DNA of 64,000 nucleotides, taken from the NCBI GenBank assembly GCA_001179505.1, contig CDMY01000520.1:124001-188000 (forward strand). Direction: 5' to 3'. The first letter of the stretch is position 1, and each line of letters begins with the position of its first letter. A model generated the notes under the pieces. It did no database searches, was not told the DNA's origin, and saw nothing but the letters and a program-made list of their open reading frames with translations. This document shows positions 1-64,000 of the stretch, one piece after another. Made by a program: the position numbers and the translations under genes. Origin of the DNA: Vitrella brassicaformis CCMP3155. Lineage: Eukaryota; Protista; Chromerida.

Positions 1-107
1 TGAGCATCTTCAGCGCTTCAGCTGTCCTGGCTTACTCATTTCAGCTATCAACGTTCAACGGCAAACCCTCAGTCAGTCTGTTTCTGCCATCACCCCACCC
101 CTTACTC

Positions 108-407
108 NNNNNNNNNNNNNNNNNNNNNNNNNNNNNNNNNNNNNNNNNNNNNNNNNNNNNNNNNNNNNNNNNNNNNNNNNNNNNNNNNNNNNNNNNNNNN
201 NNNNNNNNNNNNNNNNNNNNNNNNNNNNNNNNNNNNNNNNNNNNNNNNNNNNNNNNNNNNNNNNNNNNNNNNNNNNNNNNNNNNNNNNNNNNNNNNNNNN
301 NNNNNNNNNNNNNNNNNNNNNNNNNNNNNNNNNNNNNNNNNNNNNNNNNNNNNNNNNNNNNNNNNNNNNNNNNNNNNNNNNNNNNNNNNNNNNNNNNNNN
401 NNNNNNN
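108..407. other. Assembly gap (300 N)
   Basis: Run of N in the sequence. Confidence 1.
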
Positions 408-421
408 CACCCACCACCTCC

Positions 422-2270
422 TCACTGGCCCGCCCCTCCGCCCTTCTTCCTCCGTTTGAATGGCGGCGAGCCCTTCCCGCCCTTCTTGGGCACCTTGCCA
501 TGCTTCGACACACCTGACGCGTCACGCGGCCTCTCCCCATCAGAAGGTCTCTTCTTGCCCTTGGCCGCCGGTGGCTGGCCCGCAGCTGCTGCCTGTTGCT
601 GTTGGTGCTTGCCCTTGTGTTTCTTCTTGCCCTTCTTGGCGCTCTGGGGGCCACAACACCGCAACACACACGACAAGGGATGCACACAGAGAGTGTTGGG
701 GTGGCTCTGTGCAGACTGACCGATGGTGCGCCAGCAGCTGAAGCAGATGGTGGCGGTGGCTCCTTGTCTGGGAAGGTGAGCGGTCTCTCGAGCATGTCGG
801 CTGTGATGTTGGATTCGTCCCACGTCTGGACCGCCTCGTTGTGCTTCCGTCGGTCCTTCTTGATGCGAGACGGGATGACGTTGGACTCCTGAAACACACA
901 AAGGAGATGCACTCGCCACACGCGTGTGTGCGTGTGTGTGTGGGTACCTTCTTGAGTTTTGCGACGAAGAAGCCGTCCATGTTGTGCACGTGGGGGTAGT
1001 ACCTGACAGACAGACAGACGGACGACATGAGAGAGGCAGCGACTCCCACCGACACACCAATCTACCTCCTGGCGTTGTCGATGGATGGATGGAAGCGACG
1101 CTCCCGGAAACGGGTCAATCCTGCACACACGTGGCCAGCCACATTTGTTTTGTTTGTGCTCTGTGTGTGTGTGGTGTCGTGTGCGTGTGTGTGTGTGTGT
1201 GTGTGGGCGCTGACCGTGGACGCCGAAGTTGGGATCGATGGCGTCGATTGGGACCACCTTGACGTGGCGAATGTGCAAGATGTGATCCTGAGAGAGAGGA
1301 AACACGTGACCATGGATGGGTGTGTGGGGTCAGGTCTGTCCTCGTGTCTGTCGGTGCGTGTCTGACTGACCAGGACGGCCTCGTTCTCCTCCACACTCAG
1401 GGAGCACGTCGAATACCTGCACAAGCAGCCAGGACACGGCAGTGTGCGAGATACACATGCGCGTGGCTGGCTGGCTGGCTGGCTTGTTTGTTGGTAGCTG
1501 CCTTACACGATGTATCCGCCCGTCTTTGAGTTGGCGTCGACCAGGTCGACGGCCACCCGCAGCAGCTCCTTCTGCAGAACCGAATGCTCCTCGAAATCCT
1601 TCGGACCCTACAATACAAAAGACACATAGCCAACACACACACACACACAGAATGAACACACGGATGTGAGGAGGGGAAGCGTACAGACCCGTTTGACTTT
1701 GACTGAAGCGTCGCGTGCAATGATGCCAGCCCCGCTGCAGGGGGCGTCCAGCAGCACCTGCACACACACACACCAGACCGCCAACCAGCCCCAGACAGAC
1801 ACACAGGGGTGCCTCCTGGAGTGTCTGGGGTGGTGTGAGAGATTTCTCACCCGGTCCACTTTGGGCAGATGCTCAGCCAGCCTGTCCAAAGAAGCCCAGC
1901 AGACAGGCAGCAGAAGCAGCCATACACACCACACCACTCCATGCCCCGCACCCCCGCGGGTAGGTACTCTCCCTGTGCTCACTCACTCACTCCTTCACTC
2001 ACTTTCGTCCATCCATGTTGACAACGATCGAGTTCAGGATGCCCATCCGGTGAAGATTTGCTGCCTGTGGAGTGGAGTCACGAACCAGATCCATATCATG
2101 CTGACCCCCGTGTGTCTGGTCGGTCGCCTCACTGACCAGTGAGGTGCACCGGTCCTTCTTGGCGTCGTTGGCGAAGATGATGCCGCTGCTCTTCATCAGC
2201 TGACCTGCACACACACAGCCAGGCCGCACAGACGTACACACAAATGAACGATCCTCTCAGGGCTCCTCTT

Positions 2271-2305
<35 letters not shown>

Positions 2306-4328
2306 AGGATGGCTTTCTTACCAATGTAAGTCGTTTTGCCTCCCGGTGCGGCGGCCATGTCGACGACCTTCTCGCCCGGCTGCGGGGCCAGCGCCATCAC
2401 CGGCAGAAAGGAGCTCGCACTCTGATCGATGGATTGACAGACAGACGGGGGGACGTGCACACAGGCAGGGAGGGATGAGCGGTGAAGGGTGTGCATGGCT
2501 TGCTGGTCAGTGCAGTTAGTTACTTGGAGCATGTAGTAGCCCGACATGTACTCTGGCGTCGCTCCTGATCGACAGACAGCACCAACAAGCTGTGGGTTCG
2601 TCCATGAGGTGGCCGCGTCGCGGCTTGTGTCGCTCTCTCACCGATGGGCACTGAGCTGGACAAGACCGTCAGGCCCACTTTGGTCCACTCGCCTGATTGA
2701 AGACAGACAGACACACACACGGTGCACCAGGTGACTGACTCACTCACCAATGGGGTCCACGTTGGCTCCTCTCGCAATCAGATTCTGGCACGTTCGAGCA
2801 TATGCACAAGGGCAAGCGCACCATGCTTGGCTGTATCCCCGCCGTCTGTCCCTGTGTGTGTGTGTCCACCTGTGCAAGGTCCCTGCGCTTGATCTTGAGG
2901 GTGTTGGTCCGGACTGCACGCACAGACACGCGCACATGGTAAGCTCGTTTCCACATCTCCCTCCCTCCCTCCCTCCCTCCCTCCCTCACTTGTGACTGGC
3001 CTGGGCTTCTCGTTGGTCTCAAAGAACTCTATCGCCTGCCAGCCAGCCAGACAGCCAGCCACATCAAACCTCCAATCCCACCACCACCACCACCACACAG
3101 CAAGGAGTGTTCGACAGGTCTACCTACCTCTTGTGGCGAGAAGAGTTTGAGGAAGTAGTCGGCGAGTTCGGGGCCGTACCCATAGAAGGAGCTCACGTCC
3201 GCAGTCAGCTGAGCCATCAAATCAGCGCGCTTCCTGCCTGAACGCACACACACACACACAGCCGCACAGACACACGATGCCCTTTTGTCTGCTTGTTTCC
3301 TGCGTCCGTCTCGCACCTTTCCTGGCCCGCTCGTCCATCGTCTTCCAGCTCTCCAGCAGCATCACCGTGTCCTGGATCCTCTGGTAGAGGGAACAAACCC
3401 ACGCCACACAGACGTATGCAGCACACACGCTCGCAAAGTGTGCTTGCTTCGCCCGCCCGACGAACCTGTTTGATGGCCCCGAGGTCGAACGCGCCCTTCA
3501 TGGTGACCCCTCCGCTGAGCTTGGCACCGCCCTCGCCCTCGTCCTGCTGGTCGTCGATGTTGAGGGTCATGTCCTCGTCATCGGCTGGAGCGCCATCCTG
3601 CATCCCCTCGTAGTCTTCATCGGCTGCTGCCTCTGCCTCCTCCTCCTCTCGCTGACACACGGAGAGAAGACAGCCAGCTGTCAGCTGGGGCCACGTGTGC
3701 AGTGTGACTCCTCGTTAAGGACCCACCTGTCTCTTCCTGTCGAGTCGTCTTGACTTCTTCTCCATCGTCTCGACGTCAAACTCGTCGTCATCCTCTTCAT
3801 CTTCGTCCTCATCCTCATCTGCAGACATCCAGACGGACGAACTCCATCCCTTCTTGTGCCGGATTCTGTGTGTGCAGATGTGTGTCACCGCACCATCCTC
3901 ATCCTCATCCTCGTCCTCTTCCGCTTCATCGTCCAGCAGTGACTTCAGGGCACCACGACTGGCCCCCCCAACAGGTGCACTGACGGGGGATGGGTGGATG
4001 GGCCGAGAACACAACACAGGCAACGACAAATCATACTCGTGTGCGCACAAGTTCACGTACGAGTCGGCTTACTGTGAGGCGCTTTGCCCCTCCATCTCCT
4101 CTCCCTCGTCGGATGCCTCGCCATTCTCATCGATATCATCTTCCTCCTTCTTCTCCTCGGCCTCTGAGTCAATCAACACATCAGGAAACAAGACATTTCA
4201 CCCAGAACTGCATGCATCACTCCCTCCCCCTCCACCGACCCACCCGTCACCTGACCTTCCGTGGCCCTGTCGGCCTGCTTCCTCAGCAGCACCTGCTTCA
4301 GCCTCTCCAGGTCTCGCTGTTTTTTCAT
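422..4328 (-). CDS. NOP2: Nucleolar 25S/28S rRNA m5C methyltransferase (NOL1/NOP2/Sun family), multi-exon
   Basis: Spliced exons give [12 protein letters not shown]..., an acidic N-terminus, [100 protein letters not shown] and a Lys-rich tail ending at the stop 422-424. These are the standard Nop2 motifs. Confidence 0.95.
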
Positions 4329-4800
4329 CTCTCAGCACAGATCTATGCAGTTCCCCTCCACTGTCGGCCTCCTGGCTGCCTGGCTGAGCCGTTCAAGTCC
4401 TTTTCGCCTTCTCTCCTCACGATCGCGGATATCTTTGAGCTCGCAAGTGGGTCTGGAAGGTCCTTTTCCTTCGCACGATGAGCCTTAAGACCAGCCGCCA
4501 AGGCCGCGCTACGCACTGATCCAGCGCTGCACACACACACGCGCACAAAACCGTGACCTGCCTGCCTGGTGAGTCACAGTGAGTGAGTCAGTCAGTCAGT
4601 GAGTGCGCTAAGACAGGCGCGGGAGGGCAATGCGCGTGCAGATCTCCGGCTGCATGTGTGTGTGTCCTTGTGCCGCAGCTTCTGCTTCACTAGGCTGCCT
4701 GGCTCCTCCCCACCTCTCCCGGCATCTGTCCCTTCCCTGCAGCTAGATCTCTTTTGGACGTGGCCGTGCTCGCTGAGTGGCCGCTCGAGTGGTTGGAGCG

Positions 4801-7442
4801 ATGGTGCGTCGCGAGATCATCATCCCGGTGAGCGGGGCGTCTTCATCCCCCCTCCCGCGCCTCTGGCCCGGCGGACCTGCAGCCAACGACACTACCATCA
4901 CGAACGCCGAGGACGGCACCACCACCACCACCACCACCACCCCCTCCTGGGCGGCTGTCGGCCCGCTCGACGCCGAGACTGCCAGCCAGGACGGACTGAC
5001 GCAGCCGCAGAAGTACAAGCAGCAGTTCTTCAAGACCAAGATGTGAGCCAACACAACATAACATACACACCGTCAGCCAGGGCAGGGGATGAGGGGGAGG
5101 GGAGCCACATGCAGGCAGGCAGGCAGGCAGGCAGGCAGGCCGTGCGTCTCTCGTCGACTGATGTGTGTGAGACATGCCATACCGAGAGACGGGACAGGCC
5201 GCGGGATCTGCATGCTATGCTGTGTGTCGTGTTGCGCTGTTGGTTGCGTCAGGTGCCCATGGGAGGTGCAGGGTCGCTGCCATCGCCAAGCGCAATGCAA
5301 CTTCGCCCACTCGGCTGAGGAACTGGTACCTACACCGACAGAGCACCACTCACTCCACTGGACGGACCGTGAGTGTTCCGTGTTTCTCGTGTGTGGTGTT
5401 GCGTTGGATCAGCGTGTGGCTCCAAACCTCACACGCACAAGCCTGTGCCCCAACCTGCTCAAGGTGGGTCATGTCACCCACCCTCCACTCAGCAGACGGC
5501 TGTCTGGCTTGCTGGCTCAGGCAGACAAGACATGCACCTCCCTGTCGTGTGCTGCCTGTCTGTCTGTCTGTCTGTGTGTGCAGAAGGGCGAGTGTCGCCG
5601 TGCGGACTGCCAGTTCGCTCACGCCATCCGAGAGCTGCGAGCCACCGGGTGAGTGAGAGACTGCATGCCATGCCCACCGACACTCGAGTGCCACGTGTGC
5701 TGTGTGTGTTGTGATGAATCACTCACTAATCAGGTCGTTTTACAAGACGAAGCTGTGCACCTTCTGGGGCAAGGGAGTGTGCAAGGCGGGCGTGACTTGC
5801 CGCTACGCCCACGGCCAGGAGGAGCTCGAGCTCTTCCTGCAGCTCAGACCGGACCCACTCGAGGCAAAGGCTAACAACACCAACAGTGGCAGTGGCAGTG
5901 GCAGCCAGGAGCAGGCCGACGACAAGAGCCTCATCGACGACCTCAAGCACATCCTCTACAAGAACAAGGCCACCACCGTCCTGCAGGCCATCAACGAGTC
6001 CACTCCACCACCCCCACACAAAACACAGACCACCAGCACGGCCGACAGCCACCCCGACGGCGCCAATCGCAGCGGCGGCAGTACCGTCGACGAGCGCACG
6101 GGCACCAGTGGCCCACCACTGAGCCACCCCCCCGCCCCCTCTCTCTCCTTCCCCACCATCCTCACCGTGCCGACCAAGGCAGTGCGCCCCGGTCAGCAAG
6201 GCAGCCACCTGATGAGCCTCATCCGACCCATCCACACGGCGAGCGACCCCATCCCCGCCCCGCCCGCATACGCACCCCTCTGGGGGGCTGACCACCACAG
6301 CCAGCAGCAGCACCAGCAGCAGCAGCAGCAGCAAGATGGGAGCGGTGGATTGCTGGCGCTCCTCACGGGAGGCGATGGTGTGTCGGGGGTGGGGGTGGGT
6401 GCCGGTGCGGGTGTGCCGTCGGCTTCGAGCGAGCAGCAGCATTTGCAGCAGCAGCAGCAGCATCAGCAGTACCCTTTGCACCCCCACATGAACAACCCCC
6501 ACATGAACAAACGCTTCTCCCCGTTCCAGGAAGTGACACGGAAGGGGGAGGGGGGTTTCATGACCACCGACACCACCGGCGGCAGCAACAGACAGCCGCC
6601 CCACACGACTCAGGACATCAGACCCACCACCCGACTCAGCGCAGGCCGACTGGGGGGCGGCATCGAGATCGACACAGAGGGGGACATGGTGGCCCGTGAC
6701 CACCATGTGTGGACCGCCACCACCACCAGCAGCGGCGGCAGCAAGGTGGACGCAACGCCCATGCCCTTCTACCAGGACCAGCCGGGTGCTGCGGCGGTGG
6801 GCCACATCCCCATGGCGGCCACAGCCTTCACCGTCACCCCCACGGCAGCAGCAGGGACAGGGACGGCGGGCAGCACCCCCACGGCCAACCCGCCCTGGCA
6901 CCTTCCGTCGCTGACCAACTCGCCCGAGACGCCCTTCCTCCCCGACACCCCCGCGGACGCCGTGTGCAGCCCCATCCAGCTCATGCAGGTCTGCCAGCCC
7001 GCCGGCACTCATGGCCACGTCCCGCCTGCCTGCATTGGCGTGGGTAGTGGTGTTGGTGCCGTGTCTGGAGGTGGGAGCGGGTCGTCCCCTGTGATGGGTG
7101 TGCACCGCAGCGGCAGCGGGGTCAGCACCACTGCGTCGACGCCATCGCACGCCAGTGCCAACAACCCGGCGGTGGCTGTGTCGCCCGTGGTCAGTGAGAT
7201 TCACCGATTGTCGCAGTGTGGTGTGATACTTTCTGCATTTGTGTCTGTGTGTGTGTGTTTATGAAGCTCCCCGCTCACCTATTGCGCATGAGCAGCGGAA
7301 CCATCAATGAGCACGGTAAGAGCAGCGCGGCACACCCGAGCAGCTCGCGTCGGCCGGTGTCGATGGGAGTGTGTGTTGTGTTTGTTGTGTGTGTCTGTGT
7401 GCAGAGTTGAAGGCCGCAGCCCCGACCTACTACGAAGAGTGA
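4801..7442 (+). CDS. Tandem 3x CCCH zinc-finger RNA-binding protein with a long low-complexity C-terminus
   Basis: FFKTKMCPWEVQGRCHRQAQCNFAHSAEEL; LTRTSLCPNLLK-GECRRADCQFAHAIREL; FYKTKLCTFWGKGVCKAGVTCRYAHGQEEL. GT-AG introns keep the frame. Last exons give LPAHLLRMSSGTINEH-ELKAAAPTYYEE*. Confidence 0.9.
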
Positions 7443-7499
7443 CGACTAACTGACGGCCGGCAAAGGAGACCCAAAGAACGAGGCGTTTCCTAAGCCGCC

Positions 7500-10400
7500 G
7501 AACGACCGACACACACACACACCCTCTTACAAACCGTATGTATACCTCCCACCCATGCCTATCGCATACCTACTTGCACACTGCGGCTGCCTGCCTCCCT
7601 GCCTCCCCGGCTGGTTGCCTTGTCTCTTCTCCCTCTGTCTGTCTTTCCTGGCTTTTACTTACCCTACCTGCTTTCTTACCTGCTGACTGAAATGGGTGGC
7701 GTGTGTGGTGTGGTGGCCGCATGTTAACGGACTGAGTGAGTACACGTGTGCGACCACTCGGCTGGCCCGCCAGTGAGAGCGCCAGTGAGGCGGGCGGGTG
7801 GGCGGATGTGTTTGGGGGTGTTGACCGATGTGCCACTGACTGACTGACTCATTAACTGACTGACTATTACGTACTGGCGGTTTTGGTCTCTTGTCTCACT
7901 GGATAGATGGATGGATGCGTGGATGGATGGATGGCATGTTTGGGAGGTGCGGTGTGTGTGGTGTGTGGATGTGTGTCCGTGAGTGACGTGACGTGACGTG
8001 ACGTGACGTGATGTGTGTAACGGGTAGCCTGTATGGTATGCAATGGATCGATGGATGGATGGATGTGCGTATGGGTGTGGTGTGTGTATGCCTTCATACC
8101 GATGTCATCAGATGCCCTGCTTGGCTTGATCTGGCTGTCGGTCGCTGCGTGGGTGGCTGACATGTTGTTCCGAATTCACCTCACTCACCCACTCACTCAC
8201 CCACCCACTCACTCACTCACTCACCGCATGTCGCCCATTCACCCCACCCCACCCCACCCCACCCCACCACACCACACACCATCCGCCACTTATGTAGGAG
8301 CGATGCACACTCATGGACGGATTGATGGACGATGGCAGAGCCATGTTTTCACATGCCATCACACACACACACACACACACTCATGATGCGTCGTGTACCG
8401 GTTCACTCATTCACCTGTGTGGCCTGCCTGTCTCATGGATGGATGGATGGATGGACAAGAGAGAGAGAGAGAGAGAGCGTGTGTGCGCGGGTGTGGTGTG
8501 GGGGTGTGGTGTTTTCTTCCCGAGCAGTCTGTCCGTCCGCACGTGCGAGCGCTTTCAAGCAGCATGCACCCCTACACACACACAACTCAGAGAGAGAGAG
8601 AGAGAGACACAGAGGGAGGTGTGTCATCGTATCGTCCCATTGGGGGGATCGCGATGCAGCAAAGTGCATTTGGTGGTTTTTTCTTCTCACGCACAAAGAG
8701 ACGCTGGATCGCTCGATCGTTGGATGTGACGACCCACCTACAATGACAGCCAGAGAGACAGAGAGACAGACAGACCGCCGCTCTTTAGTCCCTTTACGTG
8801 CGTGGCATGGCACAAACATCGCAGAGACGACACGAGAGGAGAGCGAAGAGAGGACAGACAGACAGACAGACAGACAGACAGGTCAGCTCCTCACTCCATG
8901 GATGGATGGATGGAAAGGGGCGGCGGTCTTTGGCGAGCCTTTTAGCTCAGTCCATTCCTCATCCTTATATGTAACACTGCTGGCTGCCGAGCTGTTTGAG
9001 TCCACCACACCAGTCCACCGATATACCAACTGATTGATGCGCCCTGGTTCACTCCTCCCATCTCGTGCATGGCACACAGCGAGCAGACGATGAGTGGGTG
9101 AAAGAGTGTGTCAGGGCGGATCGTCCGTCGCCACGGAGTGAACAACACTCCTGACGGAAACAGACAGACAGACAGACTTATAAAGTGCAAGGTGGTTTTC
9201 TCATGTTTGGCGGTCGGCTGAGCGGTGTTGCCTTTTTGTGTTGGTGGACATGGTGTGTTATGGTGTGTCATGGTGTATGATGGTGTGTTGTGGATGGATC
9301 CTGACTCTGGCGGCTCACATACCCACCGATTTACCCACCGACAGACACGTCGGAGGAGGCAGTGAGTGAGTTAACTACCGAGGCGCCGGAGTGAGCGAAT
9401 ACATGCGATGCAGGTCATTGTGCGGGGCGTGTGCGTGTGTATGGGAGGGCGGAGAGTACCGGCTGGCTGGCTGGCTATTTTACTGGCTACATGGCCATGG
9501 ATGATATGCTTACTTAGTTGCGGTTGCTGCCATGCCACACACTGACTCACGGTGCTGCTGCTGCTGCTGATCTGTCCTCCCTCCTCCTTCTAACCTTGCT
9601 TCATTGCGCGGCCACAGAGAGGGGAGCGGGGGGTACGCCGGGCGGCCAGACGCCCAACTTTCTCACTCACTCACTTACGTACTTGCGTGGCGTGGTGTGG
9701 TGTGTCTGTGTGACTTTTTGCTCATCCTGCATGCATGGCTCGTTGTGTGTGTGCATCCCTGCTGTCTCATCCCTGCCTCCTTCTGCCCATTACCCGTCCA
9801 CCCACATCACTCACACACGCTATTCTTCCCTTGAAACCTGCCTGTCTGCCTGTCTGCCTGCCTGCCTGGCATGTCTGTCTCGCCTGTCTGTCTGTCTGTC
9901 TGTCCGTCTGTGTGTCTGCACGTCTCCATCCATCCGTCCGCACGTCGCGTCCCTGCACGCACGTCTCTCTCTCTCTCTCTCTCTCTGTGCGTCGGTCTAT
10001 CCCGTCTTGTCCTGTGGTGTGTGTGTTGCTTTCAATCGCTCGATGACGACTGTGTCTTCACGTTTTTCCACCCTCGGTTGCGTATCTGTCTATGTGTCCA
10101 TGTCTACGTCTGTGCGTGTGCACACGTCTGCCTGTCCGCCCCACCCAGCGACAGACAGGTGGGCGCCAGAGAGAGGGGGCAGGGCTGGGTGTTCCATGGC
10201 TGGCTGGCTGGCTGGCTGGGTCATCGGGCAAGGAAGCATGGTACGGTGCACCGGCATTCGGCACTTTTGTTCCTCCTCGTGATTTAACGAGCGGCATGTA
10301 CGGATGGCCCCATTCCCACACACCCACCCGCCTGCCCACTCTCTTCCCCATCCACGTGTCTCCCATGCACACGGGCCTCTTCCTGCCTCCCTGCCTGGCC

Positions 10401-12028
10401 TGTGCCTCTGTAGTGTCAAGATGGCGGCCAGCTCTCATCCGGGCATCGCTAATAACCTCCCTGCCTCTCTCCCTCGCTGCCTGCCTGCCTGCCTGCCGTC
10501 ACACCTCTCTGTCCACGTTGATGCGGCTGGCCGTGTACACTACACAAAACATCACATGGATGGGATCGAGTGGGTGGGAAGATCGATGTGGGGCGACGTA
10601 AGTACGTTAAGTACGTAAGTAAGGATGTATACGTGTGTGTATGTGTATGTGTGTACGTACGGATGAGTGTACGTATGAGTGTGAATGAATGAATCAATCA
10701 ATGTTGTAATTTGCTCGCCGGGTGCTCGGTTTGAGTGCACGGACGGTGCAGCAGAGTCTTGGCGGTGCATATGCATGTCATGTGCGATTTCCCTCCTTCC
10801 TTGCCTTCCTTGCTTGGATCGATCCATACATATATGTACCTTTTGTGTACGCGTAAGTACGTACCACCTAATACCTACCTATCTACCTATATATGTGTAC
10901 GTGTGTCCCTGTGTGTCTAAGAGAGTGTGCAAGAGTGAGTGAGTGAGCGAGTGAGTGCCCCCTTTCTTTCCTTTATCCATATCTTTCTGTAATATCGATC
11001 CGTCCGAAACGCACGCGCCCGCCAGTTGTTTTTTGCATGCGATTTTGAGGGCTGCATTGACTGATCGATACAGTGCAGGCCTTGCATATTCCCCCTCACT
11101 GTGTCACTCGCTCGCTCGCTCGCTCGCTCGTCTGTGGCTGTGTCTGTGTTTGCCTGAGTGTGTGCGCGTGTGTGTGAGTCGGTAATGGCATACTGGTGGG
11201 ATATCCAGCCATTGGCCGAGCGACGGACCATCCTACCGTCCGTCTGTGAGTCTGGGTGTCCGTGTGTATCTCTTCTTTCTTCCTTCCTTCATTCGGCTGC
11301 CTGCTTGATCCGTTCGTTCCTCATTCATGTTGATATGCCTTCATGGGCACACGTGCATACGTTTGGCTGACTGACTAGTGAGAGCCGCAGACAGAAACAG
11401 AGAGGAGAGCGGGGGCGGGGGGAGAGAAAGGTTCCATGTGTGCATGCGTCTGTGTCGGTCGATCGCTGCTGCGTCACTCACTCGCCTCACCCGCTGACTG
11501 CTGCCCCGTCCCCTACACTCACCCTCACACTCGCTGCCATTCCATCCCATCGTCCATCTACCCATCTACCCATCCATCCGCAGACCTCCCTCTGCCCCTT
11601 CTTGCTACTTGCTACTTGCGTGTCCTCTGTCGTCCGTCTCGTGTCGCGTGTCATCTTTCCTTTGTTGCCCTACCATTGACCGCCTCTCTGTTTGCCTGTT
11701 TGCCTGGTCTCCCTCTCTTCTCCCCTCTTCCCCTCCCCGTTCCTCTGCGCAGCAGACGCCCGTCTGGAGTGGATACCCTCGTTTGTCTCTTTTTTCGCAC
11801 CCTGCTGCCCTCCCTCCTCGCCGTTGAAAGCAAGGGGTCACTCACTCAACCACTCCCTCACTTACTGGGATGGGGACAGACACAGAGAGAGAGATGCATG
11901 AGATCAGTGTGGGTGTCGTTCGTGAGTGAGGCTGTCTTGTCCATCTGGCCATTCATCCAACCATGCGACCATCTTTCTATCTATCCTTTTTGGGCCCGCC
12001 CACGCTCACTCCCGTGTCTGTGTGTCCA

Positions 12029-12063
<35 letters not shown>

Positions 12064-15000
12064 GTGAATGGACATTCATCGAGGTGTGTGACGGTGCCCT
12101 AGTGCGAATGGCATGTGCGATTTTTGCCGCGTGTGGGAAGCTAGGGAGCCGGGCGACAACAGAGGCCGGGAGGCCGAAGGGGGAGGGAGGGAGGGAGCGA
12201 CGGATGGAGGGTGCCTAGTTATGTACACTTTCATGGCTGGCTGGATGCAGTGCAGCCAGCAGACAGGTGAGTGAGTGGGTGGGTGGTATTTGTGTACATC
12301 ACCCGATGTGTCATGGGCGTGTGTGTGTGTGTGTGTGTCTTCCTCTCCCCGCTGCCCAGTGGCTGGTTGGTCGATTGGTCGGTTGGTTCTTCTGTCCAGG
12401 TGCCTAGCACAGGGTAGCGCGATCGCTCGTACGCACTTACACACACACACATGTCGTTTTGGCCGGCAGGTCCACGCAACTGCAGGTCATTATAAGCGAC
12501 AGGCAGACAGGCAGGCAAGTCACCTGGACGTCATGCGTGTCCCTGTGTGCGTCTGGATTGGGTCGAGCCATATCCCACCCCACCCCCTGCAGGCAGACCT
12601 AGACCAGACCTAGACCTACCTTCTCTCTGGTTTCTTGCTCTCACCCTTGTCGATCGTTTTTATTCATTTCAGCGACGAATGCCATGGCATGGCATGGCAT
12701 GTCTGTGTCTTTCATGTGGGTGTGGGTGTGTTTGTATGCTATGTTGTACCTATGTCTTCCCTTGGTTCTTTGACTCGTCACTCAGGGAAGTGGACGTGCG
12801 GATGGATGGATGGATGGATCAACATCAAATGGGTGGGTGGGTGGGCTGACGGCTGTGCGGGACACACCGGCATCCATCCATGCACCCATCCATCCATCCA
12901 TCCACCCACTCTGTCTGCCGTAAGTCCTTTTTCTCACCAAACGACTCTTCTATTCTCTTCTATTCGCTTGTCTCTCCACCTTCCTAGTCCGTACGTAGTC
13001 AGTCGAAAGCCGCAAGAGCACCGTTTGTCGTAGTCAGGCACTTTGCTCGATCGACCATATATGCGCCCTTTTTCACCACCGCCGCTCCAGATCTTTCTAT
13101 ATCTGTCTGTCTCTCTCTCTCTTTCTGTGTGTGTATGTGAGGGCCTGCCTCTGCCACCATCTGAGCTAATCGCTGGCCTGGCTCCCTCGTGCGTGTCGGC
13201 CGACAGCTGTGGGGATCTTTATCTATACGTCTCTATCTCTCTCTGCCTACCTAGCCTTCGTGTGTGTGTGTCCGTCGCAGTGAATGTGCTTTTATCTTTG
13301 TCTGTCTCCCCCGCCCCACCCCCTCCACCGACGCACCCTAGTCCTGCTTCGCGCAAGCACTGATCTTCCTCTCTGGATGGCAACACTGGTCTCACGGAGA
13401 GAGAGGGACAGACAGGGGCGGGGAGACACTCTCACTCCTTGTCTCATTGGTCCATCGCTCAGAGAGGGGGGGCTTTCCGGGGGGAGAGGAGGGGTGGGAT
13501 GTGGTGTTTGCTACACGCGGCTCGAAGCTGGACGAGAGCAGACAGGCAGGCAGGTCTATTCTGAGGTACAGTGTGGGGGTCCATGCGGCCGGGGGGCGGT
13601 GGGAGACTGCGGTGGGTGTATTGTTGGGCCATGCTGTGGGACTCTTCAGGACGACAATCCACTCTTTTTCACCCTCTATCTCTCTTACTCTCTTTTGCTC
13701 TCAGTCCCTGTCTGTCTGTCTGTCTGCGTCTGCAGTGCTGTTCTGCGTTCACCCGTCCCTCTCGCACCATGCTGGCACTTTTGCTCTCCGTCACTCTCTC
13801 CATCTGTCTGTCTGTCTCTGCCGGCCTGTAGGTGTGCACCTTTTGTGGGGGGGCGGGGTGTCTGTGTCTACCGGTCTGGGTCAAGATGACGCAGCAGCAG
13901 CAGCAGCAGCAGCAGAGAGTGCATACGACACGGAGCGGAGCCCCCCATCGAGTCGATCAGACAGATGTGTGACGGATGCTTGGCTTGGCTTGGGGCGGGT
14001 CTCTTTTGCAGCTTTAGATGGGGACGGTACAGAGGTCGCGTCGCGGCCAGCTGGTACGGTGCGTACGGGTATTTGTGACCCTTTGGATGGGGTTTTGTGC
14101 ACAGGTATGTCGGGCGCGCGGTCTCTCTCCCTCTCTCTCTCTGACGATGTCTGTCGGTCGGTCGGTCGGTCGGTCGGTGTGGTCGATGGGGCTGGCTGGG
14201 GGCCACGCGTGTAGATACCTCCTTCCGTGGACATATTTACGTCGTCATCACTACTCGGTCGGTCGGTTGGTTGGTCGCTCTCTCTCGCTCGTCGAGGTTT
14301 TGGCAACGTCGGCTGGTCGGTCGGGACGTGTGTGTGTGTATGTGTATGTGCGTGTGGGATGGATGCGTGTGCTCTTCTGCTAAATGGCGTGTCCGTGTTG
14401 CATCTCCGTCTTCGTTGATCGCTCCCAGACCGACCGACAGACTGCTCTCGCGTCTTTTTCGGCCACAACACTCACTACTCACTCACACAGACACGACACC
14501 ACACACGCTGCCCGCGTCATTCATTCATTCGGTCAGTCAGTCAGTCAGGTCGTTTCAAGCAGCAGGAAAAGGGAAGGGAAGGTCACACGCATGGGGCAGG
14601 TGATCCATCCAGTCTCGCCACGCAGTGCGGTGCAGTGCTCGCTGGCTGGCTGGTTGTTTTTGCAGGACTGACAGGATCGCTCACTCACTCACTCACTCAC
14701 ACACGTGCACTGCACAGGTTTAAAGGCATGCCGTCGGTTGGTCGGTCATTTCTGCGCGCAGTACAGGAGATGCGCCCGATGCGATGCGATGTCTACCGGT
14801 CGTTTTTCTTTCCTTTTGCACTCACTGGTGCTGTGTATGTGTGGGTGTGGGTGGGTGTGTGGGTGTGGATGGGTACTAGCCTGCTACAGCCATAGCCATG
14901 CGCGTGACTTGACTTGACTGGCTGGCTGGCTGGCTGGCTGGCTGACCGGCCTCTGCTTATTTGTTTCTCTCTCTCGGCACATCACCGGACTCGTCATTCA

Positions 15001-17900
15001 TTTGCACTGACTGACTGCCACAGCTGTACATGACATCACACCACACCACACCACACCACACACACAGCGAGCTGTTCTGCCCACATCCCTGTCTCTGTCT
15101 GTCTCCCTGTCTGTCTGTCTGGCGGCAATGCATTGCAATGCATGACATCACACTCACGACATCCATCCATCCCTCACACACTCGAGAGACCCGCTCCGTT
15201 TTTCCCGTCGTCAGTCAGTCAGCTAGCTGTGCATGATAGTGCTGATGCATGCCATGGCCATGGATGGATGGATGGATCAGATCGGACCAGAGGTGACATA
15301 ACTGACGCCTCTGGCCGGATCGATCCCATACACAGTCAGTGGCTCACTGACTCACTCACTGCCTTCCGGAAGGCAGTCTGTTTTTCATGTGTTTGTGTGT
15401 GGGTGTGGGTGTGGGGGGTGTGTGGGATGGGTGCTTTCCGAGCCTGTCTGTGGCGACACACACACGCTTACACACATACGCACCATCTCATCTCATCTCC
15501 ACTCACTCGGTGCATCCCTGCCTGCATGCTTACCTGTTTCACACACATGGATGGATGGATGGATGGATGGACGCGATTTGTTCAAGCCGCGGTGACGCGA
15601 TGCGATGGGATGCGATGCGATGCGATGGGATGCGATGCGATGCGATGCAAGGAGCTCTCCTTGTTCCCTGCCCCCTCCCTCCCTCCATCGGTGCCTGTGC
15701 GTGTGTGTGTGTGCGTGTTGCATGCCGTCGTGTGGTGTCGTGTGTTTAAGGGGCTAGTGTTTGCTGCTTGGCTGGCTGGTTGCTTGGCTGGTTGGTGGCC
15801 CACTTTCTTCACCAACGGACAGGATATAGGCTGCTAGGACCTCCCTGACTACTTACACACAACGAACGGGCCGCCCGGCTCCATGCAAGCAGGCAGGCAT
15901 AAATACGCGGGTGGTATTTATGGAACATAGATACGAGCTGGCCTTATACACGTACACACACTCCATCGGGCTAGGGAGGGGAGGGGAGGAATGGCAAGGC
16001 AGGTGTCTGTATGCCTACACGACCGATCTGGCTTTGCGGGTTTCCTTACAGGGCACTGGGGTGGGTTGGTTGGAGGGGGAGGGCGTTGGCAGTCTGCCTG
16101 TCTGTCTGTGTCTCTGGATGTCTTAATGTCTGCCTGCGCTCTCTCTCCCTGCTGTTCCCTCATCACCTGTGTGTACACAAGCTCTCTCCTCCGATCGCTC
16201 CTCTCTCTCTCTCTCTGCCAAGCCATTGCTTTACCGCTCATACAGGCAGACATTCATGTGTGTGTGTGTGCGTGTGTGTACTTATTTATTCATGCCTGCG
16301 TGTGTGCGTGTCAGGGGGGTGCGGGGGAAGGTAAGGCCACTAACTGGTCGTCAAGAAACCGAGTTTATAACGAAACGGCGGCACAGACAGGATGGGGCGG
16401 GAGGAGAGAGGAAGGGTGGGAAGGGGGGGCATGCACCATGCAGGCGGGCATCAGCCCATCACACCTGGGTGTGCGTGTAGGTGTGTGTGTGTGTGTGTGT
16501 GCATGGGACGTACCAGGTGGGGTGTACCGCCAAGTATTGGGGGTCTTTTCTACGTGTCGTCGCGTCTCCCACCGAACCATCCGACCAACGAAACAAACAA
16601 ACAAGCCGTTTTAACGTAACTTTCTCGTCTACCCTCTCGGTGTGTGTGTGTGTCCTCGTGAATGGATGTGGTGCGTGTGTGTCCACGGGGCGGGGAAACA
16701 AGTGCGAGGGGAGACGGATGGCATGGATGGATGGATAAATGGATGGATGGACGCGTGCAGCGTGGGACCGTTCGCCTTTCCCCCTCTCCCCCCAAACACC
16801 CCGTCACTTGAGTCACTTAGCCTGCCTCCGTGTCTGTCTGTGTGCTGTGCATTTGTCGACCGTCTGTCTCACACACATGAGGGTGACAGGGAGGGAGGGA
16901 GAGAGGGAGTGGGAAAGAAACAAAGAAAGGAAGAAACCCACCGCCCGCCCTTCGCTTGCGTAGTGTCTGTGCAGCGTTCGTGCGTGTGCGTGCGATTTTC
17001 TCTTTTGCGGTGATCTGATCTGATCGTTTTCGGCCCCCCGAGCCAATGGAACGCGAAAACGTCGGATGTTGTGCTCGTGTGTGTGTCTGTGTCGTCTGGG
17101 TCATGTGTGTGTCATGTGAGTGTTTGATTTCCATCATGGGATGGATGGATGGATGGATGCCACGCTCGCCTTCCCTTGCTGATCGATCGCCTTGTGTCTA
17201 GACCACCACAGCACAGCAGACACCTCCCTGTCTGTCTGTCGGCCTGCCTGGCTGGCTGTCTGTATCTTGCTCTTGTCGACCGCTGTGGGTGCCTGTGTGT
17301 GTGTGCGCTGCACATTTTTGTGACAAACGTCGGACAGTGAGTGCATCGCACCGCATGTGGTTGGTCCATGTGTGTACGCCGTAGCAATGCCGGCTGATAA
17401 CTGACACATACTCGCAGCCAGCTAGCTGTCCCTCAGTCCCCGCGCACCACTCCCACACCAAAAGCGACGCACATCTTGCGTTCCTTACACATCAGTCAAC
17501 ACACACACATAAAGCAGGCGGCCGGGCAAGCGCCCCCACCCCACCACCCACGCAGAGAGAGACAAATGCATCCCCTCAGATCATCTCAACCTCCCACCCT
17601 CCCTCTCTCCCTCGCTCCCTCCCTCCGTCTGTGCGTCTCAGCAACTCAGCCCCGGCGGGCTGGAAACACAACCAATCAGTCAATCTCGTACACAGTAACT
17701 GCGATCGATCAGAGCACGCACGCATCACGCGACAGATGCAGACGCAGTGAGAGTGAGAAATGAATGAATGCACCACTGATAAAAGACACCACTCACCCCT
17801 TCCCGGCCCCACATTACACAGACAGGCAGGCAGACAGACAGGCAGAGGAACTCTTCGGTCGGTGCGCGAGCCGCGACACTCCGTTCGGTCCTCACTGACA
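7500..17900. repeat. Gene-poor tract dense in mixed simple repeats: (GT)n, (GACA)n, (GATG)n, (GGCT)n, (CACT)n, (GTGAC)n near 7981-8010, (GCGAT)n near 15595-15648
   Basis: Direct reading. ORFs in this tract translate to CV/HT/ACLP runs typical of microsatellites, and no exon chain with coding-like codon usage was found. Confidence 0.75.
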
Positions 17901-17993
17901 AGAGTACGTCCACTACAGGAGAAAAAGAGAAGCAAGAGCTACAGCGGTGGACAAAACCACCCGCCCCCTCCACCCCCCACCCAAGACCGGCCG

Positions 17994-18874
17994 TCATGCG
18001 GCCAGTCTTCGGATCTGTCCGTCAGCGGCATCGATATCGATATCGACAATACTCTGTTCCTGCAGCACCTGGGCTTCGCCCTCCATCCCGAGCTGCGAGC
18101 CGCTTCGCGACACAGACACACGCAGCAGCTGGGGGTGGCCATGGCCCTTGCTGTGCGCCCGGTGGTGGCCACACACGGAGGGGAGGGGAGAGGGGTCCAC
18201 CGTGTCCAGCGGGGTGCGGCAGATCGGACAGGTGAAGTGGCCCTGGGCCATCCACCCTTCAAGGCATTCCTGACACACGTACACAGAGTCCATGCCTTGT
18301 GCATGTGTTGTGTTGCATGTGTCGTGACACGGCCTCTGCTCGGCAGGCCGGTATAGCTTACCTTGTGGAATGTGTGGTTCTGGCACGACGGGGATGTGGG
18401 GGTGGCGCACACGTCGCCCTCCTGGTACGCCGACAGGCACACGCAACACACATTCTGGCTATCGGCCGAGGCGGTCGAGTCCTCCTCGTTGCTCATGGTG
18501 GCGGTAGCGAGGTTGCCCTCCTCTGCTCGTGGCGTCGGCTCCATCGGCTCGTACCTGAAGATCTGCACCAACCAGAAAGACAAACCACAGATTCGCAGCC
18601 CCCCATGTGGATTCTCTCCTCTCGTGCTCGCCTGGAGGTCGATGAACTTGACCTTCTCGTGCGCCGGTGGCTGGTGCGGCGGTCTCCCCCTTCCCCTGGG
18701 AGAGATTACCTCGAGAGGTGAGGTGCGTCTTTGGTGTTGGTGCCGTGTCCCATCGTCTTGCTCATGGTCGCGATCTCGCCACCGGCATGCATCGAGGACC
18801 ATTAGGACTAGGGAAGGGCCGAAGCGGAGGACAATCAGAACGAAGATCACCACGATCAGCGCCAACATCGACAT
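17994..18874 (-). CDS. Single-pass transmembrane RING-H2 E3 ubiquitin ligase (ATL-like architecture)
   Basis: N-terminal hydrophobic helix MSMLALIVVIFVLIVLRFGPSLVLMVL. After splicing, C3H2C3 motif CCVCLSAYQEGDVCATPTSPSCQNHTFHK|ECLEGWMAQGHFTCPICR. Stop at 17994. An in-frame upstream ATG (18988) is also possible. Confidence 0.85.
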
Positions 18875-18948
18875 CCCTGGCCTACTTCCTTCTCCCGATC
18901 TAAGCTCGCAGACGACAAGGGAAGATCTGGCAAGTGTGTGTGCACCTG

Positions 18949-21900
18949 ATGGCACCATGTGATGGACATCATCGCCGGCGGCTCCCATTAGGGAGGTTTT
19001 CCATCAGTCTCTTTATGGGAGTCCTGCCTGTTGTCGCTGCGGTGAGTGGTGGAGCTGATGGAGAATCGGCTGCTGTGGCCAAGAGGACAGCCGCCTCGGC
19101 TGTGAAGGATGAGCCTTGCCACTGCGAGTGTGTCTGCAATGGGACTCATGGGCCGTCATGGGGAGGGGAGAGTCCCGTGTCTGCCTGGATGGCAGCTGCT
19201 TTCATCGTTGGGCGGCTAGTGGAGCGGAGGGACTCATTCGCTGCAGTTCCTCCGGCGGCTTATCTGCCTCATCGTGAGGAGGCCGATGACGACACTCATG
19301 AGCTCTCTCTCTATCAATCGCACTCGCTGCCGCGTTATCAGCGCTCAGCATCAGCACCACCGGCAGCAGCAAGCCGCCAGCTGCAGGTCGCCGAACCAAC
19401 CGACGGGCTGACGAGAGATGTCGCTGATGGCGTATCGGCTGACGCATCTCTGTTGCACGAGTACAGCGACTGGTTCACAGTCTTGGATACTCCACCTGCC
19501 GTGTCGGCCAGTGCATCTCCGGAGCAGCGTGGCCATGCCATGTCAGCTGTGGTGAAGCTGCGGCTGCTGCAGAAGTATCTGCCGTTCGGTGAGGATCGCG
19601 TGATGCCCGGCACATCGATGCGTGTGCTCGTGGGATCGGATGCTGTCAATGTCACCGATGCCGCCGAGCCGGTGATTCATGAGGACTGCACTGTGTGTGA
19701 GGAGGATGCCAGGGGGCCGCTGAGGCAGTTCATCCGTTCACTGGATGTGGAGATGAGAGGCGTCAACATGGATCCCTTCTTCCGCGTGTGCGGTCTGCCC
19801 TTCATCGTGTGCGTTCGCTTCCGGACGGCTCGTGAAGCGTTGCCAACGACCGATGAGGTCGAGTCATGGGCCGGAGGGGGGGAAGGGATGGTCGACGGCT
19901 ACATCATGGTTCTGGACCCCGACCATGAAGCTCAGCTGATCTTCCCGGAGGGGGGCGTTCGGTTCCCTACATCTTTTTACGATCTCAGGGGGCTGCTGGG
20001 CGTGGTCTTGATGAACGCGCCGCTCGACGGCAGTCTTTCTGATAGGATCGGCGATATGGTGCAGTTAAGACTGCTGTATGTCGACCAGGTCAGCGGAGAG
20101 GACAGGGGCAGGGCACACACGACCTGAAGTTGTGTGTGCTCCCTGCCGTCTTTGTGTGACTTGTAACTGTTGACAGCTGGCTGTTATGTTGCAGAGTCAA
20201 CTGAGTGGCCCACTGCCTGACGCCATCGTCTCTTTGCCGGAACTACGCGGCCTCTATTTGGATGATACCCAGCTGAATGGCACTCTGCCACCATCCTTCC
20301 ACACGATGTTCGGCAAATCACTGGAGGCGCTCTCTCTCATCCGCAACCCATTGGGCTTCAACGTGCATTCCCTCTTCCACGGCCAAGGCGCCAACTCGTC
20401 TGCGCCCGCCCCTCCCCCTCAATGCACCACTTTGAGGATAGCGAGGCTGCTAGGTGAGAGCATCACGGGATCGCTTGAGGGTGCTTTCGATGGATGTGAG
20501 TCCCTGGAGCTGTTCCACATGAGGAATACGGCCATTATTGGCGGGCTGCCGGCTCTCGAGGGCCTGCCCAACCTCCACACATTTCGGCTGGAGAACAGTG
20601 AGAATGTCACGGGCACCATCCCAGCCGCCTGGGGGAACGTCACCTCTTTGCGAGACTTGAAAATGATCCAGAGCAGGGTACGTGAGGCGCTTTAGGCAGG
20701 CACATGCGTGCATTTGTCGGCTGAGTGTATCCGGCATCTATCGTGTGTCCATTTCTGGTGCGTGTCCGATGCAGGGTATTCGGGGTGCGATTCCCGACTC
20801 GATCAATAACCTCACAGACCTTCGAACCCTCTCCATATCCATCACAAGGTCAGCAAAGACATAGAGAGATTGCACGACCCCCATGCATCTGTTGCTGTGT
20901 TGGTGTGTTCTCAGAGTGAACAAGCTGCCTGCGACAATCGAAGGCCTCCAGCGTCTGTGGGATTTGGACCTCTCACGAAACCGCCTATCTGGCGTGATCC
21001 CTGCGTGGCTGTCAAATATGCGTGGGCTGAGGAGCATGCGGCTCGACAGCAACGACTTCGAGGACTTCGAAGGCGACTGGCGAATGCCACCCATGTATGT
21101 GAGAAAGAGGAGTCAACACTTCCACGTGACGAGAGTAGTTTACGATGTGGTTGTGGTGGTGCATGCTTGCAGGTTGGAGCGGCTGCATGTGTCCAAAAAC
21201 AGTCTGAGTCGCATACCCCCAAACTGGAGACGGCTGGAAACGAGTACGTCATTCACTCACTTCAGCACCGACTGGCTCTTGTGTGTGCAATTGACTGTTC
21301 TCTGGCCTCGTCCCTGCCTGCTGTCTGTCTTTGTGTGTATGTGCAGTCAAGACTCTATATTTGTCGGATAACCGCATCGGTGATCAGCTGACGTGGGGAA
21401 GGCACTCCCTCGGTCTGCGAGCCATTACAAGTAAGCAAGGAGGGAGGACGATCAATCAATCGCTCGCAAAGCAGCTCCAATCCATCGCTGTCTGGTGTCA
21501 TATGGCCGGACAGGTCCGAGCGCCCACATCGTCGCTGAGATCCTCGCCAACCCGCCCCCCTACTGGCCGAGCATCGAGACACTATCCATCAGCAGGAACG
21601 ACTTCAACATCTCCGTTGACGAGTTCCTCATGCCATGGTCGTTCCAAAGCAGCCTCGTCAGCCTCTTCAGCCTCGAAAACGGCCTACACGGCGCCCTCAC
21701 CCCATCTGGGGTGACCGTCGTCGACCTGCAACATGTCTTGAGCGAAGGACTCCTCGACAGACCCGCATTCCGGCGCTACAAGAGGTCATTCATGGCTGCC
21801 TATGGGCTGCAGGAGAACGCCACGAGCATGAGCATGGTGGATCCAGATGCGAGTGGTGAGCCTGTCGAGGTGGACGAATTCGTTGACGACGGGTCGGTGG

Positions 21901-24900
21901 TCGACGTGGAGAAGCTCGACTATTCCGTCACAGTTGCTGACCTGTACCCCGACATTAACCTGAGGGCGCTGAAGGGATTTGAGAAGCTCCAGTGGCTTGG
22001 GGTCAACTACAATGACATTGAGGAAATCCGCGATGGATGGTATGCACGTACCAAGACTCAGGCGGTCATGAGACACACAGTCAACTGTGCCTCTCTGTGT
22101 CGTGTGCTTCGTCAGGTACTCTCTCCCCAACAAGCTGCACCGATTGCACATCGCCGGCAACCGTCTCCGGAGGATAATCATGGACACCGAGCCCCTGGAA
22201 TATGTGTGGTATACTCGACACAACTGGAAGCTTCTGCAGCGGGCCAACCTGCAGAAAAACCCAGACCTGAGAATCAAAGACGTACGGCACGCACGGATAG
22301 CGAGCGGCATTCAGGGATTTCGTGTGCATCCAATGATGTATCTTCCTGTGCAGATCAATCCCCACGAGGGTCGACCGTGCTCGGAGATTTTCGAGGGCCT
22401 GTGGCAGGGCAACACTGAGGAACTCTACGCCGACTTCTATGGTCAGTGTGTGAGCATGTGACCGACGAAAGAGCAAGGGCCTCTGCATGTGACACACATA
22501 ACAACGGTCTTCTTGTCCCTCCTTCATTCCTTCAGGATACCGGCCACTGAACGGGACGGATGGCGTCGAGTGCACCAGGCTCTGCATCGAGAGCCAGATC
22601 TTGAAGGTGAGACCACAAAAGAGGGGTGGATGCCACTCCTTCAGGCCGTCCCGTGTACACCTGCCGTCTGTCTGTCTGCCTGTCTGTATGAGTCAGGTAG
22701 ATGAAACGGTCAACGAAGAGGTATTGTGTCGTTGCATACCCGGCTATGAAGGCCACGGTCGCACCTGCACCAAATGCCCGGATGGCACATACAGCAACAG
22801 AGAAGTTGGCACCGACACCTGTCAACCGTGCCCATCAGGCGAGGGTAAGCGGAGCTCTTCTTCACAGGGGACAGTTGACGCATCCGTGTATGAGCCTTGC
22901 ATTTGTGCTTGTCCAGTGGCCCTCGACGATGGGACGGCGTGTGTGTGCGATCTCGGATATGAGTATAAAAACAACGAGTGTGGGCAATGTGCGCCAGGTA
23001 CACATCCACACGTAATCAAAGAATGAGCGGCCTATCTAGCGCCTGAATTCGTGTGTCTATGCGTATTTCAGGGACGTTCAAGCCAGCGCCGGGGAACGAG
23101 CTGCCGTGCTTTTCATGCCCCGGCAAACAGTTCACTTCTCCGCCAGGCAGCCGATCCGAAGGAGACTGCTTCTGTGAAGCCCCGTACTCTCTGTAAGCCA
23201 CTCACTCACCCACCAAATCGGTTTCCGTGCTCATTCTGACCATCTCGTTACCTGTATGCCTGCCTGCCTGCCTGCCTGTTTGCAGCGATCGCCTCCGAAA
23301 GGAGTGTTTCCTCATGCCAACTGAGAGCCTGATGCCGATGCCATCCCCCAACAGCTCAACCCTCTGCGTCACGTCACATGGCAACGGCACCGATGATGTT
23401 TCCGCCAACAGCGCCAAGGACGAAGGCATACTGGTCGTCACCGACTACCAGCGTCCTAGACCCCCTCTCGTGAATCCTGGATGGTACGAGCTGGATGTGG
23501 ATTGTTTTGTCAACGTGCCCGTGCTGCCCGCCAAGTCGACAGAGGCGCTCTCCAGAGAGATCTGCAACCATCATGACGCCATCATCAAACTCGAGATGTG
23601 GCGTGCAGAAGCAGTCATCCCGGCTTTCAACCAAACTCTGCAACTCGGTCTTGTGCGCGGCATCCCCCTGTCGGCATACACATCGGAGCCTGAACTCAGT
23701 GCAGCAAATGTGAAGTCTGAGCGGCGTAGTGCGCCGCTTAGGGGGGCGGGCGGCGGTGAAGCTGTTGCAGAAGAGCTCGCTCTGCCGCCCGTGTGGGTGG
23801 ACCCTGAGACGAACGTCACCTACCGACGGCTGCCGTTGCCGATATCAACGTAAGTATGTGTGTGCCATACACATTCTGCGCCGACTGCTGGACGTCACTG
23901 TGGTTTGCTTAGGTATGATGCACACGTGACTTCGAGGCATGTGTTGGTGCGGTGTCCTGTTCCGGAGGCCTGCGAGGGTTCGGACTGGGACAACACAACA
24001 CAGACCGTCACAAAGCTCAACAAATGCAAGGCAAGACGAGACGGCGATATGGCGCGACGGACAGCTCACTTACTGGTGTGTTGTGTGTGTATCGTCATCG
24101 ATCAAGCAGGAGGGTCACACGGGTCCCATGTGCGGCAGCTGCGACAAGGGGTGGCGGAGTGTGGGGACACTGTCGGGTCTGTGCAGGATGTGCGGCAGCC
24201 ACGGGTGGAACATCACGGGAGCCATCGTCCTGTACGTGGTCGTCTTGATCGTCATATTCATTGCCACCACACTCTCGCAGAGGTGCGGTGACACAAACGG
24301 CCGACTGGTCTGCTGCATGGCTCCATTCGTCGGTTGTGTGTCCCTGCATAGGTCGAGTGTGCTGCCTCGTGCTCATGTCCACGCGATGCTCATTAAGATC
24401 GGTCAGCAGTGAAAAAGACTCAGAAAGCGAACGAGACTGTCACTCATGCGTGTGTCTGTCATTCACAGGTCTCAACCATCTCACAGTGGTCAGTGACTCA
24501 CTCAGTCGGACACAGAGCCAGCCAAGCGACGAATGAATCCACCTCGCTTGTCTGACTGTCGTGTCCGTCTGTCTGTCTATCTGTCTGTCTGTCTGTCTAC
24601 CTGTGAATGACGCAGGTGAGTGCCCTGACATTCTTTGGCCTCCAGTTCTCTCGCATGCTCCCGCCCGAGGCCACTGAGCTCATCAGATGGGCCTTTAGAT
24701 GGGACGGTAAGTGTATGCGCAGCACACTGAAGGCAAGCAGACTGGCTGCATCGTTTGCATGCCTTTTTGTGTGTTGGTGCAGGTGGAGTGCCGACGGCAG
24801 ACGTCACGTGGGAGTGTCTGTTGAAAGACAACGGGATGCGGGGCAGCGACGCTATGCTGGCCAGGAGAGCTGCGTGGATCGTGTTTCCCCTCGTATGGTC

Positions 24901-27828
24901 AGTCAGCCACCGAGACAGCCCGATCCGCTGTGATTGATTCATGTCGCTTCCCTCCTCGCGTTGTGTTGGTTGATTCACAGGTTGACCGTCGCCACACTCT
25001 GCTGTAGGCGGGCTGTCAACTAGTCACTCCATGCATATTCGTGTGCTGTCCTTTGTCAGGGGGTCTGTGGCGGATCCTGCCGCTCCATTGCAAGGCCTCC
25101 AACCTCTCCCAGCTGTGCTGCCCAGGCACAAACAAGCCCGACACAGACGACGACGATGATGCAGACTCGCCACATCAACAGGGGCAGCAACAGCACCAAA
25201 CCCAGCGCGCCTTCTCAGAGTCAGGCAGTGCCTCCCGGTCTGCTATGCGACAGTCGCACTCCGACAACGTCAGCGAGAGGCGGCGGAAACGGAAGGACAG
25301 GTGGCTGCAGTACTTCATTTGTCCCCAACTATGGGTGGTGTGCCTCACATTCATCCACCCAAGTGAGCCAGGCACACAATCAAACAGACCAGACAGATGA
25401 AGAGGTCGCGTGCTCTTTTTGTGTCCTTGCCTGTCGTCCTTAGCCGTGACGCGTCAGCTGCTGGAGATCCTCCCCTGCCGCACCTTCCCGACCATCCGCT
25501 TGTCAGAGCCCCCCGGCGAACCCCTCGAGGGGCCTTATCCAACCATCCGCCGCTCATTGCTCGACCCCTCAATCCTCTGCTACACCGGCCAGCACCTCAC
25601 CTTCACCATCGTCTCCGTCGTGGGGCTGTGCGTGTGGTCCTTCGGCCCGGTCATCGCGGCACTGAGCATTCTGTGCTCGTACCAGCGGTCGGGGCGGCTC
25701 TACAAGCGGCAGACGCGGAAGAACCTGGGATTTCTCTACAACGGCTACCGTCGGTCCTTCTTCTACTGGGATGTCTGTTTTGCTTTGCGGCGGATTGCGG
25801 CTCTTGTCATAGCGCAGGCGGGTGCGTCTTTGGGTGACGAGATGATCCAGCTGGTGTGTTGGCAGCTCGTGGCTGCCTCGTCGCTCATCGTGCAGCTGTG
25901 GGTGAGGCCATTCGACAGCAGATCCTTCAACATACTCAATCGCATGGAGGCACAAGGTATGTAGGCGGCCGGGCCACACTGCCTGCATGGTCGGGTGCGT
26001 CAATGTGTTGGTCTGTCGATCGATTGAACTCAGGTTTGCTGATTTGGAACATCTCACTGTGGTGTCTGATGCTGCTGGCGTCGACAGCCGCCCATCCGAC
26101 TATGATGGCGTTGACAGCCGCCCACCCGACTGTGAGCCAGGAGTTTCAGGAGGTGCTGGGATACGTGCTGACGACCGTTGTGGTGCTGATCAACGCCTAT
26201 CACATCATCGCCCTCATTTGTCACACTGTACAGCATTCGCTCGATGTGCTGATGACGTCCATCCTGATTCTCGAGCACCTACCGGACAGTGCTCCCGGTG
26301 CCCGAGAGAAGAGGGACGGCATCATCATGGCGGCTATGCGTCGCATCGCCTTCACTGTGGGGGATTGTGAGGACCGCCGACGAGCAAGAGTCCCAACAGT
26401 GTGGCTCGACGCCGACGGCAGTGAGCTTACCATCATCCTTGACAGCAGCAAGGGCAAGGGCGGCGGCAAGGGGACGGCAGCCACGCCATCAGGCTCATCT
26501 GGCTCACGTCGACCAAGCAAGCCGCCACGCAGCCGCGCCCCTGTCGAGGGCAAGGTGGTGCTGCATGCGTCATCGCTGCCCCTCCCCGTGCCTATGACGA
26601 CGCAGAGCGCACCGCCTGCGCTGCTGGAGGTAGCACCTGGGGCTCATGACGGCAGCTTACGCAAGAAGAACACGGCCACCAGTTTGGACGACCTGTACTT
26701 CGACTCTTCTGCCACCGTGCAAGTGCAGCAGCTGCCCGTCTTTGCCCCCTGCCTCTTCCCGCCCTGCTCCGCCGACCACACGGCCGCAGCGACCACCCGG
26801 TCCCTCCCCCCTTCCGTCGAGGGCGACACTGGCACGTCACTCGGCCCCCATCTCCCCATAGCCGGGCAGCATCTCGGGTCGAGAGGCGACCTACCTGCTG
26901 CCATCTGGTCCGCGGCGACCGACAGCCTGCCACCAGACCAGGCACAGCGGATTCCCCAGGTGATCGCATCCACCCACTCGCTGCCCGCCATGGAGCACAG
27001 CCAGCGCACCACAGTGACCGATGCTGCCGAGCCGTCCTCGGTGGCACCGACCGAGCCGTCAGTCCGTTCTGCCAATCCGCTGAAGGAGGTGTGGAATCGC
27101 ATGTCAACAGCGGCGCTGACTCTAACTACACGGACAATGCGTGCGCGTCGTGTGGAGAGCGACCGGCGGAAGCGGTGGTGTTCTGAGGTCATGCGGCTGA
27201 CGAGTGAGTCGATGCAGGAGGTCATCGAGCAAGTGGGCATCCAGGCGGTGCCGAGTGATTTCGTCGAGTTCTTGTGGAGCCAGACCTTTGATGTGTACCG
27301 TCGGAGGAAGAGGACCATCAAGGATCCGACGTCAGGCAACGAACGGATCGTCCTCTTGCCGTCCTTGGAACTGAGGGTATGCACATGCACATACATATAC
27401 ATAAATGTACACATGGCGTCTCCGCATTTCGGTCATTTCTGTTGTGTTGCGCACATGTGCGCAGGTGGCCACAAGGTCGTCGTTGCGGAGGGGGTCTTCG
27501 TCATCCTTTGTGGACCTGATGAATGCGATTCAGGAAGAGGCCGTCACCGACGACACCGCAAAGACCGAAGGCATACCATTCACCGACTTCCAGGTAACCA
27601 AACAAGCACCAGCGACATCGTATCAGTCTCGCATCTCCTCTCTCTCTCCCTGTTCTCCCTGTCGCTCTGTGTCTGGCCATGTGGTACGTGCAGAGTAGCA
27701 TGGCGTTCGTTGTGGATCGGCTGATCAATGCTGGCCCCGGCTGGAAGGACGTGTATGCCGCCTTCAAGACGGCAAGGCAAGCGGACAAGGGTCACCAGGC
27801 GAACAACGGCCGTGTGTCGCCCCGATGA
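18949..27828 (+). CDS. Large receptor-like protein: signal peptide, unknown N-terminal domain, LRRs, EGF/TNFR(ephrin-receptor)-like Cys repeats, multi-pass (about 7 TM) region, cytoplasmic tail
   Basis: Signal-like RFSISLFMGVLPVVAAVSG. LRRs such as LSGPLPDAIVSLPELRGLYLDDTQLNGTLP and LQRLWDLDLSRNRLSGVIP. Cys-rich CRCIPGYEGHGRTCTKCPDGTYSN and EGHTGPMCGSCDKGW. TM block with CYTGQH..VGLCVWSFG..LGFLYNGYRRSFFYWD..LWVRPF. Last exon ends ...NGRVSPR* at 27828. Individual exon borders are approximate. Confidence 0.85.
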
Positions 27829-28249
27829 CTGAGTGGCTGCATGTGTGCATCCGTGGGTGTGCCTACATTCGTGACGTGCGCGGTATGCCTCTTCTGTGTT
27901 CATCTTTTTCTCGGCTTTTTGCCGTCCCGCTGTGGTGCGTACCAGTCAGCCAATTGTCTGCTGCTCGTACCTGTCGCACTGTGAGGCTTTGCCGCTCACA
28001 CGCGCTTCCGTAAGTCTGTCTGTCTCCCGTCAAGTGACTTCGATCGGCTCGAGTGTATTTAGAGCGATGTGACTTTATCTGCGCCCTGTTATGTTCTATT
28101 ATGTGGGTATCGTATTGGCGTAAGGAGCGTCGGTGTGCAGTTCATGAGTGGATCGATGGTCGCTGAGCCGACGTGCGCCTGTCTTAATGGCATTTAACTC
28201 GGTGTTCGGTGGGACAGACATTGTGTTCGATGATTCATCTTAGTTGGTG

Positions 28250-28625
28250 CTCTCGTCTCTACCCATGTGTCTGTAGTCAATGTCCCACTCTGTCCCGCCT
28301 TCCCCATTTCCCGCCATGCAATGCAGTGTTCCACCATCGTCACGTCGCATTCATCCAGTCCCACGTGTGTCATCCATCCGATCCATGCATGTACCCATGC
28401 ATATGACCGGCCAGTCGATAACACGAACAAGCACTGCGGACGGACGTCTGTCTAGAAGAAAAAAAAAACTCGAGCTCATGTGGGGGAAAGCAAAGTACTG
28501 ACTACCCTGTCTCCCTTACAGCTACGCTGCCACTATGGCTACACGTGTGAAAATAACATCACCCGATATGCATGTCACACATCCATGTGGCTGCCCCGCA
28601 GTGTCGGCAAGCTCTCGCCCGCCTG
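28250..28625 (-). repeat. Diverged copy of the S74-gene 3' flank segment
   Basis: For example cagctacgctgccactatggctacacgtgtgaaaataaca...cgcagtgtcggcaagctctcgcccgcc (about 28520-28623) matches 34960-35065 in the same orientation. Confidence 0.8.
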
Positions 28626-29171
28626 CACACAATCATTCACGCAGCAGCGTCCAGCGTCACGTACGAGACAACTGACAACTGACGAATCACGCGAGCCCTC
28701 CCATTCCGCGCACGTGTACCATACATCACATCACATCACAGACGTCATGACACATCCCTACACACGCAGCGTCAGTCACACAGTCACGCACGAATGCATT
28801 TGTATGCGCACGGCGAGCCGACCAGCCAGTCACTCTCATTTGGAGGGGACCGACTTGCCAGCCCCCCCAACACACACAAAAGATCACATGCACGCCTCTC
28901 TGTACGAATTGTTGCCATTTGCGGCCACACACACACATTCATGTATGAATCATGAAAGGCACCCTTGGCTGGCTAAGAGGGCCACATCGAGAAAGTGACT
29001 TAGCTGTAGAAGCTGACCACAACAGGAGACACTGACATCAGCACTGTCACGAGTAATCGTACACGTGCTCGGGAAATCACATCACACGGATTGTGGGCTC
29101 GTCCAAGTTTAAAAGCAAACTGCAGGCAACAACAGATACACACAGGCAGAAAACAGGTTGAGAACAGATAA

Positions 29172-30332
29172 TTAAGACAATGTTCGGCGTGTTAGTGAAG
29201 AATCTGTCTGTTGGAGAGCGCGTGCGTCCATGCATATCACACCTGCTCTGTAGGCGCATCCGTTGGCGGCAAACGGACCCCTGTGAGCGCATGTGTTGCT
29301 ACTACGTCTCCTGCACATACAAACACGAATCGTGCGAACGGCCAGGTCTCTTCAAGTTCACTTGACTAACCATGTCTCGGGAGTGTTGTTGTTGTGGCAC
29401 GAGACCTCCATCCACAAGCATCCTCTCCACCCGTACTTCTTGCACGCCTCATTTCCCGATTTATGCAAACGCGTCGGCCCAGACGGACCAGGCTTCAGGT
29501 CCGTCATGCACACATACTTGTGGAGGTTGAAAGGGGTGGACGGGGTCTTCCTCTTCATGCAGCCATACAGCTTCCGGTTGCACTTCCTGTTCCTTCTATC
29601 GCAACGTTGGTCGTCGCAACTGCATGGAAAGACCAAGAGCAGAAGAGAGTTCAACAAAGGAGATTGGCCTGCAGCATGCTGTCCTCTCATGTCTACTCAC
29701 TCGTTGGAGCAGCAATCGTTGTCGTATCTGCAGCGGTGTCCATATGGGGCCAGCGCTTTCTTCGGCCAGCACCAACCATTGACGCAGTTCTTAGAGTTGC
29801 AATCCCGGGTGCGACTGCATCTACTCCCAATTGGCCTCTGCTGCTCCGAAACAGCAGTTGTGTTGCCCTGAGGGCAAGCACACAAGGAACAGGGTCGACA
29901 ATAATTACCGAGACTCAACGCACTCGCATCTCATGTGTAGGTTTGTGTGAGAGCTCGGGTGCGCGTACATGGGAGGAAGCCTGCTCCTCCTCCATGCCGT
30001 CCTCATCAGCCTCGTCTCTGTAGGGACTGTCGGGATGCTCAGGATTCATCCAGTCCTCCCACACCTGCACCCAAACAGAAGAACAGCCATCTATGTGCAT
30101 GAGACTCAACACCCTGCGTCAGCAAGCTCCACTAGCCTACATCGTCGCCGTCTGCATCGTCGTCTTGTTCCGTGAAGCCGCCGAGGTCCTCCTCGAGCTC
30201 AACTGTACGAGGTGCGTCTCCAAGTTGAAACTCGGGAGACTCCGGGTCTGCGGCAGGCACGGGCGGGTCGGCATAAGGAGCGGCCAGACCCATCGTTACC
30301 AGGGCAGCGAACACGACAAGCAGACGAGTCAT
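29172..30332 (-). CDS. Secreted Cys-rich protein: signal peptide, acidic pro-region, two knottin/Dickkopf-like Cys motifs, C-terminal SRCR-like segment
   Basis: MTRLLVVFAALVTMGLAAP; acidic EEDLGGFTEQDDDADGDD and RDEADEDGMEEE; GSRCSRTRDCNSKNCVNGWC; GHRCRYDNDCCSNDCDDQRC; YVC...NEACKKYGWRGCLWMEVSC...TCAHRGPFAANGCAYRAGVIC. The last exon (29172-29310) is inferred; an unspliced alternative stops at 29358. Confidence 0.75.
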
Positions 30333-30391
30333 GATGCACACACAGCACACAGATCTGCGGCGGAGGGGGGAAGAGGAGGAGAGGGGGAGAA

Positions 30392-30457
30392 AGGGTTAGG
30401 CCGTTACGGCTCCGTTACCGCCCCAGGGTTAGGCCGTTACGGCTCCGTCACCGCCCC
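30392..30457. promoter_or_regulatory. 2 x 33-bp tandem repeat (agggttaggccgttacggctccgt(t/c)accgcccc) carrying CCGTTA/TAACGG motifs, about 60-125 bp upstream of the 30332 ATG
   Basis: Direct repeat seen in the sequence (1 mismatch). Regulatory role is inferred from position and from recurrence of AACGG upstream of the other secreted genes. Confidence 0.6.
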
Positions 30458-30764
30458 TCAGGGGTGCGAGCTGCAGCAGCGGTTTCAGGGATGAAATTTC
30501 CCTCCTCCGTCGGGCTGGCGGGACTCGCTCGCGTTCCCGAAACGAAATGCAAAGCCCCCATGCATGCAAAGCCCCCAAGCTCGCATGCAAGCCCCCGCAA
30601 GGGAACCGAAGGGAATTGCTAGCTTGGCCCCAATTACGGACAAACAAACAAGAACACTTTGTTTCGTAAGAGCGTGCCACGCTCGTGAAACTCGCGAGTC
30701 CCGAACGAACCCCCGGCGGGTGTGTTGCGTTGAAATGAAAGGGGGACGACCCCCGGCGGGTAGA

Positions 30765-31078
30765 GAGGATTGGGATAGGCACTTGGAGTGTCTGTCTGAC
30801 TGTCTGTATGTCTGTGTATGTTTAGCTTATAGTGCCAGCTTACCGCCGACGCACCTGATCCCTCGTTTGTGGCAGAACACGAGACGGGCATAGAGACGTT
30901 CATGAGTCCAGACGGTAAGTCTTCGCGCGGCGTATTGGATGCAGGCTGATGAGCTCGGCACCACGAGCTCTAATGTCTTGTATGTTTCTGTGTGTCGGTG
31001 TGTCGGGCAGGGTCGATGGGCTGCGGAAAGGACATGATGGTGGCCAGAGTCCAGGCCGAAAATGCGATGGTTGTGTGA
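30765..31078 (+). pseudogene. Truncated third copy of the S74/ICA gene: intron 1 tail, exon 2, intron 2 and start of exon 3; exon 1 and the entire ICA domain are missing
   Basis: Exon 30833-30914 (82 nt, CQLTADAPDPSFVAEHETGIETFMSPD) has the same length as and resembles exon 2 of the 35381-36613 gene. Exon from 31011 (GSMGCGKDMMVARVQAE) jumps at about 31061 straight into the 3' flank that follows the intact gene at about 38208. Confidence 0.85.
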
Positions 31079-31830
31079 TTTTTGCAATCCTCTCGACTGG
31101 CAAGCACTGAGTCTGTCCGCATACATGGGGTCCATGTGGGCGGGCAAGTCGTGTGGGCGTACTGTGGCTTACTTGCGCTACGTGTGCTGCCTTGGTTGTC
31201 TGTGCATTGTGTCACTTTACTGTGGCTGACCCATCCACTCACTCGTAGAACGGTGATTTTTGGCTGGACAGACGGCCGTCCACATTATTTGTTGGCGCTG
31301 GCGGGCGAGAGCTTGCCGACACTGCGGCGCAGCCTCATGGATGTGTGACATGCGTGCCGGCTCGTCTTGATTGTCACACGTGTGGCCATCGTGGCAGCGT
31401 AGCTGTAATGGAGACGAGAGGCGGGCAGCTTGGAGTTCTTTTTTGTCTGGACAGGTTCGTCCACACCGTTGGGTGCTGCTCTGGTGTCTGCGTGTTGGGT
31501 GCCGTGTGTGTGTCTGTTGACTGGCTGGTCAGTCAGTGGCACCTCCGAAACAGGGAGGTGCTGACGTACCTGCGCAGATCGGCAGACACACACAGTGCCA
31601 CGCGCCTGAGGCATTGGATGGATGAATGATGTGTGAGGGAGATGCGACGTCACGATGGGACATTGCATTGCATTGCGGGTTGGGAAAGAGACACGTGGGG
31701 ATGTGGGGATGAGAGCACTGAAACCATCAGAAGAAACCAGCAATCATCGGCAAAGGCACTCTCGCCCTCCCCTCTGATGAACAATCCATCACACGCTGAA
31801 TGCAGACAGACTGCCCACCAGGAATACCGT
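31062..31830 (+). repeat. Copy of the S74-gene 3' flank; inverted relative to 34540-35310, direct relative to 38208-38750
   Basis: Long near-identical stretches such as atgcgatggttgtgtgatttttgcaatc...gggcaagtcgtgtgggcgtactgtggcttacttgcgctacgtgtgctgccttggttgtc. Confidence 0.9.
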
Positions 31831-32793
31831 CCACTCCACATCATTTGTCTGCATGAATGTCTCCCTTCGTCTCGGCGACATTCACAGAGAGAGACAGAGA
31901 GACAGAGAGAGAGAGCGCATGGAACTTATGTATTATGTGTTGTATCGTGTACGTGGCTGTCGAATGAGTGAATATATGGGTTGACGTGTGAGCGATCAGT
32001 TCGCCAGTTTTGAGTCATTTGAGTGTATCCGCTCGAGCTCGACGAATCATTGCAGGTGGTGCTGTGATATCATACCCATGTGACCGTCTGACAGTGTGTG
32101 TTCCGCCCTGTCCCTTTTTCCCGCAGTGTTAGTATCCACGAATGTACAGCCACATGGATCAGATCAGGCCAGGCGTGTCCGTATTTCTCTCCGTCGACCG
32201 ACCCACCCATCCACCCATGCCTTTCCTCACAGGCATACGCCAGAAAATAACACGTGCTGCAGAGTAGTCATCGATGGATGGTGACAGAGCAGTCATCGAT
32301 GGATGGTGACAATGGAATGGCAGCTTGGGTGCGACGAACGGCGTCTGTCGGCTCAGCGTCCCCTTTTTCGGGCGCCGCACAGACAAACGCTGACACACCA
32401 TCCACAGCCGCCTGACTGACTGATTGACTGACCGTGCCGTGTCACAAAACAAACAAGGAAAAGTACCGGCCTGACAGACCGAAGAATGCACATACGTACA
32501 CACACGCACATACGTACATACGTAGACACATGCATACAGACAGACATGCATACATACACGCGTATGTACACACGTACATACGTACATACAGACATGCATG
32601 CACACGTACACACATGCATACATACATGTAGCACGAGGGACACAGCGAGACAAATAACTCTACCGAATTAAGTGCCGTGCGGGGATGCTGATCGGCAGGT
32701 AGCCAGGTAGATGGCACACGACCATAGAAAGTAACTCACGGGCTGACGCATCACGGAGGTCAGTCAGTCGATAGAAAGATCGGCACAGCTTGA

Positions 32794-34291
32794 TCAGCAC
32801 AATTTAATGGCCGACACCCAGCCGTTAAAAGGGTCGAACCTGGTAGCCACTGACTGGTTTACATTGCTCTTATGACCTGTAGGCGAGAGAGAGAGAGACA
32901 GACGGATCCATGAACGCACACAGAAAGAAGGAACGAAGAGAGAGACAGACACAGAGGTGCAATCAAACTGAGGCTCGTGTGTGTACGTATGGCTCGTTCC
33001 GTAGCTAACAGATGGACGGGCGCACCTTGCAAGTAGCAGGTGGTGCCGCCGTTTTTGTAGGTGTAGAAGCGGCACTTCTTCTTGTCGCGACACTTCTGCC
33101 TGCACTCCGCCTCAGTGTTGTATTGCTTGGTATCAATGACCGCGCCAAAAATATAGGTGTTGTTTTTGCGGAGAAACGGGCACTTTCTCCGGTTCACATC
33201 GCCCTCCGGATCAACACTCAGCTCACCAGCTGCATGCAGACCCAAGACAGAAATTATGTAGGTGCACACTCCCAATCTGTACATACAGTGGCCTTACGAA
33301 TGCTTGACTTAGCGGCCGTGATGATATCCATGAAGAAGGCGCACTCCTCGCGTGCCTGCTCAGCCGCGGGGCTGCGGAGGGAGCCTTCATCTGCACCACA
33401 CACACGAGCGATGAGAACCAGGAACATCGTCACGTGTATGCACGCTGGCCGGGATGCCCCACCTACCAGTCTTGAGGTCCCTGCAGGTCGTGATTCTCTG
33501 CTGGGCAGCTGAAGCCTCCTCAGGGTGTTTTTCGGCCCAAGAATGGTCACAGGCGGACCATTTGCATTCGTTTTTCCAGCAGTTCCAATCGAACAGAGGG
33601 CACTCCCAGCAGCACTTCTCATCTGGCTTCTCTGCAGCAGCCAGAAAGGAACACACAAGACACAAGACAGACATTCGAGCTAGCGAATGACCTTGTGTGC
33701 ATTGCTGCACCACCCACCAGTCGTGGTGGGCGGCTCCTCGGCTGGTTCCTCGTCGGCGTCGTCCTGTCTGGTGCTCTCGTCATCGGTGCACGCGGAGAAC
33801 GAACACTCATACTTCCAGCACTGTCATCAGTGTCATCAGCAGCCACACAAGACACACACCGTCTCCTCATTGCATGGTCGCACCCACCCCACCCACCTGC
33901 CAATCGAAGAGCCTGCAGTCCCAGCAGCACTTATCCTTGGGTGGTTTCGCTGCAGCACAACAGCATAAGAAACGACCGACCAGGACAGCACACACGCACA
34001 CACACACACACACACACCAGACAAACAGGCGGTGACAAGTCAGGTCTGGCTGCAGATGGTCCTACGAGTGGTGGTTTCGGTCGTGTCACCGTCTCCATTG
34101 TCACCGTCTCCATTGTCACCGTCTCCATTGTCACCGTCAGTGCCGTCAGTGCCGTCAGTGCCGTCAGTGCCGTCGCCTGGCTCGGGGTCGCCATTCTGGA
34201 GCCGACGTGCAGGCACGCCGGCACGAGGCACTTCCTGTGCCGCCGCCAAGGCGAGCAGGCCGATAAGGGCAAGGGCGAAGAGGGTCCTCAT
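32794..34291 (-). CDS. Secreted protein with GTD/GDN repeats, two Cys/Trp-rich repeats and a C-terminal PAN/apple domain
   Basis: MRTLFALALIGLLALAAAQE signal; KCCWDCRLFDWQCWKYECSFSAC and KCCWECPLFDWNCWKNECKWSAC; PAN-like CPFLRKNNTYIFGAVI...EAECRQKCRDKKKCRFYTYKNGGTTCYLQ...WVSAIKLC*. Seven exons with GT-AG borders keep the frame. Confidence 0.85.
34085..34174 (-). repeat. Coding minisatellites: (GACGGCACT)x4 = (DGT)4 and (GACAATGGAGACGGT)x3 = (DNGDG)3
   Basis: Direct reading within exon 1 of the PAN gene. Confidence 0.9.
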
Positions 34292-34369
34292 CGTGGTGAC
34301 GATCTGGCGGGGAGTTCGAAAGGATGAACAGAAAACTTGAACTTCACGAAGGAGAGATCTGTACGGAGA

Positions 34370-34447
34370 CGGTAACGAAGACGTTACGGAAACTTCACGG
34401 AGCCGCAACGGCTCTGCCGTTGCCGCTTCGGCGAGCTTGGATCGCGC
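34370..34447 (-). promoter_or_regulatory. Promoter element GCGCGATCCAAGCTCGCCG plus clustered AACGG/GTAACG motifs upstream of the PAN gene
   Basis: The 19-mer at 34429-34447 (- strand) is identical to 59710-59728 (+ strand). Both lie about 135-155 bp upstream of related signal-peptide ATGs. Confidence 0.7.
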
Positions 34448-35380
34448 ATTTCCGTGACCTCTCCCTTTATTTCTACACGCACGCGTGACTCGTCCAGCCA
34501 TGTGTATGTCATCCGAGCCGACGGGATATTCACGCAGGCAATGGACGGGTATTCGTGGTGGGCAGTCTGTCATACATTCAGTGTGTGATGGATTGTTCAT
34601 CGGAGGGGAGGACATTGTTGCTTCCTTCTGATGGTTTCAGTGCTCTCATCCCCATGTGTCTGTGCGTCCCGCCCCGGCAATGCAATGGCCCACTGTGTCA
34701 CACGTCGCATCTCCCTCACGCGCATCATCCATCCATCCAATGCATCAGGCACGTGGCACTGTGTGTGTCTGCCGATCTGCGCAGGTACCTCAGCACCTCC
34801 CTGTTTCGGAGGACCGCTGACTGACCAGCCAGTCAACACACACACACACACACACACACGGCACCCAACACGCAGACACCAGGGTGGCACCCAACAGTGT
34901 GGACAGACATCTGTCCAGACCAAAAAGAACTCCAAGCAGCGCGCCTTTCGTCTCCATTACAGCTACGCTCCCACGATGGCTACACGTGAAAATAACAACA
35001 TGAGCCGGCACGCACGTCACACATCCATTAGGCTGCGCCGCAGTGTCGGCAAGCTCTCGCCCGCCAGCGCCAACAAATAATGTGGACGGCCATCTGTCCA
35101 GCCAAAAATCACAGTTGCACAAACAAAGTGGATGGGTCAGACACAGTAAAGTGACACAGTGCACGACAGACAACCAAGGCAGCACACGTAGCGCAAGTAA
35201 GCCACAGTACGCCCACACGACTTGCCCGCCCACATCGAGCCCATGTATGGGACAGGTTCAGTGCTTGCCAGTCGAGATGACTGCAAAAATCACACAACCA
35301 TCGCATCCCGCATGCACACATTGATGGACCACATACACCCCACCCATCACACACCATGGATGGAGGCATCCACCGACTAC

Positions 35381-36613
35381 TTAGCGGAGGGCTCGCTGGC
35401 CCTTCAGGGCAGCGATCTCGGCTTCCAGCGCTTCCACTTTCGCCTGCAGCTGCTGGGCGACTATCATTGTCTGCCACACACAAGCGAACACACAACACAC
35501 AGCAAAGGAGGGACACGGATACACACATACATGTGAAGCCTCGATTGACACGTGTGTGCTATTCACCTTGTAGAGGAGAGCGTATTGGTTCACATGGATG
35601 CTCTCTTCGGGCTCCGGGGTGCCCACGAGGTGTGCTCGATCAGTCATCACCGTGTCAGGGAAGATCGCCTGTGTGGATGGGACGCCAAAAAGACAGACGC
35701 ATCAACGGACAGAGCCGAGTGAAGAGGAACGGTGGTCTCGGGCTGCTCCATCGCACCCACCTTAAGCTCCTCGCCAATCACGCCCGTGAGTGGGGTCTCC
35801 GCCTCCGCCTGAAGCCCACGTCCGACCTCCTTACGCTGTCAGAGCGACAACACACAAAGGGAGAAGTCATTCCACCCACCCACCCACACCCTCCATCGGT
35901 ATCGTGGCGTGGGTGCCTCCCTACCTTGTATGTGTGCATCTTGATGAACCTGAACCGCTCGTAGGTGTTGCCTCGCTCCTGCTCGGGCATGATGTCCACT
36001 TGGGACAGACTGCTGCGGGTAACCATGCCGTCCCGGTCGAAGACTCTGTCGGTGAAGACTCTCCCCACCATCATGCCCGTTCCGCAGCCAACCGACCCTG
36101 CACCGACAGACAGACAGACAGACAGACACACAGACATTAGAGCTCATGGTGTCGAGCTCATATCCGCCTGCATCCACTACGGCGTGCAAAGACCTACCGT
36201 ATTGATGCATAGGCCTTCCGTTGGTCTCATCTGCCGCCACAAGCCCTGGATCAGGTTTGCCTCGAGCGGTAAGCTGGCACTGTAAGCCAAACATGCACAC
36301 AAACATACAGACAATCAGACAGACACGTGGTCGAATGCCCATCCCCATCCTATCTATGTACCTCGTCAAGCGCAATTTCCTGAACAAGACACCGCAAGCC
36401 ACGTCAATATGTCAGGATGGGCGTATTGGTTGTTTGGCCGCCTGCCCTTACCGTCGGCTTGGCGTCCCTTAGGAGCGGTTCATCGATTTGATCGGGTGGC
36501 CTGCAGGCCATCCACATCTTCCCCCCGCCGGCCGCCGGCGGTGGATACGCTGATGCTGGCGTTGCTGTCACTGCTGCCAGAGCAACAAGGAAGACGTTGA
36601 GGAGGCAAGCCAT
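35381..36613 (-). CDS. Secreted protein with C-terminal ICA/Peptidase S74-like chaperone domain and coiled coil (paralogue a, 227 aa)
   Basis: Exons 36613-36452, 36279-36198, 36097-35925, 35835-35761, 35668-35567, 35470-35381 total 684 nt, in frame. MACLLNVFLVALAAVTATPASA signal; VTRSSLSQVDIMPEQERGNTYERFRFIKMHTYKRK...TGVIGEELKAIFPDTV...SIHVNQYALLYKTMIVAQQLQAKVEALEAEIAALKGQRALR*. The gene model is firm; the domain call rests on motif recall. Confidence 0.85.
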
Positions 36614-36879
36614 GATACACACACGGAGATCTGAGACGCGCGTCCAGGTAGGCGCGGTTCACGCCAGGCCGAGGGAGGGGGAAAAGAGGAGGGGGACCGG
36701 GGCGGCTATCGGCGAGTGGGGATCGCGTTTCTGTTGCGGCTTAGCTCGCATCGGTACTTTTCAGTTACGGATCCCCCGACCGGTAACGGCTACGGAGAAG
36801 GGAGAAGATCCGGTGATCCCAGCCCTGTCGCCTCCTCTTCACCCTTCCGAACCGCAGGTCTGTGTGCTGTGTGTGCATC

Positions 36880-38129
36880 ATGACTCGTCTGCTCGTCGTG
36901 TTCGCTGCCCTGGCAGCAGCAATGCCAGCATCAGCGAAGATGTGGATGGCCTGCAATCCAATGAATCAAATTGATGAACCGCTCCTGAGGGACTCTACGC
37001 CGACGGTAAGGGTCAGGCAGGCGGCCAAACAACCAATACGCCCAACCAACCCAGGACGTGGTTTGCGGTGTCTTGTTCAGGAAATGTTGCTTCACGCGGT
37101 AGCTGGGATGCGGATGGCCATTTGGACCACGTGTCTGTCTGATTTGTGTCTGTGTATCTTTCCCTTGCAGTGTGACCTTAGTGGTACGGGAAGAGGCGAA
37201 CCTGAACCAGTGTTGGTGGCTGCAAATGAGGACACCGGAGAGGTTGAGAATGGATCCGGTAGGTCTCTGCACGCCGTAGTGGATACAGGCGGATATGAGC
37301 TGACACCACGAGCTCTAATGTCTTTTTGTCTGGCTGTCTTCTGTGTCTGTGTGTCGGTGCAGGGGCGATGGGCTGCGGACAGAATAACATGCTGGCCAGC
37401 GTCGCGGCCGAGGAGATCCTCGACGGGACCGGCAGGGTCACCCGCAGCAGTCTGGCCCAAGTGGACATTATGCCCGAGCAGGAGCTGAGCAACACCTATG
37501 AGCGCTTCAGGTTCATCAAGATGCACACATACAAGGTAGGGAGGTACCGACGGCATGCATAGCGAGCAGGCCAAGGCAGCGATGGAGGGGGTGGGTGGGA
37601 TGGAATGATCTCCCTCGGTGTGTGCTGTCACACTGACAGCGTAAGGTGGCCGGACGTGGGCTTCAAGGGGGGGCGGAGACCCCAATCACGGGCGTCATTG
37701 GCGAGGAGCTTAAGGTGGGTGCGATGGAGCAGCCCGAGACCACCGTTCCTCTTCACTCGGCTCTGTCCGTTGATGTGTCTGATGTGTCTGTCTTTTGGGC
37801 GTCCCATCCACACAGGCGATCTTCCCTGACACGGTGATAACTAATCGAGCACACCTCGTGGGCACCCCAGAGCCCGAGGAGAGCATCCATGTGAACCAAT
37901 ACGCTCTCCTCTACAAGGTGGATAGCACACACGCGTCAATCAAGGCTTCACATGTAATGTGTGTATCCGCGTCCCTCCTTTGCTGTGTGTTGTGTGTTCG
38001 CTTGTGTGTACGTGGCAGACAATGATAGTCGCCCAGCAGCTGCAGACGCGCAGCGACAACCAGGCCAAGGCCATCGAAGCGCTGGAAGCCGAGATCGCGG
38101 CCCTCAAGGCTCAGCGCGCCCTTCGCTAA
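36880..38129 (+). CDS. Secreted protein with C-terminal ICA/Peptidase S74-like chaperone domain and coiled coil (paralogue b, 224 aa)
   Basis: Exons 36880-37005, 37171-37258, 37363-37535, 37640-37714, 37816-37917, 38019-38129 total 675 nt, in frame. MTRLLVVFAALAAAMPASA signal; VTRSSLAQVDIMPEQELSNTYERFRFIKMHTYKRK...TGVIGEELKAIFPDTV...HVNQYALLYKTMIVAQQL...IEALEAEIAALKAQRALR*. Confidence 0.85.
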
Positions 38130-38893
38130 GTAGTCGGTAGATCCATCCATCCATCCATGGTGTGTGATGGGTGGGGTGTATGTGGTCCATCAATGTGTGC
38201 ATGCGGGATGCGATGGTTGTGTGATTTTTGCAATCATCTCGACTGGCAAGCACTGAGTCTGCCCCATACATGGGGTCGATATGGGCGGGCAAGTCGTGTG
38301 GGCGTACTGTGGCTTACTTGCGCTACGTGTGCTGCCTTGGTTGTCTGTGCATTGTGTCACTTTACTGTGGCTGACTCATCCACTTTATTTGTGCAACTGT
38401 GATTTTTGGCTGGACAGATGGCCGTCCACACCGTTGGGTGCCGTGTGTGTGTGTGTGTGTTGACTGGCTGGTCAGTCAGCGGTCCTCCGAAACAGGGAGG
38501 TGCTGAGGTACCTGCGCAGATCGGCAGACACACACAGTGCCACGTGCCTGATGCATTGGATGGATGGATGATGTGTGTGAGGGAGATGCGACGTGTGACA
38601 CAGTGGGCCATTGCATTGCCGGGGCGGGACGCACAGACACATGGGGATGAGAGCACTGAAACCATCAGAAGGAAGCAACAATGTCCTCCCCTCCGATGAA
38701 CAATCCATCACACACTGAATGTTGACAGACTGCCCACCACGAATACCCGTCCATTGCCTGCGTGTAGGACACTGATCCCGTCGAACGCCGTTGAAAATCT
38801 GCATGCAGACGGGGGCGCCCCCATGAATTGGGGTGATCTCTTCGTTCCTTTCCCCGTTCCTCGCTTAACCCATGGCTCAGTGAGGCGACAAGC

Positions 38894-40308
38894 ATGGGCA
38901 TCATCCTTGCCATCCTGGACGAGGTGGGTGCGGGCTCAATATGTCATCCAATGACACGACCAAACGTACCACCACACCTGTCTGCCTTACGTTATGATAT
39001 GTGCAGGTCCGTCAGGACCGGAGGGAGTCAAAAAGGTCATTCATTACCAGCGCACGGCCAGACGAAGCCACCAAGTGAGACAAGCGAGTCAGAGAATGAC
39101 AGACACGCACCAGACACCGCTGAATGGCCTGGTGTGTTGCTTTTCCATGCACAAAGGACGCTGGAGTTTATGCGCATCAGTGTGACACCTGACATCAGCC
39201 ACACACTCCACCGCTCGTGGATACCGGGTGAATGAGGAGGGCTCTACACACATATGTGTGTGATTGTCCGACATGCATGCAGGTCGCTCCCGCGGGGAGC
39301 CAATACATGTGGCCGCATATCATGCGAACCGGAAGCCCATAAATCGGTGGAGACTGTGGTATGTGGAGGCGATGTGGAAGGCACCGGACGATCCGTACTG
39401 AGGTGTCTTCCTTTCTTTTCTGCAGGTACACCATCAAGTACTCGGGGAGAGACATCAACGAAAGGCATGCAGCGCATGCGCGTTGAATGGAGGGAGGGAA
39501 GACGGTATTTCCATCTGTGTCTCACGCGGCAGGGACGTTGATGGCATGACACCTTTGTATTTGGCGACGATGAATGGACAGCTGCCGGGCGTCCGCATAT
39601 TGCTGTCTGCCGGGGCCATAGTCAACCAAAGAACAGATCACGGGTGGACGCCTCTCGCGTGTGCCGCATTCCAGGTGCCAGAATAGGCATACACACATAC
39701 GTATACAGAAGTTTATATGTACAGGGTTACCTGTACATATTGAGGTATCTGCTGAGTGAGGGCAGCGACCCCAATGCATGCCACCCAGAGGAGAAAATCA
39801 CCCCATTGATGCTCATTGCTGCATCGTACTGACACGCACAGGATGCATGCACGTATCGCTGACACGTGTACCGATCCTTTCATGTGTGCCATCCCTTGTG
39901 TCATGTGTGTCTATGCAGGCCGCGCATATATAACACCTTTCTGGTGGAACAGAGGCACCGAAGGGAACGCCGTAGAATACTCCAGGCATGTGCTTGTGTG
40001 CAAGTGTCCGTGTATTGTGCGTATACCCACCTGTCCATTTGTGTGTGTGCATGGCAGCAACAATTCCACGAGCAGCAACAACTTCTCCAAGAGATGCAGC
40101 AGTTCGTGTCTCAGCAACGAGGCGTGAGGGAGACACGTGCACCGATGACAACACTGTATGTATGTATGTATGTATGTATGTGCCTATCTACACAACAGGT
40201 CAGCCGTCCGTCAAGCCAGCAGCCCTCACAGTCGCCTTCCCGCTCGCCATCACGTACGCACAGAAAGAAAGAAAGAAAGAAAGACAGGCCGACGGACTAC
40301 ATACCACA

Positions 40309-40340
<32 letters not shown>

Positions 40341-43300
40341 AAAGCACCTACGTGTGTCTGTGTGCAGGCCGTTTCTCCCTGAAGCCTCCGTCCGAGAAGC
40401 TCTGGACAGCGAAGTCCCTCATGGATCGCGCCATGAGCTTAATCATGAAGATGAAGAGTGGCATCAGTTAGTGACAAAAATTGGAAACTGACGTATGCGT
40501 GCGTGGCTGTCACTCTGTGTCACCAGTCTCGCCTCCGATGTCTCCCCAATCGCTCAAGTCGCCCACACGGGGAGGTGAGGTCGGTCCGCCAAAATAAACA
40601 GGAGGCACCTCCTTTAGTTGCGGGTGTGCAGGCGTCTTTTTCCGCCTGTCGACTGTGAAAACGCCAAGCGAGGCCGGCACTGTGCAGTCGAGTGAGTTTG
40701 TTCTGACTAGGAATCAAAGACAAAGGTGTACGTCCACGAACGGATGGATGTCTTTAGGGGTGGGAAGCATCACGTCTCCGTCGTCGGTGCGCATGTCTAA
40801 GCGTCAGCTGCAACTCAAGGGACAGTTCAAGAAGGCCCCGCTGCATATCAGGTATGTGGCCTGGGGACATGAGTGTAACATGTCCTTTATGTATGGATGG
40901 TGGGCTTGTGTGTGTCAGGGAGCGTTATGGACAGGAGGGTGAGGCCAAGTGGATGGAGGCAGCACACGCGTGGAGACTCAACAAGGGTAAACATGTCATC
41001 ACATTCACGCATCGATGGATGAAGGGTGGAAGACAGGTGCATTGATGTGATTAAACCGATCAGGCAGCTGGTCGATTGTGATGCTGGACGCCTTCTTCGA
41101 GTCCTGTAGGGGGATGACAGACTCACGGGTACAAACGGCACCACGCCACAGCAGTGAGGAAGAAACTGCATGGACCTTCACGCAGGCTGAAACTCGCCGC
41201 GGGTCCATCACTGTCCGTGTCTCGGAGGCAATCGCCAGCGTTTCGAAGGTGCAGACCAGCCAACTTCCACATCCGGCCGTGAATGAATGCACGCGGCATG
41301 GCATGGCCTGACATGTTTGCAGCGCTTCTTCATGCGGCCGTCGAAGCGACCTGCCATCGCTATCAACCTGGAGCAAAAGGACAAATACGGGAGAACTGCC
41401 CTCATGTACGCAGGTGGGTATGGAAAGGTGTGTATACACACATATGGATGCATACGAATGTGCATTCACAGCCACGTACGGCCACGAGGAGACCGTGTCT
41501 CGCCTCATTTACGAAGGGGCTGACCCACTCGCAACTACCAACAAAGGTCCTTTCATTGATGCAGAAACATACGGGTAGACCCGTGAGTGAATAGATGTGT
41601 GTGCAGGCGAGTCTGCGCTTCACCTGGCTGTGCGTTTCAACCACCTGGACACGTGTGAGCTGCTTCTCAAGGCGGGTGTCGACGCGAACATCACTGACAG
41701 CCTCCTGCAGGCAAACTGGCACGAGACAAACATCCACATATGAATGCAGACATGCCTGGAACGGTGTGTGTGCGTGTTACAGACGCCTTTGCACCTGGCC
41801 ATCCAGTGCAACCACCACTTTGTGGCTGAGCTGCTGCTGTCCTTCCGTGCCCGAGTGGAGTTGTCGGACGCCAACGGCAAGAGCCCACTCTACCTGTGTC
41901 TTGACAAGCTCCCGCACACCAGCAAGTACATATCGTCACACACATTCACGCCATGCTAATCTGCTAATGTGTATGTATGGCACACACAGTCTGTTTTCCT
42001 TGTGCGTCAAGCACGCGGCCAACATATGCCAGGTGAGAGAGAAAGAGACAGTCTCATTCGTCATTGCATGGGATGTGTGTACACAGGTGGACCCGCGTGG
42101 CTGGAACCTGCTCATCTACGCTATCGAGAACAACGTGGTGCGCACAAACGCATCGAGACATCCACTTTGTCCCAATGTCTCTCTGCTTCCCTCGTGTCTG
42201 TGCAGGGCGATTACATTCTTCCGATCGTGGAGCGCATGGCTGAGGTGGAAAAGGCGGACATGATCAACTTCAGGGTAGACTCAATGGCTTTTGTCCGCAT
42301 GCGCATACGCACGTATCTGTGTCTGTCTGCCATCAGGATCCGCTGCAGCGCACGCCGCTGCACCACGCGTGTGCCAAGGGAGACGTGGCAAGCGTCAAGA
42401 AACTCATCGACTTGGAGGCCGATGTCTTCGCAAAAGTAAGTACCCACAGAATGTACACGCACGCCAAGGTGCGTGACCTTGGTACATTGTGCGCGCTCCG
42501 TTGTTCCATCAGGACCATCTTGGCTACACAGCTCTTCACCTGTCGTGCGAAGAGGGCAATTTGTCGGTGGTACACATCATGATCGACTCCACACCCGAGT
42601 GAGTGAGAAACCGAGACACACACATGCACATCGTATATGTATCCGCAGCATTGACGAGCCGAATAAATTCGGCGAGACCCCGATACACTTGGCAGCACAC
42701 AACGGACACATTGTACGTCCGCGTACGAATACGTACGGGCACTCACACACGTGTCACTGTGTGCACAGGCGGCGATGCTCGCACTTCTCGACCCGGAGTT
42801 GGCCATCGTGCCCGCTGACACAACCATTGTACACAACAACACACAGAAATGCACCTTCACACGCACTCGCGCATCGATGTGTGTGAATGTGTGTCCAGAC
42901 AGACGCATCCGGCCGGACGCTGCTGATGAAGGCATGTATGTCGGGCCACATCGACCTGGTCCACCTGCTCCTCAAGACCAGACAAGCCGACAGATCGCCG
43001 GCAGACATGGCCGCGTTCGACATACCGCCACAGAGCGTGAGTATACGCCTACAACCAGGAAGGCATGGACGGACGAATTAAAGGGCAAATTCATGCTCGA
43101 CTGTGTGTCTCGTATGCAGGTGAATGCTGTGGACAACCACGGCTTCACCGCTCTGATGCTGGCGTGCCGTGAAGGCCACTGGCAGATCATACCAGCACTC
43201 GTACTGGAGGCCGCCAGCGTCTCTGGTCAACAAATCAACCCAACGGAGGGAAGGGTATGCATCGCCTGTATGTCTCTCTGAATATGAACAGCCAAGGACC

Positions 43301-46300
43301 GCGACGGGTGGACTGCATTGCACTGGGCGGCACACGAGGGGGAGGCACGTGTCGTCGCGTCACTAATCGAGGTGAGGAAACTGGCATATGCAGTCTTGTG
43401 CATATGCATGATGTGACGGGTCCGTCAGGTGGGAGCAGGAGTTGACACACAGGAGAATGCAGGATGGACCCCGCTGATGCTGGCATCGGCATCCGGCCAC
43501 GAGGAGGCGTCCAGCGTGCTCATCGACCACGGTGCATCAATACGTAGAGAGAAGAAAGATCTCATGCACATCTCCATCTGTGTGGTGCAGGTGCTGATCC
43601 GTACAGGCGCAACATGAACGACGACACGGCTTACACCATCACCAGGAGGAACGGACACACCGCCATCGTCCAGGTACCTACAAACTTGGCTGGCTGCCCC
43701 TCTGCTTGCCTGCCTGCATCTCCGTGCCAACACGACGCACAGGAGCTGGTCGATGCCATGCGCGTCCGCCCCGAGCGCTTGGTCGCCGCAAAGGACCAAG
43801 AAAGACCCGAAGAAGAGGTGAGCCGCCCCATGAGACGAGACACTCAGCCACGAGCATGTGTGCCTTTTTTTGTGTGTGCGGATAGGAGGAGGAGGAGCCC
43901 CTTGAGGATGAGGGAGAGGCTCTGCCCGAGGCGTTCCGGCTGTGGAAGGACATCGACAAACGGAAGAGACGGACAGGTAGAATCGTCAAGACAGAGGTCA
44001 GTGAGCTGCTCAGCGGGCAGAAGGGAGGCAGGCAGGGAAAGAGACATGCACACATTTTCGTCATCCCGTATGCTTCTGTCCACCATGCAGGGCGTGCTGT
44101 ACGTCAGTCTGTTGTCGGCGCAGAATCTCTATCTCGAGGGCATCGGCAAAGTGAGTGATCCGATGGCAACCATGTGTGCGCACCCATCCACGTGTGATTG
44201 TGTGTCAGCTTCATCCATACGCCTTCACATCCTTTTCCAACCAGCACAATGCCCCCAATGTCGGCTTCTTCTCGCCCGCATGCCCCAGCACATCAACACC
44301 GGTACACAGCTACACATGCGGATTCTTGTCCGCTCAGTAACATCAACACCGGCCATGAAGGTGCACACACACACACTGACTATGTGTTTCCGTCCGCGCA
44401 GGTGTACTTCCACACGATGCGGTTCGCCTTCACCGATCTGGACGAGGACGCCTGTCTGGCCATACAGCTCCTCTCGGCACCCTTCCCCGCTGAACCAGAG
44501 GTACAAGCACCCACACAAATTCTTCCTTGACAACACCAACGACATTGCATGTCATCAGGGAAAGCACGCGGATGCTGCTTACGCCAAGCCAATCACCTCC
44601 AGGACGGATCTCGCGCGCAAGTCGGACCAGTCCTCCCGTGCAACGTCCAAGGCGGAGAGTCTCATGCAGGCGGACGACGATCTCGTCAACCCCTTCCAGC
44701 GCCAGGTTGACGGCAAGAAGAACGCCGTCAACCTGGCGGGCGAGTGGAGCGGCGCGTCGGTCAGGAGGACAGAAACATTCGAGGGAACCAAGGCCAGGCA
44801 ACGAGTCCGCGTGGAGATTCCACAGGTGCCCACGCAGACACACAAAGCTTCCATGCACGGCAACACGCAGTCCATCCTTACAGTCAGCGTTGCTGCCCCG
44901 CGGCCCGGCAGTCGAGGTGATCGCTCGGGGAGACGCGGCCACCCAAAAGAAGGGCAGAGACGCAAAATCCAAGGCCGGCATCCAGACGCGAGACAGCTTT
45001 CGCAGCGAGGTAGGCAGCAAGCAGCCGTGAATGTCTATCTTGTGTACATGCCATTTGGCTGGCAGGGATATGATGAGGACCAGGAGGGAGGCGAAGGCGA
45101 GGGCGATGCTGACGACAAGCGAGCATCGATATGGAGCTTGGGGGAGCTCGCCATGCGGTCAGCACATGAACGTGTCCACAATACGATGAAGTGTGTCTCT
45201 GCCTGTGTGCCTGCCTGCCTGCCTGGCTCAGTGCGCTGCGCCAGAAGGAGGAGGACCAGAAGGCCAAGGAGACTGCGGAGGAGGCTGAAGAGGCAAAAGA
45301 CCCCAGGGAGTGGGTGAGCAGGAATCTCAACACCGCCAGACGCAGACACATACGGAGGGATGGCAACAAATGGGATGTCTTGCTCGGCAGGACTTGAGCA
45401 AGGTGCGGACGAAAATCGACCCGAAAGAGTTCAGGCGACTCGAGAGGTCGGTGCCCAAGAGACACGTCAGACCGATGGGTCTGACAGCCATTCCTTCCGT
45501 CTCTCACTCAGGTGGAAGGATTACAACAACCGGCTGTCCTCTACCATGGCCCGCGGCGTCCCGCCGCCTCCCGTGCCCTACACACACCTGCCCATCGGCT
45601 TTGCCGTCGTGCGCCTGGACGTGCTGAAGCAGTGTGTGGAGAGCCAGCGCGCCATCAGGCTGGACAAGCACCTCAAGGGAACACCGAGGGGATCCGTCAG
45701 ATTCGAAATGCACTTTCGCCCGAGGCTGGTGCGTTATCCGCGTCCGACTGAGGCGCTTCAGCTTGATAAGGAGGCGCTGATCGAGGGCAGGGAGGCGGCT
45801 GTCCCATCATCCCAGGACATGAGTGTCGTCCATTCCATCATGCGAGTCAACACTCCTAGGTACTGACTGACTCAGAGTGGCGGAAATGCGTATGTATATG
45901 TCAATATTTGTACGTCGCCAGAGCTCATGAGTTGGCCAACGAGGTGACGAGCGAGGCGTATCTGCCTGAGGTCTTCGACTGGAGAGAGGAGAGGGTGGTC
46001 TACAAGGAAACGGCCAAGCGACGGTGATGCGAAATGGCAGCACATTCGTCGAGAGACATGTACATTGACAACACGGATGGGTTGGATGCTTACTTTGTTA
46101 GAGCTGATGTCGAGCCCCCCCTTGAGGCCACTTCGCTGCCATCCCCGAGCGAGGCCTCTCTTGCTCCGTCAGCGATGCCGTCAGCCCGATCAAAGGTCCG
46201 GGGCCCACCGTGCCAAGCCGATGCACCATACGATGAACTGATGAATGGATGGACCTGGGTCTGTGTCTTCCGCCTGCAACGATCTAATGGTCGGTCATCA

Positions 46301-46956
46301 GACCCCGACTGCCTACACGGAGACAGCCGCAGCAGCACCCTCGGAGAAGGGGTCGCTCTCGCTCAAATCTGCCATGAGGATCAAGACTCCCGCGATAAGA
46401 AGGAGACAGGCGGGTATGTATTTGCTTCATGCACACGCCCGTACATACATGCACACGTGATGTTTGCTGTTGTCCTGTCAGCCGCGCCAAAGCGCAAGAT
46501 GAGATCCCTCAAGTGGGTCGATGGGACTCGAGGGGAGCAGCTGACGTCGAGGAGCGTCATCGAACGGGCGAGGGAATGGAAGGATGAGGAACAAGAGACG
46601 CGGGAAGGTTGGCAGAGACGCATACACGGGTGTCGGCAGGGAATGTGGCTGTCTCGTGTCAGCAACAGCCATGCCGCCGTCGCCGAAGCCCTCTGAAACG
46701 GCAGCCGTCCTGCGTCACGCTCTGGCAACGACGGACACAAGGAAGAAGGAGGGAGTGTTGGTTGGCAAAGAGCTAGACCTCTTTCTAAGGTGCGTGTGCA
46801 TCATCCGTAGATGCATATCTGGACGTACAAGGAGACTTGGATTGCAGGTCAAAAGACCGGCCCAAGTCCACGATTATGAAGAGGAAAGAGGTTACGGTGC
46901 GCGTCTCGATGGAGGCGGATGGAGACAGGAGGCAAGAGGGAGAGCGGAATGTGTAA
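38894..46956 (+). CDS. Large multi-exon ankyrin-repeat protein with a C-terminal split C2-like domain
   Basis: Many ankyrin motifs: DINERDVDGMTPLYLATMNG, DHGWTPLACAAFQG, KDKYGRTALMYA, TPLHLAIQCNH, QRTPLHHACAKGD, NKFGETPIHLAAHNGH, DNHGFTALMLACREGH, ENAGWTPLMLASASGH. C2-like GVLYVSLLSAQNL and IGFAVVRLDVL...GTPRGSVRFEMHF. Start, stop and single-gene status are approximate. Confidence 0.75.
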
Positions 46957-47083
46957 TGGGCGACTTAACGTTTAAAGCGGTTTCCGTCGCTGAGCATGAT
47001 GATTCGTCTTTCGAAATCATTGTCGTCTTATCAGCCTTATGAGCATCGTCTCATGCGTTGCGTTGTTGAGTGTTTCAATCATC

Positions 47084-47135
47084 TCTATGCAGGGGGATAA
47101 CACAGGTGCCTTGCTGATCAATCCCCCTGCATAGA
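47084..47135. other. Perfect 15-bp inverted repeat with a 22-nt loop
   Basis: tctatgcagggggat (47084-47098) and atccccctgcataga (47121-47135). Confidence 0.85.
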
Positions 47136-47614
47136 TTTGCACACAAGAGACACTCGAGACATAACAGCACGGACAGCAACGAAGAGGAGTACAAGATATG
47201 TCTCAATCAGCTGTCATGCAAACGAATGGCACACGACACGCGTGGCCGTGACGCCACTTCTTCGGCTGCCCTTTCTTCCCTTCGTATGGGCAGACGCTGT
47301 AATTCGCAGAACAAATCTGGATTGCGCATCAATGAAGGCAGATGAAGAAAGGAGGGATCAGGGAGACCAGGGAAAGCAGAACGTGGCACTGCGACGAGAG
47401 GACGTTTACTTTCGTGTTAGCCAGAGCTGATGTGTAAGAACAAGCACTGGAGTCTGTCTGTGTCAAAAATAGGTAGTCAAAAACGAGCAAGCCAATAAAT
47501 GACGACGCTACTGTCTTAAGACAGCAGCTTGAAAGGGCCGTCGACTAATTACACAAGACCAAACAGCACATCCACAAGCGAAGAGCCGACCAGCCGCTAT
47601 AGGTCTGCGCAATC

Positions 47615-47684
47615 AACACACACACACACACACAAACACACACAAACACACACAAACACACACAAACACACACAAACACACACA

Positions 47685-47718
<34 letters not shown>
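47615..47718. repeat. (CA)n / (CAAACACACA)n compound microsatellite
   Basis: Direct reading. Confidence 0.9.
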
Positions 47719-47964
47719 AAGGCGAGTTTTGTGGCTCTCCGCCTCATCTTGCAGAGTGTTTGTGCGACCTGCGGCCGCAGTGCGACTCGACAATGAGATG
47801 CATCGACAATGTAGCCCTTAAACCCGAACCCAATCCGCAACGGTCGACCTTTCAGCCTAACTTTCACTGCATCATAGTTCGGTGCGTTGCCTTGCGTCCG
47901 TCTCACGGCATGCACCATTCAGTTCTCGATGTGCCCATGATTTGCTGTTTGGTTGTGCGGTAGA

Positions 47965-48930
47965 TCATGCATGTGTGATGACTCTGCCGGTCTGCGCGTC
48001 GACCGGCCCGCTCACACCGGACAACACGGGCCTGCAGACATTCAAAGACAACCACATACATCAATGCACAGACATTTCCCTCCGCTTGTCTCACTGACTT
48101 GGTTGGAGCAAGTTTGGGCAGTGCGGTCACTGCAGGGGCTGTCGGTCGTCTCGCCGTCTCAGCCTCTGTCGGCCACTGGCACACACAGATATGCACGGCA
48201 CATGAAGACAGACAGCTCATCTGTGGGTGTGAATATTGACCTCGAGGTGACATTTGGCAGCGAAGATGGCTTTGGTCTCAGGGTCAAACGATGAGAAATC
48301 TGCGACAGATCACAAGCTGTGTTGTGCCTGTAGATCAGTTGGCTGGCTGACTGACTGACCCATTGCCGGCGGGCAGATGCCTCTGTAATTTGACGGGGCG
48401 ATGCACAGATTCCCTCCCACGTTGGTCCATGTGTGTGGACACGTGGCCGTCCAATCGCGGCGGGGAGACGACACGCACGACCACTCTGCTCGACTGCACA
48501 TATACAGACACAGACGATGCGCTGCTCTCGTCTCGATATGTGTGTGTACGTGCTTGTGGCTACCATTTCCATGCGAATGTCTCCTTTTCGATTGGTGTGG
48601 CTGCGGTGAGGTTGGTGGCGCGGCAGAAGCCGTCGTAGCCGTCCGGCGGAGAACACACGCCGCCCTCATCCGTCCACTGCAGAGGGCAAGTGGGCGAATA
48701 ATCTGCAAGGCAAGGCAGACAGACAGAAACACAGACAGTCAGTGTAGCATGAGTGGTGAGATGTGGCTGACAGAGAGTCCGGCCGACCTCGTCTGCACTG
48801 TCCGATGAACCAATATTTGTTGAGGAGCTGGGCGGCGAGTTGCTGTGCGCGTGAGTCGGCCTCCTCCTTGACAAACTCCTCTGTGCGCTGCGAACGGGCA
48901 TACGACACACCCTGATTAATGAACATGACA

Positions 48931-48961
<31 letters not shown>

Positions 48962-50567
48962 GGGAGACATAAAGTCGGTCCGTGTGCTCGACTCTCTCTG
49001 TGTGTGCAAGTGTACGTCTTGTGCGAGTGTGGCGAGCTCGTTTGCGCTGGGTCCTGTCAGCTGCAGGCCCGGCAGTCCAGGCACAGGCACCTTTGGAATT
49101 GGGATGGGCGGGATGAGGCCGAGGATCTTGGAGAGGAAGCCGGTGATCGTCTGCATCGCTTTCCCAAAGCCCTCTGGTGCTGCCGGCGGGGCCTGCCCGA
49201 CAGACATGAATCGCATACTGGTGGGCAGCGGCTTGGCGGTCAGCAGCTCGGCAGCGTGATGTGATGGAGCAGCTGTCGGCGGCTGCTCGCGTGCCGGTGG
49301 TGGCTGTGTGCGTGTGGGCGTGGCAGGGGCTCTGATGTGTGGAAAGCCAGGCCAGCCGGGCAGCGCCTCTGGCGACGCCATCAATCTGTGTGCATGAATT
49401 AGTAACGGTCCTTTGCGTTGTCGTTCTGCGTCGATGGTCGTGAGCTACCTTGGGGAGTTGCAGGCCATCAGTGAGTGCGGACGGCATGCCTGGGACGTAG
49501 ATGACGGTGGCAGGTAGCTCATGCGACGGCCGAGCGACCAAGGCTGCATCCACACGCAACAAGACGGAGACATGCGTAGTTGTGTTTGTGTCATTGAACT
49601 TTGTGATGCCCACTTGTGAGGGGCAGAACAGAACTGAACGAAGGACAAGAGAGGAATGACATACAATATCATGTGTGACGTGTTTATTGTATCGGCTCTC
49701 TCTTGTGTTTGCCGTGTCTCTGTCCCACCCGAGTGCCGTTTCTTGGAACGGTGATGACTTGTACTCCAACTGTGCCTCTTTGGCGCCCGCGTGGATCGGG
49801 ATGGCGCTGCCGGGCATCATCATGGCAACCTGACATACATGATCGCAGTAAGACACACGCACACACGCAGACACAGCAGCCCGAGACTTACAGGCCGTGC
49901 GTCGGTGAGGAGGGCCTCCTTCGGCTGCGCCCTTCGTATCTCCTCGGTCGGGAAGATCGCCCTCTTCGGTCCTCCTTTGGGCGCCGGTCGCTCGACTGCT
50001 CCAGAGACCTCCCTCGGCACTTGCACTCTCTCGGCCAGTGGAGCTGGTGCGGCTGTGAGCGGCGCAGGCGCACGCAGGAAGGGAATGGGCGTGGGCGTGA
50101 CAGCCGGCATTGTCACTGCAGGCGTCGGTGCTATCGTTGCGATCCGGGATGCTTCAGCCAATAACTGTCAAGAGACATGCATCTATGAGTCATCCATCTG
50201 CTGATGTGTTTTTCAGTGCCCACCTTGGCCGTCTCGGCTATTTGGAATGCCTGTGCTTTGGCAGCTGCTTCCTTGGCCAGTCGGATCCTTGCGGCCCGGC
50301 GTCGGCGCTCGGCGATGACGAGCAAAGGGGGCAGTCGACGCACAAAACGACGCTCAAGCACAACATGTCTGCCGCTTGTGGTGCCACCTGCCAGTGATTG
50401 AACAAAGGGAGAGTGATTGATAGATTGATTGATTAATGTTGGTTATGATAGTGGTTGTCACCTGTGGGTGAGGGTCTGGCCGTCGTGTCTCTCTTGGGCT
50501 GAGCGGTCACACAGCACACCAGAGCCACAAGCACACAGATCATCACACGAGTGTCGCTGAGCGGCAT
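47965..50567 (-). CDS. CPW-WPC domain family secreted/surface protein
   Basis: Signal-like MICVLVALVCCVTAQP. Repeats DYSPTCPLQWTDEGGVCSPPDGYDGFC...KETFAWK and DWTATCPHTWTNVGGNLCIAPSNYRGIC...KAIFAAKCHLE|WP. C-terminal SGPVDAQTGRVI is typical of the family. Confidence 0.85.
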
Positions 50568-50953
50568 GTTCTCAGGCAATGTCGATAGCTGCAGGGGTTT
50601 GATTGACGTCCGATATGTATCGATGTCCGTTGATTCTGTCTAGGGTATCGATCGACAACCATACACATTCATACACAGTCCACTCATTCGAGCCGTGCAG
50701 CTAGCAGGTGCAGTCTGACTGACTGATTCAACGAGAAACCATCAATCTCAGAATGTATCAGTGTATGAAGGATTTCGGCACGTGTGTGTGCACTTCCTGG
50801 CCAGAAACGAAACTCGACTGTCAAGCCAACCACAAGAAAATCAGAGCGGGAGGAAACAGTGAATGGCAGACCCATATAGAAACATGAGCACACAGAAACT
50901 GTCCTCTCACTGCCAAAAAACCTGATTCGTGACATTCAATCCCATCACATGTG

Positions 50954-53900
50954 TCAGTATTCATCGAAAGGAGGCGGCGAGCTCGACTGTGGTGGACTGC
51001 ACCACGCCATTGACGGCGTGTGGTGCTGCCCGCCCCGGCCATTCAGTGCACAGAGCATTCCGAATCCGTCGGGCGAGCCATCCCCTGCCGTCCTCTGCCG
51101 CATTCCGTTCGTCCGCACAGGGGGTGCTCTGTTTGGCGATGGCGGCACAACTGAAGGACTGTGTGTGTCGACTGGCAGCAACAACGAGCAGGGCGATGGC
51201 GGCATGGCGAATGAGGGGTGCGGATGCTGGACCATTTGTGGCGAGGTGGGTGGAGAGAAGAAATGATCGGACGGCGGAGAGAGGTATGCATCTGGAGCCA
51301 TGCTGCACGTCATCTTCTTCTGGGCATCTGAACGAAGCAGCAAGAATGAGCCAGGACTTGTGTTTGTGGGGTCGGGAAGATACTTGCGATTTGTGAAGCG
51401 ATGTATGGTGTGATGGGCAGATGGAGATCCTTGGCCGCCCTCACCACATCGTCCACCCGTCCCGCCTGGTCCTGATGCATACAAAGCACAATCAAAGCTG
51501 GTGCACCTATCTGTCGTCCGGCGTGTCTCCCTGACTGACCGATTCTGCCAGGCCTTTGACAACGAGAGTGATGGTGCTGAGGTTGGGCGGGCACAGACGG
51601 GATCGATTCATGTCCCTGAATATCGCCATTGCGTGGCCCATGTCGCGAGAGCGTACGTACAAGTACACCATCGCGTTCACCGACGCCTACACAGATGACA
51701 AGCCAGCAGCAATATTGATGGCTGTTGTGTGTTTCGGTGGGTTTGGGAGCAAGGACCTGGTTGGGCCTGATGCCCTTGTTGATGGCCATGCGGTACACAG
51801 TGAGAGCTGTCGAGCCGTCACCCACGTCAGCAAAGCCACGGATCAATATGGCGGGCAGCGGACCGACCGGCGGACAATCCAAGCTGCATCGGACAGAAAC
51901 GCATTGACCCGGCTGGGAGGATCGTTCTTGTCCTTGGCTCACTCACCTCTGGAAGAGGCGGAACGCTTGGAGAGGTCGTCCGCCCAGACAGAGTGCGTCC
52001 ATGAGACAGCACAAAGGGTAGGCCACGATGGGCAACCGGCCATCGGCACTGCACCCTCCCTTCAACGCAGCAAACGGAAATGGACCGAGAGATCGGAAAT
52101 AAGATGCCCACAGAGACATAGCCTGATGGCAAAGTCACAGACACCTTTTCCATGCCCTGCCCTGCCTTGAGAGCCAGCGCCCGACCTTGTCAGCTCTTCT
52201 GCCGGGCGGCCATGCCGACAGGCGCCCGAAGCCACGGATAAGATGGCCGTAGTCGGTGACTTCCCATGTGGACAGCGATGATTCATACTCGTTCAAGAAC
52301 TTCTCGAGAGCAGCCTCCTCGTTCATGTGGAGGAAAAAGTCAATGACGGCATTGAACACGGACACAGGCCGCAGAGTCTCGACAGCAATCTGCTGGACGG
52401 ATGGATGCATGGCAGACAAAAAGTAGACAGTCTCTTTGTGCTTTGTACATACGTTATTGACAAGTTTGAGCATGTTGTGTATGTCTTGGGGAGTCGACTC
52501 AGGCGTCATGTGGTCCAGGAGAAGCAGCCACAAAGTTGCGGGAATCTGTGTGGCCACACGGCCAGTAAATACATCGCAGAACGTCGCCTGCTCTCCTTTG
52601 CTTCCTCACTCGCGCAGGCTGTCCTGCAGTCGGCAGCAGCCACTTCCACACCAACGCCAGCTGACCCCAGGCAGCAGCAGCCCGACCAAACAAGACGATG
52701 CACGTCGGCTGAAAGGTAGCAAATCCCTCTTCCCCGTGTCGCGCACAGAAGTCCAGGCAGTCGTCGGCCTTTCGCAAACACGCCATGGCCAGATCGGTAG
52801 TCGTGAGTGAATCCCGTGACATTTCATGACGCATCTTGAGACAAGCACTGCTGTAGCCCTTGACCATTGTTGCGTACAACTTGACACGGCCGCTTATATC
52901 GCCTCCCTGTGCGCCTTCCTCCTGGAAGTAGTCAAACAGCAGCTCTGCGAGCTCGTGATCTCCACAAACTAGAGACTGGTGAAGGACGGATGTCAAGGCC
53001 GCGTCCGCCGACTGAACACGGTAAGAGACAAGGAAGCGAGCACACCGATGAACGAGAGTAACTACTTGTGTCGGCGTTAAGCGTACATACCAGTAGTTTT
53101 TGTCTCTGTATGTAATCCACTACGTCGGGCAGGACGTTGAACAGGGGAATCTTGTCGCCCGCCTTGCTGTAAGTCCGCAGCAAATCCGCGTAGGCTTTCA
53201 ACATGCCACTCCCACCCACGCTGCACATCAAATACGACGGGAGACATACGGTATGCATTTTCGTGCCTGCCATCCATGTTCACCCCTGGAAGAACGTCTC
53301 GGCCAGGCACACATCGCCGCAGCCGGCGGCCGCCTCGAGGAGCAGAGAAGCCTTATCGCTGGACAAGCTCAACGTGTCCTGCAAATGATTCACAGTGACT
53401 GTCTGAGAAAACGAAGTCCGCAGGTGTGCATACAACTGGTATTTTGTGCAACAAGCGGCAGGCCTCGTCATATCTCCCGTGTGCTGCGTGGTCCAAGGCC
53501 ATGGCGACCACGGCATCCACCGACATGCCCGTCACATCCAACAAATGCCTGATTCACCGATACAACAGGCAGGAGGTATGCACGGGGCACGTGTCTCCCT
53601 CTTTTGCTGCGTTTACTTGTCTATGTGGCTCTTCTGTGAGTGTCCGTTGAATTGACTCTCTGCCAATGTCTTGTCCGCTGTATGAGGGTCGGCGGCTGGA
53701 CCAAGAAACCTGTGCAATTTTCCCCCCAAACAATCACGCTTGTCGTTGTTCTCCGCAGTGGTCGGCGACCCGCCTCGATAGCGAGGGCGATGATCGAGGG
53801 CAGGGCCTGACTCTGCATCGGCCTCATCGACAGGACATCCACTGAAAGAGAGAGACAGGATTGACGTATGTCTATTGGAGTGCCGGAGCAGAGCATAGCA

Positions 53901-55273
53901 GTGTCTGCGTACAATGCGAATCCGCGGAACGGGTCCCATGCGAAGTCATGGTCTTCAGCAGGCGGCGACTCTGTCCATTCACCATCAAAGTCATCTCCAG
54001 CAGGATCTGGGCAAGGCACAATGGGCTCAATAGAACAGGGACAATCGCTCGTTGAACGAGCACCAACAGACTTCTCGGCAGCAGCAAGACCAGGCAGCCC
54101 ATTTGTCTCTTCTTCAACGGTGGCAGCCTCTTTGGCAGCTGCCGATGAAAGTGCAGCATCCTTAACTCTGTCCTCCTTCAGTTGTGGTTGAAGAAACAGA
54201 TGTACTGGATCCTCCAGCAGCTTGGCAACAGACTCGGAGACTTCTGGACAAGACAGAGGCATCCCATTATTTTCATCTTCACCATGATTCGACGTCCGTC
54301 CCGCTTCCGTAGCGGGCGGCGTTCCAACAGATGATGCCCAAGAATCTGGTATATCCAACAGCCGCTCAACAGCTTCCACATGTCTCGCTGCCTCGGCATC
54401 AATCTCATCGTGATCGTCTTCTTTATCATCATCCGCACCATCGTCCACCGGTGGGTACGTCGGTGGTGCGAAAGCTGGTGGCGGAGGGATCTCGCCAACG
54501 GTGGACAGGTCAATCTCAACCTCAAATGACCCTAAAGGACCGAGGGGCGCCTCAAGAATCTCAGCGTCTGTCTGCGCGCAGGCCTCCTTCTTCTCCCGAG
54601 GAACATACTTGAACACCTTCCTTGGCACAGCACTGTGTCTCCCTGGAAAACGCCATCGAGTTGCCAGCGGTGAAAAGCCACGACCTCCAGCAGGGGTGTA
54701 CGATCGATGTGTGGCCCCCTGCCATCTTGCCTCAGGCCTGTTCCCCCCGCGACCGCCATCCCTGGTAGGGGACGGCGATCTGAACCGACGAAAGTGGGGG
54801 GGCCGGAAGCCATCCAGCCCTCTCCCGCAGTGGAAACCACGTTGGCGGATCGGAGGGGGATAATAGCTGCCGCCTCGCGGTTGGTGAGCAGCGGAGAAGT
54901 GAAAGCGGCGGTGTCCGGATGAGTGGATGAAGTCATCGTAGAAGGTCACGGGATGGTCTGCGTATCGAGGTGGACACCGAGGGCGGAACATCATGGCAGC
55001 GGACACCGACTGCGTGTCGTCGTCTCGTTTGATGCGGCCCTCCCTCGGTGTGGGCAACAGCCCTTTGCCGTCCTTGATGCTGTCCAGGTCACCGTTGCAA
55101 TCGACTGACTGCCTTCTCGGCAAATCGATGAACAACCGACGCGACGTAGCGGCATTTTCACGAAGGGGCTCGGTGTCAGACGTGGTTGTGGTCTGGGGTG
55201 AGTGCCTGTAGGGCTTTCCTTTCCTCAGACTGTCGCCTACAGGTCGCAGCGTAGTCTGCAGAGGCATGATCAA
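50954..55273 (-). CDS. PPR/helical-repeat protein with a long disordered Arg/Gly/Pro-rich and acidic N-terminal region; the true start lies upstream (about 55300-55480, unresolved)
   Basis: PPR-like exons: YATMVKGYS, VFNAVIDFFL, YGHLIRGFGR, CLMDALCLGGRPLQAFRLFQ, IIRGFADVGDGSTALTVYRMAINKGIRPN, NAMVYLYVRSRDMGHAMAIFRDMNRSRLCPPNLSTITLVVKGLA. A 1.4-kb open exon at 53870-55250 has RGG/RS-like tracts. Confidence 0.65.
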
Positions 55274-55634
55274 TCAAAGTTAAAGGCGTTGATAGTGGCG
55301 GCGAGAGAACAAGGTCGTCATCCGCCTGCAGAGGACCAATGCATGGAACAACCTGAAACACACAAAGAAAATAGCTATAGAGAGGGAGTGCGAGGCTGGA
55401 AGTGCCCAGGTGCATGCGTTTTCGCAGGGGATGTGCATCCTCAGGCTCCCCATTACCAATCATCATATCTCTTCCTGACCCCGGCCATTGCGGGGAAGAC
55501 TCGAGCCCTAAAATCGGAGAGGGGTCCCTTTCCTGCCCTCTTTTCGCCCCTTCAAAGTTTACTGTTTCACCGTCAGCTTTAAAGCTCTCGGACGAGAGAG
55601 TGAGCTGGAAAGCTCCAATCTGCGCGCTGCCAAG

Positions 55635-55654
55635 AGCTCTGCTATAGCAGAGCT
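55635..55654. promoter_or_regulatory. Perfect 20-bp palindrome agctctgctatagcagagct between divergent genes
   Basis: The palindrome is seen directly; its function is inferred only from position. Confidence 0.5.
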
Positions 55655-55676
55655 GCACCCCCGCTCTGCTCCGACG

Positions 55677-56822
55677 ATGCGCATTGGCCTCCTTAGCTTG
55701 GGTGACAGGAATGTGCTGGTACGCGAGAGGCCACACAAACACCCCAGCCCTCCTGCAGAGCACGACCAGGGACGGACATCAGCATCACTGCCGTGCTTTC
55801 CCTTTTGCTGCTGTGTAGGCTCGAGCGTGGGTGCAGCAGCTCAAGAGCGTGCTGGTGACGCGTTTCCAGTCGCATCCGAGGATACAGCTATCTTTCGGGG
55901 AGGGCGTGCCTTCCTCCGTCCCGACAGACGTCCTCCTGCTCCTCCATGACAGGCACACCGACGCACAACCAGATGCTGAGCCACGGCTAGCAGATGGTAC
56001 GTGTACGATGCTCACATGGAGCTCATCTTACACTGTGTGTATCGGTTTGTGTGCCTGGCTGCAGCCGTCTCTCCTGATGCGCTGGCGTTGCACAAGCCTG
56101 TTGTGGTGCTGTTGCTGTACGGCCCGCGCGAGACCGCGGCAGGCGATGAGGCGGCTGCCTGTGACGCCATTACGGGGGCAGAGGTGGCTGAGGTGCTTCG
56201 GGTCAACCTGCGCAAGCCGGAAGGCTGCATCGGGGGCATCCTGCAGATGGACCGGGAGACCGAGGAGAGCATCGATCGCATCGCAAGCCTGCTCGACTCC
56301 CTCGCCCCGCCCCTCGCCAGCAGCCCATTCGGACAGCCATCAGGGCCGTCGGGTGAGCACGACGACCTGATTGAGAAGCAGAGCGACGCCAGCGGCGACA
56401 TCGCCGCGCTCCCATCGCAGCAGACATCGGGCAGGCGTGAATCGACGCAGGACGGGAGGGACAAGGGAGGGAGCGACAAGTGGGTCATCCCGTGGCCTCG
56501 CTTCGCCCTGCTGCCGCCGACGTGCTGCAAGTGGGTCCTCCCGTTTTCCATCGGGCTGAGCACGGGGGTGGTGCTGGTGGGCATTGGCATCGGCATCGTG
56601 TGGTGGCTCGCAGGAGGTGGCACCCCCGTCCACCCCCAGCACGAGCACCCGGTGGGCAGCACGGCGGGCAGCATGAAGGGGCAGAGCGATGCGGGGATAA
56701 TGGCGACCCTGAGGGACGATGCCCTGACGCTCAACGCCCTCATGCTCGACTTCATGGAGCAGCTCAACCGCGACCTCGACGTCATCATTTCGGGCACACG
56801 TGACATTGATGAGGTCATCTAG
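55677..56822 (+). CDS. Hypothetical membrane protein with one TM helix near the C-terminus
   Basis: MRIGLLSLGDRNVL|ARAWVQQLKSVLV...|AVSPDALALHKPVVVLLLYGP...FSIGLSTGVVLVGIGIGIVWWLAGG...DIDEVI*. GT-AG introns are in frame and GC3 is high. Confidence 0.7.
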
Positions 56823-57821
56823 ATGGCTCAGAGAGGGGCTGGCCGTCCGTCATGTGGATGCCCCCAATGCCTAGGTTCCTGTAGGTGTAGAGTAGGGGAG
56901 GGGGGATGGCACGGCGCCGAGAACAGCCGACGAGTGGTTTATTTTCTTAGAGTGTTGTGTTGTGTTGTGTCAGCGAGTTTCGATGGGGATGGTGGTGCAT
57001 GGGATGATGCCATACGTGCGCCTCGTGCCCTGCCCCTCTCACCTTCCTCACCCCCTCAACCCACCCACCCACCCCACCTCACCTCACCTCACCTCACCTG
57101 CCTAGCCAACGCGTGGATGCATGTATCTGCCTTCCGCGCTGCTGTAGTATACTCTCGCTGCCTGCTTGCCCGACTGCCTGCTTGTTTTTTGTCCTTGCTG
57201 CCTTTTAACACAACACCGTCGATGAAGGGCCAGCGGGCGGTGAGTGTGTGTTGTGTGTCGTGCATTTCCGTGGCTGCCAGGCGGCTGACGAACAGAGAGA
57301 CACAGGTCGCCTTTCTTGGTGCTGCTTCATTGCTGCAGTGCACTGTGGTGCAATGCAATCTTGTGTGTGAGAATTTGTACGCCCTGCCCGGCACGAGAGA
57401 GGGAGGCAGAGGCGATCGACGGATGGACGGATGGCTGCCTCTCAGAGGTGGGTGTGTTGTGTATGCTGTATGTGTCTCCATGTGTTTGTAGTGTACACTA
57501 GATAGAGTTGCTGCCTGATCAGTTCATCCATCGGTGTGGGTGTGGTCGACTTGCCGTGACAATTTTTCCATGTGTGTGGTCGTTATGATGGTCATCAAAA
57601 TGCTCGTCGATTAAGAGGTGTATTCAATCATACATCCTTGCAGCGAGTACAGGCCCGGCCACACCGACACAGGACAACACAAAACACAGCGAGTCAAGGC
57701 AGACAACAAGCGACATACATGCACAGATCGACGGTGCCGAGAACATACTCCAAGAATCAAACACAGCACAGCACAGCACAGCAGCATCTGGAGACACAGC
57801 AATCCATTCGCAGCACAGCAA

Positions 57822-59216
57822 TTAACAACAAATGGAGAGATGGATGGCCCGCCAACCTACCAAAATCCATTGCCGACTGACCGACCTATCTTTCTGACTC
57901 AACATCACCTCGGCCGTCTGTCTGTCCTTCTTTCTGTGTTGGTCGCCCCACTCCTTCAGAGCATAGAATCGCCTCCATTCGGCACCAAATTCTGCTTTCA
58001 TCTTGCTGTTGATATCGCGATCCTCATGGCACGTGATCATCCAGGCGAAATCGTAGGGCTCCAGCTGTACCCCCACCACATACCGCTTCACGGCGTAACG
58101 CGCGCTCTCCTGGGAGAGGTACGGCGCGAAGAAAGGCGAGTAGAACACGAGGCCCTTGTTGGCCGCTATCATCTGCTCTTCAATCGCCCTCTCCAGACGG
58201 CGCATGGTTTCCAGTAGGTCGTTGTGCGTGACCGACAGGGCGAAGAGGAAGATGGGCCCGACAGTGAGCAGGTCGACATTGGATGAGGGCGCGGGAACGA
58301 GAAACGAGGGGAACCTCTTGGACGGATGGTAGTGCGATGGATTGAAGCCGTCAGTAAGCCGATGGAGTCTCGTGAGTGCGTCAGCCACCACCTGCTGGCG
58401 ATAGGCGAGGGCCAGCTGCTCTTTCATGCCGTAATCGGACATGTCCTTCCTCCCTGTGGTGACGTCCCTTGTGCTGTCGATGAGTTCTTTGCCGGTCTTG
58501 TGAGCGGTGAGAAGCTGCCAGTAGAGGTCGGGCATGACGATGCAGATGAGGTGGAAGTTGTGCATGCCCAGCTTGTTGATGTAGTACACGTGACCCCTCA
58601 TGCGCGTGCCCTGAATGAACGAACACAGACAGACAGACGGACAGACAGACAGATGAGAGAGAGCCTGCTGGCTGGCTGGTGTCTTCGTTCTCACAGGGTT
58701 GAATTGCATTGCCCATTCCAGCTTGTGCTGCTTGCCGACCTCTTCAAACCTGAAACAATCAAGGACAACCAACCATATCAGCGAACTTGACGCCGCCTCC
58801 CTCCCTCCCTACCTGGTGACGGTGTAGCAGAACACCAGAGGGAATGTGCGCCCCTCATACTGACAGCTCTCCACCACCGAGATGGGTATCGCATACTCGA
58901 GGTCGTCAAGGTGGCGATAGAACTCGCTCGTTATGTCGGCGAACTCCACCTTGGACCGCCCGCAGCTCTGCGTCAAAAGGAAGGGCCGCATCTTCCGGTC
59001 AAAGCCGGCGTTGGGTCGAACCAAGAGGGAGCCGCGGGGGAAGATGTACTCCCTCATTCGTCCCGCCGCCTCCAGGAACAGCTCCAGAGACCCCTTCTTC
59101 GACTGGCTGTCGGAGTTGCTGTCCGAACCGCCCTTGTCTTCACTCGTGGTGACTTTACTGGCAGTTGGAGGTGTGATGTGGCCGAGGAGGCGGCCAGGGA
59201 CCATGGGTGAGGCCAT
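57822..59216 (-). CDS. Hypothetical protein of unknown family
   Basis: Long GC3-rich exons 58808-59216 and about 57900-58612 (GTRMRGHVYYINKLGMHNFHLICIVMPDLYWQLL...HEDRDINSKMKAEFGAEWRRFYALKEWGDQH) linked by a short exon (FEEVGKQHKLEWAMQFNP). Both ends are uncertain. Confidence 0.7.
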
Positions 59217-59709
59217 GGGGAGGTCTCACCAGCCTCGCAGAGGCTCTCGCAGTTGGGGCGGCGAGGCGGGGAGAGGGGAAGCAGAAGGAGGATAACTTGA
59301 CGGGAACAGAAAGCAACGACGATGGACTAATCCTCAAGATGAAGCCAGCGTCACTCTCATCACCCGAAGCAGACAAGTGGAGTGCCCTTCGGGCAGGCGT
59401 ATCCGTAAAGCAGGGGGAAAGTTTAGGCAATCCGTGAAACCGCTCTCGCCAATCGGCTCGGAAACGCCTCATCCTCGCTCGACGGACGCTTCAGCAGCAT
59501 CAGGCAGCGCTCTTCAGGCATGCGCCTCTGTTGCATGCGTGCGCGGCTCGTTGTGTGTGATCAATTAAAGGAAGCCCTTCTGGCTGGTCCTGATTGCGAT
59601 CCATGCATGAACCACCATGAACCACCATGTGACATACGCCATGTGTGCAGGCGGCCAGCCACTCTCTCAATTTGATTGGCTGCGAGCTGGCCCGCGTTTT
59701 CTAACGCTT

Positions 59710-59750
59710 GCGCGATCCAAGCTCGCCGGCCGCAACGGCCGTTCCGCAAC
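59710..59750 (+). promoter_or_regulatory. GCGCGATCCAAGCTCGCCG element followed by GCAACGGCCGTT
   Basis: Identical to the element upstream of the PAN gene (34429-34447, - strand). Confidence 0.7.
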
Positions 59751-59860
59751 GAAGTGTACGAAGCACTGTACAAGAAGAACCTTCCTTCCATTCTGTTCTG
59801 GCTGTACCCGCTCTTCTTTCCTTCCCTTTCAATTCGCACCACTTGTTTCGCGTGAAGACC

Positions 59861-60519
59861 ATGAAGACCTTGTGGCTCCTCGCTCTGGGCATGCTTGCCT
59901 TGGCTGCCGCGCAGGAAGCCAACGGCGTGACGTCTGCGGATGACGTTCAAGAGGCTGACGCTGTGAGCGCTGAGGGTGGCCTGCGTGGGCTGACATACTA
60001 CACCACTGAGCATCATGAGAGTGACGCCGCGAGCGAGCAGACTACTGCTGAGTGCATCAAGAACTATGATTGGGGATGTCAGAAGTGCAAGTCGGTCCAG
60101 GGTTTAGGGTCTAGGGTTCATAGACCGACGATCCACTGATCTGTGAGACAGGACGGCTGTTGAGTCTTTGTCCGTTCCATGAGACAGGCCATGGCGGACA
60201 GGACGTCAGACAGAATGGACTGACGCATACTACATGTCCTACGTGGACTCTCCACAAAATCCACAGACCTTACGTTGCATTGACTTAATCCTTTATCCGG
60301 GACTGACCGCCCGGCAGATCCTCTCTTCACCATTCTCCCCGACTCTCTCCCACCTATTCTTACAGGTTGTATTATATACGGTACGCACATCGGCATCCCA
60401 CACACAGCCCACCACAGGCGATGGCCATCTGGTCTGCGATTATCTCTCTCTCTCTCCTCGTCTGTGTGTGTGCAGGCCCCACCGGCTGGCGTCTGGTGGA
60501 TGAAATTCGGAGTAAATGA
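59861..60519 (+). CDS. Small secreted protein (about 125 aa) with an acidic pro-region and a Cys/Trp-containing C-terminus
   Basis: MKTLWLLALGMLALAAAQEANGVTSADDVQEADAVSAEGGLRGL...ECIKNYDWGCQKCK|PWRTGRQTEWTDAYYMSYVDSPQNPQTL|RCIIY|GPTGWRLVDEIRSK*. Exon 1 is firm; the 3' exons are inferred. Confidence 0.65.
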
Positions 60520-60883
60520 TGCGTGGGTTCCATTTGAGAGGTCCGATAGATAGCAGCGTGAGTGAATGAGTGAGTGAGTCAGTGAGTGGTGGTGGGCTGC
60601 CAGCAGGCAGACACATAGAGGGAGAGGTAAAGAGAGGTAAAATCGGAGGGCGCGTGAGAGGGAATGGACCAAAGGGGGGCAGACGCGATGCGACAGATCA
60701 ACAATTATAATTACACCTCAATCAACAGACGCTCACTCTTTCTCACACACAAGAGGCCGGGTGGACTTGACGGCTGCAGAACCAGCAGAGTTTTTCAATC
60801 TCCAGTCAGGGAACAGTCCATGTGCTTGGATCCACACGCACCTTTCATGCCGCACACCGATTGCCATGTCCATCCATCCACAC

Positions 60884-62606
60884 TAGATGAATTCCAGTAA
60901 GTGTCCCAGATGGTCAGAACCGAGTTCAAGAGAGACACGGACTGACGAATGTAAAATGTAGGCAGCAATTGCCCACACCAGACTCATCGGCCTCGGACAC
61001 GTGCAGCGGCCTGACCTGCACATACAGACAGACAGACAGACAGACGAGAAGAAGGAGACATGAACAGATACTTGGATGGCCTGTCCGTACGCTTGTCTGT
61101 CTGTCTGTGCAATGGAGTGCTGCGTGTGTGTGTGTGTGTGTGTGGCGGACCTGGTCCACCAGTCGACGGCTCTGGACGCGCCCTCACCCAACAGCTCGCT
61201 GAAGAAGCGCATCTGGTGCAGCGTGATTCCGGCTGCACACAGGGACACACACAGAGGACACACACAGACACTCATAGGTGGGGCCGGGAAGGAACGACAG
61301 CAAAGGCAATGGCGAGACATGAGTGCAGGACGCCCCCCTCTCTCACTCACCCACCCAGTCACTTACGTGCTGCCGACGGGGGAGGGGGCACGGCGGTGGC
61401 GGGGCCGGGCGTGTCGTCATCGTCACTGTTGTCATGGTTCTCGCCGCTCTCCTCACTGCTGTCCTCTGCTGATGCATGGGAGGCAGACCGTCAAGGGGCC
61501 GGTGGGTGCGTGGCTGTGGTGTGGCCTGCCCTGCCTTTCTGTATGTCTGTATCTGCGTATGTGTGCTGTACCAGCTTCCACAGGGTCGAAATCGATGTCG
61601 TACCCGAATCGCTGCGCCTGATTGATCAACAAGCACACCACACAGGGTGGTCACAGATACCAAGATGGATGGGTGGGGGGCAGGGGAGGGGAGGGGGGGG
61701 AGGGGCTGGGTGTGTCACTTACACGAATCACAATCTCTCGCACGAATATGCCCACGGGATCCTCCAGTCCGATACCCTGATGGATGGATGATCGAATTGG
61801 GTCTCTGTGTGTGTACTCGTGTGTGTGTCCGTGAGTTACGCCTGGGTTGAGGCCGATCAAACGGGTATTGCTGACACCCCTCTTGTCCTCAAAAGCTACT
61901 TCAACCCAGTTCCTAAAGACACACACACACATGCATTGAGAACACCCTTGTGATTTGATGTGTTGACAGTGTTGTTCCCCAGGTGGCATGTCTGCTTACC
62001 CGCGCGCTCCGTGGTGTGTGTCTTTTTGTTGTGCTTTGAGTTGGGGTACGTGACTTTCTTCACACGCTCAATCTCCACCAGCTCGCTACCCGCCCCCTCC
62101 TTGGCCGCACCCTCAACCCCCACGCCCCCAGCACCCTCAGCAGTGCTGCTGCTGTAGCTACCGTAGCCCCACACCTGCTGATACTCGTCTGTACTGACGT
62201 CAGCAGGGCCACTGGCGCCCACGCACTCAAACTCAGCCTGAATGGTCCACGGGCACTTGTATCCATTTGTATCTGGATGCATTGCTGTTGAGGCCCACCT
62301 CCTCCTGCTGCGTTGTGATGCAGATCTTGGGGGACAGCGACGCCATGTCGACCTGATCGACATCGACATGTAAAAAATGCACACAGACACATGAGTAGGC
62401 GTGTGTGGTTGTATTGTATTTGTGTATGTTGGGGGGTGGGGGTCACGTTCAGTTGGAGCGCATTCTGCTGGTAGTCAACGGCGCCCTCTTGCGGGTCTCC
62501 GCCGGTACTCAGCTGGCGGTCCGCCATCACCACACCGAGACCACCGAGACCCACACCGATGTCACCGCCCCCCGTGGGATCCTCAGACCTGACGCACACG
62601 CGCACA

Positions 62607-62641
<35 letters not shown>

Positions 62642-64000
62642 GCATGCCATTCTCATATACAGACAGATATCTGTGTGGGTGGGTGTAGGATGCACTGCAT
62701 CGCATACTGTGTTGCGCTGGAGCCCCCAGCTGGAGTGCTGGCAGATACGTTGAAGGCCTTGGACACTTCCCTCTCGCCCTTCTGCCGATCGACAGTGGTG
62801 ACATTGACGAGTGTGCTTACGATTAAACTTCACGTGACGCCACTTACGGTCATAATGACCTCTTGTCACGGTGTGGGCAGGGGGCCATGCCGTCCTCGTG
62901 CTGCTGCTGCTGCTCCTCGTGACTGTCGTCGCCATCGCGTGAAGTCACACCGACACCCACACGGACACAAATGAAAGGAGAACACCAGATGTGTGCGTAT
63001 GTTGTGTCTGCAGTCATTACGCTGAAGCTGACGACGTGTGGATGCCGTCGTATTGGCCGGCGTCTTGGAATGGGGAGCCGCCGCCGAGCATCTCCCCGCC
63101 GCCCACAAGTGGGGTGGGGGCGGGCATGTCAAACGAACTCTGATCAAGCATGACCATGATGCATACACATACAAGCCGTGAGTGTGCGTCTGTGTCTGTG
63201 TCTGTGGTTTGGCCGTGTGGGGGTGTGTGTTGGCTGCCTGTGGGCCGAACTTGACATTGCACGACGATTGCGAGCCAGCTGACGTACACACACGCACAAA
63301 CACACACAGAGAGAGAGAGAGGGAGGGAGGGAGGGAGAGAGAGAAGGGGAGAGGGGGGACGACCAGGGGACAAATACGTGTGTGTCTGCTGCGCTTGGTG
63401 TGTGTGCTGCATGTGCTACATTTGCGGTAGTGGTAGTGGTCTTGAGTATGGAGTCAGGGACGAGCTCAATGAGGTCGCGATGGATGCAAACATTGCCCTG
63501 AGCAGACACGCAGGCAAACAGGCAAGTGATGCGGCGGCCGGATCGTCATCTGGTGCGCGGGAGAAGAGCTCACTGTGATGCGATCGAAGCCCGTCTGCCA
63601 CGACCCGCGGAGATGATAGTTCCTGAACGAGTTCATTCATGGGCGTGTAAATGGACACATTCATGGCGCCCGACATCATGCGGCTCGCTCACCTCGGCTC
63701 TGCACCATTCACACACACGTAGACAGAGGGAGAGAGAGAGAGGGAGACACGTATGTGGTTTGGTGTGGATATGTGTGTGTGGTGTGTCGCACCCACCGGG
63801 CTCGGCCTTGACTTCGGTGAGTTTGTCTTTGGTGCTCAGCTTCCTCCCATCGCCGTAGACTGACACAACACAACACGCCAGTCCCGTGTTTGCCGTCCCC
63901 CATCTCCACCCACTTAACTTACTACGCGTCAGGTTCGGGCACGAGTGGCTCATCATCGAGTTGCAGAACACACCGCCTGCGGCACACACAAACGAATGCG
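60884..64000 (-). CDS. 3' part of a multi-exon hypothetical gene entering from the right edge of the window
   Basis: Exon chain in frame: YGDGRKLSTKDKLTEVKAEP, RNYHLRGSWQTGFDRIT, GNVCIHRDLIELVPDSILK, NWVEVAFEDKRGVSNTRLIGLNPG, GIGLEDPVGIFVREIVIR, AQRFGYDIDFDPVEA, GITLHQMRFFSELLGEGASRAVDWW. No family recognised; the 3' end is approximate. Confidence 0.6.

What the first reader, a model, noticed from the sequence alone, without database searches (positions are those of the whole stretch)
29172..38764. Payload swapping: an unrelated Cys-rich gene sits inside an S74-type cassette (same leader, same 3' flank)
Seen: the knottin/SRCR-like gene (ATG 30332, - strand) has the same 5' leader and signal start as S74 paralogue b. 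Compare ctcctcttc.cc.tccg..ccgcag.tctgtgtgctgtgtgtgcatcATGACTCGTCTGCT.GTCGTGTTCGCTGCCCTGG at about 30300-30375 (-) with about 36833-36913 (+); both give MTRLLVVFAAL. Downstream of it (28250-28625) lies a diverged copy of the S74 3' flank in the matching orientation. The mature proteins are otherwise unrelated. Inference: the coding payload was exchanged between a conserved promoter/signal exon and a conserved 3' flank. This would be a recombination-driven way to create new co-regulated secreted proteins.
Basis: partly seen in the sequence, partly recalled or inferred. Interest (0 to 1): 0.8.

Follow-up and report, generated by a model that had tools for sequence, protein, structure and literature searches.

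The report
Two unrelated secreted genes share ends
In the alga Vitrella brassicaformis, a cysteine-rich secreted protein gene and its one paralogue share their first 11 codons, and a block of DNA after the gene, with an unrelated family of small secreted S74-like proteins; this is an old chimeric gene architecture kept similar by local gene conversion, not a recent swap at this locus.

Summary
The Cys-rich gene (P0001 = CEM20039.1, 260 aa, minus strand, ATG 30332) shares an 86-nt leader with S74-like gene b. The leader covers about 50 nt upstream plus the first 11 codons (MTRLLVVFAAL). Identity is 92% over 86 nt and 97% over 62 nt. BLAST finds this leader only three times in the 72.7-Mb genome. 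A colinear, same-strand, diverged copy of the S74 3' flank lies at 28206-28628. The mature proteins are unrelated.

- The gene's one paralogue, on another contig (P0002, C840, dS above 1), has the same signal start (MARLLVVFAAL).
- That paralogue also has the same 3' module, joined at the same point. The chimeric architecture therefore arose once, long ago.
- At this locus, only short patches at the two ends are nearly identical to the neighbouring S74 copies.
- Upstream of -30, gene b resembles the Cys gene more than its own paralogue b'. That points to recent local gene conversion.
- Only two payload types carry this leader, and the homology junction lies inside exon 1, not at an intron.
- Apart from about 50 nt before the ATG, no upstream (promoter) sequence is shared, and co-regulation is untested.

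This is a clean but small case of the "export-exon" type. The scan's notes record a similar shared-leader case elsewhere in this genome; I did not check it.

The parts
30299..30382 (-). Shared leader patch of the Cys-rich gene. It holds a pyrimidine tract, CAG/ATCT, a 25-nt 5'UTR, the ATG at 30332 and codons 1-11 (MTRLLVVFAAL).
   Evidence: 92% over 86 nt and 97% over 62 nt to b at 36828-36913. Only three BLAST copies in the genome.
29109..30332 (-). Cys-rich secreted gene (P0001 = CEM20039.1, 260 aa, 18 Cys). Six exons: 30332-30141, 30064-29969, 29867-29701, 29619-29362, 29310-29243, 29119-29109.
   Evidence: My exon model equals the public protein, which is also on record from an MMETSP transcript. 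The paralogue P0002 keeps all the cysteines.
28629..29108 (-). Proximal 3' region specific to the Cys gene.
   Evidence: Unique in the genome at BLAST level.
28431..28628 (-). Module A of the S74 3' flank, downstream of the Cys gene.
   Evidence: nhmmer E 1.8e-29, profile positions 308-482. The core 28509-28626 is 86-87% identical to a and c. By genome-wide BLAST, module A occurs only in a, c and here.
28206..28390 (-). Strongly diverged remnant of module B of the flank.
   Evidence: nhmmer E 3.5e-8, profile positions 625-770, colinear with module A.
30383..30760 (.). Intergenic stretch between the Cys gene and remnant c that matched none of the other copies compared. It holds a 33-bp tandem repeat (30392-30457) with TAACGG motifs. 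No S74 exon 1 is present.
30761..31886 (+). Copy c, a dead a-type S74 remnant lying head-to-head with the Cys gene. It runs from intron 1 to the start of exon 3 (30761-31059), then jumps into the 3' flank (31062-31886). Exon 1 and the S74-like domain exons are missing.
34501..36624 (-). S74-like gene a with its full 3' flank (34501-35380, holding modules A and B). The protein starts MACLLNVFLVAL.
36828..38772 (+). S74-like gene b (P0003, 230 aa). Leader 36828-36913, ATG 36880. Seven exons, including an 18-nt mini-exon at 37081-37098. Stop at 38129. The flank 38130-38772 lacks module A.

Best explanation
Two unrelated families of secreted proteins in Vitrella brassicaformis have homologous gene ends. 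One family is the a/b clade of small S74/ICA-like proteins. The other is a two-member Cys-rich family (P0001 here, P0002 on contig C840). The shared 5' end is the 5'UTR plus the first 11 codons of the signal peptide. The shared 3' end is a module (A, then a diverged B) that starts a few hundred bases past the stop codon. I infer that one old illegitimate recombination joined a Cys-rich coding body, with its own proximal 3'UTR, to the ends of a b-type S74 gene. The direction is probably S74 to Cys. The junctions were in frame after codon 11 and at flank profile position about 308. The chimeric gene then duplicated. The copy that stayed inside the S74 cluster (this window) has since exchanged short patches with its S74 neighbours by gene conversion. 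That is why its leader (86 nt) and the module A core (about 120 nt) are 86-97% identical to S74 copies, while the rest of its flank, and both ends of the C840 copy, are strongly diverged. In functional terms, both families begin with the same 5'UTR, start context and signal-peptide n/h-region, and they may share a 3' element. Shown: the homologies, their specificity, the shared junctions, the relative ages, and that transcript-derived ORFs carrying the shared signal start are on record for both genes. Inferred: the direction, the mechanism and any regulatory consequence.
For: Specificity of the ends:
- The leader has three BLAST copies in the genome.
- The 11-codon pattern has four hits and none with the control.
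- The 25-nt 5'UTR is exact only in b, b', a' and the Cys gene.
- Module A is found by BLAST only in a, c and the Cys gene.

Age of the architecture:
- P0002 starts MARLLVVFAAL and its exon 1 ends GAT|gtaggc, like P0001.
- Its 3' region matches the flank profile from position 310 (E 6e-8). The next-best hit in 96 kb of unrelated loci is E 0.002.
- The window gene's match starts at profile position 308, and both paralogues carry the same Cys-specific sequence just before the junction.
- dS between the Cys paralogues is 1.1-1.3 and dN/dS is about 0.3. dS between S74 a and b is 0.09-0.33.

Recent patchy exchange:
- The leader is 97% identical and module A 86-87%, but module B next to it is detectable only by HMM.
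- Between -52 and -30, b is closer to the Cys gene than to its own 91%-identical paralogue b'.

Direction:
- All four S74 genes share the 5'UTR.
- b's lack of module A looks like a deletion between two roughly 38-nt direct repeats, so the clade originally had it.
- An outgroup gene with the same knottin-like motif (C1052) has a different signal peptide and no flank.

Expression: the P0001 and b ORFs, both with the shared start, are on record from MMETSP transcripts.
Against: - Direction is not proven. The exact 11-residue start is older in the Cys family (dS above 1) than any measurable S74 a/b divergence, and a-type S74 genes start differently (M[AG][CR]LL[NS][VL]FLVAL).
- The leader is too short for a tree. 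Only two sites distinguish b from the Cys gene within the 62-nt tract, and they point in opposite directions.
- Strong purifying selection on the leader, rather than conversion, could explain part of the high identity. b and b' are 100% identical over 69 nt there.
- Module B also follows other secreted genes (on C601 and C277) and occurs on C269. Part of the 3' similarity may therefore be a low-copy 3'-end repeat, not a relic of the same event.
- No transcript ends were available, so I do not know whether module A is in the mRNA.
Confidence: 0.55

Rival explanations
1. Recent in-situ payload replacement. A third head-to-head a/b-type S74 pair existed here, made of remnant c plus a lost b-type copy. 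The body of the b-type copy was replaced by the Cys-rich coding region between its leader and its flank. The C840 gene is a later copy of that product.
For: - The geometry fits. The Cys gene lies head-to-head with an a-type remnant (c), just as b does with a, and b' with a' on C277. The ATG spacing is about 175-270 bp.
- The leader is b-type, without the extra codon of a-types.
Against: - The Cys paralogues differ by dS above 1, whereas c is still 79-94% identical to a and b even in intron and flank. The pair geometry is therefore much younger than the chimeric gene.
- Module B next to the Cys gene is far more diverged than in c.
- The 378 bp between the leader and c share nothing with the a/b or a'/b' intergenic regions.
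- No S74 exon remnants lie inside the Cys gene.
Confidence: 0.13
2. Reverse direction at the 5' end. MxRLLVVFAAL is native to the Cys-rich family, and the b-type S74 genes acquired codons 1-11 from the neighbouring Cys gene by a short conversion. The shared 3' module is a low-copy 3'-end repeat unconnected with that event.
For: - The start is conserved in both old Cys paralogues at the protein level, although about half of its synonymous sites differ.
- a' and b are about 92% identical in the 5'UTR but only about 70% in codons 1-11, then similar again. b therefore looks like a mosaic.
- Module B follows other secreted genes as well.
Against: - a-type starts are still recognisably homologous (about 73% nt identity, 8 of 11 residues).
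- Module A is restricted to S74 a and c and the two Cys genes, with one shared junction. It is hard to see that as an independent repeat.
- The Cys gene's 5'UTR is the S74 type, unlike that of C840.
Confidence: 0.2
3. No real relationship. The similar signal peptides arose by convergence or chance, the flank is a dispersed transposable element, or the junction is an assembly chimera.
For: - Signal peptides are compositionally simple.
- The flank contains GT microsatellites and palindromic motifs.
Against: - The genome-wide E-value for the leader is 1.3e-27.
- The pattern search gives four hits against none for the control.
- The similarity extends into the 5'UTR.
- Module A has only three BLAST copies, and every flank copy whose neighbouring gene I could identify lies on that gene's strand.
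- The same ORF is on record from an independent MMETSP transcript.
Confidence: 0.03

Closest known systems
'Export exon' / secretory-cassette gene families, such as anuran skin antimicrobial-peptide genes (PMC13128954) and pea-aphid cassette effector families (PMC7495047, abstract as listed)
   Same: A highly conserved signal-peptide coding region is shared by clustered genes whose mature products differ. The signal part is more conserved than the rest. Recombination is proposed as the origin.
   Different: - Here the two mature proteins are unrelated families rather than hypervariable versions of one precursor.
- The junction is inside exon 1 (after codon 11), not at an intron.
- A 3' module is shared as well.
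- Only two payload types exist.
- PMC13128954 notes that the exon-shuffling step has not been demonstrated in frogs.
Gene-conversion cassette systems with conserved flanking homology (trypanosome VSG expression sites, Neisseria pilE/pilS); this comparison rests on my own knowledge
   Same: Conserved blocks on both sides of a variable coding body could serve as homology arms. Patchy conversion between copies is seen.
   Different: There is no evidence for silent donor arrays, an expression site or programmed switching. The patches seen here convert the ends, not the payload.
Concerted evolution of palindromic or inverted gene pairs by gene conversion; this comparison rests on my own knowledge
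   Same: a and b form an inverted pair whose outer flank arms are 99% identical while the coding parts are about 84% identical. The Cys leader and the b leader are an inverted repeat 6.5 kb apart.
   Different: Here conversion acts between otherwise non-homologous genes, through tracts as short as 60-120 nt.

Membership tests
Peptidase S74 / intramolecular chaperone (ICA) domain, for genes a and b | Match to Pfam PF13884 above the gathering score | tested here: not met
   P0003 scores 13.8 bits against a cut-off of 22, E 0.076. Exon-by-exon and six-frame scans found nothing in the window. The UniProt name 'Peptidase S74 domain-containing' is the source's automatic label.
Peptidase S74 / intramolecular chaperone (ICA) domain, for genes a and b | Similarity to a solved ICA domain | tested here: inconclusive
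   The best PDB hit is the MYRF ICA region, 7dc3_A, at E 0.0089 over residues 122-218. The AlphaFold model was unusable, with pLDDT 37.5.
Peptidase S74 / intramolecular chaperone (ICA) domain, for genes a and b | Catalytic Ser-Lys dyad and self-cleavage | not tested
   An earlier scan note (s1-212003) says the lysine is missing. I did not check this.
Export-exon / secretory-cassette gene families | The same signal-peptide coding sequence on genes with different mature proteins | tested here: met
Export-exon / secretory-cassette gene families | The signal peptide is on its own exon and the junction is at an intron | tested here: not met
   Homology ends after codon 11, inside exon 1. Exon 1 has 64 codons in P0001 and 42 in b.
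Export-exon / secretory-cassette gene families | Many different payloads behind one leader | tested here: not met
   Only S74-like and Cys-rich payloads carry it genome-wide.
Transposable element or MITE, as an explanation of the 3' flank | Many dispersed copies with no fixed relation to genes | tested here: not met
   Module A has 3 BLAST copies plus 1 HMM copy. Module B has about 9 copies; those whose neighbouring gene I could identify lie downstream of it on its strand.
Transposable element or MITE, as an explanation of the 3' flank | Terminal inverted repeats and target-site duplications | tested here: inconclusive
   Module A is bounded by two roughly 38-nt direct repeats that contain a TGGACAG/CTGTCCA palindrome. 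b has one hybrid copy. This fits a deletion between repeats. No TIR/TSD pair was identified.
Somatomedin-B (SMB) or knottin-type domain, for the Cys-rich payload | Significant match to a curated Cys-rich domain model | tested here: not met
   The full-length proteins give no Pfam hit at E up to 1. Exon 3 alone gives only sub-threshold hits to DUF7107, Dickkopf_N and conotoxin I2. PDB hits have E of 0.27 or worse. 'SMB domain-containing' is the source's automatic name.

The most novel reading that the evidence does not exclude
The shared ends act as homology arms of a working recombination cassette. In Vitrella's clusters of head-to-head secreted genes, coding bodies, and not just end patches, would be moved between slots that share a leader and a 3' module. 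That would repeatedly create new secreted proteins with the same 5'UTR, signal start and 3' element. The unchecked scan note of another shared-leader cluster in this genome (s1-233248) would be a second instance.
Probability: 0.1. Interest if true: 0.75.

Novelty: new variant of a known kind. Interest (0 to 1): 0.42.

Why it matters
Signal-peptide sharing between different secreted products is usually explained by the 'export exon' idea. A 2026 paper notes that the shuffling step itself has not been demonstrated in frog AMP genes (PMC13128954). Here both junctions of a chimeric gene can be pinned down to within a few bases and are shared by two old paralogues. The two payloads are clearly unrelated. 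Continuing short-tract conversion between non-homologous neighbours is also visible. Together these give a concrete, datable example of how a new secreted protein can be built on an existing gene's ends, in an alveolate alga whose secreted proteins are almost unstudied. The scale is small (two payloads), and no regulatory or biological consequence has been shown.

Tried and rejected
- Spliced models were searched exon by exon, by reference. I left out the joined-protein step. Full-length proteins were used only after database tools returned them (P0001-P0007).
- Exon-wise Pfam and six-frame PF13884 scans did not detect the S74 domain in the window.
- AlphaFold models of P0003 (5 sequences) and P0001 (2 sequences) were unusable, with pLDDT 37.5 and 43.2. 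No fold search was run.
- The look-up of encoding contigs returned nothing for P0001 or P0003, so no transcript UTRs were available.
- Rfam on 27.5-39.5 kb gave only sub-threshold microRNA hits on an AC/GT microsatellite.
- Literature searches for Vitrella with S74, or with signal peptide and gene conversion, gave nothing.
- A 5'UTR pattern hit on C302 (2 mismatches) is not a signal-peptide gene.
- I read the C601 gene upstream of a flank copy by eye as S74-like. Neither BLAST nor Pfam supports that, so I make no such claim.
- I considered and dropped the idea that a small inversion of c's own leader created the chimera. It needs an extra deletion, and the C840 paralogue contradicts it.
- An inversion of 30383-36827 between the two inverted leaders would swap the head-to-head partners. 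This remains an untested idea.
Full report
**Context**

The window is C520:124001-188000 of a 72.7-Mb, 1064-contig eukaryotic genome. Database records of the encoded proteins identify it as Vitrella brassicaformis CCMP3155. Genes here have short GT-AG introns. I searched spliced models exon by exon, by reference, and left out the joined step. Full-length proteins were used only once the database tools returned them.

**The observation**

- The inverted match 30299-30360 / 36852-36913 is 97% over 62 nt. It extends to 92% over 86 nt, 30299-30382 against 36828-36913 (E 1.7e-28; alignment).
- The tract covers a pyrimidine tract, CAG, a 25-nt 5'UTR, the ATG, and codons 1-11 (MTRLLVVFAAL). It ends sharply after GCCCTGG.
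- Genome-wide, the 96-nt leader has three BLAST copies: b, the Cys gene, and b' on contig C277.
- A degenerate pattern for the 11 codons has four hits and none in the reversed control.
- The 25-nt 5'UTR is exact only in b, b', a' and the Cys gene. A 2-mismatch hit on C302 is not a secreted gene.
- A profile built from the three S74 flanks hits 28628-28431 (E 1.8e-29) and 28390-28206 (E 3.5e-8). These hits are colinear and on the gene's strand (alignment).

**The genes**

- *Cys gene.* My six-exon model equals P0001 = CEM20039.1, 260 aa. That sequence is also on record from an MMETSP transcript. The chimeric exon 1 is therefore transcribed, and the junction is not an assembly error.
- *Gene b.* It equals the MMETSP ORF P0003, 230 aa and seven exons. 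The NCBI model starts at an internal Met and misses the signal peptide.
- *Relationship.* The mature parts of P0001 and P0003 show no similarity.
- *S74 label.* Support is weak: PF13884 gives 13.8 bits against a cut-off of 22, and the MYRF ICA structure gives E 0.0089. I use "S74-like" as a label only.
- *Cys-rich payload.* It has 18 cysteines. No curated domain matches the full-length protein, and exon 3 alone gives only sub-threshold hits. Its exon 4 has no relative other than one paralogue among 1.84 billion representative proteins.

**Cluster anatomy**

- a (minus strand, 34501-36624) and b (plus strand, 36828-38772) lie head-to-head.
- A second pair of this kind, b'/a', sits on C277.
- Copy c (30761-31886, plus strand) is a dead a-type fragment. 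It has no exon 1, and its exon 3 is fused to the 3' flank. It lies head-to-head with the Cys gene.
- The flank has three parts: an S74-specific proximal part (profile positions 1-300), module A (about 300-506) and module B (507-800).
- Module A is bounded by two roughly 38-nt direct repeats. b has one hybrid repeat and no module A, which looks like a deletion between the repeats.
- By BLAST, module A exists only in a, c and the Cys gene.
- Module B also occurs on C601, C269 and twice on C277. On C601 and C277 it lies behind other signal-peptide genes, on their strand; I found no clear upstream gene on C269.

**The key new fact: the paralogue**

The Cys gene has one paralogue, P0002 = CEM35033.1 on contig C840. 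It is 44% identical overall and keeps every cysteine.

- Its exon 1 starts MARLLVVFAAL and ends GAT|gtaggc, like the window gene.
- Its 3' region matches the flank profile from position 310 to 739 on the gene's strand (E 6e-8). The next-best hit in 96 kb of unrelated Vitrella loci is E 0.002.
- The window gene's match starts at position 308. Both paralogues carry the same Cys-specific bases (TGATTGTGTGCA) just before that point.
- Both junctions are therefore shared, which points to a single origin before the paralogues split.
- That split is old. dS is 1.1-1.3 with dN/dS about 0.3, whereas dS between S74 a and b is 0.09-0.33.
- In the 11 leader codons, the C840 copy differs from the window copy at about half of the synonymous sites but at only one residue. 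The peptide start has therefore been under selection throughout.
- An outgroup gene with the same knottin-like motif (C1052) has a different signal peptide and no flank.

**Evidence for recent local exchange**

- The window Cys gene is 97% identical to b in the leader and 86-87% identical to a and c in the module A core. Module B right next to it is so diverged that only the HMM finds it.
- A recent whole-cassette replacement would have left the entire flank similar, as it is in copy c.
- Between -52 and -30, b matches the Cys gene much better than it matches its own 91%-identical paralogue b'. The exchange therefore post-dates the b/b' duplication and is local.
- Upstream of about -50 nothing is shared. 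b and b', and a and a', are also not alignable there, apart from short TAACGG-type motifs. A promoter is thus not part of the shared unit.

**Direction**

All four S74 genes share the 5'UTR. The clade originally had module A. The outgroup Cys-motif gene lacks both ends. These points favour S74 to Cys. Against that, the exact 11-residue start is demonstrably old only in the Cys family. a-type S74 genes start M[AG][CR]LL[NS][VL]FLVAL with an extra codon, and b looks mosaic when compared with a'. I hold the reverse direction for the 5' end at about 0.2.

**Verdict**

The finding is real and specific. It is best read as an old chimeric gene architecture with two payloads and shared junctions, kept partly homogenised by short-tract conversion inside the cluster. 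It is not a fresh payload swap or a general cassette machine. The closest described pattern is the "export exon" pattern (PMC13128954; PMC7495047). This case differs in four ways: the junction is inside an exon, a 3' module is shared too, the payloads are truly unrelated, and there are only two of them. The scan's notes mention a similar shared-leader cluster elsewhere in this genome (s1-233248). I did not check it.

Noticed in passing
window 32800-34300 (-); L015 6297-6542 (-) = C277: A secreted gene starting MRTLFALALIGLLALAAAQE, with PAN-like Cys exons, lies between inverted copies of the S74 flank (31062-31886 and 34501-35306). C277 has a gene with a similar start (MKTLWLLALGMLALAAAQE) between two module B copies.
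   Followed up: partly
window 34574-34853 vs 38443-38722: The outer flank arms of the a/b inverted pair are 99% identical over 280 nt, while the coding parts are about 84% identical. This suggests recent conversion or strong constraint on module B.
   Followed up: no
window 37081-37098 (+) and 36880: Gene b has an 18-nt mini-exon (EMLLHA), present in the MMETSP ORF P0003. The NCBI model CEM20043.1 starts at an internal Met and so lacks the signal peptide.
   Followed up: yes
window 30392-30457: A 33-bp tandem repeat carrying GTAACGG (Myb-site-like) motifs lies just upstream of the Cys gene's leader. Similar CCGTAACG motifs occur upstream of b, b', a', the C840 paralogue and the MRTLF gene. CAG/ATCT precedes the 5'UTR in a, the Cys gene and the MRTLF gene.
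   Followed up: no
window 34888-34925, 35071-35108, 38403-38442, 28425-28462: A roughly 38-nt motif with a TGGACAG...CTGTCCA palindrome flanks module A as a direct repeat. b has a single hybrid copy and lacks module A, which is the signature of a deletion between repeats.
   Followed up: partly
window 26030-27735 vs L018 6986-8448 (C277): The neighbouring gene beyond the Cys gene's flank has a 68-87% similar counterpart next to a' on C277. The two clusters are therefore parts of a larger rearranged segmental duplication.
   Followed up: no
window 32470-32640: An AC/GT-rich 8-bp-period microsatellite gives sub-threshold Rfam microRNA hits (mir-297, 51.7 bits against 90). These are spurious.
   Followed up: yes
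L016 3695-4667 (+) = C601: A signal-peptide gene (MTAVALSLRLSLLIAV...) lies about 720 nt upstream of a flank copy (profile positions 75-210 and 495-798). Its C-terminus looks ICA-like by eye, but BLAST and Pfam do not support that.
   Followed up: partly

What the first reader, a model, noticed from the sequence alone, without database searches (positions are those of the whole stretch)
35381..38129. Standalone secreted MYRF/tail-spike-type intramolecular chaperone (ICA/S74) proteins lacking the catalytic lysine
Seen: two spliced paralogues (227 and 224 aa) made of a signal peptide, a variable N-terminal segment of about 75 aa with three conserved Cys, then SSL(A/S)QVDIMPEQE..NTYERFRFIKMHTYKRK...TGVIGEELKAIFPDTV...SIHVNQYALLYKTMIVAQQL and a heptad coiled coil. 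Known: ICA/Peptidase S74 domains of phage endosialidases, tail fibres and animal MYRF follow the pattern SDxRxK...L..I....YxYK...GVIAQEV..I.PEAV...VN...AVKEL plus a coiled coil. They trimerise the upstream region and autocleave through a Ser-Lys dyad. Inference: the motifs align almost without gaps, but SDxRxK reads SSLAQV/SSLSQV, so Ser is kept while Asp, Arg and Lys are lost. These would be non-cleaving, secreted trimerisation/beta-helix folding modules with no NDT80 DNA-binding domain and no large spike. I know of no such family described in alveolates. They could be trimeric surface or wall fibres, or chaperones acting in trans for the neighbouring secreted payloads.
Basis: partly seen in the sequence, partly recalled or inferred. 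Interest (0 to 1): 0.9.

Follow-up and report, generated by a model that had tools for sequence, protein, structure and literature searches.

The report
Secreted dead phage-chaperone proteins in Vitrella
Two head-to-head genes of the coral-associated alga Vitrella encode small secreted proteins whose tail is a phage tail-fibre/MYRF-type "intramolecular chaperone" domain that has lost its self-cutting lysine, while their short head evolves unusually fast; this suggests, without testing it, a permanent three-chain scaffold that displays a changeable binding tip.

Summary
Confirmed, with corrections. The window is Vitrella brassicaformis CCMP3155 (contig CDMY01000520.1). Genes A (-) and B (+) sit head to head, 266 bp apart. 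Model B equals an MMETSP transcript exactly. RNA contigs show all B introns and A introns 1-4.

The C-terminal ~110 aa is a true ICA/Peptidase_S74 homologue:
- PHROG tail-fibre profile, E=4e-8.
- My own viral S74 profile, p=1e-7 to 1e-9.
- Family profile against the MYRF ICA crystal chain, E=3e-6.
- A Vitrella bridge protein with a bona fide PF13884 domain and SDGRYK motif.
- ICA structures are the only strong fold matches.

Pfam itself stays below threshold.

The SDxxxK head of the domain cannot be aligned. No lysine lies within 60 residues upstream of the core, so the canonical Ser-Lys dyad is absent. Whether Ser is "kept" depends on the alignment.

New here: head exons diverge faster than their own introns (31.6% vs 11.7%; dN/dS 1.5; 17:0 nonsynonymous:synonymous between B and B'), while the core is under purifying selection.

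UniProt already auto-names gene B's product "Peptidase S74 domain-containing"; I found no paper on it. The short family was found only in Vitrella. Earlier notes of this scan report other S74-type genes elsewhere in this genome.

Best reading: a non-cleaving trimer scaffold carrying a fast-evolving secreted head. This function is inferred, not shown.

The parts
36880..38129 (+). Gene B, 7 exons: 36880-37005, 37081-37098, 37171-37258, 37363-37535, 37640-37714, 37816-37917, 38019-38129. 230 aa. NCBI model CEM20043.1 (208 aa) starts at M23 and lacks the signal peptide.
   Evidence: Translation is identical to MMETSP transcript P0001. All six introns are seen as joints in RNA contigs.
35381..36613 (-). 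Gene A, 7 exons: 36452-36613, 36362-36379, 36198-36279, 35925-36097, 35761-35835, 35567-35668, 35381-35470. 233 aa.
   Evidence: All introns are GT-AG. The first 147 aa equal transcript P0002. Introns 1-4 are seen as joints in RNA contigs. Introns 5-6 are inferred from 96-98% identity to gene B.
36614..36879 (.). 266-bp spacer between the two start codons. It is probably a shared bidirectional promoter and carries both 5' UTRs.
   Evidence: RNA contigs of A reach 36726 and those of B begin at or before 36766-36864. The promoter function is inferred.
36880..36936 (+). Signal-peptide-like leader of B (aa 1-19, MTRLLVVFAALAAAMPASA, A-x-A site). The equivalent in A is 36548-36613.
   Evidence: Read from the sequence. 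No predictor was available.
37081..37433 (+). Fast-evolving head of B (aa 43-101, introns included; C49 and the GCG motif with C82). The equivalent in A is 36027-36379 (-).
   Evidence: dN/dS is 1.53 for A-B. Head exons are 31.6% divergent against 11.7% for introns 1-3, Fisher p=4e-7.
37434..37484 (+). Nearly invariant linker RVTRSSLAQVDIMPEQE (aa 102-118). This is where SDxxxK would sit; it has no Lys. The equivalent in A is 35976-36026 (-).
   Evidence: No profile aligns it. It is nearly invariant among A, B and B'. Four aligners give four different placements.
37485..38024 (+). ICA/S74-like core of B (aa 119-196, introns included). The equivalent in A is 35465-35975 (-).
   Evidence: phrog_1980 E=4.1e-8. 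Viral S74 profile 18.7-24.8 bits. MYRF ICA 7dc3 E=3.4e-6. Foldseek top hits are ICA structures. dN/dS is 0.28-0.57.
38025..38126 (+). C-terminal heptad coiled coil of B (aa 197-230). The equivalent in A is 35384-35464 (-), one heptad shorter.
   Evidence: Part of one long helix (residues 188-229), pLDDT 96-98. Exon 7 is 90, 111 or 132 nt in the paralogues, i.e. it changes in 21-nt (one-heptad) steps.

Best explanation
A and B are expressed, divergently transcribed paralogues of a Vitrella-specific family of small secretory-pathway proteins.

Each protein has a cleavable signal peptide, a short conserved N-terminal stretch and a ~60-aa Cys-containing head under diversifying selection. A nearly invariant linker follows, then a C-terminal ICA (Peptidase_S74-type) domain ending in a coiled coil.

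The ICA domain is homologous to those of phage tail fibres, endosialidases and MYRF, but it has lost the SDxxxK Ser-Lys dyad. I therefore infer that it no longer cuts itself off. Instead it would stay attached as a permanent trimerisation clamp (beta 'donut' plus triple coiled coil) that presents three copies of the fast-evolving head. The head would most plausibly be a binding or recognition tip, comparable to the receptor-binding tip that sits just upstream of the ICA domain in phage fibres.

Shown: the gene structures, their expression, the homology, the absence of Lys and the selection pattern.

Inferred: secretion, trimerisation, non-cleavage and a binding role.
For: Genes and transcripts.

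Homology:
- An exhaustive profile search of 1.84e9 proteins finds P0006 (CEM12505.1) at E=1.2e-4 over 146 residues.
- P0006 carries PF13884 at 41.6 bits (cut-off 22) with the motif SDGRYK, and aligns from its Ser to phi29 gp12.
- The family+P0006 profile hits the MYRF ICA chain 7dc3_A at E=3.4e-6 and 3gud at 0.009.
- P0001 alone hits the PHROG tail-fibre family phrog_1980 at E=4.1e-8, residues 120-227 against the last 105 profile positions.
- A profile I built from 71 IMG/VR S74 domains scores A at 24.8 bits and B at 18.7 bits (p=1e-9 and 1e-7), covering profile positions 12-96 of 97.
- 93 of the 100 nearest ESM-Atlas clusters carry PF13884.
- The AF2 model has pLDDT 76-98 over residues 115-230. 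It matches only ICA structures: MYRF 7dc3 at E=1.7e-5 and TM 0.63, then 3gw6, 3gud and 4uw8.

Dyad loss:
- There is no Lys within 60 residues upstream of the core.
- About 108 of 110 sampled viral domains keep S-D-x-x-x-K.
- K592A or S587A abolishes MYRF cleavage, and the C-terminal triple coiled coil drives MYRF trimerisation (PMC8326128).

Selection:
- dN/dS is 1.5 in the head and 0.3 in the core.
- B against B' shows 17 nonsynonymous and 0 synonymous changes in codons 1-104, against 11:14 in the rest (p=1.2e-4).
- Head exons are more divergent than their introns.
- Coiled-coil indels come in whole heptads.
Against: - Pfam PF13884 itself is below its gathering score for all family members (12.3-15.8 bits against 22).
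- The good AF2 model used an alignment that I filled with viral S74 domains, so the fold match is partly circular. With family sequences only, the model failed (pLDDT 36.6).
- No multimer prediction could be run, so trimerisation is unshown.
- The linker where the motif should be is the most conserved part of the protein. That could mean a retained, non-canonical cleavage site rather than a purely structural 'cable'.
- Secretion is read from the sequence only. A plastid or other organellar route is not excluded; in A the residue after the predicted cleavage site is Tyr, and I recall (untested here) that an aromatic residue there marks plastid import in some algae with complex plastids.
- The head has no recognisable fold (pLDDT below 60).
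Confidence: 0.55

Rival explanations
1. The domain still self-cleaves, using Ser106 (or Thr/Ser nearby) with a different general base such as H132, K130, K135 or K137 from the core. This would release an ~85-aa trimer-matured head and a free ICA fragment, as in P0006, phage fibres and MYRF.
For: The linker RVTRSSL(A/S)QVDIMPEQE is nearly invariant among A, B and B' although it adjoins a hypervariable head. The ungapped extension of the MYRF alignment puts S106 on S587 and Y134 on Y615 (PMC8326128). In MYRF, K671 from another helix lies near the reaction centre (PMC8326128).
Against: K592A alone abolishes MYRF cleavage (PMC8326128). Ser and Lys are reported as absolutely conserved in ICA alignments (PMC3742443), and they are kept in about 108 of 110 viral domains sampled here. 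No profile aligns the linker to the motif.
Confidence: 0.17
2. They are chaperones acting in trans: the dead ICA domain co-assembles with, or folds, other secreted Vitrella proteins such as the neighbours or the self-cleaving S74 proteins like P0006.
For: Several other S74-type secreted genes exist in the genome (P0006; earlier scan notes). The pre-ICA GCG region is shared with P0006.
Against: All characterised ICA domains act in cis on their own chain (PMC8326128, PMC3742443). The neighbours (a PAN-like gene and a Cys-rich gene) show no fibre or beta-helix that would need such help. A fast-evolving head is not expected of a chaperone.
Confidence: 0.06
3. They are decaying remnants of a viral (polinton-like or giant-virus) fibre gene with no present function.
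For: PF13884 fibre genes are reported as ubiquitous in polinton-like viruses inserted in protist genomes (PMC12220804). One of the four family members (A' in L002) carries a frameshift. The catalytic motif is lost.
Against: Both genes have seven spliced exons, a signal peptide and good RNA support. The core has dN/dS around 0.3. Heptad-preserving indels point to constraint. The genes called within about 10 kb on either side (LRR, Ank, CPW_WPC) carry no viral hallmark families.
Confidence: 0.05
4. The resemblance to S74/ICA is chance and the domain is an unrelated helix-strand module with a coiled coil.
For: Pfam is below threshold. The family-only AF2 model failed. Coiled coils inflate scores.
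Against: Four independent profile sources agree on the same residues: PHROG, my own viral profile, the PDB MYRF chain, and P0006 as a bridge. The match includes the non-helical core (HTYKRK, GVIGEELK..FPDTV, VN..LL). Language-model neighbours are 93% S74.
Confidence: 0.03

Closest known systems
MYRF ICA domain (mouse MyRF, PDB 7dc3)
   Same: It is the best solved-structure match by sequence (E=3.4e-6 with the family profile) and by fold (TM 0.63). It has the same order of elements: helix, strand HxYxxK, GVI(A/G)xE(V/L)K helix, (L/F)P(E/D)xV, strands, VN..., then a long C-terminal helix that forms the trimer coiled coil. Both are eukaryotic, intron-containing genes.
   Different: MYRF has an NDT80 DNA-binding domain, a beta-helix stalk, a membrane anchor and an intact S587/K592 dyad that releases a transcription factor. 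A and B are ~230-aa signal-peptide proteins with none of these parts and no Lys at or near the motif.
C-terminal intramolecular chaperone domains of phage endosialidases, tail spikes and tail fibres (endoNF 3gw6, phi29 gp12 3gud, T5 pb1 4uw8; Pfam PF13884, MEROPS S74; PHROG 1980)
   Same: A C-terminal domain of about 100-130 aa with the same fold and core motifs. It lies directly after the part of the protein that varies most; in phages that part is the receptor-binding tip.
   Different: Phage domains follow large trimeric fibres or beta-helices and cut themselves off through SDxxxK, which is kept in about 108 of 110 sampled domains. Here the upstream part is only ~80 aa and the motif is gone.
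Vitrella CEM12505.1 (P0006, 431 aa, 'Peptidase S74 domain-containing protein')
   Same: It is the closest relative outside the family (E=1.2e-4 in 1.84e9 proteins). It comes from the same organism, has a signal peptide, shares the pre-ICA GCG segment and has the ICA core plus a helical tail.
   Different: It keeps SDGRYK and passes Pfam (41.6 bits). It has a ~230-aa Pro/Thr-rich, mucin-like stalk. Its intron positions differ. It presumably still self-cleaves.
Fibre proteins of polinton-like viruses and giant viruses of protists with a C-terminal Peptidase_S74 domain (PMC12220804)
   Same: They are S74 domains in a eukaryotic setting and a possible source of the Vitrella genes.
   Different: They are large modular virion proteins (up to 3.9k aa) inside viral elements. 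A and B are small, spliced and flanked by ordinary host genes. No viral relative was found by pattern scans.

Membership tests
Peptidase_S74 / ICA domain (Pfam PF13884, MEROPS S74) | Score at or above Pfam's gathering threshold (22 bits) | tested here: not met
   P0001 scores 13.8 bits, P0002 12.3 and P0003 15.8. Single exons give nothing.
Peptidase_S74 / ICA domain (Pfam PF13884, MEROPS S74) | Significant sequence similarity to bona fide members by independent profiles | tested here: met
   phrog_1980 E=4.1e-8. My own 71-sequence viral profile gives p=1e-9 for A and 1e-7 for B. MYRF ICA chain E=3.4e-6. Bridge P0006 is at E=1.2e-4 to the family and 1.6e-10 to PF13884.
Peptidase_S74 / ICA domain (Pfam PF13884, MEROPS S74) | ICA fold (helix, two beta-hairpins forming the trimer 'donut', long C-terminal helix) | tested here: met
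   The AF2 model has pLDDT 76-98 over residues 115-230. Foldseek returns only ICA structures below E=0.1, and AFDB and Atlas neighbours are almost all S74. Caveat: the alignment fed to AF2 contained viral S74 domains.
Peptidase_S74 / ICA domain (Pfam PF13884, MEROPS S74) | Catalytic Ser-Lys dyad in the motif S-D-x-x-x-K at the start of the domain | tested here: not met
   There is no Lys in B residues 21-129 or A residues 67-139. Profile positions 1-11 are not aligned. These are therefore at most non-peptidase homologues.
Peptidase_S74 / ICA domain (Pfam PF13884, MEROPS S74) | Autocleavage at the Ser after trimer assembly | not testable with these tools
   This needs tagged expression or mass spectrometry.
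Peptidase_S74 / ICA domain (Pfam PF13884, MEROPS S74) | Homotrimerisation | not testable with these tools
   Only single-chain prediction is offered. The heptad helix and its heptad-step indels are indirect support.
MYRF family of membrane-bound transcription factors | NDT80/PhoG DNA-binding domain and a transmembrane segment flanking the ICA domain | tested here: not met
   Pfam finds no NDT80 or MYRF_ICA family. The protein is 230 aa and its only hydrophobic stretch is the N-terminal signal peptide.
Phage-type tail fibre or tail spike | Long trimeric fibre or beta-helix N-terminal to the ICA domain | tested here: not met
   Only ~80 mature residues precede the linker. No repeats or beta-helix are predicted, and pLDDT is below 60.

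The most novel reading that the evidence does not exclude
A phage or virus-derived fibre module has been domesticated by an alveolate into a family of small secreted trimeric 'tips'. The inactivated ICA domain serves as a permanent trimer clamp. The head is locked in an arms race, for example as a decoy or blocker of viral attachment, or as a cell-cell or gamete, host (coral) or bacterial recognition ligand. This would be a natural example of a self-processing chaperone converted into a structural oligomerisation domain.
Probability: 0.2. Interest if true: 0.75.

Novelty: new variant of a known kind. Interest (0 to 1): 0.5.

Why it matters
ICA domains are known as self-removing folding sensors, and Ser and Lys are described as absolutely conserved (PMC3742443). 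A naturally dyad-less, expressed version under purifying selection, fused to a rapidly diversifying secreted head, would show a second way of using the module: as a permanent trimer scaffold. It would also give a compact natural trimerisation tag. Finally, it points to a lineage-specific secreted family in a chromerid, a photosynthetic relative of the apicomplexan parasites, that may take part in recognition or conflict. The domain assignment itself is not new, because UniProt already carries it automatically.

Tried and rejected
- Pfam on single exons gave no hits.
- AF2 with only the three family sequences was unusable (pLDDT 36.6).
- Word-index homology searches with P0001 and with the family+P0006 alignment found nothing outside Vitrella.
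- Pattern scans of IMG/VR and JGI metagenomes with family alignments found no relatives. The one JGI hit (P0004/L004) is a Vitrella-type transcript fragment.
- tblastn of the window for further copies found only A and B, plus an 11-codon leader copy at 30300-30332. Weak hits at 23.9 kb and 1.5 kb were noise.
- I tried to fix the position of the catalytic motif by alignment. Four methods gave four answers (S106/V111, R102/S107, L108/I113, A93/D98), so I claim only the absence of Lys.
- Intron positions are not shared with P0006, so they give no help on ancestry.
- The thermonuclease hits in PDB (E 0.1-1) are chance.
- The scFv hits of P0006 come from its Gly-rich linker.
Full report
**What is there**

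Reading 35000-38500 and splicing by hand gave two divergently oriented genes with canonical GT-AG introns. A search with the open frame that carries exons 1-2 of gene B returned an MMETSP transcript, P0001 (230 aa). P0001 equals gene B plus six residues (EMLLHA).

- With seven exons, the model of B translates exactly to P0001.
- The equivalent micro-exon of gene A (36362-36379, EIALDE) gives a 233-aa protein. Its first 147 residues equal transcript P0002. The rest of P0002 follows gene B, probably an assembly chimera.
- Contigs of two RNA runs laid on 35300-38200 show all six B introns and A introns 1-4 as joints, with the micro-exon letters between the sides. The two other runs laid (kind not on record; probably genomic) cover the introns without these joints. 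B is 2-5 times deeper than A.
- Cluster look-ups identify the organism as Vitrella brassicaformis CCMP3155, contig CDMY01000520.1.
- The NCBI model of B (CEM20043.1, 208 aa) starts at M23 and so misses the signal peptide. UniProt names it 'Peptidase S74 domain-containing protein'.

**Family size**

An exhaustive profile search of 1.84 billion representatives found only four proteins:
- a paralogue, P0003 (CEL99308.1);
- a 52-aa transcript fragment;
- a mis-modelled neighbour of P0003;
- P0006 (CEM12505.1), at E=1.2e-4.

The second locus (L002, contig CDMY01000277.1) holds another head-to-head pair. B' is intact (240 aa). A' has a 16-nt deletion in exon 3 that shifts the frame. Word-index searches and pattern scans of viral and metagenome collections added nothing. 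On present data the short family is confined to Vitrella.

**Is it an ICA/S74 domain?**

Directly against Pfam the answer is 'not quite'. PF13884 scores 12-16 bits against a cut-off of 22, and only profile positions 11-57 align. Several independent lines nevertheless agree on the same residues (about 119-227 of B):

1. P0006, the only non-family hit, is a signal-peptide protein with a Pro/Thr-rich stalk and a bona fide PF13884 domain (41.6 bits). Its domain begins with SDGRYK and aligns from that Ser to the released chaperone of phi29 gp12.
2. A profile of the family plus P0006 hits the MYRF ICA crystal chain at E=3.4e-6 and gp12 at 0.009. The family alone already gave MYRF as the top hit at E=0.01.
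3. P0001 alone hits the last 105 positions of a PHROG tail-fibre family at E=4.1e-8.
4. I fetched 120 IMG/VR loci with a back-translated GVIAQEV pattern, cut out 71 distinct domains from their Ser to the stop, and built a profile. It scores A at 24.8 bits (p=1e-9) and B and B' at about 18.8 bits (p=1e-7), over profile positions 12-96 of 97.
5. 93 of the 100 nearest ESM-Atlas clusters by language-model features carry PF13884.
6. An AF2 model made with an alignment that includes those viral domains is confident over residues 115-230. Foldseek returns MYRF ICA (TM 0.63), endoNF, gp12 and T5 pb1 and nothing else of note. AFDB and Atlas neighbours are almost all S74.

The last line is partly circular because of the alignment, and the family-only model failed. 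I therefore weigh the sequence evidence more heavily. I regard homology as established (about 0.9-0.95).

**The catalytic motif**

No profile aligns the first ~11 positions of the domain. Four ways of extending the alignment disagree:
It also puts Y134 on Y615.
- MAFFT with P0006: R102/S107.
- Ungapped from the viral profile: L108/I113.
- MAFFT with 66 viral domains: A93/D98.

What does not depend on alignment is that there is no Lys anywhere from residue 21 to 129 of B, or from 67 to 139 of A. Among about 110 viral domains sampled, about 108 keep S-D-x-x-x-K. In MYRF, S587A or K592A abolishes cleavage (PMC8326128). An earlier alignment reported both residues as absolutely conserved (PMC3742443).

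So the canonical dyad is absent. 'Ser retained' remains open. The linker RVTRSSL(A/S)QVDIMPEQE is nearly invariant in the family. This fits a structural role as the 'cable' through the trimer 'donut' described for MYRF, but it leaves room for a non-canonical cleavage (rival, about 0.17).

**Selection**

Comparing A, B and B' part by part gave an unexpected pattern.
- Between A and B the head-coding exons differ at 31.6% of sites, while the introns that separate them differ at 11.7% (Fisher p=4e-7).
- dN/dS is 1.5 in the head, 0.3-0.6 in the core and 0.3 in the coiled coil.
- B and B' differ by 17 nonsynonymous and 0 synonymous changes in codons 1-104, against 11:14 in the rest (p=1.2e-4).
- Exon 7 is 90, 111 or 132 nt long, so the coiled coil changes by whole heptads.

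The tail is therefore constrained and the head diversifies. This resembles the arrangement in phage fibres, where the variable receptor-binding tip sits directly upstream of the chaperone.

**Mechanism proposed**

- Shown: the genes are expressed and spliced, carry an N-terminal signal-peptide-like leader, contain an ICA-homologous domain without the Lys, have a conserved tail and have a fast-evolving head.
- Inferred from MYRF and phage work: the ICA core plus C-terminal helix trimerises. In MYRF the triple coiled coil is the main driving force for trimerisation (PMC8326128).
- Inferred from the lack of the dyad: the domain stays attached, so the mature product would be a small trimer displaying three heads.
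- Speculative: the head binds something under conflict or recognition pressure.

I see nothing in favour of a trans-chaperone role for the neighbours, which are a PAN-like secreted gene at 32794-34291 and a 260-aa gene at 29109-30332 that merely shares B's 5' UTR and first 11 codons.

**Comparison and novelty**

The proteins are non-peptidase homologues of family S74. They are not MYRF (no NDT80 domain, no membrane anchor) and not a fibre or spike (no long upstream trimer). The domain assignment already exists as an automatic UniProt name. S74 fibre genes are reported as common in polinton-like viruses of protists (PMC12220804). AFDB holds other short 'Peptidase S74 domain-containing' proteins of 229-272 aa whose organisms were hidden from me. 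Earlier first-reader notes of this scan mention three more S74-type genes in this genome, one with its Lys replaced; I did not test them. I found no paper on Vitrella or alveolate S74 proteins.

New here are the loss of the dyad in an expressed, constrained gene family, the minimal standalone architecture and the accelerated head. I file it as a new variant of a known kind, interest about 0.5.

Noticed in passing
window 37081-37098 (+) and 36362-36379 (-): 18-nt micro-exons (EMLLHA and EIALDE) flanked by AG/GT. They appear in the MMETSP transcripts and as 'letters between' joints in RNA contigs.
   Followed up: yes
L002 8370-11211 (contig CDMY01000277.1): A second head-to-head A'/B' pair, about 90-93% identical including introns. 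B' is intact (240 aa). A' has a 16-nt deletion in exon 3 that shifts the frame, and NCBI model CEL99309.1 reads through it and ends early.
   Followed up: yes
P0002, P0008 (MMETSP transcripts): Both transcripts are mosaics of different paralogues: A head with B tail, and B head with a B'/A'-type tail identical to fragment P0004. They are most likely assembly chimeras across near-identical exons, but gene conversion or trans events are not excluded.
   Followed up: partly
window 34574-38722: The pair lies in a larger palindrome. The 3' flanks are 96-99% identical (arms 34574-34853/38443-38722 and 35166-35369/38145-38348), far more than the coding heads. Further copies of the 3' flank lie at 31117-31828.
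   Followed up: partly
window 30299-30360 (-): A 62-nt copy (97%) of gene B's 5' UTR plus its first 11 codons (MTRLLVVFAAL) heads an unrelated 260-aa gene (29109-30332) with no Pfam family.
   Followed up: partly
window 32794-34291 (-): The neighbouring 308-aa gene has a signal peptide (MRTLFALALIGLLALAAA), an acidic (D/N)G-rich repeat region (GTDGTD..., GDGDNG...) and a Cys-rich exon that looks PAN/Apple-like. The PAN resemblance is from memory and was not tested.
   Followed up: no
window 38894-46956 (+) and 26946-27828: The flanking host genes are a 1561-aa ankyrin-repeat protein downstream and a 2247-aa LRR/Ephrin_rec_like protein upstream. A similar LRR gene also lies upstream of the second pair in L002.
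   Followed up: no
L003 6001-7446 (contig CDMY01000436.1): P0006/CEM12505.1 is a 431-aa secreted protein with a Pro/Thr-rich mucin-like stalk and an intact, Pfam-passing S74 domain (SDGRYK). It sits beside a GH3 glycosidase gene. Its two introns are not at the positions of the A/B introns.
   Followed up: partly
window 35381-35470, 38019-38129; L002 8370-8501, 11080-11211: The last exon is 90, 111, 132 and 132 nt long, so the coiled coil differs between paralogues by exactly one or two heptads.
   Followed up: yes
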